64,000 nucleotides of DNA from a virus (IMGVR_UViG_2862481585_000002:1-64000); one strand, 5' to 3'. Counted from the first letter of the stretch, positions 1 to 64,000 are shown. A program made the numbers and translations. Notes: generated by a model not told the origin, from the letters alone.

Positions 1-27
1 CACACATTGACGCCATAGGCGCCCCCA

Positions 28-311
28 AATCGCGCCCGGATGAATCCGGGGCGATTGAGAGAGAGTGACGCTACGGGTAACGGTGGCGGTACCTCTGTGT
101 TAGCTCTTGCCACCACGTATCCACTGACTATCTGTCCCCATGCTGTGTAAGCCACGGACGTCTAGCCACGCGCATTTGGTCCCCTCCTATAAGAGTTCGG
201 CGACAGTAGGCAGACTGCACCCCTGTTGCATGCACGCCCTATCGACACGTCGGTCGATAGTGGGGAATCCTCATTCCCCTTGCAGAAACGTCGTTACCGT
301 TCCCGTGCGTC
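28..311. ncRNA. Putative structured RNA: long-range stalk enclosing hairpins
   Basis: 67-88 (GACGCtACGGGtAACGGTGGCG) pairs with 292-311 (CGTTACCGTTCCCGTGCGTC); inner hairpins 239-260 and 262-279; further hairpin 28-56. Confidence 0.45.
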
Positions 312-317
312 TATATC

Positions 318-340
318 CACTGTTGAGTTCTCAAGGAACG
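318..340 (-). promoter_or_regulatory. rrn-leader-like boxA antitermination element
   Basis: Minus strand reads CGTTCCTTGAGAACTCAACAGTG, closely resembling the conserved motif of actinobacterial rRNA operon leaders (recalled, not aligned). Confidence 0.65.
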
Positions 341-442
341 ATCGCTGCCTTTCTACTAACCCCGTAGGGCTTTCGTCCGGGCGATTCATTCGCCTTCCCT
401 TTGAGGCCCCGTTTCCGGTGCCTCGCCGTTCCGACACAGAGA

Positions 443-496
443 ACATTAGGCGCTGCGAGGTACCTCGCACAAGTCCGTGTCGCGAGTTACCTCGCA
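443..496 (-). promoter_or_regulatory. Leftward promoter overlapped by palindromic operators
   Basis: Minus strand TTGTGC-N18-TAATGT (472-443); perfect palindrome TGCGAGGTACCTCGCA 454-469; near copy CGCGAGTTACCTCGCA 481-496. Confidence 0.65.
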
Positions 497-720
497 CAGT
501 GACGGTTGCGGCACCCGCGCACCCGCTGTGAGCTGCGGCGCGTGACCTTGCGTGATGAAAAACTACTTTCCGTTACCAGGGATCGCCGGCGACTGGCGTG
601 CCCCTATATGCACCTCTATGTCCGTTTCCGGTGGCGCTCGTCGGTGTGCTCGGCAGTACCGCAAGGGGGTGCGTCGCACGGTCCCCAACAGCTCCTGAGA
701 CACGGCGGCGGCCCTGAAGA

Positions 721-1062
721 TTCGGGGGAGGCGTAGTGGTCGGCATGCTCCCTACGGCATGCACCACGTAGGGCACGGCTCACAGCGGCTCACGCTGCCT
801 CGCTACGGCTCACGCTGCCTCGCATGCTCGGTACGCCTCACAGCGGCTCACGGCGGCGCCTAGCGGCTCACGTTCGGCACGCTGCCTAGCGGCGCCTGTA
901 GCGCTCACAGCGGCTCACGGTTGCTCGGTACGCCTACGGCTCACAGCGGCGCCCGTAGCGGCTCACGGTGCCTCGCTACGGCTCACGCTGCCTCGCTTGC
1001 CTCACAGCGGCTCACGGCGGCGCCTAGCGCTTTTCGGGGGGCGGGAAGTGGTCGGCATGCTC
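721..1062. repeat. Mosaic repeat of 10 CGGCTCAC units flanked by direct repeats
   Basis: CGGCTCAC x10 between 776 and 1015, mixed with GCTGCCTCG and GCGGCGCC modules; TTCGGGGG...AGTGGTCGGCATGCTC at 721-750 and 1033-1062. Confidence 0.85.
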
Positions 1063-1930
1063 TCCCCATACACACACAGTGAGGCAATGGCTACGTTGTG
1101 CCATGCTGCGCCGTCTGCACGCTCGGTAGCCAAGAAAGGTGCTTTCGCTACTTTCCGCTATGCTGGCTCTGTGTAACTGCTGACATAGGTACGCCTAAGT
1201 ATCTGACGGTCTATTGATATAGTGCGCGCGTTGACCGGCTCTAAGCCTCTCACCTGCACGTATGCACGTTGAGTAACTCTCTGCGTATCTGACGGTCCGT
1301 TTGTCAGGGGGTGGCCCCACGACCCCGCAACCCTGGGTTGACAGTATCCGTTCACGGGCAGTAACTGTCGACTTTATGCAGAGAAAGGTGCTGCATAGGG
1401 GTTGACTTTCGAGTCACTGACACTCTTTTAGTTGACCTGGCGAGGAATCCGCTGGTCACGCCGTACCCAAATGGGAATTTGGGAGTAACCCATAAGGTGC
1501 GATGACCGGCCTAGCCGACATGGGGTGCGAAACGGGCACATGCATGTGCATGGAAAGCTATGCAGGGCTCAACATAATATGCATGCATGGGAATTCGGGC
1601 ATAAAGGACACCCCCACCCTTAAGTGGGCGAAGCCGGCGAAGCCGGCTACTGCCCCCTGATGACTCTTATAGCCACCGGTCCTCACGATTGGGGCAGTAG
1701 CCCTGCGTGACTGGGGTGGGAAACGCGATTTCGTAGACGGAGAGCTCCGAAAGTCGTCGAGCCGATCACGCTAAGCAGTATCACAGCAGATGTGCCGGCA
1801 GAGCTGGCGAGTCGGGCAGTACGAAGCGTCACTATGGCGTCCGTCACAGCACAAACGAGCGAATCGGCGAAAGTCGGCGGTTCCGGGGCTCTCGCGTGTG
1901 TGCAGGCAGGGAGGCGCTACGGTTCCGCGC

Positions 1931-2218
1931 ATGGAAATCCCGAGGTGGGCTGGCCGCGCCACGGCCGCAGTGGTCGTGGCTGGGGCGTTGATCATTCGGC
2001 GTGCGCTCCAGGAGGCTGCGTCGCGGTCGGATACGGACGGCGGCGGTCCCCGTAAGCGGACGCTTTGGCACTGGCGTTGCGAGTGCGGCGGTCACTCTCG
2101 CGGAGGCGAGACCTCTGAGTTTCTTGCGCAGTGTCTCGCCGACAGGCACACGTTGCGCAAACCTGTGGGGCACCCGAAACCGGAGGTCTACTCCACCGAA
2201 GAGGAAGTCGAATGGTGA
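1931..2218 (+). CDS. Hypothetical protein (N-terminal TM segment, CxC motif), probably leaderless
   Basis: ATG at 1931 just downstream of a TACGGT -10-like hexamer. Confidence 0.55.
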   Translation: MEIPRWAGRATAAVVVAGALIIRRALQEAASRSDTDGGGPRKRTLWHWRCECGGHSRGGETSEFLAQCLADRHTLRKPVGHPKPEVYSTEEEVEW

Positions 2219-2313
2219 TCCCACGGCGGGCTGATGACGGTTCGGTCACGGTTGACCTAGGCGAGTAAGTCCTGTTGAGGCGTAGCCGGCGCTCCTGGCC
2301 GTACGTTCCGCGC

Positions 2314-2742
2314 ATGAGTGATGAGTTGCAGAGGGAGCAGGACCGCGCGCTGGTCGAACTGGCTGCGGAGAAGCTGCTGAAGACGTCGGCCGGCGCGGTC
2401 CAGGAGAAGGGTCGAGAGCACTACGTCCAGTCGCAGACGCGGGGGAGCGGTACCCCTGTGGTGGTCGACGACATCGATCGTCCGAGCTGCGTGATCGAGG
2501 CGTTCGCACCGCACTACGAGTTCGTCCTGGAGCACCTCGCGCTGGTCGGCTCGCCGCGGGTCGGCCTTGCGGTGGCTGCGTGGCTTTCGAGCGTGGCGCG
2601 GCGCTGGGGGGAGTCGTCGAGCGATGAGCGGCGTTGGGCTGTCGACGTTGCGGCGGAGCTGCTGAAGGTCAAGAAGAGGGACCTGGGCTTCGGTCGGCAT
2701 CAGTGGGTACCGATCCGGGCCGCCGCGAGCGAGGCTGCGTGA
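2314..2742 (+). CDS. Hypothetical phage protein, probably leaderless
   Basis: GC3-biased ORF; TACGTT hexamer just upstream of the ATG. Confidence 0.7.
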   Translation: MSDELQREQDRALVELAAEKLLKTSAGAVQEKGREHYVQSQTRGSGTPVVVDDIDRPSCVIEAFAPHYEFVLEHLALVGSPRVGLAVAAWLSSVARRWGESSSDERRWAVDVAAELLKVKKRDLGFGRHQWVPIRAAASEAA

Positions 2743-3130
2743 GGACCTGGCCGTCGAGCTGGGCGTGCGATGCGTCGGTGGGTCCCGAGGGTGGCGGAGC
2801 AGTCGGCGCCTCGGTGTGCCTACACCTCTGTGTGCAATGCGTGAAGTTGCAGGTCGGGGGCGACCTACTCACTGGTACACGCGTAGACAAGTGAGTTAAC
2901 GGGAGGTGAACGGAGCCTCAAGGGTGTGACCCTAGTCACAGCAACCAATCCGGGTCTTGTTGGTCCTTGTCGTCACTGTGTGATGGCTGAATCGCCACTG
3001 TCAGTGGCATATGCGCACGTCAGAGGCGTGTTACCGGCGGTCAGGCTCCATCGCGTAACGAGTGTTGATCGTTTAGCGCCTGACTCCGCGCATGACGTAC
3101 AAGATGGTCAACAAGTTGCTGCGGTGGTAG

Positions 3131-3478
3131 ATGTGGAGCCCGCCGTTCAGGGGATCCCCTGGGGCGGGGCTAAGAGGGATCGTTCGAACTTACGCGTGCG
3201 CGTTCGTGGCTCGGGGAGGGTGCGCCTTGACGGTGGTCGCCGGGGTGGAGGACTCGGGAGCAGTCCCGGTCATGAAGGCGGAGCAGTTCGATCGGAGGGG
3301 TCCCTATGTGCGCTCTGGCGAGGATGTTCCGCATGAGGGAGCCATACCGGACCTGTGGGGGTTGGCGGCGGACGAGGCCCTCGAAGAGGCCATTGAGAAT
3401 GGCCGGCTGCGCTGGTCGATCAACCTGCGGACAGGGGAGACGGTACTGAGCTTTCGAACGCTGCAATCGAACGCATGA
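3131..3478 (+). CDS. Hypothetical protein (start uncertain)
   Basis: ORF; C-terminal half looks coding. Confidence 0.4.
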   Translation: MWSPPFRGSPGAGLRGIVRTYACAFVARGGCALTVVAGVEDSGAVPVMKAEQFDRRGPYVRSGEDVPHEGAIPDLWGLAADEALEEAIENGRLRWSINLRTGETVLSFRTLQSNA

Positions 3479-3646
3479 TTGGTTTGTGACTCACTCGCTA
3501 GGCTTGTGGCACAAGTAGGCGCACAAGATGACCAACTCCTGGTTTATAGTTCCCAGCGTCGCTGCATGAACGTAGGTCCGCCAGGAGCGGGTCCGATGGA
3601 GAGCAAGCCGTCTTGAGCAGGTAGGGCGGCATTCGGAAGGAGCGCC

Positions 3647-4297
3647 GTGGCTACCGAACAGCCTGGGCCAAGCTGTAACCGGCTAGTGGGCCATGACGAC
3701 AACGGCCGGGAGATCGTCTGCGGGAAGGCCGTCCCAGGTCACCCGCTTCACCTTGAGATCAACGGGGCCAAGGCGCTCGACCTGGTGCTGTGTGCCGAGC
3801 ACAAGGCCGAGTGGTACGCCCACAACGAGCAGTTCTTCGGGCGGGCACAGGCGGCGAAGGTCGCCCTCCAGAAACTGTTCGAGGACCACCGCGGGGACCT
3901 CTTCACGACGGCGGAGATCCGCAACTACCTCCGGGACGTCCTGAAGAACCGGGATGAACTGCTCAGGGGCAAGGCCGAGCGGGACCTCGTCACGGCCCTC
4001 CAGGACAAGGGCAAGCTCTCCTTCGCGGTCGAGGACCTCTTCAAGGAGGTGCGCCGCCGCGAGGAGGAGCTGTCGGCGCCCTCAGAGTGGGAAGAGGTTA
4101 CCCCCTCCAAGGTGCGGAACTACCTCAATGCCGCGCTGGATAACAGGGACGAGCGCCTGTCCGGCGCGGAGTTCCGGCTGATTGCCGGCATGCCTCAGAC
4201 GGGCATGCCGGGGCAGCCCCTGATGGAGCTGTACGCACGGCTTCGTCGAGAGGATATGGACCGTTCGGATGTGGATGACCCGGCGGTGAGCAAGTGA
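3647..4297 (+). CDS. Lsr2-like nucleoid protein with two tandem C-terminal domains
   Basis: LEINGAKALDLVLCAEH resembles the Lsr2 dimerisation domain; two repeats AEIRNYL..KGKLS..V.DLF and SKVRNYL..TGMP..LMELY resemble the Lsr2 DNA-binding domain; RBS AAGGAG. Confidence 0.55.
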   Translation: MATEQPGPSCNRLVGHDDNGREIVCGKAVPGHPLHLEINGAKALDLVLCAEHKAEWYAHNEQFFGRAQAAKVALQKLFEDHRGDLFTTAEIRNYLRDVLKNRDELLRGKAERDLVTALQDKGKLSFAVEDLFKEVRRREEELSAPSEWEEVTPSKVRNYLNAALDNRDERLSGAEFRLIAGMPQTGMPGQPLMELYARLRREDMDRSDVDDPAVSK

Positions 4298-4421
4298 CGG
4301 GGTTATTGCACCGCCGTCGGTGCGGCTCGCCGGATCGGGGGTTGAGCTAACTCAAGAGGGGCTGGTTACTCGGACTGTCGAGGCCGGCCCCTCTTGCTAT
4401 TCAGTGACAGGAGCGCAGCAG

Positions 4422-4697
4422 ATGAGTGACTACTTCGCGGAGCGGACTTCCGTGTTCGACCGGACCGTCCGTCACGGGGCGGATGCATGGCACCGGTTGG
4501 ACCGTGAGGAACTGGCTGCGCGTCGGGAGCGGAGTGGTAGGCGCGGGGCGGAGACTCGCCGGCGAAACTCGCACAGCGGTCCTGTGGTCACTGGGGTGAA
4601 GGTCTGGCCTGAGGTGATGAAGGCGGCCCTGAAGGCGGCCGGCGGGGATGCCAGTCGCCTGCGGATCGTCAGCGACACAGAGGTTTGGGTCGTCTGA
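4422..4697 (+). CDS. Hypothetical phage protein
   Basis: AGGAG RBS, ATG 4422. Confidence 0.65.
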   Translation: MSDYFAERTSVFDRTVRHGADAWHRLDREELAARRERSGRRGAETRRRNSHSGPVVTGVKVWPEVMKAALKAAGGDASRLRIVSDTEVWVV

Positions 4698-4717
4698 GCT
4701 GCGAATATTCTTGAGAT

Positions 4718-4738
4718 ACAACTTGTGGAACAAGTTGT
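4718..4738. promoter_or_regulatory. Inverted-repeat operator upstream of the recombinase
   Basis: ACAACTTGT-GGA-ACAAGTTGT; member of the CAA(C/G)TTG family. Confidence 0.7.
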
Positions 4739-4861
4739 TCGTCTAGTAGGCTCGGGGTGTCCCCGGAAGCGTTGGGCAACGCGGTCGGGACGCACTCCGG
4801 GCCTTCTTGCTTGGCGGGCACCAAGCAACCAGGCCCTTCCAACCACCTATGGAGGGCTTCG

Positions 4862-5857
4862 ATGGGCGCTGAGCTTGCTCTGATGGAGGGCGGGCAGATC
4901 CAGCCGTTCGCTGTGGCCGGCGCCTACCTGCTCACCAAGTCGGGCCGGACCCGTACCGAGTACCAGCGGGACCTACGCCACTACTTCACCTGGTGCGCCG
5001 AGTTCGGCCGCGACCCGTTCTTCCAGAAGCGCGCGCAGATGGACGCCTTCAAGAACTGGCTGTCCGACCACTACAGCGCCGGGGCGGTGAACCGTCACCT
5101 GTCTGCCGTGAGCGGCCTGTTCAAGTACGCCATGGCCGAGTTGGAGGACTTCATTGTCCGCAACCCGGTCGCCCTCGTCGACCGGAAGCCGACCTCCTCC
5201 ATCTCCCAGGCCACCGGCCTCACCTTCGTGGAGTGCGACCTACTTCTCCTCGGTGCCCAGGCATACAGCCTGCGGTGCTCCGCAGTCGTCCACATCCTGC
5301 TGCTGACCGGCATGCGCGTCAGCGAGCTGGTAAACGCCAACATCGAGGACCTGGGTGAAGAGCGCGGTCACAAGGTGCTGCGCGTCACCCGCAAGGGTGG
5401 ACGCCAGCAGACCATCGTGATCCCGCCGACCGCATGGGCCGCCCTGGAGGCGTACCTCGACGGCCGCACGAGCGGGCCGCTGATCATTACCTCCACCGGT
5501 CGCCGCATTACTCGGCAGGGCATCTGGGACATGGTCAAGCGCCTTTGCCGGCGTGCCGGTGTCCGGATGATTCGTACGCACGACCTGCGCCACACCTGCG
5601 CGACGCTCGCGCTTGAGAGCGGGATGCCGCTGGAGGCCGTGCAGGACCTGCTCGGTCACGCGGACCCGCGGACGACCCGACGCTACGACCGCGCACGCAA
5701 CAACCTCGACGCCTCCCCGAGCTACGCCATCGACGAGAAGCTCCGTGCCGTCGCTGCCCGCCGTCAGGCCGAGGCCGCGCTGGACGAGGCCGTTGAGGTC
5801 CTGGTCGACGAGGCCCTCCGCGAAGTGCTTGCCACCGCGGAACTCGCCGCCGCCTGA
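4862..5857 (+). CDS. Tyrosine recombinase/integrase (XerC/D-like)
   Basis: TGMRVSEL, KGG, HDLRH, LLGHAD and TTRRY catalytic motifs; GGAGG RBS before ATG 4862. Confidence 0.93.
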   Translation: MGAELALMEGGQIQPFAVAGAYLLTKSGRTRTEYQRDLRHYFTWCAEFGRDPFFQKRAQMDAFKNWLSDHYSAGAVNRHLSAVSGLFKYAMAELEDFIVRNPVALVDRKPTSSISQATGLTFVECDLLLLGAQAYSLRCSAVVHILLLTGMRVSELVNANIEDLGEERGHKVLRVTRKGGRQQTIVIPPTAWAALEAYLDGRTSGPLIITSTGRRITRQGIWDMVKRLCRRAGVRMIRTHDLRHTCATLALESGMPLEAVQDLLGHADPRTTRRYDRARNNLDASPSYAIDEKLRAVAARRQAEAALDEAVEVLVDEALREVLATAELAAA

Positions 5858-5878
5858 AACCCCTTGAGAGGAGAAAGC

Positions 5879-6322
5879 ATGTCCGAGGTCACGCCGGACG
5901 CAATCCGGCTCATGCGGGAGGACTACCCGCCGTCGGGAAACTGCCCTGCCAAGGCCATCGACGACCCGTCCCAACATCACGTCTGGGAGCGGACCCAGTA
6001 CGGCAACGTCTCCTGTGCCGACTGCCATGTCCCGCACTCCGACGAGCCCTTGGAGCGGCTCGCCGAGTCGGACCTGGACTGGCTTCAAGGCATTTGTGAC
6101 GCCATCGGACCGCTGTACGGCGGTCGGCTGGCTGCGGATGGCCGCCGGCACTACAACGGCATCGAGTTGTTCGACGACGAGGAGGGTGATGACCTCACCT
6201 TCTACCTCGTCGCCCGCGACGCCATGCCGGCACTGATCCACGCTTACCGTAGGCTGCTGGCGGAGACGGAGCAGCGATCGGGCGGGACGGTGGGCGTCGT
6301 CCCACTGCGGGAGGCCGCGTGA
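5879..6322 (+). CDS. Hypothetical protein
   Basis: GAGGAG RBS; coupled to the next gene. Confidence 0.7.
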   Translation: MSEVTPDAIRLMREDYPPSGNCPAKAIDDPSQHHVWERTQYGNVSCADCHVPHSDEPLERLAESDLDWLQGICDAIGPLYGGRLAADGRRHYNGIELFDDEEGDDLTFYLVARDAMPALIHAYRRLLAETEQRSGGTVGVVPLREAA

Positions 6323-7080
6323 TCGCCCTCCCGGACACCTTCATGGGGTTCGACCTGGAGACCACGGGTGTCTCCGTCGAGGAGGACCGCATCGTCACGG
6401 CCGCCATGGTCGAGGTCCTGCACGGTGTCCCCAGGCGCTCGCGCACGTGGCTCGTCGACCCAGGCGTCGAGATACCCGCGGAAGCCACCAAGGTTCACAA
6501 AATCACGACCGAGAAGGCGCGGCGCGGCGGCATGAACACCATCCGGGCCACCGCGCAGATCGCCGGCCAGATCTGGGGCGCGCTGACCGCCGGCATCCCG
6601 CTGGTCATCATGAACGCGCCCTACGACCTGAGCCTCCTCGACCGCGAGTGCCGGCGCAACGACGTCACGCCCGTCACCGAGATGCTCGCTTCGGCCAAGG
6701 ACGGTCTCGTCCTGGACCCCTACGTCCTGGACCGCAGGGTCGACCCGTTCCGGCCCGGCAAGCGGACGCTGGAAAGCCTCGCCGAGTACTACGGCGTGAC
6801 CCTCAAGGGCGCCCACGAGGCCGGCGCCGATGCCCTGGCCGCCGTCCAGGTCACCCAGAAGATTCTGCGCACCGTCGAGGACGAGCGAGCCTTCAACCGC
6901 AGCACCTACCACCATGAGGTCCACGGCCGCGACCTCCGCGAGCTTTACGCGCAGCAGCGACTGTGGTTCGCCGCCCAGTCCGCCGGCTACCAGGACTGGC
7001 TGCGGCGCACCAAGAACCCCACGGCCGTCGTCAACGGCGAGTGGCCGATCATCCCCGTCAAGGAGCCTGTACGTGTCTGA
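6319..7080 (+). CDS. 3'-5' exonuclease (DEDDh, DnaQ-like)
   Basis: FDLETTG, MNAPYD and AHEAGADA motifs. Confidence 0.9.
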   Translation: MIALPDTFMGFDLETTGVSVEEDRIVTAAMVEVLHGVPRRSRTWLVDPGVEIPAEATKVHKITTEKARRGGMNTIRATAQIAGQIWGALTAGIPLVIMNAPYDLSLLDRECRRNDVTPVTEMLASAKDGLVLDPYVLDRRVDPFRPGKRTLESLAEYYGVTLKGAHEAGADALAAVQVTQKILRTVEDERAFNRSTYHHEVHGRDLRELYAQQRLWFAAQSAGYQDWLRRTKNPTAVVNGEWPIIPVKEPVRV

Positions 7081-7537
7081 CCTCGCCCAGCTCGACTTCC
7101 AGGGCGCGGTCGCCCAGTTCCACGAAGCGTTCGACGTCGCCAACGACATCGTCACCCCGGACAAATTTCGGGAGCTGCTGCAGCGCCGTGTCACGCTGAT
7201 CACCGAGGAAACCAGAGAGGTCGTCGAGGCCGTCGCCGCCGTCAAGGACGGCATCGGGAATCCCGGCTATCCACTGGACCGCGTAGAGCACCTTGCCAAG
7301 GAACTGGCCGACCTGCTGTACGTCACCTTCGGGACGGCCGACCTGCTCGGCATCCCGCTGAATAAGGCCTTCGCCGAGGTCCACGACAGCAACATGTCGA
7401 AGCTCGGGGAGGACGGAAAGCCGGTTCTCCGCGAGGACGGGAAGGTGCTGAAGGGCCCCAACTACCGTGAGGCCGACATGTCCGATGTGGGCGTCGACAT
7501 TCTCACCCACTACATCGGCCTGCAATTCGCGGAATAA
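7073..7537 (+). CDS. MazG-like nucleoside triphosphate pyrophosphohydrolase
   Basis: LITEE..E, KELADLLYV, AFAEVHDSNMSK, REDGKVLKGPNY. Confidence 0.88.
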   Translation: MSDLAQLDFQGAVAQFHEAFDVANDIVTPDKFRELLQRRVTLITEETREVVEAVAAVKDGIGNPGYPLDRVEHLAKELADLLYVTFGTADLLGIPLNKAFAEVHDSNMSKLGEDGKPVLREDGKVLKGPNYREADMSDVGVDILTHYIGLQFAE

Positions 7538-7567
7538 CACAATTCATAGGCCCCACTTAGCATTGAG
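7535..7567 (+). promoter_or_regulatory. Putative late promoter, TAAC-N25-TGA family
   Basis: TAACACAATT at 7535, TGA at +29. Confidence 0.55.
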
Positions 7568-7599
7568 GACGTGAGTCCTTGACGCTGAAGGCGGTCCGA

Positions 7600-7905
7600 A
7601 TGTTTCACACACTGATGGCAGAAGCGGCCTCAGGCGGCGGTGTCAATTTCGACAACCCGCTGATCCTGGGGCCGCTTGCTGCGTTCGTCTTCGCCATCTT
7701 CGTCAGCGAAGTCGTCGTACCCGGAAAGACCTATCGGCGGGAAGTCGACGAGAACGCGCGACTGCGCGACCTCGTGGAGCAAGTCATTCCCCTCGCTGAG
7801 TCGATGACTGCTACTGCGCAGGAGATGGTCACGGCGACCTCCCGCGTCACCGACGTGATGGACCGCGTCGTCACCACCTTGGCCGACCCCCGCCGCGAAG
7901 GCTGA
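7600..7905 (+). CDS. Small membrane protein (actinophage lysis-cassette-like)
   Basis: One TM segment followed by a coiled coil. Confidence 0.65.
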   Translation: MFHTLMAEAASGGGVNFDNPLILGPLAAFVFAIFVSEVVVPGKTYRREVDENARLRDLVEQVIPLAESMTATAQEMVTATSRVTDVMDRVVTTLADPRREG

Positions 7906-7916
7906 AAGGGGCGACC

Positions 7917-8105
7917 GTGGCCCTCTGGAACACCAAGCGTCCCCAGCACAACTCGATCGACCTCGCGGACGCCTCAGCGCGCATGACCAAAGCAGCGGTC
8001 TCCTTGCGCCTCACCGTCATCAAGGCCCGGCACGCCACCGCAGACGCCCGGCGCTTCACCGACCGAGTCGAATCCCAGATCGTGGACCAGCAGGGAGCAG
8101 CATGA
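7917..8105 (+). CDS. Hypothetical protein
   Basis: Short ORF in a tightly packed operon. Confidence 0.55.
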   Translation: MALWNTKRPQHNSIDLADASARMTKAAVSLRLTVIKARHATADARRFTDRVESQIVDQQGAA

Positions 8106-8254
8106 CCACCCGTAAGACCAAGGCCGATGAAGAGCCTCGCTACAACTGCGACAACCATCCCCAGCGTACGGCGGCTCTGAACACCACCAGCGGTGGAGCC
8201 CACAGCCAGATCCACCTCTGCAAGGACTGCGCCCGCGCAGCCGGGAGGCTGTGA
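8102..8254 (+). CDS. Small Cys/His-rich protein (50 aa; not in ORF track)
   Basis: MTTRK...CDNH...CKDC; ATGA overlap with the upstream gene. Confidence 0.55.
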   Translation: MTTRKTKADEEPRYNCDNHPQRTAALNTTSGGAHSQIHLCKDCARAAGRL

Positions 8255-8406
8255 TGCAGGTGTCCACGTGTGTCTGGTGGCAGGGCCGGCACGTGCAGGC
8301 CGGCCGCTTCTGCCCGCACAAGCAGGGCGTAGAGATCGACCCTGCGGGCGATCAGCACCCCGTCGGGTGGACCGTACAGAACCCAGGAGGCAAGAAGGAT
8401 GCCTAA
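8254..8406 (+). CDS. Small hypothetical protein (50 aa; not in ORF track)
   Basis: TGATG coupling; overlaps the start of the next gene. Confidence 0.4.
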   Translation: MQVSTCVWWQGRHVQAGRFCPHKQGVEIDPAGDQHPVGWTVQNPGGKKDA

Positions 8407-8839
8407 CCGCGGATGGAAGCCGCCTCCGGTCAAGGCACTGCCCGAGCCGGCCCTGGGTGGCAGCCGCTACTCCAAGCGCCAGGTCGACCGGCTCCAGCAG
8501 TACGACCGCCGGGACATGCGCCCCAAGACTCGCGCGGCCCTGGAGGAGTTCGAGAAGACCGGCAACACCGACAAGCTCCTGACCTTCAGCACCTGGCCGA
8601 ACCACACCATCAACCGCGACCGCCCACGGACCGTGTCCGCCGGCTACGACTCGAAGTCCCACACCCTTCGAGTCGAATTCCGAAACGGCGAGGACGGGCG
8701 CGGAAAGCCGGGCGGGCCGGTCTACGAGTACTACCGCGTGAGTCCGAATGTGTGGAAGAACGTGCGCCGTACCGGGTCCGAAGGCAGGAACATCATCAAT
8801 AAGGCCCTCGAAGGCCACCCATACCGGCGCATCCGCTAA
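8399..8839 (+). CDS. KTSC domain protein
   Basis: SAGYDSKSHTLRVEFRNG...YEYYRV...S.GR.IN pattern. Confidence 0.8.
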   Translation: MPNRGWKPPPVKALPEPALGGSRYSKRQVDRLQQYDRRDMRPKTRAALEEFEKTGNTDKLLTFSTWPNHTINRDRPRTVSAGYDSKSHTLRVEFRNGEDGRGKPGGPVYEYYRVSPNVWKNVRRTGSEGRNIINKALEGHPYRRIR

Positions 8840-8872
8840 CACAATCGGAAATCCGCCACTAGGGTGCGGCGC

Positions 8873-9112
8873 ATGAGACTTCCTTTCTTCGTGCGCCGCG
8901 TCCCCACCCTCAAGGAATTCCCGTTCGCCTACAGAACATGGACCCAGGAGATGAGGGAGCCCTTTCGCCGCGGCAACACCCTCGTCATCCGGCTGCCGTT
9001 CGGGCAGGGCATCGGCGTTGGCCGGTGGACCGGGACGCTCCCGAGCGAGGACCACGCCTTGGTGGCGGTTCTGGGCAGCCCGAAGCCGTTCATCCCCGGC
9101 CGCGATGACTGA
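8873..9112 (+). CDS. Hypothetical phage protein
   Basis: ORF in operon. Confidence 0.6.
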   Translation: MRLPFFVRRVPTLKEFPFAYRTWTQEMREPFRRGNTLVIRLPFGQGIGVGRWTGTLPSEDHALVAVLGSPKPFIPGRDD

Positions 9113-9199
9113 CGAGGACCTGGCCCGCCGGCAGGTGGCACGCCGGAGCGAGGACACCGACGAGGAATGGGAGCTGCTACAGATGCTGGGGTTGGACGG

Positions 9200-9469
9200 A
9201 TGAAGCTGAGACGATTGATCGAGCGGCTCTGGCCGGCACACCGGCTGCTGGAGAGAGCGGAGCGGCGCGTCAAGCTGCTGCCGCTCGTGGAACTGCTGGA
9301 CACGGCTGACATCACGGGCTCGACGATCGCCGCGGCGCTGTACCGGCACCGTAAGGCTCCGAGCGACGAGGCCCTCGCAGAAGCCGTGGACGGAGTCGTC
9401 GCCCTGGCGGCCATCGTCCGCGAGCTTCAGGAGCGACAGAAGGCGTGGGAAAGCCCCAACCCGAGCTGA
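9200..9469 (+). CDS. Hypothetical protein
   Basis: ORF ending in a terminator hairpin. Confidence 0.6.
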   Translation: MKLRRLIERLWPAHRLLERAERRVKLLPLVELLDTADITGSTIAAALYRHRKAPSDEALAEAVDGVVALAAIVRELQERQKAWESPNPS

Positions 9470-9482
9470 CGGGTTGGGGCTT
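9451..9482. terminator. Bidirectional terminator
   Basis: AAGCCCCAACCCG...CGGGTTGGGGCTT between convergent genes. Confidence 0.7.
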
Positions 9483-9495
9483 GGTGCTGTCCGGG

Positions 9496-9963
9496 CTAGC
9501 TGAGCGGGAAGGCCCAGGAGACGCAGATGGCGTAGAAGAAGAGACTGGCCAGGATGATGCCGCCTGACTGCGTGATGAGGTGGATGCCTCCTTGGGCCCG
9601 GCGCAGCGAGGACTCGACCTCGCGGGCGTAGGGGCCGACGCTGAAGCCGGCCCAGCGCATGCGGCGGGTCAGGCGAAAGACGATCGCCGAGAAGATCCAC
9701 ATGGTGATGGCCATGGGGGCGAGGGAGTCGCGGAAGCTGCCCGAGTCGTACCAGGTGAATGAACCGACGTACAGGGCCAGGAGTGTGCCGCCCCAGATCA
9801 TGAGTCGGTACATGAACACCAGCCGGCGCTCGACGACGCGGCCGGCGGCAACGAGGTAGGCCTGCCCGTCAGTGAGGCCGTGGCCGGGGACGGAGCGGAC
9901 CGAGTCAGCCTCTCGCGTTATGCGCTGAGCCCAGTTGTCCTGCGCTCCCCAGTCGATTCCCAT
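9496..9963 (-). CDS. Membrane protein (about 3 TM segments)
   Basis: Hydrophobic segments; counter-oriented like a moron. Confidence 0.65.
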   Translation of the reverse strand: MGIDWGAQDNWAQRITREADSVRSVPGHGLTDGQAYLVAAGRVVERRLVFMYRLMIWGGTLLALYVGSFTWYDSGSFRDSLAPMAITMWIFSAIVFRLTRRMRWAGFSVGPYAREVESSLRRAQGGIHLITQSGGIILASLFFYAICVSWAFPLS

Positions 9964-10070
9964 TACCGCCCCCGGTCTGTGTGCGAAGTGTGAAGCAACT
10001 GTAGCTGCCGAACTAGGCCTTTGATCAGGTGTGCGCAAGTAGGCTGGTGGTAACAGGTGAAAGGGCGGGT

Positions 10071-10433
10071 ATGGACTTCATCAGGATCGTCGAAGACGCC
10101 ATGGAGCGCTACGGTTGGCGCGCAGTGAACGTCCCCGGCGAGCCGGCTGGCCAGGGCTGGGAGGCGGTGCCCAAGAGGGGGAACCATGCCAAGTACGAGG
10201 TCCAGCTCGATGGTGTACCGCAGGGCCATGTCGTAGCGAGGTCGCGTCTCACTGGGAAGCCGCACCCCGATTACCGGTACCAGGCGGAGTTGGGTATGCC
10301 GCCCGACCCCGTTCGCAAGGTCGGGCACCTCTGGATTGCGCCGTTCAACTCCTGCGTGGACTTCGTGGTGGCGCATACCACTGGGACGGCGCCGCCCTAT
10401 ATTCCGGACCGTCCGTTCTGCCCGCCGGATTAA
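10071..10433 (+). CDS. Hypothetical protein
   Basis: ORF with plausible composition. Confidence 0.55.
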   Translation: MDFIRIVEDAMERYGWRAVNVPGEPAGQGWEAVPKRGNHAKYEVQLDGVPQGHVVARSRLTGKPHPDYRYQAELGMPPDPVRKVGHLWIAPFNSCVDFVVAHTTGTAPPYIPDRPFCPPD

Positions 10434-10463
10434 CACAATTCCATAGACCCTTCTTACCCTGAT
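10431..10463 (+). promoter_or_regulatory. Putative late promoter, TAAC-N25-TGAT family
   Basis: TAACACAATTCCATA...TGAT upstream of terminase. Confidence 0.6.
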
Positions 10464-10493
10464 TGCACCAATTGGAGCGATGCGGGGTAATTC

Positions 10494-12053
10494 ATGGCGT
10501 TGAAGGTCGTCGGTGGAACAGACGTCGAGGGCGACGACGAGGAGTTCCAACTCCCTGTCAATTCCGAGATATCCCAGGAGACCGTCGACCGCATTATCGA
10601 GAAGATGCTCCTCGTCATCGACGAGTTGAGCGGACACCCCCTCCGCGACTATCAGGTCCCACTTGCGCGGCGAATCCTGGAGTCGATGATCCTCGGCGAC
10701 ACCGCCAAGATCACCGCCTGCTGGGCCCGGCAGTCCGGCAAGTCCGAGACCCTCGCGAACACGCTCGCCGCGGTCCTGATCATGTTCCCGCGCCTTGCGC
10801 CGATCTTTCCCAATCTGCTGGGCCGGTTCGCAGAGGGCGTGTGGCTCGGGGCCTTTGCTCCGGTGGATGACATGGCGGACAACATCTACGGCCGCATCGT
10901 CAGCCGGCTGACGTCCGAGCGCGCCCTGGAGCTGATGGCCGACCCGGAGATCGACGAGAAGGTCGTCGGCAAGGGCAAGGAGCTGCGGCTGGTGAAGTGC
11001 GGCAGTCTCGTCCGCAAGCAGACTTGCCACCCCAGGGCCCAGATCGAGGGACGCACCTACCACGTGGTGCTGATCGACGAGGCTCAGGTCGCCGACGAGA
11101 AGGTCGTCAACAAGTCGATCAGCCCGATGCTCGCGAGCACCCGCGGCACGATGATCCTCACGGGGACCCCCACCTACACGAAGGGGATCTTCTACAAGAT
11201 CATCCAGCAGAACAAGCGGTTCGCGACCCGGCGCGCTGCCCGGCCCAACCACTTCGAAGCCACCTGGCGGGACGTGGCGAAGGCACACCCGGACTACGGC
11301 GTCTACATCCGCGGTGAGATGCTCACCATCGGCGAGGACTCCGACGAGTTCCGCCTCTCCTACCGCCTCCAGTGGCTCCTCGACCGAGGCATGTTCACCA
11401 CCAGCGAGCGGATGGAAGAGCTGGGGGACCGGTCGATGCAGACCGTGCCGGCCTGGAATAGGACCCCCGTCATCGTCGGCATCGACCCCGCCCGCAAGCA
11501 GGACGCCACCGTCGTCACCGTCGTCTGGGTCAACTGGGACTACCCGAACGAGTTCGGCCAGTACGAGCATAGGATCTTGAACTGGCTCGACTTGTCGGGA
11601 CTCGGGTGGGAGGAACAGTACTTCCGGATCGTCGACTTCCTGTCCAACTACAACGTGCTGGCCATCGGCATCGACGCAGGCGGCATCGGTGACGTGGTGG
11701 CCAGCAGGCTGCGGGTCCTCATGCCCGGCGTCGACATCATTGACCTGCCTTCCGACCGAGGTGCCCAGTCCAAGCGGTGGAAGCACCTCATGGAGCTGAT
11801 GCGGACGGACAACCTCTCCTGGCCGGCGCACTCGAAGGTGAAGAGGACGAAGGTCTTCCAGCGCTTCCATACGCAGATGGAAGACGCCGAACTCGAATTC
11901 CAGGGCCCCAACGTCATCGTTCACGCTCCGGAGGAGACCGGCGCCCACGACGACTACGTGGACTCCCTCGCCAACGCGTGCTTCATGACCGCTGACCTGT
12001 CCATGCCCGAAGTGCAGGAGGAGAGCAACTTCTTCTTCTCCCGGGCCGCGTAA
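10494..12053 (+). CDS. terL: Terminase large subunit
   Basis: LRDYQ, ARQSGKSE (Walker A), VLIDEA (Walker B), TGT coupling motif, GIDPA and HDDYVDSLA nuclease motifs. Confidence 0.95.
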   Translation: MALKVVGGTDVEGDDEEFQLPVNSEISQETVDRIIEKMLLVIDELSGHPLRDYQVPLARRILESMILGDTAKITACWARQSGKSETLANTLAAVLIMFPRLAPIFPNLLGRFAEGVWLGAFAPVDDMADNIYGRIVSRLTSERALELMADPEIDEKVVGKGKELRLVKCGSLVRKQTCHPRAQIEGRTYHVVLIDEAQVADEKVVNKSISPMLASTRGTMILTGTPTYTKGIFYKIIQQNKRFATRRAARPNHFEATWRDVAKAHPDYGVYIRGEMLTIGEDSDEFRLSYRLQWLLDRGMFTTSERMEELGDRSMQTVPAWNRTPVIVGIDPARKQDATVVTVVWVNWDYPNEFGQYEHRILNWLDLSGLGWEEQYFRIVDFLSNYNVLAIGIDAGGIGDVVASRLRVLMPGVDIIDLPSDRGAQSKRWKHLMELMRTDNLSWPAHSKVKRTKVFQRFHTQMEDAELEFQGPNVIVHAPEETGAHDDYVDSLANACFMTADLSMPEVQEESNFFFSRAA

Positions 12054-12061
12054 GGAGCCAC

Positions 12062-12568
12062 GTGTCGATCGACCCGAACTACCACACCTACGACCCCAAC
12101 GACCCGTACAACATCATCGGCTGGACCAGCCAGAATCAGCTCGCCGGCCCGGGACACCCGGAGGCAAACCCGCCGGCCCCCTACCCGGCCGACATCGCGA
12201 TCCAGACCGTGCGGGCGACCTACATGGTCGAGGGAGGGCAGCCACTTCCCGGCAGCGTGCTGATCCAGGCCAACCGCCGCTACCGGGACCGGTCGACGGG
12301 GGACGTGGTCGTGCCTAACGCGCGTCGGGTCAAGGTCGTCAACGGGGCGCTCAGTGTCGACCTGCCGGCCGGTGACGATCCCGACCTCGACGAGCCGTTC
12401 CTGTACTCCGTGCACGAGGTCGTGCCCGGCGGCCGGAAGTTCATGATCTCCGTCCCGTACAACGCGGTCGGACCGCTCCGGCTGCACGACCTGGTGGTGG
12501 AAGCCGAGTACACGCCGATTCGGCCGCCACGGATCTATGCCCTCAGCCACCGGCTGGGCGGCGTCTGA
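12062..12568 (+). CDS. Hypothetical (probable virion structural) protein
   Basis: AAGGAG RBS; beta-rich sequence; directly follows terL. Confidence 0.7.
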   Translation: MSIDPNYHTYDPNDPYNIIGWTSQNQLAGPGHPEANPPAPYPADIAIQTVRATYMVEGGQPLPGSVLIQANRRYRDRSTGDVVVPNARRVKVVNGALSVDLPAGDDPDLDEPFLYSVHEVVPGGRKFMISVPYNAVGPLRLHDLVVEAEYTPIRPPRIYALSHRLGGV

Positions 12569-12580
12569 GGGCGCAGAGGA

Positions 12581-12611
12581 AAGGCCCCCCGAGCAGTGCT
12601 CGGGGGGCCTT
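12581..12611. terminator. Bidirectional terminator at the left edge of the cargo insert
   Basis: AAGGCCCCCCGAGCA-G-TGCTCGGGGGCCTT. Confidence 0.8.
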
Positions 12612-12624
12612 CGCGCTGTGAAGG

Positions 12625-12858
12625 CTAGAGGTCGGTGAACTCGCCGGCCTCCCAGCCCTGCGCGAACGCGGCCCATTCGCCCGCCGTGTAGCAGAGGTGG
12701 GGGCCCTCCGGGTTCTTCGAATCACGGATGGCGACGCCGCCACCAGGCAGGGGAGCCAGCTCGACGCACTGGCCGTTGTTGCCGGTGAAGCTGCTCTTCC
12801 GCCATGCCAGCGTTGCGGGGTCGATGCTGTAGAGGTCCTGCTTCTGCTGCTGCTCCAT
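12625..12858 (-). CDS. DUF397 protein
   Basis: WRKSSF...CVELA...VAIRDSKNP...W.AF signature. Confidence 0.95.
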   Translation of the reverse strand: MEQQQKQDLYSIDPATLAWRKSSFTGNNGQCVELAPLPGGGVAIRDSKNPEGPHLCYTAGEWAAFAQGWEAGEFTDL

Positions 12859-12859
12859 G

Positions 12860-13726
12860 TCAGTCTTCCTTGATACGTGCGATCAGATCGCGGGTCTTAT
12901 CGGGTGGCAAAGCGGCATCGGCGAGCGTGCTGAACAAGCGGTGCAACCGCCGAAGATCTCGCGGGTCATCCATCAGTACGCTACCGGCTACGGACTCGCC
13001 GAAGGCCACGTCAGGTACGTCGGGGTTCGGAAAGCGGAAGATCGTGAACGCTCCTGTCTGAGTTCCATCCGCTCCCTTCTCATAAGGGATCACCCTCAGA
13101 TCCACCGTCTCCATCTCCGACAGCTCCAACAGGTGTTGAAGCTGCTCCCGGTGGCCTTCCGGTCCACCGACCTGGAAGTGGAGCACCGCTTGGCTGATCA
13201 CGTACCGACATCTCAGCGGCTCGTCCGCGTCCAGGAGCCGGTGCCGCTTCCTTATCCCTCGAACCTCAACCAGGCCGTCCACCTGATCGGGGCCGAGTGA
13301 AGCGAAGCCAACGCTGGTCACGGACCGCGCATATCTTTCAGTTTGCAGGAGCCCAGGCAGAATGCCTACCTGGTATTCGAGCACATCCGCGGCGGACGCC
13401 TCGAAGCCGAGGAACCGCTCGTAGTTGGCGCTGATGATCTCGTTGTAGCGCGCCCACCACGGTTGTCCTCGCTCGCGGGTAGCGGCGTGGAGCTCCGCCA
13501 GCTCCTCAAGCTGCTGGCCGGACACCCCGTAGAGGCGCGTCATACCCTCGAAGAGCTCCTGGCTGCACGCCCGCTTGCCGGTCTCGACTCGGCTGATCAG
13601 GGAATCGTCGCAACCAAGGTGCTCGGCCACCGCCTTGATATTCAGGTCGGTGGTCTCCTCGCGAAGCCGGCGCAGGGCGCGGCCGAGCGCGACGCGGGCC
13701 ATCAACTGCGTGTTGGTGCCTGCCAC
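12860..13726 (-). CDS. XRE-family HTH regulator with DUF5753 domain
   Basis: LGRALRRLR, ISRVETG, IlPGLLQTERYAR; adjacent to DUF397. Confidence 0.93.
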   Translation of the reverse strand: MAGTNTQLMARVALGRALRRLREETTDLNIKAVAEHLGCDDSLISRVETGKRACSQELFEGMTRLYGVSGQQLEELAELHAATRERGQPWWARYNEIISANYERFLGFEASAADVLEYQVGILPGLLQTERYARSVTSVGFASLGPDQVDGLVEVRGIRKRHRLLDADEPLRCRYVISQAVLHFQVGGPEGHREQLQHLLELSEMETVDLRVIPYEKGADGTQTGAFTIFRFPNPDVPDVAFGESVAGSVLMDDPRDLRRLHRLFSTLADAALPPDKTRDLIARIKED

Positions 13727-13956
13727 CAGCCCTCCTTCCACCTACTGAGTCGGGGAGAGGCTACCGCAGAGGCGTCTGCCGATCCTGCTAGCCCTGCCCT
13801 CCAATGCATATGCCAAGTCAACTGAGTTGGCAATTGACAGTCATCTGCCTTGACGGTCCCTCAGAAGCTGGAGCACGATGCTCTCGTGACGTTAAGTGCT
13901 CCGGCGGGTTCGGAGCGCTACAAGATCCTTTGTGCTGCTCCCACCTTGGAGGCGCC

Positions 13957-14394
13957 GTGGACTCCGCACTCGCGCTGGAGATCACCCAAGCCGTGAAGGA
14001 AGCCGACCCTCTCGTGGTCCCGATGCCGGGCCTGCGCCGGGAGCAGGTACCCAGCATGCGCAAGGCCGTCGAGCACGTACTCGACCTCTGGGGCCACGGC
14101 CTCCGATCGAGGGACGTCACCACTGTCCTCTCCGAGCTGCTGGCCAACGTTATCGAGCACGTGCCGTCTTCGAGCTGCACTCTGATCCTGGAGCGCTACA
14201 CCTGGGGCGTGCGCCTCAAGGTCGACGACGACTGCACCCTCGTGCCGGACCTCCCCCTGCACGAGCCCGACCTCGACAGCGACTCCGGCCGCGGTCTGTG
14301 GCTCGCCGCCGCCCTCAGCGACGACCTTTTCTTCGATGGCTACTCAGTACGGCGCGGCAAGCGAGTCGTAGCCGACTTCCGGTGCGCGAAATGA
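13957..14394 (+). CDS. ATP-binding protein (HATPase_c, RsbW/AbaA-like)
   Basis: SELLANVIEH, V.D and SGRGLWL motifs; divergent from XRE. Confidence 0.9.
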   Translation: MDSALALEITQAVKEADPLVVPMPGLRREQVPSMRKAVEHVLDLWGHGLRSRDVTTVLSELLANVIEHVPSSSCTLILERYTWGVRLKVDDDCTLVPDLPLHEPDLDSDSGRGLWLAAALSDDLFFDGYSVRRGKRVVADFRCAK

Positions 14395-14837
14395 GCGCAG
14401 CGCCCACAACCACCGCTCCGGTCGAGGCGAACCCCCTCCCCGTGACCGCCTCCCGGAGCGGTGCACAGCCCCTTACGGCGCGCGGCATCTGGTGTACCGC
14501 GGAGATCCGGCTCGTCGGTGACCTTGAGCCACGACGTCAGTACTCATCGCCCGCCGAAACCGCCGCTGTGGCAACGCGGTGGATGCGTGTCCAGGTCCGT
14601 CAGGTGCAGCACGTTCTCGCCGACGAGCAGAAGGCGCTGGCTGACGAATGGCTGCATGCCGGCTTTCGAGAGACGCTGAGCGCCCTGGAGGCCGGCCAGG
14701 AGGCCGGGCTGTCCGTAGAGCACCACGGATCCGTGGTGAGCTGGGCTGGCCGGCCGGCCATATTCCTCCGCCTGGCGCATCGGAAACCCGATACCCCTGA
14801 CTGCGCCTTCCAGGTCGAGGAGGGACTGGAGCGGTGA
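14391..14837 (+). CDS. Hypothetical Streptomyces-type protein
   Basis: ATGA coupling to the ATPase gene. Confidence 0.65.
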   Translation: MSAAPTTTAPVEANPLPVTASRSGAQPLTARGIWCTAEIRLVGDLEPRRQYSSPAETAAVATRWMRVQVRQVQHVLADEQKALADEWLHAGFRETLSALEAGQEAGLSVEHHGSVVSWAGRPAIFLRLAHRKPDTPDCAFQVEEGLER

Positions 14838-15127
14838 GCAGGCCCTACACACCTCACCTACGGCGTCTGGAGATCGAGTGGGTGACGGGGCCCATGTGCA
14901 CTTGGTGCCAGGGATACGGCGACGGCGTCCCGGTCACCTACGTCGGTCCCATCGTCTGGAACGGACAGCACGGAGCCCTCTACTGCTGTGAAGGGTGCCT
15001 GGACTGGTTGCACCACCTTCTAATGGGTGGCTTCCTCGACCCGGACTCGGCTGTCGCGAACCGCGCTGAACACGAGCATCCCGTTACGCCGGCAATGGAG
15101 TATCGGGGGAGAGGACACGCATGCTGA
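14834..15127 (+). CDS. Small CxxC/CxxC protein
   Basis: CTWC...CEGC; GTGA coupling. Confidence 0.65.
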   Translation: MSRPYTPHLRRLEIEWVTGPMCTWCQGYGDGVPVTYVGPIVWNGQHGALYCCEGCLDWLHHLLMGGFLDPDSAVANRAEHEHPVTPAMEYRGRGHAC

Positions 15128-15636
15128 CCCGCGACATTGAGAAGCGGCTGGAGCGCCTTCGGAACGACAAGGTGGCCGCCGCGCTTGACATCGATCGGCC
15201 GCCGTTGTCGCTGAACAGGAGGCGGGCGTCTCGGCGCGAGCTGCCGGAACCCGTCATTGTGGCCACCCGCATTGGCGGCTCCCGCCCGATTGACCCCGAC
15301 GAACTTCATCGCGGCGACGTGCTGATTCTGAGCACAGGTCGGCATCGCGTGAAGGACATGGTCCTGGTCGGGGGCGGCAAGCGAATCGTCTTCTTCCGTG
15401 ATCGGCCTCCGATCGCTGTGGGTACGAGGTACACCACCGCGTGCCCGACCTCGCTCACCCAGCTCGCTGAGGAAATCGACCAGGTCGTAAGGGCCATGAG
15501 TACGCCGCCGATGAGTGCGTCGCTGCATCAGGGGGCGAGTTCCCGGCTCCCGCGGCCCGGCCAGGTCCATGAGGTGGACTGCGCCACCTGCGAAGGCCCC
15601 TGCAACGACACGTACGGGCACGGCTCGTCAGCGTGA
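15121..15636 (+). CDS. Hypothetical protein
   Basis: GAGAGGA RBS; overlapping operon gene. Confidence 0.55.
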   Translation: MLTRDIEKRLERLRNDKVAAALDIDRPPLSLNRRRASRRELPEPVIVATRIGGSRPIDPDELHRGDVLILSTGRHRVKDMVLVGGGKRIVFFRDRPPIAVGTRYTTACPTSLTQLAEEIDQVVRAMSTPPMSASLHQGASSRLPRPGQVHEVDCATCEGPCNDTYGHGSSA

Positions 15637-15669
15637 TCGACAAGCTCGCCACACCAAGGAGCAATATCC

Positions 15670-16143
15670 ATGTCCACCGTCATCCACACACTGGTCAGAC
15701 CTCCCTTGCCGGAGGGAATGGAGCCGTTGACCGAGCAGGAGAAGCGGGTTCTCGAACTCAGTGCACTGGGGCACTCCAACAGCGAGATTGGTGCCGAGAC
15801 GGGCCTGGGTAAATGGCGCTTGCCCCCGGTGCTCGAACACCTCACCTCCAAGCTAGGCGTGCGCGGGTGTGCAGCGCGAGGTTGTCGCCCCGCGATGGTC
15901 TACATCGCCATGGTGAACGACATCGTGGACCTGCCGAAGCCCGATGACCCCGGCCCCTTGCTAGAGGACGAGATGGCCTACCTGCGCGCGCTGGCCGCCG
16001 GAAGGACCTTTAAGGCGCACGCGGAGGTGTACGGCATGAACGTCACCGAGGCGGATCACCTGTCTGCGCGGGTCCGTCAGCGGCTGGGCATGCCTCGGAC
16101 CGCTGCCCACGCCGTCTACCTGGCATCGTCGCGGCTGCTCTGA
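15670..16143 (+). CDS. LuxR-type HTH regulator (tandem HTH-like halves)
   Basis: LTEQEKRVLELSALGHSNSEIG. Confidence 0.75.
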   Translation: MSTVIHTLVRPPLPEGMEPLTEQEKRVLELSALGHSNSEIGAETGLGKWRLPPVLEHLTSKLGVRGCAARGCRPAMVYIAMVNDIVDLPKPDDPGPLLEDEMAYLRALAAGRTFKAHAEVYGMNVTEADHLSARVRQRLGMPRTAAHAVYLASSRLL

Positions 16144-16150
16144 TGCCGGG

Positions 16151-16414
16151 TTGGAGAACACCTTGCACCACCAGGCACCGTGTGGAGCCGGCGCGAACGG
16201 AGTCCCGGCAACACCCCCGTCGCCCCCAGCGCCGCCACACCTACGCGAGGTTCTGCGTGTACTTGAGCAAGGGCTCACGGACGAGGCGGCTGCGGCTCAA
16301 CTCGGCATATCGGCCCGTACGTACAGCCGGCGCGTGGGCGAGCTGATGGCGCAGCTCGGGACCGGAAGCCGCTTCCGCGCAGGCGTCGAAGCGGTTCGAC
16401 GGGGATGGCTGTGA
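16151..16414 (+). CDS. Stand-alone LuxR C-terminal HTH protein
   Basis: GLTDEAAAAQLGISARTYSRRVGELMAQLGTGSRFRAG. Confidence 0.8.
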   Translation: MENTLHHQAPCGAGANGVPATPPSPPAPPHLREVLRVLEQGLTDEAAAAQLGISARTYSRRVGELMAQLGTGSRFRAGVEAVRRGWL

Positions 16415-16487
16415 CGCACGAACCTGAAGCCCCGGGACCCGGCCGGGTCCCGGAATCCTGCAAACCCCAAGAAACAGGAGGCTCCGC

Positions 16488-17387
16488 GTGTTCATTGACA
16501 TCCCGGGCGAACTCGAAGCCGCTCTGATCGATCTTCCTCTCCCGACGTGGGAGCTGGACGGTTCGTTCCTGGCGGCGTCCACGATGGAGCGGTACCGGAC
16601 CGAGCTGGCGGCGACCCCGCGGTTCGAGGAGATCGCCGAGACGTTGCGCCACGCGCTGATCGATGAGGGCGGCGGCTACGCGGTGCTGCGCCTCGGGAAC
16701 CTCGCCAAGGCTCTGGGGGCCGGCGACCGGTTCCGGCGGCTGGCGACGGGCTTCGCGGCTGAGGTGGCGGTCCCGTTTTCGCCCTTCCCGCGGTGGCTCC
16801 TGTGGAAGGACATCGGGGTCAAGGTCGACAAGGACCCCGGCAAGTCCAGCGGCATCGGGTACAACGCCTTCCACATGGACCTGGTGAACGCGACCTTGCC
16901 TCCGGACTACACCACGCTCCTGTGCGTCCGCCCCGACCCGCTTGGCGGCGGCCTCAGCATCCTCTCCGACGCCCATGCGGCGGTGGGGCGGCTGTCGGAG
17001 GCCAGCCGCGCCCTGCTGACCGAGTCGGCCTACCACTACGGGACCTTCTTCGACCTCCACGAAGTCGGAGAGGAGTACAAGCCGTTCCCGATCCTGGACG
17101 ACTCCGACCTGGGCGAGGGGTTCGTCCGGTTCACCGCCAAGATGCTGGAGCGGTCCGAGCTCGGCCAAGCGCACGCCGAGGCTGCCAGGGAGCTCGCCGA
17201 GGAGCTCGTCCGGGGGCAGGTCTCCTTCATGCTCCAGGCCGGGGACTACCTCCTCGTGAACCAGCGCCGCTTCCTGCATGGCCGGCAGGCGCTCCACAGC
17301 GGTCAGGAGACCGTCCCGGTCTGCGACCGGCGGCTGCTCCTCCAGTTGTTCCTGCGGGCGAGGGCCGGCGACGGCTCAGCCGAGTAG
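16488..17387 (+). CDS. TauD/TfdA-family Fe(II)/2-oxoglutarate dioxygenase
   Basis: HMD, PDYTTLLCVR and LQAGD.LLVNQRRFLHGR motifs. Confidence 0.88.
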   Translation: MFIDIPGELEAALIDLPLPTWELDGSFLAASTMERYRTELAATPRFEEIAETLRHALIDEGGGYAVLRLGNLAKALGAGDRFRRLATGFAAEVAVPFSPFPRWLLWKDIGVKVDKDPGKSSGIGYNAFHMDLVNATLPPDYTTLLCVRPDPLGGGLSILSDAHAAVGRLSEASRALLTESAYHYGTFFDLHEVGEEYKPFPILDDSDLGEGFVRFTAKMLERSELGQAHAEAARELAEELVRGQVSFMLQAGDYLLVNQRRFLHGRQALHSGQETVPVCDRRLLLQLFLRARAGDGSAE

Positions 17388-17519
17388 CCGACCGACGGCA
17401 CCGGTGACCCGCCGAGGCCCGCCCACGGGTCCAGCCGCCGATCGTGCGACACGGAACCGGGCCCGGTCGGGCACCCCCGGCAACGGTCGCGCACCGGGCT
17501 CCCCGAGCCCGTGCACGAT

Positions 17520-18293
17520 CTAGATGCGCGCGTTGCGCAGCGACTGCCACACAGCGCCGGCCAGCGCCCGCGTCGCCCGCGGGACCGACAGATGCTCGTG
17601 CTCGCGGTACAGGGCCCAGTTGTACTGGACGAGCGACAGCTTGTTGGAGGACAGCGATCCCGCCTGGTGGGCCCTGTACACCGCAAGCGGCTCTGCCAGG
17701 CCCCGGGCGTCAGCGCCGTCCCGCATGATCGACAGCCAGAGGGCGTAGTCCTGGCGCTTGCGCATCTCCGGCATCAGCCTCGTGCCCAGGACCTTGCGGT
17801 CGTACATGGCGGTGAGGGCACCGATGTGGTCTCGGACCAGCATTGCGCGGTAGTCCACGTGCTCTCGCGCATGAACCACCCGCCCGTTCGGGACCCAGTC
17901 GGTGCTCTCGCCGTCGTAATCGGCGTCCATCTTGAAATACGCGGTGAACGTCAGCGGCGCGTCACCTTCCGCGGCGAAGGCGAGCTGCTTCTCGGTCTTC
18001 TCCGGAAGCCACATGTCGTCGCTGTCGAGAAAGGCGATGTAGTCCCCGCGAGCCCGCTGGATCGCGAGGTTGCGGGCCCGGCCCGCACCGCCCCGTTCGG
18101 GCGCCGACTCCGGTAGAACGCGCTCATCCTGCTCGGCGAACCCGCGAAGCAGGTCCATGGAGCCATCGGAGGACTGATCGTCGGTGACCAGCAGCTCCAG
18201 GTCGCTGTGGGTCTGCGTCAGCACCGATCGAACGGCTGCGCCAAGGGTGGCTGCCGAGTTATACACGGGCATCACGACGGACACCAAGGGCAC
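17520..18293 (-). CDS. Glycosyltransferase family 2 (TuaG-like)
   Basis: VSVVMPVYN, DD.SSDGS, ARN, YIAFLDSDD, QDYALW; AAGGAG RBS before GTG. Confidence 0.93.
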   Translation of the reverse strand: MPLVSVVMPVYNSAATLGAAVRSVLTQTHSDLELLVTDDQSSDGSMDLLRGFAEQDERVLPESAPERGGAGRARNLAIQRARGDYIAFLDSDDMWLPEKTEKQLAFAAEGDAPLTFTAYFKMDADYDGESTDWVPNGRVVHAREHVDYRAMLVRDHIGALTAMYDRKVLGTRLMPEMRKRQDYALWLSIMRDGADARGLAEPLAVYRAHQAGSLSSNKLSLVQYNWALYREHEHLSVPRATRALAGAVWQSLRNARI

Positions 18294-18359
18294 AGCACTT
18301 CTCCTTGCCAGACCAGGAACGACGGTCCATTCAAGCACCGCAAACGAGTAGGAGCTGCC

Positions 18360-19616
18360 ATGCATGTTGTTGTCGCTGGTCAGGGGTATGTAGGGCTTCC
18401 CCTGGCCGTACGCGCCGCCGAGGTGGGTCACCGTGTCGTCGGCTACGACGTGGACACGCACCGCGTCCAGCACCTCGCCGACGGCCATTCCTACGTAAGG
18501 GACGTGGACTCCTCCCGGCTGCGCACCGTCCTGGACTCCGGGGCCTACTCCGCGACCGCCGACGCTGCCGCGCTGGCCGGCTTCGACATCGCGGTGATCA
18601 CCGTGCCGACCCCACTGCGGGACAGCGTCCCCGACCTAACCTACGTCGAGTCCTGCGCCCGGACGCTGGGCGAGCACCTCCGTCCCGGTGCGACGGTGGT
18701 CCTGGAGTCCACGACCTATCCCGGCACCACCGAGGAACTGCTGCTGCCGATCCTGGAAGAGACCTCGGGCCTCAAAGGCGGGGTGGAATTCCTAGCTGGG
18801 TTCAGCCCCGAACGCATCGCTCCAGGGAACAAGCGGTTCTCGTTCGAGAGCACGCCCAAGCTGGTGTCTGGAATAGACGCCAAATCCCTCGACGTGATCA
18901 AGGGCTTCTATGACGGCATCTTCCAGACCACGGTACCGGTATCCGGGCCGAAGGTCGCCGAGCTGGCCAAGCTGATCGAGAACACCTTCCGACTGGTCAA
19001 CATATCCATGATCAACGAGCTGGCGACGCTGGCCAAGCCGCTCGGCGTGAACATCTGGGAGGCGATCGACGCCGCCGCGACCAAGCCCTTCGGCTTCACG
19101 CGGTTCACCCCAGGGCCGGGCGTCGGCGGGCACTGCCTGCCCGTCGACCCGCTGTTTCTCTCTTGGAAGGTCCAGCAGGAGCTCGGCGTCCCTTTTCGCT
19201 TCGTGGAGCTCGCCGCTGACGTGAACCGCCACATGCCCGACTACGTCGTCCAGCGTCTCGTGGCAGCCCTCGAAAGGCGCGGCATGTCTGTCAGCGGATC
19301 CCGGATCCTGCTGCTCGGCCTGACCTACAAGATCAACGCGACTGACCTGCGCGAGTCGCCCTCGGCACGAGTCGCCGAACTTCTGATCGGCCTCGGCGCC
19401 GAGGTCCGCGGCGCCGACCCCAACATCCCGGACGGCGACCGCGCCAAGCTGACGCTGCCCCTGGTGGACGCGACCGCGGAGGAGGCCGCAGCCTCGGACG
19501 CCGTGGTGCTCCTCATGGACCACGCCAGATTCGACCTCGCGATGGTCCAGGAGAGCGCGCCCTACGTACTCGACTGTCGAAACCGCATGTCCGGAGCGAA
19601 CGTCGAGCTCCTCTAA
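18360..19616 (+). CDS. Nucleotide-sugar dehydrogenase (UDP-GlcNAc/ManNAc 6-dehydrogenase-like)
   Basis: GQGYVGLP, ESTTYPGTT, SPER, GVGGHC, D.RESP. Confidence 0.95.
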   Translation: MHVVVAGQGYVGLPLAVRAAEVGHRVVGYDVDTHRVQHLADGHSYVRDVDSSRLRTVLDSGAYSATADAAALAGFDIAVITVPTPLRDSVPDLTYVESCARTLGEHLRPGATVVLESTTYPGTTEELLLPILEETSGLKGGVEFLAGFSPERIAPGNKRFSFESTPKLVSGIDAKSLDVIKGFYDGIFQTTVPVSGPKVAELAKLIENTFRLVNISMINELATLAKPLGVNIWEAIDAAATKPFGFTRFTPGPGVGGHCLPVDPLFLSWKVQQELGVPFRFVELAADVNRHMPDYVVQRLVAALERRGMSVSGSRILLLGLTYKINATDLRESPSARVAELLIGLGAEVRGADPNIPDGDRAKLTLPLVDATAEEAAASDAVVLLMDHARFDLAMVQESAPYVLDCRNRMSGANVELL

Positions 19617-19668
19617 CCTTCTGCGGTACCCCTCACCGGCTGTCGATCCCCTATCCCAAGGAGTTTCC

Positions 19669-21057
19669 TTGCGCGACGAATGGGACCACGCCCACACGGA
19701 CTACACCATGCCCGTGCAGCGTCGCTCTCCTGCGTCGCTGGCCGAAAGCGAGAGCGACTGGCGCCACTACCTGGAGAGCTCGACCCCCAACGGCTGGCTG
19801 CTCCGGAACAACGCCATGACCGATGCGCTCGTCAGCGGACAGCCGATGTACCTGCTCCACGTCACCCGAGCCATCGACGCCATTCGAGTCAGTCGGCAGT
19901 TGCATGTGTCCGCCGGCTGTCTGGTCGGTGCGCTGTACTGCTCGCCTCTCGCACGTCAGCGTGAGGGACTGCGCCCCCACAACCTCGGCGCCTACCTGAT
20001 GCGAACGAAGCCTTCCGCCACGCCCATGATCTTGGAAGTCGCCCCAGATGCGCCGATCCGGCCCAAGGGCGTCGACTACCTGCACCTCGGCACCATCCAC
20101 CTGCGCACCTACCTGCGATACCGAAGCTTTCTCACCCCGGCCGAGAACGACCATCTTGGCCGCGCCGTGCAGGCCGGGCTGCGCTCCGCCGCGCCGTTCC
20201 TCGACGTCGCTCTGCGCAACGCCGCCGGCCATGTCACTGCGGCACCCGAGTTCATCGACCAGCTAGCCGCTGCTGTGTCTGCCGTACCGTTCCTCGGCTA
20301 CCTGTACTTCGAGGTGCTGTCCGAGTACCTACTGCTCCACTCCACCACTCCGGAAACCAGGAGCCACGCCCAGGCGGGAGAGCTGAACAACTGGCTTTAC
20401 AAGCGACTTGCCTTCGCCGCCGTGGAAGGCATGGACAAGTTGTTCGACCTGGCCCGCTTCAGCCCGCGCCACCACCGGCTCGTCCAGCTCATCGAGGGCA
20501 TCGAGCCGGCTCTCGCCCCGGGAGCCGCCGAGTATGTGCGGCGACGACTGTCCCACCTGTTCGCCATGACTACGCTGCATCCTTCCCAGGACGCGGCATC
20601 AGTCACCTTCCAGGGCGCTGATCTCGGCACGATCCAGAAAGCCGCGCCCGGACTGATCGGCCAGATGATCTTCCGCGAGATCCGGTACATGGCCCGCTAC
20701 CAACATCTGTACCACTACTTCGAGAAGGCCAAAGCGCTGGAGGCGTGGGACTACTGGAACAGCGAAGGCATCCCCGCCCCGTTCAACGCAGTCATCCCCA
20801 AGGGAGAGATAGGGATCAATCCGGCCTACCCTCGATCGACAGTCCGAGTATGGACGGCACGGCGAGACAGCAACGGCTACCTGCACCCGGACCAGGAGAT
20901 CGAGGCCGTCCTCACCCCGCACCTCGCGTCGTGGTGGGCACCACCTCGCCAGCGCGAGACGCACAGTGCCAGTTACGAGTCACGAGTCGAGCCGGCCCCG
21001 GTCACCCGATCACCGATCCCCACCCAACGGTCACCCAAGAGCGGGGTACCCACATGA
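19669..21057 (+). CDS. Hypothetical protein of unknown fold
   Basis: 462-aa ORF with AAGGAG RBS; ATGA-coupled to GT4. Confidence 0.8.
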   Translation: MRDEWDHAHTDYTMPVQRRSPASLAESESDWRHYLESSTPNGWLLRNNAMTDALVSGQPMYLLHVTRAIDAIRVSRQLHVSAGCLVGALYCSPLARQREGLRPHNLGAYLMRTKPSATPMILEVAPDAPIRPKGVDYLHLGTIHLRTYLRYRSFLTPAENDHLGRAVQAGLRSAAPFLDVALRNAAGHVTAAPEFIDQLAAAVSAVPFLGYLYFEVLSEYLLLHSTTPETRSHAQAGELNNWLYKRLAFAAVEGMDKLFDLARFSPRHHRLVQLIEGIEPALAPGAAEYVRRRLSHLFAMTTLHPSQDAASVTFQGADLGTIQKAAPGLIGQMIFREIRYMARYQHLYHYFEKAKALEAWDYWNSEGIPAPFNAVIPKGEIGINPAYPRSTVRVWTARRDSNGYLHPDQEIEAVLTPHLASWWAPPRQRETHSASYESRVEPAPVTRSPIPTQRSPKSGVPT

Positions 21058-22163
21058 CCACCGAGCCCCTGAACATCTTGACTGGCATCAACCGCGTCTC
21101 CGAGCCTTCGTCCGGCAGCATGATCCTCGCCAACGACCTCTACCGCGCGATGCCCGAGACACACACGACCTTCCTCGGCAGAGAACCCGTCGGTCAGGTA
21201 TGGAGTGCCGCCTTTGCTCAGATGGTCCCCCTCTCTACGACCAAACGCCCCCAAGGCCCGGAGTTCGATGCCTACGTCGACGAGCTGACGCGTGAGGTCG
21301 GGACGCACATCGAGAAGACCCGGCCCCATGCCATCCACGCCCAGTACCTCGGCTTCGCTCTCAGCCTGGCCTTCACCCGAACCGCTGACAGTATCCCGAT
21401 CATCTCCATCGCCCACGGCCCTGAGGTCATGGCAGCCGAGCGCAGCGTGCAGGAGTGCCAAACCCTGAACGAAGTCGCCGCTGCAAGCACCGCGATCGTC
21501 GCCCCGACCGCGGCCCTGGCCGACCGCATCGACCGCCTCACCGGGCGCCGATTCACTGGCCGACTCACCGTCATCCCGTGGGGCATCCGGCTGAGCGATG
21601 CCCGCGTCCGCGAGCGACCGCTTACCGGAACCGGCCCACTGTCCCTTGTGCACGCTGGCCGTCTGGACGACAACAAATCCACGATCACAGCAGTCGACGC
21701 CCTCGCGCTAACCAATCAGCCACACCACTTGACCGTGATCGGCAACGGCATCCTCCGGGAACATCTGGAACAACGGACTCTCGAACTCGGGCTGAGCGGC
21801 CGGGTTCATTTTCATCCGTTCCTACCCCGCGCCGAACTGTGGCAACGCCTGCCGAGCTTCGACGCCTTCGTATTCACCACCAGGGGTTTGGAGGCTTTCG
21901 GGCTCGTCCTTATTGAGGCACAAGCCCATGGTCTTCCAGTCGTCTATTCGAATCTTCCCGGTGTGAGGAAAATTCTCGGGATCTCTGGCGTTCCCTACAC
22001 TCCTGGCGACCCGCGCTCGCTGGCCGTGGCTCTGGACGAGATGAGCCGGGACTTTCACCGGCGTCAAGCGCTGACCGGCGCGGCTCTCAAGAACGCACGC
22101 CGATACGACATCACGACCACCGGCCGCCAGCTTTGCGAACTAACACGCCGCGTTACTTCATAA
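21054..22163 (+). CDS. Glycosyltransferase family 4
   Basis: HAGRLDDNK and EAFGLVLIEAQAHGLPVV motifs. Confidence 0.92.
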   Translation: MTTEPLNILTGINRVSEPSSGSMILANDLYRAMPETHTTFLGREPVGQVWSAAFAQMVPLSTTKRPQGPEFDAYVDELTREVGTHIEKTRPHAIHAQYLGFALSLAFTRTADSIPIISIAHGPEVMAAERSVQECQTLNEVAAASTAIVAPTAALADRIDRLTGRRFTGRLTVIPWGIRLSDARVRERPLTGTGPLSLVHAGRLDDNKSTITAVDALALTNQPHHLTVIGNGILREHLEQRTLELGLSGRVHFHPFLPRAELWQRLPSFDAFVFTTRGLEAFGLVLIEAQAHGLPVVYSNLPGVRKILGISGVPYTPGDPRSLAVALDEMSRDFHRRQALTGAALKNARRYDITTTGRQLCELTRRVTS

Positions 22164-22211
22164 CCTGATGTTTCGTGGCCGCCTCCCGTGCGCCGATACT
22201 CCTGCGACGGT

Positions 22212-22244
22212 TAACACAATTCCATAATCTGCCTCAACCTTGAT
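22212..22244 (+). promoter_or_regulatory. Putative late promoter, TAAC-N25-TGAT family
   Basis: 15-nt identity (TAACACAATTCCATA) with the site upstream of terL. Confidence 0.6.
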
Positions 22245-22275
22245 CTGAGACGTCTCGCAAGGAATAGAGGATTGC

Positions 22276-22674
22276 ATGGCTGGGAACCTGGCGCCCACTC
22301 CGGACTTCGCGGAAAAGGGCAACTACGACTACGGCGTCAAGCATGGCGCGAATACTGCACGGCGCGGTCGACTTCGCTTCGAAGAGGGAATCGCTACCGA
22401 CACGGACATCCCGTCTGAATTCGGCAAGGGCGTCATGCAGGGCTACCAGACGGCCCCCGGTCGAAACAACCACAACCTGAACGTTTTCGAGAAGCCTGCG
22501 GCTGAGACCATGCGCGAGCGAGCCCACGTCGGGTCCGCCGCCTGGCCCGAGGCCCCGGAGTTCCTCGGCTCTTTCGCTCACGGCGCTGGCCATGGTGCGG
22601 AACTGCGGTTCGAGCAGGTTGTTCGAGATGGCGGCCACCAGGAGCGCCCGAACTACGCCAAGACGTCGGACTGA
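22276..22674 (+). CDS. Probable head-associated phage protein
   Basis: RRGRLRFEEGIATDTD; directly upstream of the portal. Confidence 0.75.
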   Translation: MAGNLAPTPDFAEKGNYDYGVKHGANTARRGRLRFEEGIATDTDIPSEFGKGVMQGYQTAPGRNNHNLNVFEKPAAETMRERAHVGSAAWPEAPEFLGSFAHGAGHGAELRFEQVVRDGGHQERPNYAKTSD

Positions 22675-22688
22675 CCACTGGCCGCTGG

Positions 22689-22722
22689 AAGCCCCTCTGG
22701 ATGGCAGAGGGGCTTTCCTTTT
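22689..22722 (+). terminator. Rho-independent terminator
   Basis: AAGCCCCTCTG...CAGAGGGGCTTT plus U tract. Confidence 0.75.
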
Positions 22723-22835
22723 CCCGCTAACACTCGAACCAGCCTCCGTGTGAGGATTGGGCATAGCGCAATTCGTCACATCAACTCGTAGCACCGCGCC
22801 TCCCTACAGGTGCACCATTCGGTGCTTAGTCGAGG

Positions 22836-24569
22836 ATGTGTCGGTTGTCCTTCGCCTTCTTTCCGCCGAATCAGCGCGCGGCCGGCTCGGACCTCACCAT
22901 CTCCATCAGTCCTCTGGGCCTGGTCGAGCTTAGCGACGAGGAATTCGAAGTTCATGGCCCGAGACTGAACCGGTACGCCACCAACTTCGCGTTTTTCCTC
23001 GGGCACCATTGGGCCTACAGGAGAGAAGCCGGCGAGCCGCAGATCACCCTGAACTATGTGGCCACCTTCTCGCGCTACATCACCAACTTCTGCTTCTCCA
23101 AGGGTGTGAAGTTCGCGGTCCCCAAGCGGTACGAACACATCGTGCCGGCCTTGCTGAAGAGGGTCTGGGAGGTCGACAACGACAAGCAGTCCCTGCTGAA
23201 CTCCATTGGCGAACAGGGTGGCGTCACGGGCGACTCCTTCGTCAAGATCGCCTACGAGCCGCAGTGGGTCGACACTGCCGGCGGGATCCATCCGGGCCGC
23301 GTCCGCGTCCTCCCGCTGAACTCCGCGCACTGCTTCCCTGAGTATCACCCGCACGACCGCGACCGGCTGATCCGGTTCAAGCTGAAGTACAAGTTCTGGA
23401 CCACGGGCGCCGACGGAGCTCGGACAGTGATGACCTACACCGAGGTCATCACGGACACCGAGATCGAGGAGTACCTGAACGACGAGTTGATCGACGCCAG
23501 GCCCAACCCCCTCGGCATGATCCCCGTCGCTCACATCCGGAACATATCCGTGTCCGGCTCGCCCTGGGGCCTGTCCGACATCGGCGACATCATCTCGATC
23601 AACCGCGAGCTGAACGAGAAGATGACCGACGTCTCGGACATCATCAACTACCACGCCAGCCCGACGACGATCATCCAGGGCGCCAAGGCGACCAATCTGG
23701 AACGCGGCCCCCGCAAAATCTGGGGCGGCCTGCCGGAAAAGGCCAAGGTCTACAACTTGGAGAACGGCGTCGACCTGAACGGTCCGATGGGTTACATCCA
23801 GACGCTGAAGCTCGCGATGCACGAAATCACGGGCGTCCCGGAAAGCGCCCTGGGGCAGATGCAGCCGATTTCCAACACGTCGGGAGTTGCCCTCTCCATT
23901 CAGTGGTATCCGCTGATCAACAAGAATGCCCTGAAGCAGCTCAACTACGGGGTCGGTATCAAGCGGATCAACGAGCTGGTGCTCCGCACCCTGTTCTGTC
24001 ACGAGCCCCAGACACTGCTGTACGACCCCTATACCGACGGCATCAAGACCGAAGACGCCCAGCCCGACATCATCGACCCGAACGACCCAGACGTCTACAA
24101 CGTCGACTGCGTATGGCCGAGTCCGCTCCCGGTTGACAACCTCGTCAAGCTCAACGAAATCCAGGCCAAGCTCGCAATCGGTCTGGAATCCAAGCGAAAC
24201 GCCCTCGTCGAACTCGGGGAGGAATTCCCCGACGAGCGCCTGGAAGAGATGTTCAGCGAGCAGCGCCGGGACGTTGTAGAGCAGGGAGCCCTGGAGCTTA
24301 TCAAGGCGACCATTTCCTCTGCTATTCTCCAGATGACTGGAATTGCTACTGAGGAAAGTGGTAAGCCAGCTCCGTCAAGCGGGGGAAACCCGGATCAGTC
24401 CGGATCGCCCGCTGGCAATGCTCAGACCGGAGTTCTTCCCGGAGCAACCGGGATCGACCTCGGTGTGGACACCAAATCGTTGATCAACCAATTCGTGACC
24501 ATGGCGTACGGCACCAAGCTGCCGCAGAGCCGAAATTCGGAGGATGCCAGTAACCAGGAGACGCGCTAA
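22836..24569 (+). CDS. Portal protein
   Basis: NPLGMIPVAHIRN, G.SDI.DII, SGVAL motifs of SPP1-like portals; position (start may be TTG 22845). Confidence 0.9.
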   Translation: MCRLSFAFFPPNQRAAGSDLTISISPLGLVELSDEEFEVHGPRLNRYATNFAFFLGHHWAYRREAGEPQITLNYVATFSRYITNFCFSKGVKFAVPKRYEHIVPALLKRVWEVDNDKQSLLNSIGEQGGVTGDSFVKIAYEPQWVDTAGGIHPGRVRVLPLNSAHCFPEYHPHDRDRLIRFKLKYKFWTTGADGARTVMTYTEVITDTEIEEYLNDELIDARPNPLGMIPVAHIRNISVSGSPWGLSDIGDIISINRELNEKMTDVSDIINYHASPTTIIQGAKATNLERGPRKIWGGLPEKAKVYNLENGVDLNGPMGYIQTLKLAMHEITGVPESALGQMQPISNTSGVALSIQWYPLINKNALKQLNYGVGIKRINELVLRTLFCHEPQTLLYDPYTDGIKTEDAQPDIIDPNDPDVYNVDCVWPSPLPVDNLVKLNEIQAKLAIGLESKRNALVELGEEFPDERLEEMFSEQRRDVVEQGALELIKATISSAILQMTGIATEESGKPAPSSGGNPDQSGSPAGNAQTGVLPGATGIDLGVDTKSLINQFVTMAYGTKLPQSRNSEDASNQETR

Positions 24570-25357
24570 TGACTGTTCCGGCCAACGCCCCCGCCCCTGC
24601 GTCCGACAACGGCCCCAACGACCAGGTCATCACCATCCCGGTCGTCCCCGAGCCGCCGCAGGAAACCCCGGCTGAGGGACGCTTCACCGCCGAGGACCTG
24701 GAGAAGGTCCGGCGCGAGGAGCGCGAGAAGCTCTACGGCCGCCTGAGCCAGCAGGACGAGATCCTCAAGGCCACCAAGGAAGAGCTGGAAGCTGTCCGCA
24801 AGGCCCGCGAGGAGAAGGAAGCCGCCGAGGCCACCGCCCGCAAGGCCGCCGAGGACGAGGCAGAGGCGAAGCGACAGGCGGAACTGTCCGCCAAGAGCCT
24901 GCTCAAGGAGCGCGAGGAGGAGTGGGAGCGCCGGTTCACCGAGCTCCAGTCCAAGTACGAGACCGACCGCGAGCTCTTCGCCCGCGAGCAGGAGTACAAC
25001 CGCCTCCAGAACGTCCGCGCCGAGATGCTCGCCCAGGCTGCCGACGACATCGCGCCCGAGCTGGTCGACCTGGTCCAGGGCAACACCGAAGACGAACTGC
25101 GCTCCAGCATCGAGCTGATGAAGCAGAAGTCCTCGGCGATCGTCGCCCAGATCCAGCAGACACAGGTCGCCGCGCGGGCCCAGATGCGAGGCACCGCTCC
25201 TACCGGTTACGGCGTCGGTCCCGCCGACACGGACGCCGGCTACCGCCAGTACTCCGCTGGCGACATCAAGAACATGCCCATGTCCGAGTACGCGAAGCTC
25301 CGCGGTCAGCTCCTGCCGGCTGCCTCCGCCTCCGCGCGTCAGGGCATGTTCGGCTAA
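24569..25357 (+). CDS. Capsid scaffolding protein
   Basis: Coiled-coil, E/K/A-rich; between portal and capsid. Confidence 0.85.
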   Translation: MTVPANAPAPASDNGPNDQVITIPVVPEPPQETPAEGRFTAEDLEKVRREEREKLYGRLSQQDEILKATKEELEAVRKAREEKEAAEATARKAAEDEAEAKRQAELSAKSLLKEREEEWERRFTELQSKYETDRELFAREQEYNRLQNVRAEMLAQAADDIAPELVDLVQGNTEDELRSSIELMKQKSSAIVAQIQQTQVAARAQMRGTAPTGYGVGPADTDAGYRQYSAGDIKNMPMSEYAKLRGQLLPAASASARQGMFG

Positions 25358-25385
25358 CCCGCCGCACAAGTAAGGGAAGCACAGC

Positions 25386-26667
25386 ATGGCATCTGCCATC
25401 ACCGGTACGCCGAATCTGTCGGCGTCTCCGACGAACTACTCCGGCACGAACTCTGAACTCTCTCCGGCGATCCAGGAACTCTGGTCGAAGGAGATCCTGT
25501 TTCAGTCGATGCCGATTCTCCGGTCTCGGGCCGCCTAACCTAGCGATGGGTTAGTGAGAACCACGCTGTATCGGTGAACCCCTCCTCCTCGTAGCAATCA
25601 TTCGTAGCACGGGGAATACCGAGGGAACCCAACACCTGGGACTCCGTAGAGACTACACGCGAGGCACCTCCTACAGGTCCAGCTCTTAGGTGAGAAGTGA
25701 GCTGGAGCTGGAGGTGAAGATATAGTCCGATCTTGCGGGATGGAAAACCGTAAGAGTCAGGCAGAAATGACCTGGCCCCGCAGCCGGCGGGTAACAAGCG
25801 CGAATTGTCGAGCAGTTCGCAGTCAAGAAGACCGAACTCGGGGTCAGCCCCGGTCTCACCATCCACTTCATGCGCTACGACAACCTGGGCAACGCGTCCC
25901 AGCTCGTCGAAGGCGTCCGCATGGAGACGCACGCCCTCACCGCGTCCCAGTTCAGCATCACGGTCAGCGAGCACGGCTACGCCATCGCGGTGTCGGAGCT
26001 ACTGCTCAACTCCTCGTTCGACGACGTCCTCGCCTCGGGATCCCGACTCCTGGGCCGAAACATGGCGAAGTACCTCGACGAACAGGCGCGCGACACCCTG
26101 CTTCAGGCCAGCTCGGTCCTGTACGGCTACGACAAGTTCGCTACGACTGGCAACGCACCGACCCGCATCTCGCCGTACGACAAGGGTGCGCCGTCCGCGA
26201 ACCGTGCCGGCCTGACCGGCAACTACCGGTTCACCAGCGCGCTTGTGAAGGACATGGTCGAAACCCTCGCGACCCGAAACATCCCGAGGCTCGGCGATGT
26301 CTACGTGTGCTTCGTCCACCCGCACCAGTCCCGCTGGCTGCGTGAGGACCCGACCTGGATCGAGTCCAGCAAGTACGCGCAGCCGGGTGCCTTCAGCCTG
26401 GGTGAGATCGGTCGGATCGACGACGTGATCTTCATCGAGACCACGCAGGTCAAGAAGATCGGCAACGGTAACGGCACGACCCCGGCGGACGTCTACCAGA
26501 GCATCTGCATCGGTGACAACGCCTTCGGTCACGCCATCTCCCTGCCGGTCGAGCTGCGTGATGGCGGTGTCCAGGACTTCGGCCGTGAGCACCTCCTGGC
26601 CTGGTACTCGATCTTCGGCCTGGGTCTGATCACCGACGCCTCTGTCGTCATCGCGGAGACCAACTGA
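25386..26667 (+). CDS. Major capsid protein, spliced: exon 1 25386-25524, exon 2 25808-26667 (332 aa)
   Basis: Joined exons (139+860=999 nt) read ...QSMPILR-F-EQFAVKKTELG...; capsid-like YVCFVHPHQ..L, GEIG and DFGREH.LAWY motifs. Confidence 0.92.
25525..25807 (+). ncRNA. Group I self-splicing intron (283 nt, no homing endonuclease ORF)
   Basis: Exon ends in U, intron ends in G; P1 with U.G wobble; P2 with GCGA tetraloop; R element AGAGACTA (25648-55) and S element AAGATATAGTCC (25717-28) form P7; P8, P9 and P10 present. Confidence 0.93.
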
Positions 26668-26777
26668 GTCTTCGAGACTGTGAAGCTCGGGCTTCGCAGT
26701 CACCCCCCGCAGGCAGGTCTTCGCTCGGAGGCCTGCCTGCGGGTTCGCACCAAACTTCCCTTGAGTAGGAGAACCAC

Positions 26778-27131
26778 ATGGCGACTGCCCGCAAGCCCGC
26801 CGGAGACCTCACCGGCCGCACCGCCGAGAAGCTCGCCCGCGAGCGCGACACCGAGGCCAAGGAGCGCGCGAAGTCGATGGCGACGGCGACGGTCGTCGCG
26901 GAGTCCGAGAAGGCGGACACCGTCGTCGACCTGGTCGATGGCCCCCAGCCCGAGGTCGAGGAGCAGCCGGTCGTCGTCGAGGAGTCGGACCGTGTCATCC
27001 GCGTCAACGCTGACCTGAACGACGTCGTGATCGGCCAGGGCAACTACTTCACCTTCGAGACCGGTGTGCAGTACCGGGTGCCGGCGTTCGTCGCCAACCA
27101 CCTGGAGGAGAAGGGCCTGCTCTGGCACTGA
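26778..27131 (+). CDS. Hypothetical virion-associated protein
   Basis: AGGAG RBS; follows the capsid gene. Confidence 0.8.
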   Translation: MATARKPAGDLTGRTAEKLARERDTEAKERAKSMATATVVAESEKADTVVDLVDGPQPEVEEQPVVVEESDRVIRVNADLNDVVIGQGNYFTFETGVQYRVPAFVANHLEEKGLLWH

Positions 27132-27147
27132 GCCAGCACGCGACCGC

Positions 27148-27186
27148 GGGGGAGAGGGATCCACTCCCTCTCCCCCCTTTCTCTTC
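27148..27186 (+). terminator. Terminator hairpin
   Basis: GGGGGAGAGGGA...TCCCTCTCCCCC plus pyrimidine tail. Confidence 0.7.
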
Positions 27187-27199
27187 TCAGGAGACATCT

Positions 27200-27532
27200 G
27201 TGAGTGACATCCAGTTCGGACAGCGATACGTCCTGATGGCTGAAGGCGGATACGGCGCTGGGGTCGGCTCCCTACCGCAGGGCGCCGTGGTGACACCGGT
27301 CGAAGAGGTCGAGCCCGGCACAGCCGGCGTCGGCTACTCGACCGAGAACGTGGTGATCAGTACCTATGCGGATGCGTTGACCTTCCCCGGCACGACCATC
27401 GAGCGCACCCTGGCCATCGCTCTGTCCGCCTTCGACGAGTCCTTCACGCTCGAATCCGACCTTCCGCCAGCACCGCCTCCGGAGAACCCGGACCCCGAGA
27501 TGGCCGACCCCACCCCGCCGGGTGGTGAGTGA
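27200..27532 (+). CDS. Hypothetical structural protein
   Basis: AGGAG RBS, GTG start. Confidence 0.7.
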   Translation: MSDIQFGQRYVLMAEGGYGAGVGSLPQGAVVTPVEEVEPGTAGVGYSTENVVISTYADALTFPGTTIERTLAIALSAFDESFTLESDLPPAPPPENPDPEMADPTPPGGE

Positions 27533-28152
27533 TGCCCGGATACCTCACCCGGTACGCCAGTAAGGCCCTTCTGACGCTGATGACCGGCGGTGGCGAGAAC
27601 GCTGCTTCGGGGACCGATCCGGTGGCTGACCGTCTGCTGAAGGCGCACCTGATCAGGCACATGGCCGAGCCGACCATCGGTGTCTGGGCACCCAAGGCAT
27701 ACCTGCTTTCGCTCCTGGACCAGGTCGACTCCCAAGGATCCGCGGCCGTGCGCGCCGAGATACAGGCCCGTCCAGCAGACCCGAGCGGCTCGCTGTATCT
27801 GGCGCTGTGCACTTCCAATCCCGGCAACATGGCTACGGGTTTGTCCAGCGAGTTGACCGCAGTTGGCTACCAGCGTCAGGCCGTTCAAATGTCGGCTCCG
27901 AAGAACGGGGCGGCCTTCGTCGTGGAGTCAGCAACACCTGCCCAGGCGTCCCTGTCCAGCAGCGTGGTCTTCGGTCCCTTCACCGACGCCACTGGATCCG
28001 GTGGTGCCGTGACGCACATGGCGCTGGTCACCGCAGCGACCGGCACAGACATTGCGGTCCTCGCGGTGTGGCCCCTGGACTCTCCGGTCACCGCAGCTCA
28101 GGGCGAGTCCTTGCTGGCGTCGGCCGGCACACTCACGATCAAGGTGGACTGA
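27529..28152 (+). CDS. Virion structural protein, paralog A
   Basis: LYLAL.TS.PG...GY.RQ...FGPFT; similar to the next gene. Confidence 0.75.
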   Translation: MMPGYLTRYASKALLTLMTGGGENAASGTDPVADRLLKAHLIRHMAEPTIGVWAPKAYLLSLLDQVDSQGSAAVRAEIQARPADPSGSLYLALCTSNPGNMATGLSSELTAVGYQRQAVQMSAPKNGAAFVVESATPAQASLSSSVVFGPFTDATGSGGAVTHMALVTAATGTDIAVLAVWPLDSPVTAAQGESLLASAGTLTIKVD

Positions 28153-28772
28153 TGGCGGGATATCTGACCCAGGTCGCGGAGCGTGCTGCGCTCCAGCTCG
28201 TGACGTCCACTGCCACCACGGCGCAGGTACCGTCCCCCACCGTGTTGCGGTCGTACCTCGTCAAGCTGTACCAGCAACAGGGGCTGTCGGGGGTCGCCTT
28301 CTACTTGCCTGTGGCCTTCCTAAACGAGTTTTCGGCGCAGACCAAGGCCGACACTAGCGGCGCCTGGCTGAACGGGCTCACCACCGGCCGCACAGACGGT
28401 ACGGGCACGCTGTACCTGGCTCTGCTGACCAGTGATCCGGGCCGGCGGACGGCGATGACCGACATGGCGGCCGTCGAGATCACCGCCACCGGGTACAGCC
28501 GGCAGCCGCTGCCTTTCTCCGTGGCCACGTCACCACTTGGCGGCGGGTCGAGCGTCAGCAATTCGGCCCCCGTGTTCTTTGGACCGTTCACGGCCAGTGG
28601 GGGAATGGGAGCCGTCGCCACACACGCAGCGCTGGTCAGCGCGGCCACGGGCACGGGCGGTGGGGTGATGGCGGTCTGGCAACTCGACACACCTGTTTCC
28701 GCCTCGCAGAACGAGAACCTCATGCTGAGCACGGCTGGCTTGGCAGTTGGGTTGGACTCATGGCAGAACTGA
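28152..28772 (+). CDS. Virion structural protein, paralog B
   Basis: TGATG coupling; same motifs as the previous gene. Confidence 0.75.
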   Translation: MAGYLTQVAERAALQLVTSTATTAQVPSPTVLRSYLVKLYQQQGLSGVAFYLPVAFLNEFSAQTKADTSGAWLNGLTTGRTDGTGTLYLALLTSDPGRRTAMTDMAAVEITATGYSRQPLPFSVATSPLGGGSSVSNSAPVFFGPFTASGGMGAVATHAALVSAATGTGGGVMAVWQLDTPVSASQNENLMLSTAGLAVGLDSWQN

Positions 28773-29578
28773 CTAGGCTCCTCTCTCGAATACGCGGAGA
28801 GCTAGGCGACTTCGGCACCAGTTTCCGCGACGTGCTCTCTGGGACAGGAGAGCTGACGGATTACGACCTGAGCGCGGTCAACGTCACCCTGACCCGCGTC
28901 AGCGTGCTGAACGGCGGGACGCTGACCGACCTGGTAGTCGGCACCGACTACCGTGTGGACGGGCGCGAGGGTCGCGTCACGCTCCTCGGCAGCCGCGCTC
29001 CACTCCCACTCGGCCAGGTCCTCATCGTTGAGGGCGCGGCTGCCGGCATGTTCACCGACGAGGAACTCACCCAGCACCTGCGCGACGCCGAGCTCCAGCA
29101 CTGCCACAACAGGCACGTCACGGTCAGGTACCGCAGCAAGAACGGGTTCATCCGCTACGCCGATGAGCCGCTCACGCTGGAGAACCTGCCGGATGTCGAG
29201 GAGCTGCCGGTCGTACTGCTCACCGTCATCAACGCCCTCTGGGCGGTGGCGACGGACGCTTCGTCGGACGTGAACATATCCACGGGCGAGGGCACCCACG
29301 TCGACCGCGGACAGCGATACACGCAGGTCCTTCACCAGATCTCGGTCCTCACCGATCGGTACGAGGAACTCTGCCGACAGTTGAACATCGGCCTGTTCCG
29401 CATCGAAATGGCGACGCTGCGCCGTGTGTCTCGCACCACCGGCCGCTACGTGCCGATCTACGTCGACCGCGAGTTCGACGACCACGCCTACCCCGAGCGC
29501 GTCCTGCCGCAGATCGACAAGCACGACGTCGACCCGTCTGGCATCCCCAACCCGACCTATCCGGGGTGGGCTGCATGA
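28760..29578 (+). CDS. Head-tail connector-like protein
   Basis: RIR.ELGD start and MFTDEEL motif typical of neck/adaptor proteins; position. Confidence 0.65.
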   Translation: MAELTRLLSRIRGELGDFGTSFRDVLSGTGELTDYDLSAVNVTLTRVSVLNGGTLTDLVVGTDYRVDGREGRVTLLGSRAPLPLGQVLIVEGAAAGMFTDEELTQHLRDAELQHCHNRHVTVRYRSKNGFIRYADEPLTLENLPDVEELPVVLLTVINALWAVATDASSDVNISTGEGTHVDRGQRYTQVLHQISVLTDRYEELCRQLNIGLFRIEMATLRRVSRTTGRYVPIYVDREFDDHAYPERVLPQIDKHDVDPSGIPNPTYPGWAA

Positions 29579-30105
29579 GCCGAGCCGACTGGAAACGGGG
29601 ACGGTTCAGCGCAACCGAGGAGACCGAGCGCATCGACCGCGGCCTACGGGCCTGGCAGCGCCACATGGGAGACGTCATCTCCTGGTGGCGCTTCTCCCAC
29701 TTGCGCTCGGTCTCCCACGATATCTACGACGAGGGAGACGCAGGCGGCCTGGCCTACGACGGGCCATGGCCGGTGCCTGTCCTGCACGCCACGCACGTGG
29801 AAAAGGGCGACCAGGAGAGCGACCGCGGTTTCTACACCGTCGACACCCTGGACGTCACCGCCAGCTTCGACCAGGTCCAGAAGACCGGCATCACCCAGGC
29901 CGACATCCATCACGACCGCTACCTCCGGGACCGCATCGCCTACGACGGCAGGCTCTTCCGGATCACCCAGATGAGCATCCTCGGCCAGATCCGTCGCGCA
30001 GACGTACTCGTCTCGATCACGGCCGTCGAGGTCAAGCCCGACGAGATCACCGCGGACAGCGTCTTCGCGCAGTACATCCCCGCGCAGGGAGCCGGCGAAC
30101 GCTGA
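29575..30105 (+). CDS. Head closure / neck protein (putative)
   Basis: DRIAYDGRLFRI motif; position. Confidence 0.6.
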   Translation: MSRADWKRGRFSATEETERIDRGLRAWQRHMGDVISWWRFSHLRSVSHDIYDEGDAGGLAYDGPWPVPVLHATHVEKGDQESDRGFYTVDTLDVTASFDQVQKTGITQADIHHDRYLRDRIAYDGRLFRITQMSILGQIRRADVLVSITAVEVKPDEITADSVFAQYIPAQGAGER

Positions 30106-30126
30106 CCGGGCACAGCAAGGAGCACG

Positions 30127-31335
30127 ATGGCCCCCTACTCCTACCCGGACGCCTTCGTCCAGGAGCAACTGACCACCTTCGAGGACACCGCGTCCCTGTC
30201 CGCCGCAGACCTGCTCACGGTGGCCCTGGCCGACGCCCGATATCAGCGGCTCGGCCAGCCGGTGAACCTGTCCATACCGCTCAGCAGCGGGCCCGCGCTC
30301 ACCGTGCAGCAGGACACCGACTCCCAGCCGCGCATCGCCGTAAGCCCCGACGGGGAACTCACCTTCGGCGACGGCACCTCCGATCCGGACGTCGTACTGC
30401 GCCGCGTCGGACCGAGCACGCTCGCTGTCGTCGAGGGAACGCTTTCCCAAGGCGGCCAAGCCGTCCTCGACGCCTCAAAGGTCGGGGCCGCCAACGGCGT
30501 AGCCGCACTCGATGCCAACGGCCAGGTGCCCAGCGCCCAGCTCCCCCCGACGAACGTCGGCCTCAGCCAGGCACAGGCGGACGCCCGATACATCCTCAAG
30601 ACCTCGGCCGGCGCCGCGTCCGGTGTCGCCACACTCGACGCGTCCAGCAAGATCCCCACCGCTCAAGTTCCTGACCTCTCCGGGACCTACGTCGCGACCA
30701 GCACCCGCGGTGCGGCATCCGGCGTCGCCACGCTGGACTCCGCCTCCAAGGTGCCCGTCTCTCAGATCCCGGACCTCGCCAACACCTACGTCACCGCCAG
30801 TACCAACCTCGACAACCAGTACGGCCCCGGTGACCACGGCATGTTCACATGGTCATGCGGTCTTGAGCACCTCCGAAGCAGCGGCCAGCCGGAGTCCGGC
30901 GGCGTCCGCATGATCAAGGTCCGGCTCAAGCGGCCGGTCACCATCGGCTGGATCTGGATGCACCTGACATCCGGCGGCACCTCGCTCACGGCCAACCAGT
31001 GCTTCGCCGGCCTCTACACGACTGCCGGTGCCCGCGTTGCTGTCACGGCGGACCAGTCCACGGCCTGGTCCACGATCGGCGAAAAGAAGATGTCGCTGAC
31101 AACCCCGTACAACGCCGCGGCCGGCGACTACTTCATCGCGTTCGTGGCGAACGGGACGACCATCCCCCAGTTCACGGCCGCCAGCAACAACTCATCCTCG
31201 GGCCTCAACATGGGCGTTACAGGGGCTTCGCTCCGATTCGCCAACGGCCCGACTGGGCAAACCTCGCTCCCTGCGTCCATCAATATGGGAACCATTTCCC
31301 CCGGATCCGCCTCCTATTTCGTGGCGCTGTCATAA
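30127..31335 (+). CDS. Fibre-like virion protein with GVA(T)LD repeats
   Basis: Three GAA.GVA.LD..(K)VP..Q.P repeats and a beta-rich C-terminus. Confidence 0.7.
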   Translation: MAPYSYPDAFVQEQLTTFEDTASLSAADLLTVALADARYQRLGQPVNLSIPLSSGPALTVQQDTDSQPRIAVSPDGELTFGDGTSDPDVVLRRVGPSTLAVVEGTLSQGGQAVLDASKVGAANGVAALDANGQVPSAQLPPTNVGLSQAQADARYILKTSAGAASGVATLDASSKIPTAQVPDLSGTYVATSTRGAASGVATLDSASKVPVSQIPDLANTYVTASTNLDNQYGPGDHGMFTWSCGLEHLRSSGQPESGGVRMIKVRLKRPVTIGWIWMHLTSGGTSLTANQCFAGLYTTAGARVAVTADQSTAWSTIGEKKMSLTTPYNAAAGDYFIAFVANGTTIPQFTAASNNSSSGLNMGVTGASLRFANGPTGQTSLPASINMGTISPGSASYFVALS

Positions 31336-31417
31336 GGAACTGGGTTGTAACAGTTTTCTTTGATTACTGGCATTCTGATCGCGGAGGCTCGATGTCGTAG
31401 ACACCGGAAGGCGCGCA

Positions 31418-32002
31418 ATGCCCTGGATAGAGAATGAGGACGCCGCAATCAAGGCGAAGCTCCAGGGCATTTTCGTCAACGACACGAACACCCCTGCCGG
31501 CGGCCTTCCAGTCGACGTCCGATTTCGGCTCCCTGAGAACGAGTTGGCCACCGCCACCTTCCCGCTCATACTCATCGAGCGCACGCGCGCCGAGCCCGAC
31601 CACCAGGCGGAACACCGGGGGACGGTCGTACTCGGATACACCCCCGAAGGTCAGGACAGCGCCTCCACGTACCTGGCGACCGACCCCATCCCGTACCTGA
31701 TCGAGTACCAGGTCACCGTCTACGCAAGGAAGCAGCGGCACGCGGCGAACATCGCACACGCGCTGTCCGGGAGGGACTACCTCCATCCCCGGTGGGCCTA
31801 TCTGGAAGTGCCCGAAGACGGAACTGTCCGGCGTCTCGAAGTCGCCGGGGGACCAGAGTTTCACGATGGCCGTGACGCACAGGGAAAGCGCCTCTGGCAG
31901 GTCGATTACCTGATCCAGGTCAGCGCTGAGCTGCTCGACGAAATCGCAGCAATCAAGCCCGTCCAGACGGTCGAACTCAACACTCATCCCCTCGGCCACT
32001 AG
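31418..32002 (+). CDS. Tail terminator/completion protein (putative)
   Basis: Directly upstream of sheath; P.P..I.YQVT motif. Confidence 0.6.
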   Translation: MPWIENEDAAIKAKLQGIFVNDTNTPAGGLPVDVRFRLPENELATATFPLILIERTRAEPDHQAEHRGTVVLGYTPEGQDSASTYLATDPIPYLIEYQVTVYARKQRHAANIAHALSGRDYLHPRWAYLEVPEDGTVRRLEVAGGPEFHDGRDAQGKRLWQVDYLIQVSAELLDEIAAIKPVQTVELNTHPLGH

Positions 32003-32023
32003 GCCCCGAAGGAGCTTTTCACC

Positions 32024-33574
32024 ATGGCGACTTTCCTGCGCCCCGGCATCTACGTGGACGAGACGCTGGATGCGATCTCCAACCCTGTGGTCCAAACCCC
32101 AGGCGAGGCAATCGCTGCCTTCGTCGGAAGCCACAATTTCGGACCGGCGGTCCCCACCCTGGTCACGTCCTGGAGCCAGTTCGAGCAGGTGTACGGCGGC
32201 TGGGGCAACGGCACCGACCTGCTGCCCTACGCCGTCTACTCCTTTTTCAACAACGGCGGCGGAAAGGCGTACGTCGCACGAGCCGTTCCCTCGGACTCGG
32301 TGGCCGCCACGGTCACGCTCAACGACCGGCAGGCGACGCCCGAACCTGTTCTGAAGTTCACCGCGAAGGCGGCCGGAGCGTTCGGCAACCGGATCTACAT
32401 CGACATCACCAACTCCAACACGGGTGCCGGCCGGTTCAACTGCGCGATCAAGGTCGGCGGTACGACCGACGCGTACATCTCCGACCGCTACAACGACGTC
32501 TCACTGGACCCGGCGGACGCCCGCAACCTGGTCGCGATGGTCAACTCCCCGGTCAACGGCTCCGCTTTCGTTACTTCCGAGTACCTCGCCACCGACGCCT
32601 ACAGTGCGAGCATCACTCCTGCGCTCCAGAGCGCAACCCCGATGACCGGCGGCATCGACGGTGTCGCCGCGCCAGACCTCGTCGCCGCGACCAGGCAGCT
32701 CGAAGCGACCGGCGAGATCGTCAACGTCAACTTGCCCGGCGTGTCCGACACCACGATCCTCAACTCGGTCATCACCTGGGCCGAGGAGTACGGCTACGCC
32801 TTCGTCGTCGTGGACGCCCCGAAGACCGCCTCCCTCGACCCGGCAGCCGCGGTCACCGAGTACGCCAAGCTCTCCCCGGCCGCCAACAGCGGCTCGACGC
32901 CTGCCCCCCTGCGCTCCAGCTCCTACGCCGCCGTCTACGGTCCCTGGCTTCTCGCTGCCGACCCCTCCTCGGTCGCGCCGGGCGCCACGCGCCTGCTGCC
33001 GCCGGGCGGCGCAGTCCTGGGCAAGTACAGCGAGACCGACGTTCTCTACGGCCAGCAGCAGTCTGCCGCCGGCACGCTGAGCCGTCTCGTCGGGGTGTAC
33101 TCCACCGAGCTTCGCTTCTCCAACAGCCAGCTCGACAGCCTCAACGCCTGGGGCATCAACGTGATCCGCCAGGTCCCGCAAGCCGGTATCTGCATCATGG
33201 GTGCGCGCACGCTGAAGAGCGGCTACCCGGACCGGTACATCGCCGTCCGCCGGCTGCTCACGTACACCCGCAAGATCCTGGTCGACCTGACCCGGTCGGC
33301 TGTCTTCGCGCCCAATACGCCGGAGCTGTGGCACTCCATCGCGGCAAACGTCACTCAGCAGCTCACTGCCATGGCGCAGGCCGGCATGTTCGCCTCCGCC
33401 AGCCCCGACCAGGCGTTCGTCGTCGTCTGCGACGACACCAACAACACAACGACGACTGTGGACAACGGTGAGGTGCACATCGATGTCGGCGTCGCCGTGG
33501 CACGGCCGGCCGAGTACATCGCCATCCACATCAGTCAGTTCGACGGCGGCGCCACGGTCACCGAATCCGCGTGA
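32024..33574 (+). CDS. Contractile tail sheath protein
   Basis: RPGIYVDE, GINVIR..P..GI.IMGARTL, YIAVRR, PAEYI. Confidence 0.95.
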   Translation: MATFLRPGIYVDETLDAISNPVVQTPGEAIAAFVGSHNFGPAVPTLVTSWSQFEQVYGGWGNGTDLLPYAVYSFFNNGGGKAYVARAVPSDSVAATVTLNDRQATPEPVLKFTAKAAGAFGNRIYIDITNSNTGAGRFNCAIKVGGTTDAYISDRYNDVSLDPADARNLVAMVNSPVNGSAFVTSEYLATDAYSASITPALQSATPMTGGIDGVAAPDLVAATRQLEATGEIVNVNLPGVSDTTILNSVITWAEEYGYAFVVVDAPKTASLDPAAAVTEYAKLSPAANSGSTPAPLRSSSYAAVYGPWLLAADPSSVAPGATRLLPPGGAVLGKYSETDVLYGQQQSAAGTLSRLVGVYSTELRFSNSQLDSLNAWGINVIRQVPQAGICIMGARTLKSGYPDRYIAVRRLLTYTRKILVDLTRSAVFAPNTPELWHSIAANVTQQLTAMAQAGMFASASPDQAFVVVCDDTNNTTTTVDNGEVHIDVGVAVARPAEYIAIHISQFDGGATVTESA

Positions 33575-33690
33575 GTAAACGGGGCCGGATCGGCTGCACC
33601 GAGACCGGCCCCATCGGAAGCATTCTGAACCACCACTCGGCACCCAATTGGGAGAAACACCCGGTGCACTTCGTGCTACGGGAGTAGTGA

Positions 33691-34272
33691 ATGGCAACCC
33701 TCAAGACGGTGACCCAGAGCCAGAGCCTGGCCAGCCGGCAGACCGACCCTTTGCGGTCCTTCAAGTTTCACGTTCAGATCAGTCAGGTCGGAAAGCTCGC
33801 ATCGGCCTATCCAAAGCTCGGCTTCATGACCGTTTCCGGGCTCTCCGTGACCACTGACGTCATCGCTTACCGGGCCGGTGGGATGAACACCACCACCCAG
33901 AAGATGCCTGGGCAGAGTGACTTCAGTCCCGTCACCCTCTCCAAGGGGATGATGCCCGGCGACCAGAACCTCGTGAACTGGATGTATCAGCTATTCGACG
34001 TCATGCAGGGCAACGGTTCCGGTAGTGACACGGGCACCGAGTTCCGGGCCACGATCGACATCATGCTGATCGACCACCCGGTCACCAAGAACAAGGCTGC
34101 CGTGAAGGCGGTATGGCGGCTTTACAACGCCTGGCCCACGTCGGTCGCATTCGGCGATCTTGACGCCGGCAGTAACACATTCGCCGTTTCCCAGCTCACA
34201 TTTGCGCACGAGGGCTGGGACTTCAAGGTGGCCGACAAGTACGGCCCGAGCAGCTACGCGCAGATCAAGTAA
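33691..34272 (+). CDS. Tail tube protein (T4 gp19-like)
   Basis: DPLRSFKF, GF..VSGL, YR.GG, W.LYNAWP, L..HEGW. Confidence 0.92.
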   Translation: MATLKTVTQSQSLASRQTDPLRSFKFHVQISQVGKLASAYPKLGFMTVSGLSVTTDVIAYRAGGMNTTTQKMPGQSDFSPVTLSKGMMPGDQNLVNWMYQLFDVMQGNGSGSDTGTEFRATIDIMLIDHPVTKNKAAVKAVWRLYNAWPTSVAFGDLDAGSNTFAVSQLTFAHEGWDFKVADKYGPSSYAQIK

Positions 34273-34295
34273 GAACCGACACGAGGACACAACTC

Positions 34296-35150
34296 ATGAC
34301 CGATATGCATTACGACTGGACTTTCGACTCTCCCGACGGTGGCCGGCAGGTCGACGTCCTGGCCGACACCCAGGGTGCGACCGCCGCCATTCATTCGCTC
34401 CTGTCCGACTCCACCGAGGATCCGCCGGCCATCCCTGAGCCGGCTGACTGCCTGGTGACTCTGCCCGTAGGACTCGTCCGCGACGACGTCATCCTCACCG
34501 AGGCCGAAGTCCGGGAGCTCACGGGGTCGGACGAGGAAGCCCTCGCTCGCGTACGGGCCAACCCGCTGCGCCTCCTGGAGACGCTTCTGGAGCTCGGCAC
34601 CGTGCGCATCGGCGACGTGCCGGCCACCTCCGACGTCCTCCCTCAGCTCCTTCTGGGAGATCGAGATGCCCTGGTCATCGCCATCAGGCGGGTGACTTTC
34701 GGGGACGAGATGGAGTTCGACGAGATCAACTGCCCGAACTGCGGCGAGTACTTCTCGGCCACCATCTCCCTCGGTGCAATCCAGTCCCAGACCGCGCCCA
34801 TCGGCCGGCTCACCGTGCCCCTCCGCAAGGGCGGCTGCGCAATCGTCCGGTACCCGACGGGGGCGGATCAGGCGGCCATGCTGGCTAACGCTAAGGCAAC
34901 CAACGCCGAGCACAACAGCACGCTGCTGTCCCGCTGCCTGGTCGAGATACGCGATGCCGAAGGCAAGGTCACGCCAGGCGGAGCGGACGTGGTCGCGTCA
35001 CTCGGCATGGGTGACATCCGCACCATCCTCAAGCAGCTCGCCGCCACCCAGCCGGGCCCCCGCCTGCTGGAGACGACGATCGAGCACGAGGAGTGCGGAG
35101 GTGAGGTGCCGCTCCCGCTCAGCGTGGCCGACATCTTTCGCGATTTCTGA
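34296..35150 (+). CDS. Tail assembly chaperone / baseplate hub assembly protein
   Basis: VRELTG.DEE, GDRD.L...IR..TFG, CPNC; between tube and tape measure. Confidence 0.75.
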   Translation: MTDMHYDWTFDSPDGGRQVDVLADTQGATAAIHSLLSDSTEDPPAIPEPADCLVTLPVGLVRDDVILTEAEVRELTGSDEEALARVRANPLRLLETLLELGTVRIGDVPATSDVLPQLLLGDRDALVIAIRRVTFGDEMEFDEINCPNCGEYFSATISLGAIQSQTAPIGRLTVPLRKGGCAIVRYPTGADQAAMLANAKATNAEHNSTLLSRCLVEIRDAEGKVTPGGADVVASLGMGDIRTILKQLAATQPGPRLLETTIEHEECGGEVPLPLSVADIFRDF

Positions 35151-35307
35151 TGCCCGAGCAGCGCGGGCCGATTTCACGACGCTCGCCTACGCCCACCCGG
35201 AGTGGCAGCTCAGCGAGATCAGACAACTGACGGTTCAGGAACGCTGGTACTGGCGCGACCTGGCCGTATGGGTCAAGAACAGAAGGGAGGCGGCTTCCAG
35301 TGGCTGA
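35137..35307 (+). CDS. Tail chaperone extension, probably reached by +1 frameshift
   Basis: Coding-like YAHPEWQLSEIRQLTVQERWYW in the +1 frame fills the gap to the tape measure gene; no clear start codon. Confidence 0.55.
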   Translation, partial: FAISDARAARADFTTLAYAHPEWQLSEIRQLTVQERWYWRDLAVWVKNRREAASSG

Positions 35308-38300
35308 GAACGACGACATCCGGAATCAGGAGCCGAACTTCACGGGCCGCCTCCTCGGCACCAACGGAATGCAGCGGGCAGCCGACAAAGTGGCCCGCGA
35401 CATCGACAAGTTCGGCGCCCAGGTCGCCGCGCTCAACCGTGCCCTCCAAGGGGCGATCAACACCGCGTCCCAGGGCGCTGCCTACCGCGGCCAGCCGACT
35501 CTCGCATTCCCGCCGGCCAACCAGGGCACGCGGCTCTCCCCAGCCCCCGTCCACCATCCGCCGGCTAACACCGCCGCACCCATCGGCGGGTCGGCCACCA
35601 CGTTCACCCACCCCGTCACTGGTCGCGTCTACAGCGGGCCTATGGCGTCTCGCCTTTCAGACCGGTACGACGCCCAGGTCGGCCGCTCGAACTTGCAGGC
35701 ACAGGCTGCATACGCGCAAGCCCAGGCGCAACAGCAGCTCCGGAGCGCACAAGAGATTGCACGGCAGCAGTCGGCGCTTCGCCAGCAGCAGCGTCACGAC
35801 GCCCAGTTGCAGCGCGAGGCCCAGCGGCGTGCCCAGATGGATGCCCAGCGGGAGCAGCAGGCTGCCGCCGCCCAGGCCCGCTACCAGGCCCAGCAGAGTG
35901 CCGCAGGGGCGCGGTCCGGAGTCAATCCGGACCTTCAGGCCCGCTTCAGCGCTGCATCTCCGGAGCGCCGGGCTCAGGCGCGGCAGTCACGCCTGGACGC
36001 GTACTACGGCTCCCTCTTCGATGAGGCGATCCGCCGCCAGGATGCGGCAAACGTGCCGACGTGGGGCATGCGGGTCGGGCAGAGGATGTGGGCGTACAAC
36101 CGCACCACCGGCCTGTCGCGTGCCACCGTCTCAGGCAGTGGCTTGTACGTCACCCGCAACAACACCGTCTTCCAGATGGGTGGGGGCGGGGGTGCTCGTG
36201 GTGGCCAAGGAGGCAGTGGCGGAGGGAACGTCACCGTCCCGCCCTCTGGCGGCTTCAACCCGACAGTTCCTGCGGCCAACAGCAGCCCGACGCCTCCTGG
36301 CGGACAGGTAGCAGACTTCGGTGGTATGGCCGGCGGCGCCTATAAGGAGCTTGTCAAGTACGGCGACCGCATGCGCCCGCAGATGGAGGAGATGGACCGG
36401 TACACCAACTGGGCTGCCATCGCCTCGGGCGATACGCCGGCTGGCTACGACAAATGGGGCTGGAAGAACAAGATCCGGACGTCGTCCTACGGCACCGTCG
36501 TGGGCAAGTCGACCGAAGACGTCTCCAACGCGCAGTTCCTCCTCGACAAGAACTTCGGCCTCACCTTCGGCACCACAGCGCAGGCTGCCGCCCGTAACAA
36601 CGCCTTCGGTGCCGCATACGTTGCCGGCCTCGATGCCGAGACCGGCGCCAAGCTCTACTCCAGCACGTACAACCCCCAAGCGTCGCTGGCCGCTCAGCGG
36701 CTCGGCTTCGGACGAACGATCGGTCGCGGCGGCCAGGCCATGGGAATGGGGACGCTGGCGGACGGCATCATGAAGCGAACCTTCGGATCTACGTCCATCA
36801 CCGCGAAGAAGTTCGCGGCAGCCACAGCCAGCGGCCAGGCCCTCGACTGGAACTTGGACCAACTCGGAAAGGCATCAGGCTGGGACGACGCCACGGTCGA
36901 TAACCTGAAGGAGTACATGCGGGGCCGCAACACGCTGCTCCAGAAGTCAGGCATGTCGTCGGCGGAAGCCGACCAGCTCATCGCGGACGCATCGCACAGC
37001 GGCAAGAAGGGCGATGCGGCCCGGAAGACACTGACCAAGTACGGCGTCTCCGAAAGTCTGGGACAGGCGAGGAAGACCTTCGAGGCCCAGGAACGCCAGC
37101 ATGACGCGAACATGGGCAGCTCCTTCGCCCCCGCCATGGAGAACGCCACCAAGGCCGTCCAGAAGTTCGAGTCAGCGATCAACCACATCCTGGAGCTGCC
37201 CGGCATCAGGCAGATCGTCGGTGGCGGTGGCGCATGGGCTTCGGTCACCAAGGACCAGGTCAGTACGCTGAAGAGCGTCTGGGACTTCGGCAAGCGCCTC
37301 CTCCCGATCAACATTGGCGGTGGAGCCGGCGAACCCACGTCCAACAGCGGCGGGGACAAGAAGAAGAGCGACAAGCCGAGCACCGCCAAGGCAGGCAGCG
37401 TGGCCAACGGCAACGCGACCAAGGCCATCCAGACTGCGCTAGCCCAGGTCGGCGACCCCTACGTCTGGGGCGCCACGGGCCCAGACGCGTTCGACTGCTC
37501 CGGCCTCACCTCGTTCGCCTACCGCCAAGCCGGCATCGAGATCCCGCGCACCTCACAGCAACAGATGAAGGTCGGCGTCCGCGTGGACAAGGACGCCATC
37601 CAGCCCGGCGACCTCCTCTTCCCCAACCCCGGCCACGTCATGATGGCGCTCGGCGGCGGCAAACTCGTCGAGGCACCTCGCACTGGCCTCGACGTCCGCG
37701 TCCGTACCTTCAACCTCGGCGAGATCAAGGAAGTCCGCCGCGTCGCAAGCTCGGTAGGTGCCCTCGCGGAGTACAACACCAACAAGAAGCAGGACGACAA
37801 CGAGGCCGGCGCGGGAAACGCTGGTTGGTGGGGCGGAACGGGGGAGTCCTTCAGCCAGGAAGAGGTGGACGCCCTGTCCGCGTTTCTGTCCGGCGGCGGC
37901 GCCTACTCCATGGGCACCCGCTCGCAAGGGACAGACGAGTCCAGCAACAGCGCGGAGGACGTCACCACCAACGCCAAGAGCGCACCCGCCAACCCCAAGG
38001 GCAACGTCAAACTCGGCAAGAAGATGGCCGCGGACATGTTCGGGTGGACCGGCCCCCAGTGGGATGCGCTCTACCAACTGTGGCAGCACGAATCCAACTG
38101 GAACCACAAGGCCGGCAACCCGAGTTCCGGAGCGTACGGAATCCCCCAGGCCCTCCCGGCCACCAAGATGGCGTCGGAAGGATCGGACTACCGCACCAAC
38201 CCCGCAACCCAGATCAAGTGGGGTCTGAAGTACATCAAGGATCGCTACAAGACCCCCGCGAAGGCGTGGGCCTTCTGGCAGAACCCCACGGTGCACGTGC

Positions 38301-38650
38301 CCGGAGCCTCGAAGAACTGGTACGCCGCCGGGGCTTGGGACATCCCCGAGGATCAGGACGCCGTCGTCCACAAGGGCGAGATGATCATTCCTGCCGCCAA
38401 GGCAGAAACGATTCGTCAAGCACTGATCAAGGACTCCGTCAACGTCGTCTCGCCGGCTGGAGCTACCGCCTCGGCCGCCGCGGGAGGCACGCAGCCCGGC
38501 GGGGGAGTCTCCCTGTCCTTCGCCAAGGGCGCGATCCAGATCAACGTCAACGGCGCAATGTCCGACAGGGCTGCCTCCGACGCAGCCAAGCGTGTCGTGC
38601 ACTACATCGCTGCCGACGAACGCATCAAGAACCTCGGAGTGGGTGTCTGA
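35300..38650 (+). CDS. Tape measure protein with NlpC/P60 and lytic transglycosylase domains
   Basis: 1116 aa; PYVWGATGPDAFDCSGL (NlpC/P60); HESNWN...SGAYGIPQALP (SLT-like). Confidence 0.9.
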   Translation: MAENDDIRNQEPNFTGRLLGTNGMQRAADKVARDIDKFGAQVAALNRALQGAINTASQGAAYRGQPTLAFPPANQGTRLSPAPVHHPPANTAAPIGGSATTFTHPVTGRVYSGPMASRLSDRYDAQVGRSNLQAQAAYAQAQAQQQLRSAQEIARQQSALRQQQRHDAQLQREAQRRAQMDAQREQQAAAAQARYQAQQSAAGARSGVNPDLQARFSAASPERRAQARQSRLDAYYGSLFDEAIRRQDAANVPTWGMRVGQRMWAYNRTTGLSRATVSGSGLYVTRNNTVFQMGGGGGARGGQGGSGGGNVTVPPSGGFNPTVPAANSSPTPPGGQVADFGGMAGGAYKELVKYGDRMRPQMEEMDRYTNWAAIASGDTPAGYDKWGWKNKIRTSSYGTVVGKSTEDVSNAQFLLDKNFGLTFGTTAQAAARNNAFGAAYVAGLDAETGAKLYSSTYNPQASLAAQRLGFGRTIGRGGQAMGMGTLADGIMKRTFGSTSITAKKFAAATASGQALDWNLDQLGKASGWDDATVDNLKEYMRGRNTLLQKSGMSSAEADQLIADASHSGKKGDAARKTLTKYGVSESLGQARKTFEAQERQHDANMGSSFAPAMENATKAVQKFESAINHILELPGIRQIVGGGGAWASVTKDQVSTLKSVWDFGKRLLPINIGGGAGEPTSNSGGDKKKSDKPSTAKAGSVANGNATKAIQTALAQVGDPYVWGATGPDAFDCSGLTSFAYRQAGIEIPRTSQQQMKVGVRVDKDAIQPGDLLFPNPGHVMMALGGGKLVEAPRTGLDVRVRTFNLGEIKEVRRVASSVGALAEYNTNKKQDDNEAGAGNAGWWGGTGESFSQEEVDALSAFLSGGGAYSMGTRSQGTDESSNSAEDVTTNAKSAPANPKGNVKLGKKMAADMFGWTGPQWDALYQLWQHESNWNHKAGNPSSGAYGIPQALPATKMASEGSDYRTNPATQIKWGLKYIKDRYKTPAKAWAFWQNPTVHVPGASKNWYAAGAWDIPEDQDAVVHKGEMIIPAAKAETIRQALIKDSVNVVSPAGATASAAAGGTQPGGGVSLSFAKGAIQINVNGAMSDRAASDAAKRVVHYIAADERIKNLGVGV

Positions 38651-39300
38651 TGGGCACTGTTTCCAACCCCAAGTTCGACTCGCGGATGACCGCGATTCCG
38701 CAACTGGGACTTCGTGGCCGAACTGCTGGCCAGGCCCCCGGCGGCGCCCCGCTCGGGGTGTACTGGCGAGGTTCCATCGTTCGCGACAACGATTCGAGCG
38801 CGGTCCACGCCCACCCCAAGTCCAGTACCGCGACTTACCGGGTCGACTTCCTCTTCAACCCCTCGACCATCACCGTCTCGCACGAGAGCGGGCCGATGCT
38901 GACGGCTGACCAGCGGTCCACCGACGGCCAGTACGTGAATGCCGGCGGCATCGGCCAGGTCACCTTCAGTCTCCTCTACGACCGAACGTACGAGATGATC
39001 TCAAACAGGTCGGGAAACGAAGCCACCAAGCGCGGCGTGCTGGCCGATATGGACGCCTTTTACAGGGTGACCGGGGTGTATGACGTATCCGCCAAGGGTG
39101 TGAACGCCAGGCAGTTCAACCCCATGCAGTCCTACAACTGCAATTTCTACTTCGGTGGAGTGGGTAGCAATTCTCTCGCCTACTACGGATACATATCGAC
39201 GTTGTCCGTCCAGTACACGCATTTCACGCGGGAAATGATCCCGCAGCGGTGCGCTGTCAACGTCACCGTTGAAATGACGCAGAAGGGGGCGGCGCAATGA
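38650..39300 (+). CDS. Tube initiator / baseplate protein
   Basis: FLFNPSTI, F.LLYDRTYE, YTHF...M.P.R. Confidence 0.7.
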   Translation: MGTVSNPKFDSRMTAIPQLGLRGRTAGQAPGGAPLGVYWRGSIVRDNDSSAVHAHPKSSTATYRVDFLFNPSTITVSHESGPMLTADQRSTDGQYVNAGGIGQVTFSLLYDRTYEMISNRSGNEATKRGVLADMDAFYRVTGVYDVSAKGVNARQFNPMQSYNCNFYFGGVGSNSLAYYGYISTLSVQYTHFTREMIPQRCAVNVTVEMTQKGAAQ

Positions 39301-39575
39301 TTTCGGCGAACTCTCGCTTCGTCGGCGCCGGAACGGCCATCGTTACCGCTAGTGACGGCAAGTCCCGTAAGGTGATCCTCCCGAAGGGGGCAGAGATGTT
39401 CTCGGCCTCGGTGCGGATTTACACGTGGGTCGAAGGTGACCGGGTGGACTTGGTCGCTTACAGAAATTACGGCGACGCTTCACAGTGGTGGCGCATCGCG
39501 GACGTCAACCCCAGCGTTATGGACTGGACGGAAATACCGGCCGGCACGAGGATAAGGATCCCGATTGTCCAGTAA
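39297..39575 (+). CDS. LysM/TailX-like baseplate protein
   Basis: GDRVDLVAYRNYGD..QWWRIAD.NP...G..IRIP. Confidence 0.85.
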   Translation: MISANSRFVGAGTAIVTASDGKSRKVILPKGAEMFSASVRIYTWVEGDRVDLVAYRNYGDASQWWRIADVNPSVMDWTEIPAGTRIRIPIVQ

Positions 39576-40737
39576 GCAGCCGATACTCTCCCTGGAGATG
39601 CCGGCCCTCACAGGGCGGAAATGGGTGACGGACACCGTCATCACCCAGGGCGAATCGCTGCACGAGGTCGCCGAGATAACCGTCATCCACGAGGTGACGC
39701 GCGGGACGGCGAGTGGTTCGGGCTGGAATCTGATTTTTGCCGGGGTGCTATCCGAAGGGCAGCCCCTCGCGCTGCGATACGGGACCGCTGCCCGTTCCAA
39801 GATCTGGCACGGATACATCACCGCAGTGTCGGTGCTCGGCGACGAGATACCGCAAACCTCCCTCAGGGCCGTCCAAGTTCCCGTCGTGTACACCTGCGTT
39901 GGCCCGACCCACCCCATGCAGTCACAGGCCAACCGGCTCTGGTCCTCGACCACCGCCTCGTTCGTCGCCCGGAAACTCGCCCGCGGATCTGGACTGCGCC
40001 CCCAGGTACAGCGCAGCACCCGCCTGTTCGGCACCATCCCGCAGCAGGCCAAGAGCGACTTCGCCTTCCTGCGGGACCTGGCCGACGAAGTCGGGTACCG
40101 GCTGACCCCTCACGGCACCACCCTCGCCTTCACGCACCCCCTGGTGTCGCTGCGCGAAGCCGACGAGGAGCGTCCCACGTTCCACTACGCGAAGGACGCC
40201 ACGGACACCGTGAAGACGTGGGAGTCCACCACCGGACAACTTGACCCTCTCGGTGGCCGACACACCCGCCGAGAGGGCTACTCCTTCAACATCAACACGG
40301 GTGCACTGGTCCGACATGTGGCTGCCGGCACCCAGGATTCACCCATCACCCAGTACAGCACCGGGCGCCCCTTCACCTCGCAGGCCGAGGCGGTGGAGAT
40401 CCTCAACGCCGAGGCGCGACGCGATGTCCTGTGGGTCCACGCGAAGGCGACGGTCATCGGGGACGCTCGTGTGCGCACCGGCACGGATCTGGAGATGACG
40501 GGCGGGGCTCTCGGCCCCCACGATCCGGGCCCGTGGATGGTCCGCTCAGCGACCCACCGGATTTCCGTAGTCCCTGACCAGCCGGCCGCTGGCCGCTACT
40601 GGCTCGACGTAACCCTCGGACGGAACCGCATCGGGGGCCTGGACCTGGTCGCCAAGGACGAGGTGGTCGACAGCGTCCAGGACGGGACAGCACTGATCGA
40701 TGGGCGCTGGCGCGCTCAGCACATAGGGAGGGCATGA
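39565..40737 (+). CDS. Baseplate hub (gp27 / late control D-like)
   Basis: Q...SDFAFLRDLA, A.VIGD..V..G and W.V.SATH motifs. Confidence 0.8.
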   Translation: MSSKQPILSLEMPALTGRKWVTDTVITQGESLHEVAEITVIHEVTRGTASGSGWNLIFAGVLSEGQPLALRYGTAARSKIWHGYITAVSVLGDEIPQTSLRAVQVPVVYTCVGPTHPMQSQANRLWSSTTASFVARKLARGSGLRPQVQRSTRLFGTIPQQAKSDFAFLRDLADEVGYRLTPHGTTLAFTHPLVSLREADEERPTFHYAKDATDTVKTWESTTGQLDPLGGRHTRREGYSFNINTGALVRHVAAGTQDSPITQYSTGRPFTSQAEAVEILNAEARRDVLWVHAKATVIGDARVRTGTDLEMTGGALGPHDPGPWMVRSATHRISVVPDQPAAGRYWLDVTLGRNRIGGLDLVAKDEVVDSVQDGTALIDGRWRAQHIGRA

Positions 40738-42902
40738 CCGTGGCGCTGACCGCCGCCGGCAGTGACGTCTACGCCGCTGTCGTCACGCACGCCGTCGACC
40801 CCGAGGGCCGCGGGCGGGTACGGCTGCGCATCCCGCAAGTGTCCGGAGACGCGATCACCGACTGGGCCTACCCCTCTGGGGCGGTCGGTCACAAGGTCGT
40901 CGTGGGGGAGCGGGTCTGGGCCGCCTTCGACGGTAGCGGCAGCCGGCTGGTGTACTGGATTGCCACCAGCGGGGGCGACCAGTCCGAGTTCGACATCATC
41001 GAGCCGTTGCAGACCTGGCAGACCGCCGGACCAGACCTCACTCAGCCCGCCAACGTGTGGAACCAGTTCCCCGAGAGCGCATGGTCGACGATCACCTTCA
41101 CCGCCCCCAACAGCGGCAAGGCGTTCATCACCATCTCCGGCAGGATCTACAACAACACCGGCGCCACATCGAGCGCGCCAGGCACGGCAGCGTGCCTGCT
41201 GGGCTGGGAAGTCTACGACTCCGTCCTGGGAACATCCGACGGTGTCTCGTCGAACATCAAGGCCCTATCCGCGGCCGGAGGCCAGCTCAACAGCCAGGGC
41301 GACGCCGGCGGATCCCGGCTGTCCAGCTCGCGGCGCACCCTCGTCGAGGGCCTCATCCCTGGCCGGACCTACAACGCGCGCCCTGTGTGGTTCGTGACGA
41401 GCCCCATCGACGCATCCAAGATCTACATGCAGGACGGGCAGCTCCTCGTCGAACCCGTCGCCCATACGGCGTATCCGCCCGCCTGCTCCTACCAGAACAT
41501 CGTGCCGCAGTACGTCGCCAACGACACGTGGACAGACTATGACCCAGCGGTGTGGGCCCCGATCACCTTCACGGTGCCGCCGAGCGGGAAGGCGTACATA
41601 TCCGTCAGCGGCATGTGCACAAACTCCCAATTCGAGACGGCGTCCGTCGCCTGGATGGGCTACCGCCTGACCGGTGCGTACACCACCGACTCCAACACTC
41701 AAGGCGAGTCCCTGGCGCTGTCCTCAAGCGGTGAGTTCCACCGCGTCTTCGCCACGCGACGCGTCCTCTTCGAAGACCTGCCGCCAGGCCAGCGGGTGAC
41801 CGTCATTCCGCAGTGGCGAGTGAGTGCAACCGAGGTCACCAACGCCGGATTGCGCGCCGGCCAGCTCATCGTCGAGCCGGTCGGGGAGACGAGCGCACCA
41901 TACGCCCCAACGAGCACCAAGCAGATCGCCGATCCGCCGTTCGACGTGGTGGCCGTGACCACCGCCTTCACCGAGGCGGCCTGGCCATCGCTCACCTTCA
42001 CCGCCGGAGCATCGGGGAAGGCATTCGTCACGGTCTCAGCCGCGGTGTCAAACAACAACAGCCAGGCAGCAGCCTCCACGTGCTCCTGGACGCTCGTCGG
42101 GCCCAGCGACGACATCCCCACGGCCCGGAAGGAAGTCAGCGGTGCCGGCACGAACCGTCGCGTCCATGCCTGCCGCCGTGTGCTCCTGGACGACCTCAAG
42201 CCCGGAGCCCTGTACACGCTGGTGCCGAACTGGCGAGTCTCCAGCGTCACCCAGACCGGCGGAGCCTTCAACGCCAAGATCCGGGGCGGACAGCTCTCCG
42301 TAGAACCAGTGCCCCCGGCCACGCAGCCGGCGACCAGGCCCACTGCTAGCCAGCTCATCGTGCCACAGGCCCAGAACGACGCCTGGCGCGCAGCCATCCC
42401 GCCGGAAGACGGAACGCTCATCCTCAAGCGCAAGGGGCAGGCCGGCTACCTCGAAGTCGCCACTGGTGGCACATGGGTGCCAGTCAACGAAAAGCACTAC
42501 GCCCACTGCGACGTGAACAACCTCGGAGCACTGACCGGCGGCGCGTACAAGGCCGTCCCCTTCACGAGCTGCGCCGTGCAGACCGACGACAGCATGTGGC
42601 TGACCACCATCCCCAACAGAATCACGATCAAGACAGCGGGTCTGTACCGAATAACGGCCAACTGCACATGGCCCGGCAGCCAGACCGATGCCCGTGCGGC
42701 GATCGGGGTGAACAGCCTCACCTCGCCCAAGTACCAGCTCGACCTCGTCTCGCAGGCCAACGGCGCAGTCGGTAGCAGCGGATCACGCATCACCTACCTC
42801 GACGCCAACGACTACGTGGCCTTCCTGCTGTACTCCACCGCCACCACCGGGTCCTTCAGCACCACGGCCTGCGCTCTGAGCGTCGAGTGGATCGGCCCGT
42901 GA
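40734..42902 (+). CDS. Baseplate spike (gp5/gpV OB-fold) with three internal repeats
   Basis: DPEGRGRVRL.IPQV...WA...GERVW..F; three W..(I/L)TFT...SGKA(F/Y) repeats. Confidence 0.8.
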   Translation: MTVALTAAGSDVYAAVVTHAVDPEGRGRVRLRIPQVSGDAITDWAYPSGAVGHKVVVGERVWAAFDGSGSRLVYWIATSGGDQSEFDIIEPLQTWQTAGPDLTQPANVWNQFPESAWSTITFTAPNSGKAFITISGRIYNNTGATSSAPGTAACLLGWEVYDSVLGTSDGVSSNIKALSAAGGQLNSQGDAGGSRLSSSRRTLVEGLIPGRTYNARPVWFVTSPIDASKIYMQDGQLLVEPVAHTAYPPACSYQNIVPQYVANDTWTDYDPAVWAPITFTVPPSGKAYISVSGMCTNSQFETASVAWMGYRLTGAYTTDSNTQGESLALSSSGEFHRVFATRRVLFEDLPPGQRVTVIPQWRVSATEVTNAGLRAGQLIVEPVGETSAPYAPTSTKQIADPPFDVVAVTTAFTEAAWPSLTFTAGASGKAFVTVSAAVSNNNSQAAASTCSWTLVGPSDDIPTARKEVSGAGTNRRVHACRRVLLDDLKPGALYTLVPNWRVSSVTQTGGAFNAKIRGGQLSVEPVPPATQPATRPTASQLIVPQAQNDAWRAAIPPEDGTLILKRKGQAGYLEVATGGTWVPVNEKHYAHCDVNNLGALTGGAYKAVPFTSCAVQTDDSMWLTTIPNRITIKTAGLYRITANCTWPGSQTDARAAIGVNSLTSPKYQLDLVSQANGAVGSSGSRITYLDANDYVAFLLYSTATTGSFSTTACALSVEWIGP

Positions 42903-42926
42903 CGCACGTAACCACTGGAGTACCGA

Positions 42927-44048
42927 ATGGCTGACACCTATCGAAGCTACGCGGAACTGGCCGCAGCAAAGACCCGCGGCGTCGACTACCTCATCTCCTC
43001 ACGCGCCGTGGCCGACGCAAGAGGCTCGCACATCGCCATACACGGCGGCGGCATAGAGCCCCCCACCACGCAACTGGCGGACTACTGCGCAGCGACGAGC
43101 GGGTCCTCCTACTACTCGTTCCAAGGCGTGATGAGCAGCGGAAACAGCGCACTGCACATCACCGCAACCCGGTTCGATGAACCGACCGTCTTCCAGATTC
43201 AGCGGGGAGTCGAGTGGACGGTCTCCTGGCACGGGGCCAGCGGCAGCGATCAGCTCACCTACATTGGCGGGCTGGACACTGAGCTGGGGGAGGAAATCCG
43301 GAACCGACTGACTGCGGCTGGATTTCTCGTAGCGCCATCAGTTCCCACCGAGATTGATGGCGACGACCCCCTCAACATCACCAACCGGAACAGGACCGGC
43401 CGAGGCGTCCAACTGGAGCTAAGTAGGGGGCTGCGCGAGTCGTTCTATGCCGGCGGCGACCTGACGCTGGCCTCCATAGCCATCGCAGAAAACCGAACCG
43501 ACGCCTTCTACACGTACGCGACAGCGGTCATCAACGCTGTAGCAGCTACGTGGCCGGAGTCGCGACCGCCGACGCCAACAAGCATCCAGCCCGTGGCCGG
43601 CCCGGAAACCGCCGCCAGCACAGCCGGCTATCCGGGGACGGGAAGCGTACAGATGCGCATGCCGTTCCAACTCGACGCCATGGGCAGGGTGGCCGTCCTC
43701 ACCGACAGCGACCACATGATGGTGCAGCGAGCGCGCGCTGTCGTGGCCACCGTGCCCGGCGAGTACGTCGGTGAGCCAGCCTTCGGCTCAGACATCTCCT
43801 CCGCACTGTTCCGGCCAAGCGACCCCATCGCCCCGATGATCATCACCGATGCTGTGCGGACGGCCATGACACGTTGGGAGCCCGACACCGTCGTCACCGC
43901 TATCACTCCCGTCGTCCACGACGACCAGGAAGGCATCGTGGACGTCGAGGTGGACGTCGCTCAGGCCAACACGCCCGCAGTGGAAGCCGACCACATCGAG
44001 ACCGTGAGCGTCCTTCCCGGCGGTCGGGTGGTCGGCGGCTCCCTCTAA
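42927..44048 (+). CDS. Poly-gamma-glutamate hydrolase-family domain fused to a gp25/GPW baseplate wedge domain
   Basis: N-terminal HGGGIEP.T, LHITATRFDEP, SWHG, NI.N, GVQLELS; C-terminal MPF.L, T.PGE....P.FGS, RWEP. Confidence 0.85.
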   Translation: MADTYRSYAELAAAKTRGVDYLISSRAVADARGSHIAIHGGGIEPPTTQLADYCAATSGSSYYSFQGVMSSGNSALHITATRFDEPTVFQIQRGVEWTVSWHGASGSDQLTYIGGLDTELGEEIRNRLTAAGFLVAPSVPTEIDGDDPLNITNRNRTGRGVQLELSRGLRESFYAGGDLTLASIAIAENRTDAFYTYATAVINAVAATWPESRPPTPTSIQPVAGPETAASTAGYPGTGSVQMRMPFQLDAMGRVAVLTDSDHMMVQRARAVVATVPGEYVGEPAFGSDISSALFRPSDPIAPMIITDAVRTAMTRWEPDTVVTAITPVVHDDQEGIVDVEVDVAQANTPAVEADHIETVSVLPGGRVVGGSL

Positions 44049-44078
44049 CGCTTCAACCTCCGAGCCTCATAAACTGAT
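44046..44078 (+). promoter_or_regulatory. Putative late promoter, TAAC-N25-TGAT family
   Basis: TAAC at 44046, TGAT at 44075. Confidence 0.45.
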
Positions 44079-44134
44079 CTCCATACGGTGCACGAATTGG
44101 GAACCCCCCTGTCCCATTTCAGGAGTAACGCACC

Positions 44135-45640
44135 GTGGCGGATCTGACTTCGAGTTCACCGGCTATCGACTACACCTCGAAAGACTTCGAGGGGTTCCGG
44201 CAAGCGATGCTCGCGCATGCCGCCCGCGTATACCCGGAGTGGTCCGGACGGAATACGGCGGACTTCGGTGTCCTGCTGGTGAACCTGTTTGCGTACATGG
44301 GCGACATCCTCAGCTACTACCAGGACGCCGCCGCACGAGAGGCATTCCTGGAGACCGCCACGCTCCGGTCGAGCGTCCTCGCCCACGCAGCCACGCTCGG
44401 CTACAGCCCAGCGTCGGCGGCCCCGTCCACCGGAACCGTCACCTTTCTCACCGAAACCAGTCAGCCCACCGACGTGATCCTGCCGGCCGGGACCCAGGTC
44501 ACTACCGCCTTCATCCCGGCGATCGACGCGCCCCTCACCTTCGAACTGGATGAGGATGTCACGGTGCCGGCGCGAGGCGGCAGCATCACCGCACGCGTAA
44601 CCGAGGGGGCCACGGCCGGAACACAGCCACTGACCCTGAACACCGGGACAGGAACCGAGACCATCGTCCTGGTCGACAGCCTCGGCACCTCCAGCGGCAC
44701 CGAGAACCAGTCCTTCACCCTGCCGTCCTCTCCGGCCCTGGTGGACAGCGTCCGAGTCTTCGTGGGCGCCGACGCCCCAGTGGAGTGGCATGCAACGAGC
44801 GACATGCTCACCGCAGCTCCCACCGATCAGGTCTTCAAGCTCACCGTGTCCGACAGCGGCACCGTCACCATCACCTTCGGCGACGGCACCCTCGGAGCCA
44901 TACCCAACCTGGACCTGCCCATCTACGCCTCCTATCGCGTCGGCGGAGGCGAGCGCGGGAACATCGACGCCAACCAGGTGATCGACATCTCCCAAGGAGT
45001 AGCCGGCGTGTTCATCGCCAGCTCCTCCGCCATGACCGGTGGCCGGGAAATCGAGAGCACCGAATCCATCCGTGCCAACGCACCCAAGGCCTACCGCACC
45101 CAGGACCGCGCGGTGACCCTGCGGGACTTCGAGGACCTGGCGCTCGCGGTACCGGGCAACGCCAAGGCCAAGGCCACCGGCAACCACCACTCGTCCATCA
45201 CCATCAGCATCATCGGTGCCGACAACGCAACCCCGTCCGACGACCAGATCACTGCCACCGTTCGCTACATCCAGGACCGCACCCTGACGGGCGTCTACGT
45301 CCACGTCGCTCCCGGCACCCTTGTCGGCGTCAACCTCGGCAGCTCAGCATCCCCGGTCGTGCTCGGCATCTACCCGAACTTCCGGGCGTCAGAAGTCGTC
45401 CTGGCCGCTCAGAAGGCGATCCAGGACCTCCTCTCCAGCCAGCGCAGCAGCTTCGGTCAGCGCATCCCAGCCTCCCGCATCTACGCGCTCTTCGACGCCA
45501 TCCCTGGCGTGGAGTACGTGAACATTCCGCTCCTTGCCCGCGCCGACGGGCCACAGAACGGCACCCAGGACATCATCTGCCGCGACTGGGAGATCCCTGT
45601 GGCCGGCCAGATCTTCATCACCGCTGACGGCGGCCAGTAA
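44135..45640 (+). CDS. Baseplate wedge protein (J / gp6-like)
   Basis: IDYTSKDF, AYMGDILSYYQD, FGDG..G.IP, RAVTLRDFE. Confidence 0.92.
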   Translation: MADLTSSSPAIDYTSKDFEGFRQAMLAHAARVYPEWSGRNTADFGVLLVNLFAYMGDILSYYQDAAAREAFLETATLRSSVLAHAATLGYSPASAAPSTGTVTFLTETSQPTDVILPAGTQVTTAFIPAIDAPLTFELDEDVTVPARGGSITARVTEGATAGTQPLTLNTGTGTETIVLVDSLGTSSGTENQSFTLPSSPALVDSVRVFVGADAPVEWHATSDMLTAAPTDQVFKLTVSDSGTVTITFGDGTLGAIPNLDLPIYASYRVGGGERGNIDANQVIDISQGVAGVFIASSSAMTGGREIESTESIRANAPKAYRTQDRAVTLRDFEDLALAVPGNAKAKATGNHHSSITISIIGADNATPSDDQITATVRYIQDRTLTGVYVHVAPGTLVGVNLGSSASPVVLGIYPNFRASEVVLAAQKAIQDLLSSQRSSFGQRIPASRIYALFDAIPGVEYVNIPLLARADGPQNGTQDIICRDWEIPVAGQIFITADGGQ

Positions 45641-45649
45641 GGACACCAG

Positions 45650-46477
45650 ATGACCAAGGTCTACCCCAACGCAATCCGCAACTTCCCGACACACAAGGAT
45701 GGCCGGGACTTCGTCCTCGCTGCGGATGTGAACGAGATCCAGGACGAACTGACGGGTGTGGAGACGGTGCTCGGCACCAAGCCTCAGGTCTACACGAATG
45801 CGGCAGGCAAGAAGTCCGAGTACAAGGACGTCGTCACCCGGCTCGACGCCATGCAGCGCTACGACGACCAGGTCGCCGAGACAGTCAACGCCCTGGTCGA
45901 CGCCAGCCAGACCGGCTGGAACCTTCCCGTCGGCACGGTCCGATCCACCGGCAGCACCATCCGGCCGACCGTTCACAACCTGAGCATCCAGGAGTCCGAC
46001 TGGCAGCCGGTCCTCTGGAACCGCCGGATCACCGACATGCCTCACCCCGTCCGGATGTTCCCGTGGGCCACCAGCCCCACCATCACCTGCCCCAAGACAG
46101 GTTGGTGGATCATCACCATGCGGGTGATCTCCTCCATCCCCTCGGGCCCCACCAGCCTGGACCACATGTGCTTCGCCCGCATGTACCTGTCCGACCACGA
46201 CACCGACGTGGCCACAGGTGCCTCCACCAACCCCCGCGGCACGCGCGGCTGGCACCGCGCTGACCTCACGTACGCCGGCGAGTGGTTCATGGGGGAGCGG
46301 CTCCAGCTCCAGATCCGCCACATGGACTCCATGAAGGTGAACAACCGCGCGAAGCACCCCAACCCCGTCGGCAACATCACCTCCTACGCCTGGTGCGGAC
46401 TGACCTACATCCGAGCCCTCCCCAACGCGTTCACCAGCCGACCGATCGAGGACGTCGACCCGGCGCTGCCGGCCTGA
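45650..46477 (+). CDS. Hypothetical tail/baseplate protein
   Basis: V.A.DVN.IQDE..(G)VE..LG N-terminus seen in tail fibre adaptors. Confidence 0.7.
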   Translation: MTKVYPNAIRNFPTHKDGRDFVLAADVNEIQDELTGVETVLGTKPQVYTNAAGKKSEYKDVVTRLDAMQRYDDQVAETVNALVDASQTGWNLPVGTVRSTGSTIRPTVHNLSIQESDWQPVLWNRRITDMPHPVRMFPWATSPTITCPKTGWWIITMRVISSIPSGPTSLDHMCFARMYLSDHDTDVATGASTNPRGTRGWHRADLTYAGEWFMGERLQLQIRHMDSMKVNNRAKHPNPVGNITSYAWCGLTYIRALPNAFTSRPIEDVDPALPA

Positions 46478-46505
46478 GCACGGCCCATCCCCAGGAGACC
46501 CACCT

Positions 46506-49271
46506 ATGGCCGTGTACGGCTACGACTACTACGGCAAGTCGCTGTACGGCGCGGAAACCGCAGTTCAGTACAGCGTCGAGCCCGTCACCGCGACTCCCAT
46601 CGCACCCGGCCACATCCAGCTCGGTTGGGGTGCCGCGACTCAAAACGCATGGAACACGATGCGGCTCGTCCGCAACCCCTTCGGCGTGCCCGCCCATGGC
46701 GACGACGGCACGGTCATCGCCGAGATCCCACAGACCGCCCCCGGCCGAACCTGGGACGACATCGACCTTCCCGAAGGCCGTGTCTTCTACTACGGGCTCT
46801 TCCTCGGCGTCACCACCTGGTCGAGCACGACCGCTTACCAGTCCGGCGACATCGTCGCCTACAACGGCATCAATTATGGAGCCGTCGCCGCCAGCACTGG
46901 CATCACGCCAGGCAGCAACTCCAGCGTCTGGCAGCCGACCACCACCAGCGACCCGTGGATTCGAGCGGGCGCGGCTGCCGGCCTGTCGGTGGCTGACCAC
47001 GGCTACGCCATGCGCCTGTACAAGTCGATCCCCAGGCCCTACCGACTGGACACGAGCGAAGTCACCGGCTACGAGGACGGAGTCACCAACCCTGACCTCT
47101 TCAAGTTCCTGAGTCTCTTCGGGCACCAACTGGACACCCTCGCTACCCAGACCGACATCCTGCGCGACCTTCGCCACATCGATACCGCGCCGGACGACGC
47201 CGTCAGGAGCCTGACCCACCAGTTCGGTGTTCTCACCGAAGTGAGCGACGAGCCCATCCGCCGCCGGGTGCACGCCACGAAGGCTGTCGAGCTGGCGAGG
47301 AACCGCGGCACCGACGCTGGGCTCGCCGACCTCATCAACACCCTGACCGGCTGGGACGTCGAGGTCGAAGGCAGCACCAACCTGATGCTCAACCAGGACC
47401 AGGCGAACTGGGCGAGTCCTAACTACCCCGCCTGGGACAAGGACGTCACCTACCTCGGCGGAGAGGTGGTCAACCACAACGGCGCCCTCTGGACTGCGAC
47501 CAAGTCCGTCAGCGCCATTACGCGCGCCGACACAATGACGGTCACCGCCAGTTCCGGGACCGTCACCAAGAACCCGCCGGCCTCGGGGGGCACTGGACCG
47601 ACGCCGTACATCTACAACACCACCCCGTACATGATCTTGAGCGGACCGGTCAACAGCTACGTGACGGTCTCCTTCACCGTGGCGGCATCAGGTACGTACG
47701 ACCTCTCCATTCGCGCAGCAGACGGAACCGCCTACGGCATCACCACGTACTCCATCGACGGTGTCCAGAGCAGCCTCGGCAAGGTCGACCACTACGTCCC
47801 GCCCCTGCGCACCGTCCCCATGACGACCTCCTCCACCCGCTACCTCGGCCGGTACACCATGACAGCCGGCACCCACACCTTCACGATCAAGGTGGTCGGA
47901 AAGAACGCCGCAGCCACTGACTACAAGGCCGGCCTGTACAGCCTCTCTGTCACCGGCACCGCCGACCCCTCGCGCGGCCAGGAACCTGTGAACGGCAGCG
48001 GCTGGTGGACAAAGGTCACGGCCGCCACCGGCATTGACGTCACCAGCAGCCTGACGAACCCGATCACCCGAGGCCCCTCCACGTGGAGCCTGCGCAACAT
48101 GACGACCGGCTCCTACCCGGCCGGACTCAGCGTTGCCGCAGGCATCGCCGCTGTCACTGGCACCGACACCAACAACAGTGCCGGCACAGTCACCAACACA
48201 GGAGGGGCGGCTGCGAACCTCGGCGTCCGCTCGGTCGGCACGCCCACGGCCCCGGCCTGGTCGTCCACCACTGCGTACGTTCTCGACAACCTCGTGCGCG
48301 ACACCAAAGGAACCGTCTGGCGGGCGCTCGCGGCCAGCCGGGGCGTCACCCCCGGCACGGACCGCGACGTCTGGGAGGTGGCCGACATACAGAGCAGTGA
48401 CCCACTGCCGCTCGCCGCCATGGTCCGCCAGTGGGGCGCTCCGCTGAACAAAACACCGCAGTGGAGTCCCCAGGTCGAGTACGCAGCCGGCGACAGGGTC
48501 GCGTACAACAACTTCACCTATACCGCCATGACCTCGTCACGGAACCGGGAGCCGGACGGCGACGCCGCGGACAACACCTACTGGCAGTTCGACGGCCCGG
48601 CACAGCGGATGTGGACCGCCTCTGCGTACACCAAGCTCTTGGCTGGAACGACCAGCACCACCGCGAAGCTCTTCCTCGACTGGTATGACGCGCAGGGAAA
48701 TCTCATCACCACCGTGACAGGTGCAACCCCCTCCGGCTTTTTCCAGCGCTTCGATGAACCGACCACAACGCTCAGTGGCGACCGGAGCTACTCGACGGAC
48801 TGGCTGTGGGACAGCAGCGGCGCCTGGTCGACAAGCGGCACCTGGGTCGTCTCCAACGGCGTGCTATCCCCGGTCACACCCAGCACCACGCCTTACACAC
48901 GGTGGGCACTGAACACCATTCCGACGGGAGCAGCCCCGAACGGAGACCTGCGGTTCTACATCACGTTCATGACCCGACCGCGCCTGGGTGCAGGCGCCGA
49001 GCAAGGCATGATCTTTCGCTCCGACAACACCGCCGCGAACTTCTGGATGGCCTCGCGCACGCGGCTGACCAAGAACGTCAATGGAGCCGTCACTGTGATG
49101 GCCACCTGGCCAGAGATCCCGGATGGCGGGCGCATCTACGTCCACCTCGCAGCAGGCCTCATCGAGGTCTACCGGTACGTCAGCCCCGGCGTCGCCCCCG
49201 TCAAGATCGCCTCGGTTGCCCAAGCTACGCCGGACGGCGGCGGCTTCGGCCTCATGGAACGGAGCCTGTGA
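46506..49271 (+). CDS. Large baseplate/tail protein with carbohydrate-binding-like repeats
   Basis: RGT..GL...I..LTGW (gpI-like); four W....Y..GD.V.YNG-type repeats. Confidence 0.8.
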   Translation: MAVYGYDYYGKSLYGAETAVQYSVEPVTATPIAPGHIQLGWGAATQNAWNTMRLVRNPFGVPAHGDDGTVIAEIPQTAPGRTWDDIDLPEGRVFYYGLFLGVTTWSSTTAYQSGDIVAYNGINYGAVAASTGITPGSNSSVWQPTTTSDPWIRAGAAAGLSVADHGYAMRLYKSIPRPYRLDTSEVTGYEDGVTNPDLFKFLSLFGHQLDTLATQTDILRDLRHIDTAPDDAVRSLTHQFGVLTEVSDEPIRRRVHATKAVELARNRGTDAGLADLINTLTGWDVEVEGSTNLMLNQDQANWASPNYPAWDKDVTYLGGEVVNHNGALWTATKSVSAITRADTMTVTASSGTVTKNPPASGGTGPTPYIYNTTPYMILSGPVNSYVTVSFTVAASGTYDLSIRAADGTAYGITTYSIDGVQSSLGKVDHYVPPLRTVPMTTSSTRYLGRYTMTAGTHTFTIKVVGKNAAATDYKAGLYSLSVTGTADPSRGQEPVNGSGWWTKVTAATGIDVTSSLTNPITRGPSTWSLRNMTTGSYPAGLSVAAGIAAVTGTDTNNSAGTVTNTGGAAANLGVRSVGTPTAPAWSSTTAYVLDNLVRDTKGTVWRALAASRGVTPGTDRDVWEVADIQSSDPLPLAAMVRQWGAPLNKTPQWSPQVEYAAGDRVAYNNFTYTAMTSSRNREPDGDAADNTYWQFDGPAQRMWTASAYTKLLAGTTSTTAKLFLDWYDAQGNLITTVTGATPSGFFQRFDEPTTTLSGDRSYSTDWLWDSSGAWSTSGTWVVSNGVLSPVTPSTTPYTRWALNTIPTGAAPNGDLRFYITFMTRPRLGAGAEQGMIFRSDNTAANFWMASRTRLTKNVNGAVTVMATWPEIPDGGRIYVHLAAGLIEVYRYVSPGVAPVKIASVAQATPDGGGFGLMERSL

Positions 49272-50963
49272 TGGCGACCCTGCTGATAGCCAGCCAGCCA
49301 GCCGGCACAGGCCGCCGCCTCCACCCACGGCAGCGACCCCCTCATCCAGTACCCGATCGTCATCAGCGGCAGCGCGACCAGCACCTCCAGCGGCGAGGCG
49401 GGTATCACAACGCTGCGCCCGGCCGGCGGGTTCGCGGACCTTGGCGTCGCTGTAGGCACCACGGTGGACCCGGCCATCTCCTACGTGGTCGGATCCGAAA
49501 CGCCCCATACCCTGAATTCGACGTGGCAGCGCATGAGCCTTACTGCCACGGCGCCCATCGACTATGAGCGCGGAGAAGCCGGAAAGCTGTGGAACGGTGC
49601 CGCGTACGCGAGTGTCGGACTGAGCTGGGACGGTTTGCCAGCCAGTAGCACCGTGGCGTTCGATCGGGTCCAGTTCGCCAGGACGCCCTCGGGCAACCTG
49701 CTCGGGCGCTCGGCCGCCTTCCACGACGACCACATGTGCTACGAGTCCGGCGCCGGCACGATCACCACCCGCACGCGTGAACGGACGATGGTCGGCGAGT
49801 ACAGCGCAAAGTGTCTTCTCTCCTACATCCCCGGCGGTACCGACGGATGGGAACTGTCCCCGCACACCGATGCGCTCGCCTCCCTGAAGGCCGGCGGTGG
49901 CCGCGTCACCGGTCGGGTCTCGGTATCCACCGACGTTCCTCGGCGCTGGCGTGTCCGTATCCGTGCGTACGACTCCAACTACAGCCTGGTCTACGACGGG
50001 CTCTCCTCCGCACCGAACAACACCTCGCATGCCAACGGTGTCTGGTCAACGGCTCAGTTCAGCGCCACGATGCCGAGTACCGCCCGGTACGTGGCTGTCA
50101 CGCCATACGTGTACTACGACAGTGCCACCCCTCAGCCGGGCTGGTACTTCTACTCCGACGCCCACTACCTTTCCTACGACATCTCCGACCCGAATTTCCG
50201 CGTTCCCGAGTGGCGTGCGCCGCGAAGTCTGAAAATTCGTGTCAAGCCCGCACGCGTCAATCTAGTGAACAATCCGGGCTTCAACACCGGGAGCTCGGGA
50301 TGGGGCTATTTCGGAGCTTCCGGAGTGTCTGGGCAGATGACCTGGGACAGCTCTACCGGGAGAGGGAAACCGGGGTCGGTCAAGTTCCACCTCGCCAACG
50401 GAAACACCGTCACTAACTCGATAGTCGGCATCGCACCCATATCTGGCATCAACCCCGGCACTAAGGGCGGCGACATGCTGCGGACGGGAGTACCCCACAT
50501 ACTCTCGGCCTGGGTGAAGGTGCCTGCCGGCTACCCGCCAGTGAGTGCGGCTGCCTGGGACCCGCTCGCCGCTGTCTACAGGTACGGCCCGAACTCCGAC
50601 TGGATCAGAGCCAACCGTCCTGAGCTGGTCCAAGGAGAATGGGTCCGCGTCTACTACACGTGGACTCCGCCAGCAACCAGCACCCGCCAGTTCTACGGCG
50701 GAGTCCTGGTCCCCAAGGCCACTTACACGGCCAGCAGCAATGGGCTGTCTTTCTGGCTGGACGATGTCCTGCTGGAGGAAACAGACGAACTGCGCGACTA
50801 CTTCGATGGGGCTGACATCTCCGCAGACTATCTATGGCAGGGCACCTCCAACATGTCGAAGAGTCTCTATTTCCCTGGAAGGGCGAGGCACGCGCAACGA
50901 CTTACCGAAATTGTCCGGGACAATGTGCCGTGGGGAACAACATTCGATCTCGTCTTCTCCTAG
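49271..50963 (+). pseudogene. Tail protein gene frameshifted at an (AGCC)4 repeat (possibly phase-variable); the long frame ends at 50963
   Basis: ATG 49271 is TGATG-coupled to the upstream gene; removing one AGCC from 49288-49303 joins it to the 49464-50963 frame. Confidence 0.7.
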
Positions 50964-50979
50964 GAATTCCGGAGTGTCA

Positions 50980-51294
50980 ATGGACAAGGTAAGTATTGTC
51001 AACCTACTGGTCGGCGCAGTCCTTCCGCTGATCGTCGCCCTTATCTCGAAGGAGACCTGGGCCGGCTGGGTCAAGGGCCTGCTGCTCGCGGCGCTCTCGG
51101 CGGCCGGCGGTCTGGGGACAGAGTTCGTTGCCGACCCCGACGCCTTCAGGCTGAGCGTCGCCGGCTGGAGCGCAGCCTCCGCCTTCGTCCTCGGTGTCGC
51201 TGCCCACTACGGCGTCTACAAGGGAACGACCGTCCAGGAGCTGCTCGCCAAGGCCCTGTACAAGGCTCCAGCCCCGGCGGACACGTCCGGCTGA
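50980..51294 (+). CDS. Holin-like membrane protein
   Basis: 104 aa with three hydrophobic segments; last gene of the tail operon. Confidence 0.7.
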   Translation: MDKVSIVNLLVGAVLPLIVALISKETWAGWVKGLLLAALSAAGGLGTEFVADPDAFRLSVAGWSAASAFVLGVAAHYGVYKGTTVQELLAKALYKAPAPADTSG

Positions 51295-51312
51295 CCGAGC
51301 TCCGTTGCGGCG

Positions 51313-51340
51313 AAGCCCGTCCTTACGTGGGGCGGGCTTT
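51313..51340 (+). terminator. Terminator closing the late operon
   Basis: AAGCCCGTCC...GGGCGGGCTTT. Confidence 0.7.
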
Positions 51341-51352
51341 CCGCTTGTTGGC

Positions 51353-51395
51353 CAACTTGTTGTTCAACTTGTACGTTAAGATGTTCCACAAGTCA
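51353..51395. promoter_or_regulatory. Four CAA(C/G)TTG-type boxes at 12-bp spacing
   Basis: Boxes at 51353, 51365, 51377 and 51389. Confidence 0.7.
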
Positions 51396-51428
51396 TGATC
51401 TTCGGCGCGTCCGTCAGGACGACGAGGC

Positions 51429-52445
51429 GTGCCCGTACAAGGAGCACAGTTGGCCATCCATATCGCTGTCGCCGGGGCCGGTCCGGTCGACAAGAGCACC
51501 GTCACCGAACTTCTCGACGACTGGCTCGGCATCGACGCCAACGGCAAGCCCACCACCGACGAAGAGGTCTTTCTCGTCCTCCCGGCCGCCGCGGAACACG
51601 TCACCCCCGCCGTGAAGGCGGTCTACAACTGGTCCGGGGAAGTCGACCCCGAGATCCCCTACACCGCCGTCGTCGCCCAGACCCTCGACAAGGCCTCCAA
51701 GGTCATCCGCGACAACGCCGAAAGCGCCGAACCGGCCCGCGACGGCGAGGTCTACACCGTCCTCGGTCGCACGCTCGCCGATCGTCTCACCGGCGACCGC
51801 TTCCTCCTCGTTGCTGGCGGCCAGGACGACGAGGATCTGGCCGACCTGGTCGGCTACTGCCACGACGAGGACATCACCGTCCTCGACCTGCGCGACGCAC
51901 TGAAGCAGATCACCCCGCCCGAGCCCGAGGCCGACAACGCCGAAGAGAGCGCGGACCAGGTCGACGAGAAGCCGGCCCCCGAGGAAGAGGCCGAGGCCGA
52001 CGAAGAGCCCTGTGAGGGTGGCACTCAGACCCTCGTCCCCCTTCCGCAGCCGCAGCCGGCCGCGACCCTGGAGGACGAGGTGGCAGCGGCACACCACCGG
52101 ATCACGGCCGCCGACCCGAAGGGTATTCAGGGCGTCATTGCCGTCCTGGAGGACGTCACCCACCACCTGCGCCTGGTGGACGAGTCGAACGCCGCCGCCA
52201 ACCTCGCCGCTCCCCGGTACCGGCCGATCACCGAGCGGTCGATCCAAGGGCTCGAATGGGCCAAGGCCCTCCAGTACGACGGCCTGAAGCCCGTGACGTC
52301 CGCGGCGGAGCCGGAGGAGCCTCAGCCGGCGAAGCGGAGCAGCGGCAAGGTCCGCAAGGAGTGGTTCAACCCCGAGACGGAGCGGTGGGAGCCGCTGCGA
52401 GGCCGACCGCGCAAGGGAGTCGAGATCCGCCCGGTCGCTGCCTGA
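51429..52445 (+). CDS. Hypothetical acidic protein with C-terminal RGRPRK AT-hook
   Basis: Long GC3-biased ORF. Confidence 0.75.
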   Translation: MPVQGAQLAIHIAVAGAGPVDKSTVTELLDDWLGIDANGKPTTDEEVFLVLPAAAEHVTPAVKAVYNWSGEVDPEIPYTAVVAQTLDKASKVIRDNAESAEPARDGEVYTVLGRTLADRLTGDRFLLVAGGQDDEDLADLVGYCHDEDITVLDLRDALKQITPPEPEADNAEESADQVDEKPAPEEEAEADEEPCEGGTQTLVPLPQPQPAATLEDEVAAAHHRITAADPKGIQGVIAVLEDVTHHLRLVDESNAAANLAAPRYRPITERSIQGLEWAKALQYDGLKPVTSAAEPEEPQPAKRSSGKVRKEWFNPETERWEPLRGRPRKGVEIRPVAA

Positions 52446-52515
52446 AGCAGCACGCCAGCGGGGCGGCCACGAGCCGCCCCGCTTTCCCACGCCCCACGCT
52501 TCCCGAGGTGACCAG

Positions 52516-52776
52516 ATGAGCCACGAGGACTTCCCGACCGGCACGCTCCAAGGCTGGGCCAGCGCGCCCGTCAGCGTCCCGCGAGAGGTCGCCACCGATC
52601 GCCGCCTCTCCACCGGAGCCCGAGGCCTGTACCTGTACCTGCTGACCCGCGAGGAGGGCGCCGAGATGACGCCCGCGGCCCTCGCTGGCGAACTGCCCGA
52701 CAGCCTGCCGAAGATCAACGGCTGGTGGGTCGAGCTGCGCGCTGCCGGCCTCATCACCGCTGCGAGTGGCCAGTGA
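52516..52776 (+). CDS. Small HTH protein (replication-initiator N-terminus-like)
   Basis: D.RLS.GARGLY.YL...EL..AGLI. Confidence 0.7.
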   Translation: MSHEDFPTGTLQGWASAPVSVPREVATDRRLSTGARGLYLYLLTREEGAEMTPAALAGELPDSLPKINGWWVELRAAGLITAASGQ

Positions 52777-53717
52777 CCGACGCACCAGAGGACCGCCTCC
52801 AGGCCCACGAACTGTGGGTCCAGACCCCGCACGTTTTCATTGTCGACCACAAGATCTCCGACGCCGCCTTCCGTCTCGGCTGCCTGCTGGCCAAGTACGC
52901 CGGCCGCAACGGCTGCGCCTTCCCGAAGCAGGCGACGCTCGCCAAGGACCTCAACTGGTCCCTGCGCACCGTCTCCCGCCGCATCACCGAACTGCGGGAC
53001 AGGGGCTGGCTGCGCTCCGAGCGGCGCTGGCCCGGAGGCCCCTGCAACTACTACCTGGCCACACCTGAGGAGATGGGTTACGCCAAAACTGGCGTAGGGG
53101 TCACGACAGATGTGGCGCAACAAGAAGGAGATTCAAAGAATCTCCTTCCTACGGAAGGGCCGCACGCTCCGCGCACGACGTCCCGGAGGGTCTCCCGGCG
53201 AGCTGAGGAACGGAGGCGGGCGGCTGAGGAAGACGCCTACGACCCGGCCAAGGCCATGGGGTTGTGGGACGACGAGAAGGTGCCGCATGAGGACGGTGAG
53301 CCGTCCCGTGGCGGATGGGGAGCCGGCAAGCGCACCAGCGCCTCCAGCAGCCGCCGGCCGGGCCCTGACACCGGTCCTGGGTTGGCTCGGCACTGGCGGG
53401 AGACGGTCGAGGCGCAGCCGTGGGCGTTCGGCCTGGAGAGCAACGTTCGTGCCCTCGCCAGCCACTTCGTGAAGCTCAAGCAGGCCGGCCTGACCCCGGA
53501 CGAGCTGCGGGAGATGAGCGAGCTGTACGCCACCACGGAGGGGCTGCGGAACCCGCGGACGCTCGCCTGGCAGGACTTCATCGGCAAGCGGGCTCTGCTT
53601 ATCGATGCGGTCCGCAAGGGGCGCGAGGCAAAGGCCGCGCAGGAGCGCCCGGATGAGGTCTACGACGGCTGGGGCGAGCCCGAGCAGGAGAAGCCGGCTG
53701 ACGACTGGTCCTGGTGA
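52773..53717 (+). CDS. HTH replication-initiator-like protein
   Basis: AFPKQATLAKDLNWSLRTVSRRITELRDRGWL; upstream of the DnaC-like gene. Confidence 0.78.
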   Translation: MTDAPEDRLQAHELWVQTPHVFIVDHKISDAAFRLGCLLAKYAGRNGCAFPKQATLAKDLNWSLRTVSRRITELRDRGWLRSERRWPGGPCNYYLATPEEMGYAKTGVGVTTDVAQQEGDSKNLLPTEGPHAPRTTSRRVSRRAEERRRAAEEDAYDPAKAMGLWDDEKVPHEDGEPSRGGWGAGKRTSASSSRRPGPDTGPGLARHWRETVEAQPWAFGLESNVRALASHFVKLKQAGLTPDELREMSELYATTEGLRNPRTLAWQDFIGKRALLIDAVRKGREAKAAQERPDEVYDGWGEPEQEKPADDWSW

Positions 53718-53721
53718 CCCT

Positions 53722-53753
53722 CAACTTGTTACTTAAGTTGTTCCACAACTTGT
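53722..53753. promoter_or_regulatory. Three CAA(C/G)TTG-type boxes at 12-bp spacing
   Basis: Boxes at 53722, 53734 and 53746. Confidence 0.7.
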
Positions 53754-53789
53754 GGTTCAATGAGGTCCTCATCGATCAAGGAGGGGACC

Positions 53790-54479
53790 GTGCAGACCGC
53801 CGAGCCACAGACCAGGGACGAGAGCCTGGTCTGGCGCACCGCCCGCATCCCGGTGAAGCACTGGGGCCGCGGCATCGAGGACCTCAACCAAATGAACCCC
53901 GAGGTCCGGACGACCGTCGAGCGCTTCATCGCGACGTGGCTCCAGCGCTACATCCCGCTCGACGCGACCATGGCCCAACTCCCGGAGGATCGCAGCCTTG
54001 TCGGCAAGGGGCTGCTCCTCTTCGGCAACGCGGGCACCGGCAAGACGACAACCGCGGCCGGCGTCGCCACCACCATCCGGCGCCACTACGGCGCAGTGGT
54101 CTTCTTCGTCCCCTTCGCCGACTACATCCAGGCCCTGATCGACCACGGCCGCTGGCGGGAGCTCTACCAGGCCACGGGCGACGAGTTCGCCCGCGAGAAG
54201 TTCCTGGCGCTCCAGAAGCTGCTGGACAAGGTGCTCACCTGCCCGCTGGTCGTCCTCGACGACATGGGCAAGGAGCACCACACCTCCAGCGGCTTCGCAG
54301 CCGACGTCTTCGACGCCCTCATCCGCGGCCGGCACCGCAACGGCCGCCCCACCATCCTGACCAGCAACAACCGTCCGGGCGACTGGGACAAGACCTACAA
54401 CGCCTCGATGCAGTCATTCCTCACCGAAGCCTGCGAGGTCGTCCCCATGGCCGGAAGGGACCACCGCCGTGGCGCATAA
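53790..54479 (+). CDS. DnaC/IstB-like helicase loader ATPase
   Basis: GNAGTGKT, LVVLDDMGKE, PTILTSN, G.D.R. Confidence 0.9.
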   Translation: MQTAEPQTRDESLVWRTARIPVKHWGRGIEDLNQMNPEVRTTVERFIATWLQRYIPLDATMAQLPEDRSLVGKGLLLFGNAGTGKTTTAAGVATTIRRHYGAVVFFVPFADYIQALIDHGRWRELYQATGDEFAREKFLALQKLLDKVLTCPLVVLDDMGKEHHTSSGFAADVFDALIRGRHRNGRPTILTSNNRPGDWDKTYNASMQSFLTEACEVVPMAGRDHRRGA

Positions 54480-55284
54480 GCACGTCGTCATGTTCAGCAG
54501 TGGTGCCGGCTCCTGGGCGGCGGCCCGGCGCGTGGTCGAGCAGCACGGCAACGAGAACCTCTACCTCGTCTTCTCCGATGTCAAGGGCGACAACCCCAGC
54601 CCCCACGCCGGCGAAGACAAGGACAACTACCGCTTCCTGCGCCAGGCGGCCTGGGACCTGGGCGGCCAACTGGTCTGGCTGACCGAGGGACGCGACATCT
54701 GGCAGGTCTTCCGGGACGACCGGTTCCTCGGCAACACCCGCCTCGCCAACTGCTCGAAGTTCCTCAAGCAACGGCCAGCGCGTGAATGGCTGGAGGCCCA
54801 CTGCGACCCAGACGAGACCACCGTCTACGTCGGCATCGACTGGAGCGAAGCACACCGCCTGCCGGCCATCGAGCGCTCCTACCAGCCCTACAAGGCCGTC
54901 GCCCCGCTCTGCGAGCCGCCCTACCTCGACAAGGAAGACATCCTGGAGCAGCTCCGGGAACGCGGCATCAAGCCGCCCCGCCTCTACGACATGGGCTTCG
55001 CCCACGCCAACTGTGGCGGCTTCTGCGTCCGCTCCGGTCAGGCCCAGTTCAAGAACCTGCTGAAGGTCATGCCAGAGCGCTACGCCTATCACGAGCAGCA
55101 GGAGCAGGCCCTGCGCAACTACCTCGGCAAGGACGTCGCCATCCTCCGGGACCGGCGCGGCGGGACCACCAAGCCCATGACGCTGACGGACTTCCGCCAG
55201 CGCGTCGAGTCCGAGCAGATCAACGTCGACCCGTACGACATCGGCGGCTGCGGCTGCTTCGTCGAGGAAGAGAACGCCGCGTGA
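54469..55284 (+). CDS. PAPS-reductase-like (PP-loop) protein
   Basis: FSSGAGSW, CSK.LK, LY.MGF.HANCGGFCV. Confidence 0.75.
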   Translation: MAHKHVVMFSSGAGSWAAARRVVEQHGNENLYLVFSDVKGDNPSPHAGEDKDNYRFLRQAAWDLGGQLVWLTEGRDIWQVFRDDRFLGNTRLANCSKFLKQRPAREWLEAHCDPDETTVYVGIDWSEAHRLPAIERSYQPYKAVAPLCEPPYLDKEDILEQLRERGIKPPRLYDMGFAHANCGGFCVRSGQAQFKNLLKVMPERYAYHEQQEQALRNYLGKDVAILRDRRGGTTKPMTLTDFRQRVESEQINVDPYDIGGCGCFVEEENAA

Positions 55285-55514
55285 TCCACGCCTGCACCTA
55301 CGAGCACAGCTTCGAACTGCCGGCCTGGCTGCCCCGCCACCAGATCCGACGCATCGAGCGCTCCGGCCTCACGGTGATCCTCGCCCAGATGCGCGCGGAC
55401 GGCGTTGAGCCCGACTGGAGCACCTTCCGCCTCCACGTCGAGTGGCCCCGGCGCACCGGCAAGACCGTCCTGATCAACACCATCATCGCGGCCCTGAAGG
55501 GGGGAGACGAGTGA
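55281..55514 (+). CDS. Hypothetical protein
   Basis: GTGA-coupled on both sides. Confidence 0.55.
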   Translation: MIHACTYEHSFELPAWLPRHQIRRIERSGLTVILAQMRADGVEPDWSTFRLHVEWPRRTGKTVLINTIIAALKGGDE

Positions 55515-56788
55515 AGTCGACCCTGTCGCACGAGCACAAGCTGCTCTGCAAGGTCATCCAGACCGGAGACATCTCCACGGTCCTCAACGCCAAGATCAAG
55601 CCTCGGCACATCACCAACGCCGAGATCCGGCGCGTGTTCGAGGACATGATCGCCTACAACGCCGAGTACGGCACGGCGCCCACCCTCGACGCGGTCCGAG
55701 CCGACCACCCGACCTTCGAGGTCGCCCAGGTCGACGAGCCGCTCGATTACCTCATCGACCGCATCCGCGACCGGCGCCGCACAGCACTGACCGAACGCGG
55801 CCTGAACGCCGCCGTCGAGGCGCTGGTCTCTCAGGGCGACACCGACCACGCACTGGACATCGTCCGAGCCCTCATCAGCAAGGTCGCCGAAGACACCCCT
55901 GTCGGCAACGACTTCAACTGGGCCAGGACCGTTGACGACCGACTGGCCACCTACCGCTCCTACGCCGAGCGGGAGGAAGGTGAGCTGATCGGCCTTCCGA
56001 CCGGCTTCCCCTCCCTGGACCGGCTCACCCTCGGCCTCCAGGCCGGCCAGATGGTCACCCTCACCGGTCTGGAGAAGTCCAACAAGACCACGACACTCCT
56101 GGCGATCACCCGCGCCATGCACGCCGTCGGCGCCCGACCGCTGCTCTTCTCCTTCGAGATGTCCGCCATGGAGATCTCCGAGCGCCTGGATTCCTTCCTC
56201 GCCGGCATCAGCCAGCGCAAGCTCCGAGCCGGCGAACTCAACGAGCTGGAGTGGAAGCGCCTGGAGAAGGCCATGCGGAAGCTGGAGGGAATGGGCGACT
56301 ACATCATCGCCGAGGATCCTTCCGCCCGGATGACCCTTGACAACGTCCAGGCCAAGATCGACGAGTACAAACCCGACGCGGTCATCATCGACGGCGCGTA
56401 CTTCTTCGTCGACTCGATCTCCGGCGAGCAGCAGACCCCGCTGGCCATGACCAACATCAGCCGCGGCATCAAGCGCATGGCGGCCCGCAACGGTCTCCCC
56501 TTCGTCGTCACCACCCAGGCCCTGCGCAGCAAGCTCGGCTCCAACGGCCTGAACTCCGGCTCCATGGGCTACACCTCGGCGTTTGCCCAGGACGCCACCC
56601 TTGCCCTCGGTGTCGAGCAGACCGACGATCCGATGTTCTACAAGCTCAAGGTCCTGGCCGGCCGCAACGTCCCCAAGGCGGAGTGGTTCGTGAAGCTCGA
56701 CTGGGAGTCCGGCTCCCTGATCGAGCAGGACGGCGACCCCTTCGGCGAGGAGGTGGAGGACGATGTCCCGGCGTACGCGGGCTGGTAG
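55511..56788 (+). CDS. Replicative DNA helicase (DnaB-like)
   Basis: GLPTGFPSLDRLT.GL, Walker A-like G..KSNKT, SFEMS, IIDG, QDA. Confidence 0.9.
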   Translation: MKSTLSHEHKLLCKVIQTGDISTVLNAKIKPRHITNAEIRRVFEDMIAYNAEYGTAPTLDAVRADHPTFEVAQVDEPLDYLIDRIRDRRRTALTERGLNAAVEALVSQGDTDHALDIVRALISKVAEDTPVGNDFNWARTVDDRLATYRSYAEREEGELIGLPTGFPSLDRLTLGLQAGQMVTLTGLEKSNKTTTLLAITRAMHAVGARPLLFSFEMSAMEISERLDSFLAGISQRKLRAGELNELEWKRLEKAMRKLEGMGDYIIAEDPSARMTLDNVQAKIDEYKPDAVIIDGAYFFVDSISGEQQTPLAMTNISRGIKRMAARNGLPFVVTTQALRSKLGSNGLNSGSMGYTSAFAQDATLALGVEQTDDPMFYKLKVLAGRNVPKAEWFVKLDWESGSLIEQDGDPFGEEVEDDVPAYAGW

Positions 56789-57740
56789 CGAGGACCTCTT
56801 CGACGCCCCCATCCCCGGCGACGTCCTCTCGGCGCTGGGGAAGCTGGGCATCGAGATCGTGGGGGAAGACTCGGAGAACTGGCGCATCCCCTGCCCGGCA
56901 CACCTGCGCCGGAAGGGAAGAGAAGACCGGAACCCTTCCTGCTACGTGCACAAGGACACCGGAGTCTTCCTCTGCTTCTCCTGTGACTTCCGAGGTCCCT
57001 TCGTCCGCCTCGCCGAGGAGATCCGCGGAGAGGGAGCAGAAGACGCATCACAGTGGGTGAGCGAGCAGGGCGTCATCGACCGTGCCGTGCGCCTCCTGGC
57101 AGGCGAGACCTACACCCGGAAGCGGGAGACGGAAGAGGTCACCGAGTCGCACCTGGCGCTCTTCACCGAGCCGCCGGCCAAGGTCCTCGCCTCCAAGGGC
57201 ATCACGGCCGAAGCCGCCCGCCGCTTCGAGATCCTGTGGGACCCCAAGCGCAAGTACTGGATCTTCCCGGTCCGTGACGAGAACGGAAGGCTTCTGGGGT
57301 GGCAGGAGAAGGGGAAGGGTCACTTCCTGAACTACCCCGAGGGCATGCAGAAGGGCGACTCGCTCTTCGGCCTTCAGGCCCTCGACGGGGAGGAAGGCGT
57401 CCTCGTCGAGTCACCCATCGACACCGCCGTGCTGTGGACGGCCGGCATAGCCGGCGGGCTCGCCGCCTACGGTGCCATCCTCACCCCAAGGCAGTTCCGT
57501 ATCCTCGGCGGCCGACTCAGCCGACTGGTCGACGCACACGACAACGACCACGACGGCAAGCGCGAGCGCAGGAAGGTCTTCGACCACTTCCACGGCACCG
57601 GCCTGCTCGTGCGCTACTTCGACTACGGCGACCTGGCCGTGAAGGACCCCGGCGAGATGACGCCCGAGCAGAACCGGGCCGCGTACGAGGGCGCCTACCA
57701 CCCGATGATGCGCCGTCTGTCGGCCTTCGGGAGGCGCTGA
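56763..57740 (+). CDS. DNA primase (zinc finger + TOPRIM)
   Basis: CPAH...PS...CFSC; LVESPID; DNDHDG; KDPGE. Confidence 0.9.
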   Translation: MSRRTRAGSEDLFDAPIPGDVLSALGKLGIEIVGEDSENWRIPCPAHLRRKGREDRNPSCYVHKDTGVFLCFSCDFRGPFVRLAEEIRGEGAEDASQWVSEQGVIDRAVRLLAGETYTRKRETEEVTESHLALFTEPPAKVLASKGITAEAARRFEILWDPKRKYWIFPVRDENGRLLGWQEKGKGHFLNYPEGMQKGDSLFGLQALDGEEGVLVESPIDTAVLWTAGIAGGLAAYGAILTPRQFRILGGRLSRLVDAHDNDHDGKRERRKVFDHFHGTGLLVRYFDYGDLAVKDPGEMTPEQNRAAYEGAYHPMMRRLSAFGRR

Positions 57741-59377
57741 TGTTCACCGGAGTCCTTCACCCCTACCAGGCCGACGACGTCGACCGCATCGTCGAGCGCG
57801 GCTCCATGCTCGCCGCGTACGGGATGGGCACCGGCAAGACCGTCATGGCCATCGCCGCGGCCGAGATGCTTATGGACAGCGACAAGCACATCACCTGCAT
57901 GGTCGTCGTGCCGGCCGCGCTGAAGTGGCAGTGGGCCGAGCGCATCGCCCAGTTCACCGACGTCGACACCAAGCAGAGGAAGGTCGGCAAGGCCCACATC
58001 GTTGTGCCGGCCGACCACCACTGCACGGTCATCGACGGAACACCGGAACAGAAGAGGAAGCAGTTCGCCTTCATCCACGAACACCAGCCGGACTACGTCG
58101 TCACCGCGTACGAGAACCTCGTGCACGACTGGACCGAGGTGCGAAAGATCAAGCCCGGCATCGTCGTCGCCGACGAGGCGTCCCTGATCAAGACCTTCCA
58201 AGCCGAGCGCACCCGGAAGATCAAGCGGATCAAGTCCGATCACCGCATCGGCCTGACCGGAACGGTGATGGACAACGGCAACCCGGAGGAACTGTTCTCC
58301 ATCTTCCAGTGGGTCGACCCGGAAGTTCTGGGGCCCTGGGAGTACTTCGACCCGGCCTTCATCGTCCGCAGCAAGGGGAAGGGGAGGGCCGGCTTCCCCG
58401 TCGCGTACAAGAACCTTCCCCTTCTGCATCAGAAGGTCGCCACCGCGATGGTCCGCAAGACGCGAGAAGACCCCGAGGTCGCGAAGTACATGCCGCGGGT
58501 CGAGCACAGCAGCCGGCTCGTCGACCTCGACCGGGACACCGCAAGGGTCTACCGCCGCATCGCCAAGGACACCCTGTTCGAGCTGTCCAAGGCGGCGGGC
58601 CACGGCTCCGGCAGCATCGACCTAGCCGCGCTCTACTCGGGCAAGGCCAAGCCGACCGAGGACACCGCCCAGGGGCGCGTGATGGGACGGCTCCTGGCCC
58701 TCCACATGCTGGTGAACCATCCGGGCCTGATCCGCGACAGCGCCAAGCGCTACCTGGCCGGCAAGGGAGGCAGCCGGTACTGCCTGTCGCTGGTGGAATC
58801 CGGGGCCCTCGACGGCCTGGACCACTCGCCCAAGCTGGAGGAACTCACCCGCCTTCTGCGGAAGGAATTGATGCTGGACCCGGAGCTGAAGATCGTGGTC
58901 TTCTCGTTCTTCAAGGGCATGCTCAAGCTCGTCGCCGAGGCGATGCCCCAGTACCGATCGGTGTCCTTCACGGGAGACCACAGCGCGCTCAAGAAGGCGG
59001 AAGCCAAGGCGCTGTTCTCCTACGAGAAGGACGTACGACTCTTCCTGGCTTCAGGTGCCGGAGGGTACGGACTCGACCTGCCGGAAGCCCGCATCCTCAT
59101 CAACTACGACCAGAGGGACAGCGCGGGCGCCCAGGACCAGCAGGACACCCGGCACGTGCGCGCCTCCAGTCAGCACGACGTCGTCCAGGTGATCGACTTC
59201 ATGGCGGCCGGCACCGTCGAGGAGCGGCGCAGCCAGCGCCGGCAGTTCAAGACCAGAACCGCTGCCGCCATCTTGGACGGCCGCGGAGCCGACGCCGACG
59301 GCAAGGTCGTCAACGACGTCGAGAGCCTCAGGGAGAACCTTGAACGCTCCCTGCGTCAGCTCTCGCCGGCTGCCTGA
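57740..59377 (+). CDS. SNF2-family helicase
   Basis: PYQ, MGTGKT, ADEA, LTGT and GG.GLDL motifs. Confidence 0.9.
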   Translation: MFTGVLHPYQADDVDRIVERGSMLAAYGMGTGKTVMAIAAAEMLMDSDKHITCMVVVPAALKWQWAERIAQFTDVDTKQRKVGKAHIVVPADHHCTVIDGTPEQKRKQFAFIHEHQPDYVVTAYENLVHDWTEVRKIKPGIVVADEASLIKTFQAERTRKIKRIKSDHRIGLTGTVMDNGNPEELFSIFQWVDPEVLGPWEYFDPAFIVRSKGKGRAGFPVAYKNLPLLHQKVATAMVRKTREDPEVAKYMPRVEHSSRLVDLDRDTARVYRRIAKDTLFELSKAAGHGSGSIDLAALYSGKAKPTEDTAQGRVMGRLLALHMLVNHPGLIRDSAKRYLAGKGGSRYCLSLVESGALDGLDHSPKLEELTRLLRKELMLDPELKIVVFSFFKGMLKLVAEAMPQYRSVSFTGDHSALKKAEAKALFSYEKDVRLFLASGAGGYGLDLPEARILINYDQRDSAGAQDQQDTRHVRASSQHDVVQVIDFMAAGTVEERRSQRRQFKTRTAAAILDGRGADADGKVVNDVESLRENLERSLRQLSPAA

Positions 59378-59547
59378 GCATCCAGGGCAGCCTGAGCCCG
59401 CTGGTACCACCCGGCCGGCACCAGGACGGCCACTTGCTTCCCGTGCCTCGTGATGACCGTGATCTGGTCATCCTGCACCGCAGCGTCGATGTGGTCTCGC
59501 AGCTTGTCGCGCGCCTGCTGCACACCAACGGTCTCGATCCTCGCCAT
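59356..59547 (-). CDS. Phd/YefM-family antitoxin-like protein (orphan)
   Basis: V..QARDKL...ID...TVITRHGKQVAVLVP; upstream CTGTAAGG direct repeats. Confidence 0.8.
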   Translation of the reverse strand: MARIETVGVQQARDKLRDHIDAAVQDDQITVITRHGKQVAVLVPAGWYQRAQAALDAQAAGES

Positions 59548-59681
59548 GTCGGTAGCGTACCGGCCTGGCAGTTCTGTAAGGTCTGTAAGGGCTGACAGGT
59601 TCTTAGCCCTCGTGGACATTCGTACACCGACACGAAAAGACGGCCCTGGGCGCGCACCCAGAGCCGTCGGAAACAGGAGCC

Positions 59682-60554
59682 GTGACTCCCATGAGAAACC
59701 CTATCCGCAAGCGGCGACCGAAGGCCCCCATCGACCACAACGCCCGCATCCCCGGTGAGCGCTTCACCGTCGCCTTCGTCATGACCGGCGCCGTCGCCGC
59801 CATCCTCCTCGCCTTCGCCTTCGACTTCGGCAACGTCTGGGCTCTCGCGGCCCGGCTCGGCGTGCCCGCCGAGGTCCAGCCACTCACCGCGCCAGCCGTC
59901 ACCATCAGCTACCTCGCCCTCATGGTCGGCCAGCAGTACCTGGCCCTGCGCGGCTGGACGAACCGCGAGCTGCGCAAGCCCCGCCTGTGGCTGCTGCTCA
60001 TCGGCGTCATGACTTACGCCCTCAACTGCGGCGATGCCTTCATGCGCGAGGCCTACGGAGAGGCGGCCTTCGATGCCGTCATGCCCACTCTGTTGCTGAT
60101 GTGGGGCGAGCTGGCCCCGTGGCTGATGCGTCAGGTCCACACCGCTCGGGAGCGCGCCGCCGAGGTCGCCGAGCCGGCGATCGAGGGCGACCGAGTTGAC
60201 GGCATCGAGCGCACCCTTGAGGAGCTGCTCGCAGAGTTCATGGCGCAGGACGTGGCTCAGGAGGCCCGCGCCAGCAAGCCGCGAGGCCGGCGGGAGTCCA
60301 GGCTGCGGCCGACCGCGCGAGAGTTCATCTGGAAGTGGCTGGACGACGGCAAGAGCTACGACGACCACCCGGCCGCTGCCTGGCATAAGGCGCTGGTGAC
60401 TGAGATGGGGGAGGGTGAGGTGCCCACGGTCGAGCGCTGCCGGCAGATCATGCGGGAGGAGTTCCCGAAGATCAAGGAGAAGTGGGAGGCGGCGCAGAAG
60501 GCCAAGCTGGAGGCGGACGAGCGGATCGAGCAGATGGAGTCGCTGAACGCCTGA
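59682..60554 (+). CDS. DUF2637/SpdA-like membrane protein
   Basis: Four TM segments (F..V.ALA..LG, ALN) followed by a helical tail. Confidence 0.6.
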   Translation: MTPMRNPIRKRRPKAPIDHNARIPGERFTVAFVMTGAVAAILLAFAFDFGNVWALAARLGVPAEVQPLTAPAVTISYLALMVGQQYLALRGWTNRELRKPRLWLLLIGVMTYALNCGDAFMREAYGEAAFDAVMPTLLLMWGELAPWLMRQVHTARERAAEVAEPAIEGDRVDGIERTLEELLAEFMAQDVAQEARASKPRGRRESRLRPTAREFIWKWLDDGKSYDDHPAAAWHKALVTEMGEGEVPTVERCRQIMREEFPKIKEKWEAAQKAKLEADERIEQMESLNA

Positions 60555-60562
60555 GTCACCAA

Positions 60563-60597
60563 AGAGCCCCGGTGGACGTACGTGCCACCGGGGCTCT
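60563..60597 (+). terminator. Terminator hairpin
   Basis: AGAGCCCCGGTGG...CCACCGGGGCTCT. Confidence 0.7.
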
Positions 60598-60608
60598 CTG
60601 CTGCCCAA

Positions 60609-60651
60609 CAACTAGATCCACAACTTGTCCTTCAACTTGTTCCACAAGAGT
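60609..60651. promoter_or_regulatory. Four CAA(C/G)TTG-type boxes at 12-bp spacing
   Basis: Boxes at 60609, 60621, 60633 and 60645. Confidence 0.7.
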
Positions 60652-60761
60652 GTTAGTCTGTGATCAGTCGCCAGGGCGAGCCTCCGAACTGCGGCGGTCC
60701 GCGTTACCGCGCAGTCAGCCGCCCTGGCGACTGTTCCCTACTCGTACTTGAGGAGACTGGC

Positions 60762-61259
60762 GTGGATTTCTCAGACGCCCCGGCAGAGTCGGTTCTGACC
60801 GCGAACACGCCGGAATCCGCATTCGAACGCAAGGCCGCCCAGTGGGCTCTGATCAGGCACCGCGTCGACACCCAGACCACGCTGCTCAACAAGCTCCGCG
60901 ACGACATGACTGCGGACCTGCGAGAGGTCGGGATCCAGGACGAGAAGGGCAGCTACATCATCGAGCTGCCGCGCCCCCTTCGAGTCGGCGAGAAGCCCTT
61001 CAAGGGCATGAAGCTGGAGCGGTACACAACCCAGGGCCTGAACGAGGACGAAGCCGAGGACATCGCCCGCGTTCTCGACACCGAAGCTGCCGACAACGGA
61101 GCCGACGCCGTCGTCTACGAGCGGCTCTTCCCCATGGTCCGCCAGTTCGACCCCCAGGAGGCCTACGTCCTCTACCAGGAGGGTCTCCTGACGGACGAGC
61201 ACATGGAGCGGATCTTCCCGGAGAAGGAAGGCTTCCGGTTCAAGCGGGTGGACGCATGA
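60762..61259 (+). CDS. Hypothetical phage protein
   Basis: GAGGAG RBS, GTG start. Confidence 0.75.
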   Translation: MDFSDAPAESVLTANTPESAFERKAAQWALIRHRVDTQTTLLNKLRDDMTADLREVGIQDEKGSYIIELPRPLRVGEKPFKGMKLERYTTQGLNEDEAEDIARVLDTEAADNGADAVVYERLFPMVRQFDPQEAYVLYQEGLLTDEHMERIFPEKEGFRFKRVDA

Positions 61260-61747
61260 GGGACTGGGACAGCGAGTTCGCCACCATCGCCGGCCCTCCG
61301 CCGACGCAGTTCTACCCCGGCTCCACCCGCCGTATCTCCCGGCGGCCGGTACGCACCCAGAACGACGTCCAGGCCGCCCACCAGGACACCTACGTCGACC
61401 ACGACCGCTGGGACGCCAAGCCCCAGGTCAAACCCTTCGGTGGCGGATACCGCGAGTTCTTCGGCATCGGCGACCTCGCCAAGGCCCTGCACCGCGATGC
61501 CGTGACGATGCGCAAGTGGGAGGCGAACGGGGTCATCCCGAAGGCCACCTACGTCATCAGCGGCAAGACCGCCAACGGCAACCGCCGCCTCTACACCCGC
61601 GAGCAGATCGAGGTCATCGTCCGCATCGCGCACGAGGAGGGTCTGTTCGACGGCGACCCCCGCGGCATCCGCATCACCGACACGAACTTCACTCAGCGGG
61701 TCAAGGACGCATTCGAGCAGCTCAGGCAGAAGGAGACGGCGGCGTGA
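61256..61747 (+). CDS. MerR-like HTH DNA-binding protein
   Basis: IGDLAKAL.R...T.RKWE..G.IP...RRLYTREQIE. Confidence 0.8.
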   Translation: MRDWDSEFATIAGPPPTQFYPGSTRRISRRPVRTQNDVQAAHQDTYVDHDRWDAKPQVKPFGGGYREFFGIGDLAKALHRDAVTMRKWEANGVIPKATYVISGKTANGNRRLYTREQIEVIVRIAHEEGLFDGDPRGIRITDTNFTQRVKDAFEQLRQKETAA

Positions 61748-61968
61748 AGCCTGTTCTGGAGTACACGAAGACGGTCACGGAACGCTTCAACCTCGGCTCC
61801 TACGAGCACATCGAGGTGACCGCCACGGTCAAGTCGACCGATCCGCGGGTCCTGGACGACGCCATCGACGAACTGCTCGCGCGAGAGAGACAGATGGCGG
61901 CCGACCTCACCACCGAGGACAACTCCTTCGCGCACGTCCACCCCGCCATCACCGACGACGAGGACTGA
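61744..61968 (+). CDS. Hypothetical protein
   Basis: GTGA-coupled; FNLGSYE motif. Confidence 0.65.
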   Translation: MKPVLEYTKTVTERFNLGSYEHIEVTATVKSTDPRVLDDAIDELLARERQMAADLTTEDNSFAHVHPAITDDED

Positions 61969-61969
61969 T

Positions 61970-62827
61970 ATGGCCCGAGGCACCATCGACGACATCTTCG
62001 ACGAGGAGGAGACGACCTCCCGCCGGCCGGGACGCAGCCGGCGAGGCGCGCTCGACGAGGACGACGCCCCGAAGACGCGACGCGGCCGAAAGGCTCAGGG
62101 CCGCGACGCCTTCGACGAGGACGACGACGAGACCCCCCGCAAGGGCAGGGAGCGCACCAACTCCGCCCGCAAGCAGGGTGCGGCATCCGGCTGGGACGCC
62201 TTCGACTCGGTCGCCGGCAGCGGCGGACAGGACTTCGAGGCCAAGAACGAGATGCGCCTGGAGATCACCAAGGATCCCCAGCTCATCCGGCTGCTGGAGC
62301 CCGAGCCGTTCGACAGCTACGAGTACCACTACGTCCGCGAGATCACCTCCGGCAAGCGCTCCTTCCGAGGACTCGCGCCGGCCGACGACTGCCCGCTCTG
62401 CGACGACCTCGACCACTACGGCCGCAAGGTCGCCACCTTCAACGTGGCCGTCTGGGACGAGGACGACGAGAAGTGGGCCCACAAGGTCTGGGAGGTCGGC
62501 ATCCGTGCTGCCCGAACCCTCCAGGCCATCGCCAAGGACCCCAAGAAGGTCGGCAAGGACAACGTCGGCGACCTCACCTCCCCGCAGCTCTACATCGCCG
62601 TCCACAAGACCGGCAAGGGCACCAAGACCGAGTACCACGTCGAGGCAGTCAAGGCCCGCGACGTCGAGTCCGACTGGGACGCCGACGAGCTCACCGACGA
62701 GGACTACGAGCGACTGTCCAAGTCCCTCTATTCCGACGCCTGGGAGCGCCACTGCACCCGCGCCGAGCTGGAGGCCGCCGTACAGAAGGTCCTCAACGGC
62801 GTGGACGACGACGAGGACGACGACTAG
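61970..62827 (+). CDS. ssDNA-binding protein (gp32-like)
   Basis: IRLL, H, CPLC, K.GKG.KTEY.V and an acidic C-terminal tail. Confidence 0.75.
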   Translation: MARGTIDDIFDEEETTSRRPGRSRRGALDEDDAPKTRRGRKAQGRDAFDEDDDETPRKGRERTNSARKQGAASGWDAFDSVAGSGGQDFEAKNEMRLEITKDPQLIRLLEPEPFDSYEYHYVREITSGKRSFRGLAPADDCPLCDDLDHYGRKVATFNVAVWDEDDEKWAHKVWEVGIRAARTLQAIAKDPKKVGKDNVGDLTSPQLYIAVHKTGKGTKTEYHVEAVKARDVESDWDADELTDEDYERLSKSLYSDAWERHCTRAELEAAVQKVLNGVDDDEDDD

Positions 62828-62904
62828 ACCACCCGACCGGCCGCTCCCCACCCGTACCCCCTCTCCTCCGGGTGGGGAGCGGCCACCCCTCGCGAAGGAA
62901 ACGC

Positions 62905-64000
62905 ATGCCGATCCTCGGCCTGTGCGCGGGATTCGGCGGCCTGGAAATCGCAGTAGAGGAACTCACGGGCGAGCCCGTCGCCTACGTGGCAGAAGTCGAC
63001 CCCTACGCCGCCCAGATCCTCGCGCACCACCACCCAGAGATCCCCAACCTCGGGGACATCACCTGCATCGACTGGACCGAACTGCTCGGCCAGGTCGACA
63101 TCGTCTGCGCGGGATTCCCGTGCCAGGACATCTCCAACGCCGGCCACAGGAAGGGAATCGATGGCGAGAAGTCGGGCATCTGGCGCAACGTCGCAGACGC
63201 CATTCGCGTACTTCGACCCCGCCTCGTCTTCCTGGAGAACGTCAGCGCCATCGCTCGACGAGGACTCGACCGAGTACTCGGGGACCTGGCCGCGATCGGG
63301 TACGACGCGCGGTGGATGTGCTTTCGAGCTTCCGAAGTTGGAGCAGCCCACCACCGAGACAGGTGGTTCTGCGTCGCCTTCCCTACTGCCGACGCCCCTG
63401 GCGCGGGACTGGAAGGCGGGCACAGGCAGCCAGCACGGGAAGATGAGCCGGCCGCTGAGCGAGGTAGCGCTGCTTCTGCCGGCCGAGCCTCTGCCGGCGA
63501 AGATGCTGCCGACCCCGACCGCCTCGAACCCCAACGATGGGGAGTCCTACGCCTCGTGGGAGGCACGCCGGCAGCGGAACCTGGCCAAGAAGATCAACGG
63601 GAACGGTCAGGGAATGCCCCTGGGGATGGCAGTGAAGCTCCTGCCGACACCGAGAGCCAGCGACGGGCCCAAGGGCGGACCGAACCAGCGCGACAGCAGC
63701 GGAAACTACACCTCGTTGCCGGGGGCGGTGACGCACCTCCTGCCGACACCCTTGGCGGCGGATTGCCGATCGTCGGCGAGCTGGAGCGCGGACGGGAGTC
63801 CGTACACGGGAACGCGAGCGAACCCGACACTGACGGACGCGGTGAGGCACCTACTGCCGACGCCCACGGCTCGCGACGGCATGGGCGGAGCGGGACGCGC
63901 CCCCAGCTCGACTGGGGGGATGAACCTGCGCACCGTCGTCACTCTCCTCCCGAGTGGTGGGGAGAGTACTGGCCGGCCATCCACCGATGGGAATGCATCA
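62905..64000 (+). CDS. DNA (cytosine-5) methyltransferase, truncated by the window end (not in ORF track)
   Basis: LCAGFGG, GDI, GFPCQDIS, FLENV and HHRDRWF motifs; frame open to 64000. Confidence 0.92.
   Translation, partial: MPILGLCAGFGGLEIAVEELTGEPVAYVAEVDPYAAQILAHHHPEIPNLGDITCIDWTELLGQVDIVCAGFPCQDISNAGHRKGIDGEKSGIWRNVADAIRVLRPRLVFLENVSAIARRGLDRVLGDLAAIGYDARWMCFRASEVGAAHHRDRWFCVAFPTADAPGAGLEGGHRQPAREDEPAAERGSAASAGRASAGEDAADPDRLEPQRWGVLRLVGGTPAAEPGQEDQRERSGNAPGDGSEAPADTESQRRAQGRTEPARQQRKLHLVAGGGDAPPADTLGGGLPIVGELERGRESVHGNASEPDTDGRGEAPTADAHGSRRHGRSGTRPQLDWGDEPAHRRHSPPEWWGEYWPAIHRWECI
63161..64000 (+). CDS. Overlapping +1-frame protein (putative MTase beta subunit / TRD array), truncated
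   Basis: AGGAAGGGA RBS, ATG 63161; FDPASSSWRTS...TWPRSG followed by five LPTP.A.(D/N) repeats; no stop before the window end. Confidence 0.7.
   Translation, partial: MARSRASGATSQTPFAYFDPASSSWRTSAPSLDEDSTEYSGTWPRSGTTRGGCAFELPKLEQPTTETGGSASPSLLPTPLARDWKAGTGSQHGKMSRPLSEVALLLPAEPLPAKMLPTPTASNPNDGESYASWEARRQRNLAKKINGNGQGMPLGMAVKLLPTPRASDGPKGGPNQRDSSGNYTSLPGAVTHLLPTPLAADCRSSASWSADGSPYTGTRANPTLTDAVRHLLPTPTARDGMGGAGRAPSSTGGMNLRTVVTLLPSGGESTGRPSTDGNAS

Follow-up and report, generated by a model that had tools for sequence, protein, structure and literature searches.

The major capsid gene of an integrated phage of about 90 kb is very probably split by a genuine, functional group I intron of 283 nt without an open reading frame (ORF) of its own. 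The gene was found in the 64,000-nt stretch of viral DNA analyzed here (the window), and it is the only major capsid gene (N4-gp56 or Phage_capsid_4 type) of the phage, probably a Streptomyces phage, whose provirus record is 89.9 kb long with a completeness estimate of 98%. An earlier examination made from the sequence alone (the sequence-only reading) had proposed a compact, ORF-less group I intron at this place, and the proposal is now supported by a full-length match to the Rfam model RF00028, homologues that are continuous across the joint, covariation among 60 relatives, and kinship to introns proven to splice. The intron is real and mis-annotated rather than new, a relative of introns whose splicing was proven in mycobacteriophages.

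The interrupted capsid gene and its homologues

Translation from the ATG at 25386 opened a frame reading MASAITG...SMPILR, followed by a TAA at 25536-25538 inside the insert; the unspliced reading frame was a 50-residue ORF. The sole long downstream ORF beginning with ATG in the capsid frame extended from 25870 to 26667 (265 aa). Both the early stop and the isolated 265-aa fragment had been described in the sequence-only reading, and both were recovered, the first in the translation and the second in the ORF scan. Exon 1 ended in ...CGG T at 25524, and exon 2 opened with UCGAGCAG at 25808, divided into codons as TC GAG CAG TTC and onward. The exons at 25386-25524 and 25808-26667 were joined by script and yielded 999 nt, corresponding to 332 aa and one stop, which translated as SMPILRFEQFAVKK across the joint (...SMPILRFEQFAVKKTELGVS in a longer stretch). 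The coordinates proposed earlier for the exon beginning at ATG 25386, the insert at 25525-25807 and the restored 332-aa protein all matched the sequence. The features of the region are listed in Table 1.

Exon 2 matched the phrog_1357 major head protein with an E-value of 6.8e-53 over profile positions 53-344 of 356, and it also matched the Pfam family Phage_capsid_4. The phrog_1357 match started only at profile position 53, and the missing N-terminus is exon 1. The order of genes was the portal gene, then a 262-aa ORF without a family match, and then the capsid gene.

A protein search yielded 5359 relatives at E <= 0.001, most of which carried the name N4-gp56 family major capsid protein, and 17 of the 5359 were fetched for comparison of the N-termini. 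Eight of the 17 were full-length (326-346 aa) and read unbroken as ...KEILFQSMPILR-F/Y-EQFAVKK, with the pattern ...ILF..MP.LR-F/Y-EQF.VKK. Five others began at or inside the intron-equivalent sequence (P0002, which is the window's own record, P0003, P0040, P0058 and P0102), three began at MPILRF, and one began at MRYDN. When the spliced 332-aa product was compared with the eight intron-less homologues, 244-261 of 332 residues were identical.

The distance from the end of exon 1 to the start of exon 2 was also measured at 100 external capsid loci, 20 of them in genomes and 80 in viral contigs. Exactly one codon lay between R and E at 92 loci, which hence had no intron and read ...PILR-F/Y-EQFAVKK. 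An insert of 282-297 nt was present at the identical base in six loci (the Streptomyces genomes L002, L003, L004 and L015, and L022 and L023), and the remaining two loci (L025 and L064) were interrupted at neighbouring sites instead. This continuity of intron-less homologues with the spliced protein across ILR-FEQF agrees with what the sequence-only reading had expected.

Table 1. Coordinates of the capsid gene, its neighbours and the predicted intron parts in the window
Feature	Position	Strand	Description and support
Portal gene, upstream of capsid gene (head module)	22836..24569	+	phrog_64 portal protein, E 4.9e-37
Exon 1, major capsid gene	25386..25524	+	46 codons and base 1 of codon 47, ends in U; residues 1-46 align with N-termini of intron-less homologues
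Group I intron, 283 nt, without ORF of its own (very probable)	25525..25807	+	RF00028 38.3 bits; model R1 353.8 bits; covariation
P1	25521..25533	+	exon CGGU 25521-24 with guide GCCG 25530-33, U.G wobble at 5' splice site; only 4 bp
P10 guide CUCGG	25525..25529	+	complementary to first five exon 2 bases UCGAG 25808-25812
In-frame TAA	25536..25538	+	12 nt into intron, on P2 5' strand; ends unspliced translation after 50 residues
P2, 8 bp, GCGA tetraloop	25535..25554 (25535-42/25547-54)	+	8/8 pairs changed on both sides; 99.1% of cells paired
P3 5' strand	25561..25566, with 25659-25664	+	third pair A.A; 4/6 pairs compensatory; 90.8% of cells paired
P3 3' strand	25659..25664	+	pairing count on family alignment
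P4	25571-76 with 25617-22	+	5/6 pairs compensatory; 100% paired
P5	25579-82 with 25611-14, 28-nt L5 loop	+	99.5% paired
P6, P6a	25623-24 with 25644-45; 25628-31 with 25637-40	+	RF00028 alignment and family alignment
P7 5' strand GACUA	25651..25655, with UAGUC 25723-25727	+	pseudoknot with P3; 98.9% paired, 2/5 pairs compensatory
P8, P8a	25665-71 with 25710-16; 25679-85 with 25699-705	+	7/7 pairs compensatory in each; also single-sequence folding
J8/7 and P7 3' strand, AAGAUAUAGUC	25717..25727	+	letter-for-letter RF00028 consensus
P9	25732-38 with 25748-54	+	5/7 pairs compensatory
P9.1	25756-61 with 25771-76	+	6/6 pairs compensatory
P9.2	25777-81 with 25787-91	+	5/5 pairs compensatory
Omega G (terminal intron G)	25807	+	sequence
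Exon 2, major capsid gene	25808..26667	+	last 2 bases of codon 47, 285 codons, stop; phrog_1357 and Phage_capsid_4 matches
Head-protein gene, downstream	27529-28152		phrog_240

Predicted ribozyme fold and kinship to Cluster J introns

RF00028 matched positions 25510-25754 end to end (model positions 1-253) with a score of 38.3 bits, and the E-value was 2.7e-8 on 551 nt and 3.1e-6 on the 64-kb window searched on both strands with 4227 families. Nothing was listed for the region at the Rfam gathering threshold, the score being below the cut-off of 50 bits, and the match appeared at the E-value threshold. The comparison with the Rfam group I model that had been suggested earlier was thus positive over the full model length, at a score under the cut-off. 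The RT-PCR-proven introns of the phages BAKA and LittleE scored 28.6 and 30.7 bits against RF00028, both below the 38.3 bits of the window's intron, and the missed 50-bit cut-off is therefore a limit of the model and not evidence against the intron. The RF00028 cut-off is too strict for BAKA/LittleE-type introns and is a database threshold, not a biological feature.

The hallmarks named in the sequence-only reading (P1 with a U.G pair, P2 with a GCGA loop, P7 GACUA/UAGUC, P8, P9, a terminal G and P10) were all present. U25524 pairs with G25530 as a U.G wobble within CGGU/GCCG, and the insert ends in G25807, which with U25524 restores R-F-E as in the intron-less homologues; the terminal G in relatives' introns was demanded by the splice-site script and hence lends no independent support. 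The core AGACUA...AAGAUAUAGUC aligned with the RF00028 consensus. The first P7 pair was G-C in 55 of 55 alignment rows with letters, and this pair (G25651-C25727) is presumably the guanosine-binding pair. P2, P6a, P8, P8a and P9 were also recovered by single-sequence folding (z = -2.73). Sequence and comparison together show where exons and intron meet, how the guides pair, that the ribozyme fold is present and that the frame stops early in the intron.

An exact-motif scan of viral contigs yielded 43 matches in 38 contigs. A covariance model, R1, was built from nine introns at three sites and found 60 introns in 39 sources, with one in the window and one in the whole 89.9-kb record. Across P2-P9.2 (12 helices), standard pairs were present in 96.6% of 3549 cells, compared with 35.9-40.3% when the partners were slid by 1-3 columns, and changes on both sides were seen in 54 of 66 pairs, compared with 18-25 when slid. 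None of the five pairing measures was attained in 500 shuffles; R1 guided the alignment of the 60 introns, and the counts are thereby biased toward the modelled helices, P3 and P7 excepted. R1 mis-pairs the P3/P7 pseudoknot (11 pairs), and pairing was counted with the correct P3/P7 partners on the R1 alignment. P3 and P7 were paired in 90.8% and 98.9% of cells, respectively, with compensatory changes, though R1 did not fit either helix.

The third P3 pair, which is A.A in the window, lacked standard pairing in 25 of 55 alignment rows, and the RF00028 consensus itself has one unpaired position per strand inside P3. On this count, the A.A mismatch is a trait widespread among the R1-found relatives rather than damage. 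Two double changes in P2 were observed among near-identical same-site copies. In close relatives, the intron had 265-268 identical positions of 283-287, compared with 505-532 of 600 in the first 600 nt of exon 2.

The guide sequence tracked the insertion site, with CGGU/GCCG at the site described here, GCGGU/GCCGC at the site between FAV and KK, and UCCU/GGGA at the site between EIL and FQ. The P10 equivalent in the L064 intron, at the site between FAV and KK, was 6 bp long (UUCUUG with CAAGAA). Automatic splice-site calls were unreliable, and were taken as approximate, for L109/L137, L133, the first L125 intron and the first L103/L115 intron, and the true 5' site of L109/L137 lay beyond the search range. 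An in-frame stop began 2-31 nt into the intron in 35 of the 36 relatives located in N4-gp56-type capsid genes.

When the 283-nt intron was compared by blastn with 50,697 phage records, 30 records matched, all of them Cluster J mycobacteriophages, with 69.5-69.9% identity over 61-66% of the query. Twenty-eight of these matches fell where BAKA and Optimus have their minor tail gene intron, and two were the LittleE capsid gene; a megablast search of the region against the phage collection gave no match. R1 matched the BAKA intron with 151.9 bits (E 3e-53) and the LittleE intron with 127.4 bits, over model positions 1-305 in both, and both records annotate putative group I introns. As described in the available text of PMC3706429, splicing of the BAKA and LittleE introns was demonstrated by RT-PCR, and N-terminal protein sequencing was performed across the LittleE joint. 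On these matches, the window's intron is a member of the family that includes the BAKA/Optimus minor tail gene and LittleE capsid gene introns.

The BAKA/Optimus intron, as given in the available portion of Pope et al. (2013, PMC3706429), is 265 nt long, ORF-less and located in a minor tail protein gene. It resembles the window's intron in lacking an ORF, in its similar size, in interrupting a late virion gene in a phage of actinobacteria, and in its exon-end U and intron-end G, with 69.5% blastn identity over 66% of the query and a whole-length R1 match. It differs in being in a tail gene of a phage with a Mycobacterium host and in that P2 lies farther from the 5' splice site and the 3' tail is shorter; splicing is proven in BAKA, whereas the window's intron is known from sequence. 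The LittleE gp13 intron, like the window's, lies in the major capsid gene with a stop soon past the 5' splice site, and its 5' two-thirds are homologous to the window's intron (blastn 69.9% over 61%). The available parts of PMC3706429 and PMC11855218 describe it as about 820 bp with an antisense endonuclease ORF, whereas the window's intron has none.

Insertion sites, mobility and the wider family

The ORFs overlapping the intron were the exon 1 read-through, an out-of-frame plus-strand ORF running into exon 2, and two antisense ORFs. A search directed at HNH, HNH_3 and GIY-YIG domains and at relatives of the L107 antisense ORF found none in the 89.9-kb provirus, which fits the earlier suggestion that any mobility would need a trans-acting endonuclease. 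The intron in L107, in an HK97-type capsid gene, is arranged like that of LittleE in containing an antisense ORF, which matched LAGLIDADG_3 weakly (E 5e-4, below the cut-off).

In a tree of the 60 introns, the window's intron was placed in a clade of nine same-site introns with an SH-aLRT value of 99. The clade includes one intron from L125, whose capsid exons are far more diverged: between the window and L125, the intron was identical at 249 of 283 positions, compared with 111 of 156 in the first 156 nt of exon 2. Insertion-site labels required 15 changes on the tree, compared with 33.2 when shuffled, and 0 of 200 shuffles were as low. The tree and the L125 pattern fit site-specific horizontal spread. 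Four of the insertion sites have CGGU as their last bases and GCCG as the matching guide, as might be expected if the guide directed reverse splicing into new sites, in addition to homing aided by endonuclease-bearing relatives.

Thirty-six of the 60 introns were located in N4-gp56-type capsid genes, at about eleven sites, and several occurred together in one capsid gene (five in L113, five in L125 and four in L121). The other 24 were on 18 contigs, each with a flanking ORF matching a capsid family: Phage_capsid PF05065 on 15, the phrog_752 major head protein on 2, and Phage_cap_E on 1. By position and flanking sequence, in searches that covered the individual flanks of some of these introns, 23 of the 24 were assigned to capsid genes. 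The one left unassigned was the second L104 intron (11374-11649), for whose flanks no Pfam or PHROG family was matched; they gave the impression of resembling a tail tube gene. Overall, 59 of 60 relatives were assigned to major capsid genes of four different capsid families; the set was reached through an exact core motif, four of its members being identical duplicates, and the capsid bias may reflect this prefilter.

Tentatively, the window's intron may represent one lineage of a large, largely undescribed and mostly ORF-less family found almost only in major capsid genes of actinobacterial phages. Such a family would extend over four sequence-unrelated capsid families (N4-gp56 type, HK97-type Phage_capsid, Phage_cap_E and phrog_752), occupy about eleven sites in the N4-gp56 type with up to five introns per gene, and have spread by horizontal transfer among divergent phages, at the same codon, while encoding no endonuclease itself.

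Phage introns in comparable genes are known from other systems. Twort orf142 reportedly carries three introns, judging from a title. Small group I introns have also been described in the major capsid protein (MCP) genes of crAss-like phages, with one gene split into five fragments (PMC7886860, available text), and in Jug phages, with about 18 per genome (PMC12363816, available text). Compared by description, the window's intron is like those of the Twort, crAss-like and Jug phages, which are also small group I introns, often lack an ORF and interrupt essential late or core genes; unlike them, it is the single intron in its gene, and those phages infect Staphylococcus or gut Bacteroidota. The sequence-only reading had treated an intron in a capsid gene as unusual, a view that is outdated, since such introns have been published for LittleE and, as cited in the available text of PMC3706429, for Tuc2009, as well as for the crAss-like phages. 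In the literature searched, with supplementary tables outside the search, no paper on BAKA/LittleE-type introns in Streptomyces phages was found.

Predicted splicing, alternative readings and implications

The capsid gene would be transcribed as one RNA, and ribosomes translating exon 1 would probably stop at the TAA 12 nt into the intron, leaving the ribozyme core free to fold. In work on the T4 td intron, an early stop is said to keep ribosomes out of the intron core. The guide GCCG and the exon end CGGU would form P1 with its U.G wobble. As in the rest of the group I family, a free guanosine bound in P7 would attack after U25524; CUCGG and the start of exon 2 would then form P10, and the 3'-OH of exon 1 would attack after G25807. 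By analogy with these relatives, guanosine-initiated two-step splicing would yield the mRNA translated into the 332-aa capsid protein. With the gene split by the intron, the full-length capsid protein would require RNA splicing, as had been claimed earlier. The unspliced RNA would give a 50-residue peptide or, at best, an N-terminally truncated protein, and virion production would therefore depend on splicing. Spread to intron-less alleles would presumably require a nuclease acting in trans, as some relatives encode, or reverse splicing.

Protein-dependent group I introns are known, and the intron might splice in the cell only with the help of a host or phage RNA chaperone or maturase; the short P1 and the long unpaired loops (L5, L9 and L9.1) could accommodate such a helper. 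This is unlikely, since none of the core helices or the three peripheral hairpins is missing and all of them covary, no maturase-like ORF was found in or beside the intron, and the relatives occur in phages of Mycobacterium, Streptomyces, Streptosporangium and Nonomuraea, which argues against a host-specific factor.

A decayed intron that no longer splices, with a dead capsid gene in a defective prophage, would be compatible with the 4-bp P1, the A.A mismatch in P3, the RF00028 score under the cut-off and the location of the element in a provirus, possibly a defective one. Decay is nevertheless very improbable: the exons are undamaged and keep the register of the homologues, no core helix is disrupted, and the A.A mismatch is common to many relatives in otherwise intact genes. 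Same-site copies, with compensatory changes in P2, are present in seven closely related viral contigs as well as in four Streptomyces genomes (L002-L004 and L015). Conservation of the intron exceeds that of the adjoining coding sequence, and the estimated completeness of the provirus is 98%.

The suggestion that splicing serves as a regulatory gate, timing or throttling capsid output by GTP, Mg2+ or temperature, has logic on its side, in that capsid output cannot exceed the spliced mRNA, and the location of 59 of 60 relatives in capsid genes could hint at a link to late expression. We consider such a gate hardly probable, given that the intron is absent from 92 of 100 related phage loci, that its presence is patchy and the introns group by insertion site and not by host gene, which is the pattern of a selfish mobile element, and that no sensor is apparent in the sequence. 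The Cluster J authors, in the available text of PMC3706429, presume extremely efficient splicing, which also speaks against gating.

The chance that the gene is interrupted in some other way (by a group II intron, an intein, an inserted IS or MITE, or a programmed frameshift) is negligible, since the ends follow the group I rule of a last exon U and a last intron G with matching guide sequences; the whole-window scan gave no Rfam family besides RF00028 in this region at E <= 1. A group II intron was rejected on finding no group II family at E <= 1 in the window and a length of 283 nt without an ORF, features that also exclude a typical IS, and an intein on the TAA at 25536-25538, which ends the frame 12 nt in, and on an insert length that is not a multiple of three.

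The group I intron described here opens no new mechanism, and regulatory gating is speculation. Its practical consequence lies in annotation. In public protein sets, the capsid protein is N-terminally truncated (265-308 aa), with starts called inside the intron or exon 2 (P0002, P0003, P0005, P0040, P0058 and P0102), because the intron scores below the RF00028 cut-off, and a family-specific covariance model would correct these annotations. With this finding, the known hosts of the Cluster J intron family come to include a temperate phage of the Streptomyces type. The intron and its relatives show that Cluster J-type introns occur in capsid genes much more often than would be expected from the two published cases.

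Capsid gene families carrying the introns

Members of the intron family were found almost exclusively inside major capsid genes (59 of 60). The remaining one, at L104:11374-11649, was the only intron outside any recognisable capsid gene, and the ORF fragments flanking it matched no Pfam or PHROG family. Besides N4-gp56-type genes, the same introns were present in three further capsid sequence families, namely HK97-type PF05065, phrog_752 and Phage_cap_E; the contigs with family introns in this non-N4-gp56 set were L104, L106-L108, L110, L111, L117, L119, L120, L122, L126, L128, L129, L131, L134, L135, L138 and L139.

An antisense ORF was identified in the intron of the HK97-type gene of viral contig L107 (table below), and its match to LAGLIDADG_3 was weak (E 5e-4, below the cut-off). 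The arrangement is the same as in the Cluster J mycobacteriophage LittleE, where the intron of the major capsid gene also carries an antisense ORF. In viral contig L133, at 6429-6882, about 450 nt separated the end of capsid exon 1 from the start of the intron match, and this stretch may contain another element.

Capsid genes with several introns

Four or five family introns interrupted a single capsid gene in each of three related viral contigs, with the sites at approximately residues 33, 37, 46, 51, 70, 98, 137, 232, 239, 252 and 308 in the numbering of the homologous capsid protein P0007. In the tree of the 60 introns, five introns from these genes formed a separate deep clade, and the same five scored above the Rfam cut-off.

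Multi-intron capsid genes and the antisense ORF
Feature	Location	Strand	Context
Five family introns, single N4-gp56-type capsid gene	L113:740-3160 (oriented)		related viral contig
Five family introns, single N4-gp56-type capsid gene	L125:3193-5447 (oriented)		related viral contig
Four family introns, single N4-gp56-type capsid gene	L121:4435-6440		related viral contig
Antisense ORF, 181 aa	L107:4530-5075	-	between ribozyme core and exon 2, HK97-type capsid gene

Other elements in the window

An inverted repeat of 12 bp, rich in G+C (CCCGCAGGCAGG ... CCTGCCTGCGGG), was located at 26706-26744, about 40 nt past the capsid stop codon and with no T run behind it; judged from its sequence, it may be a transcript-end hairpin. 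The weak Rfam atpB RNA match on the minus strand at 43890-44013 (29 bits versus a cut-off of 37.4, E 0.02) is probably due to chance.

Public capsid gene calls

The public calls for the capsid gene of the window (25804-26667) and for its intron-bearing relatives were N-terminally truncated, yielding proteins of 265-308 aa (P0002, the window's own record, P0003, P0005, P0040, P0058 and P0102) whose called starts lay within the intron or in exon 2. Three other capsid proteins, P0004, P0014 and P0017, were annotated as starting with MPILRF, a start position that would be compatible with a nearby upstream intron, at the EIL|FQ site, in the genomes they come from.
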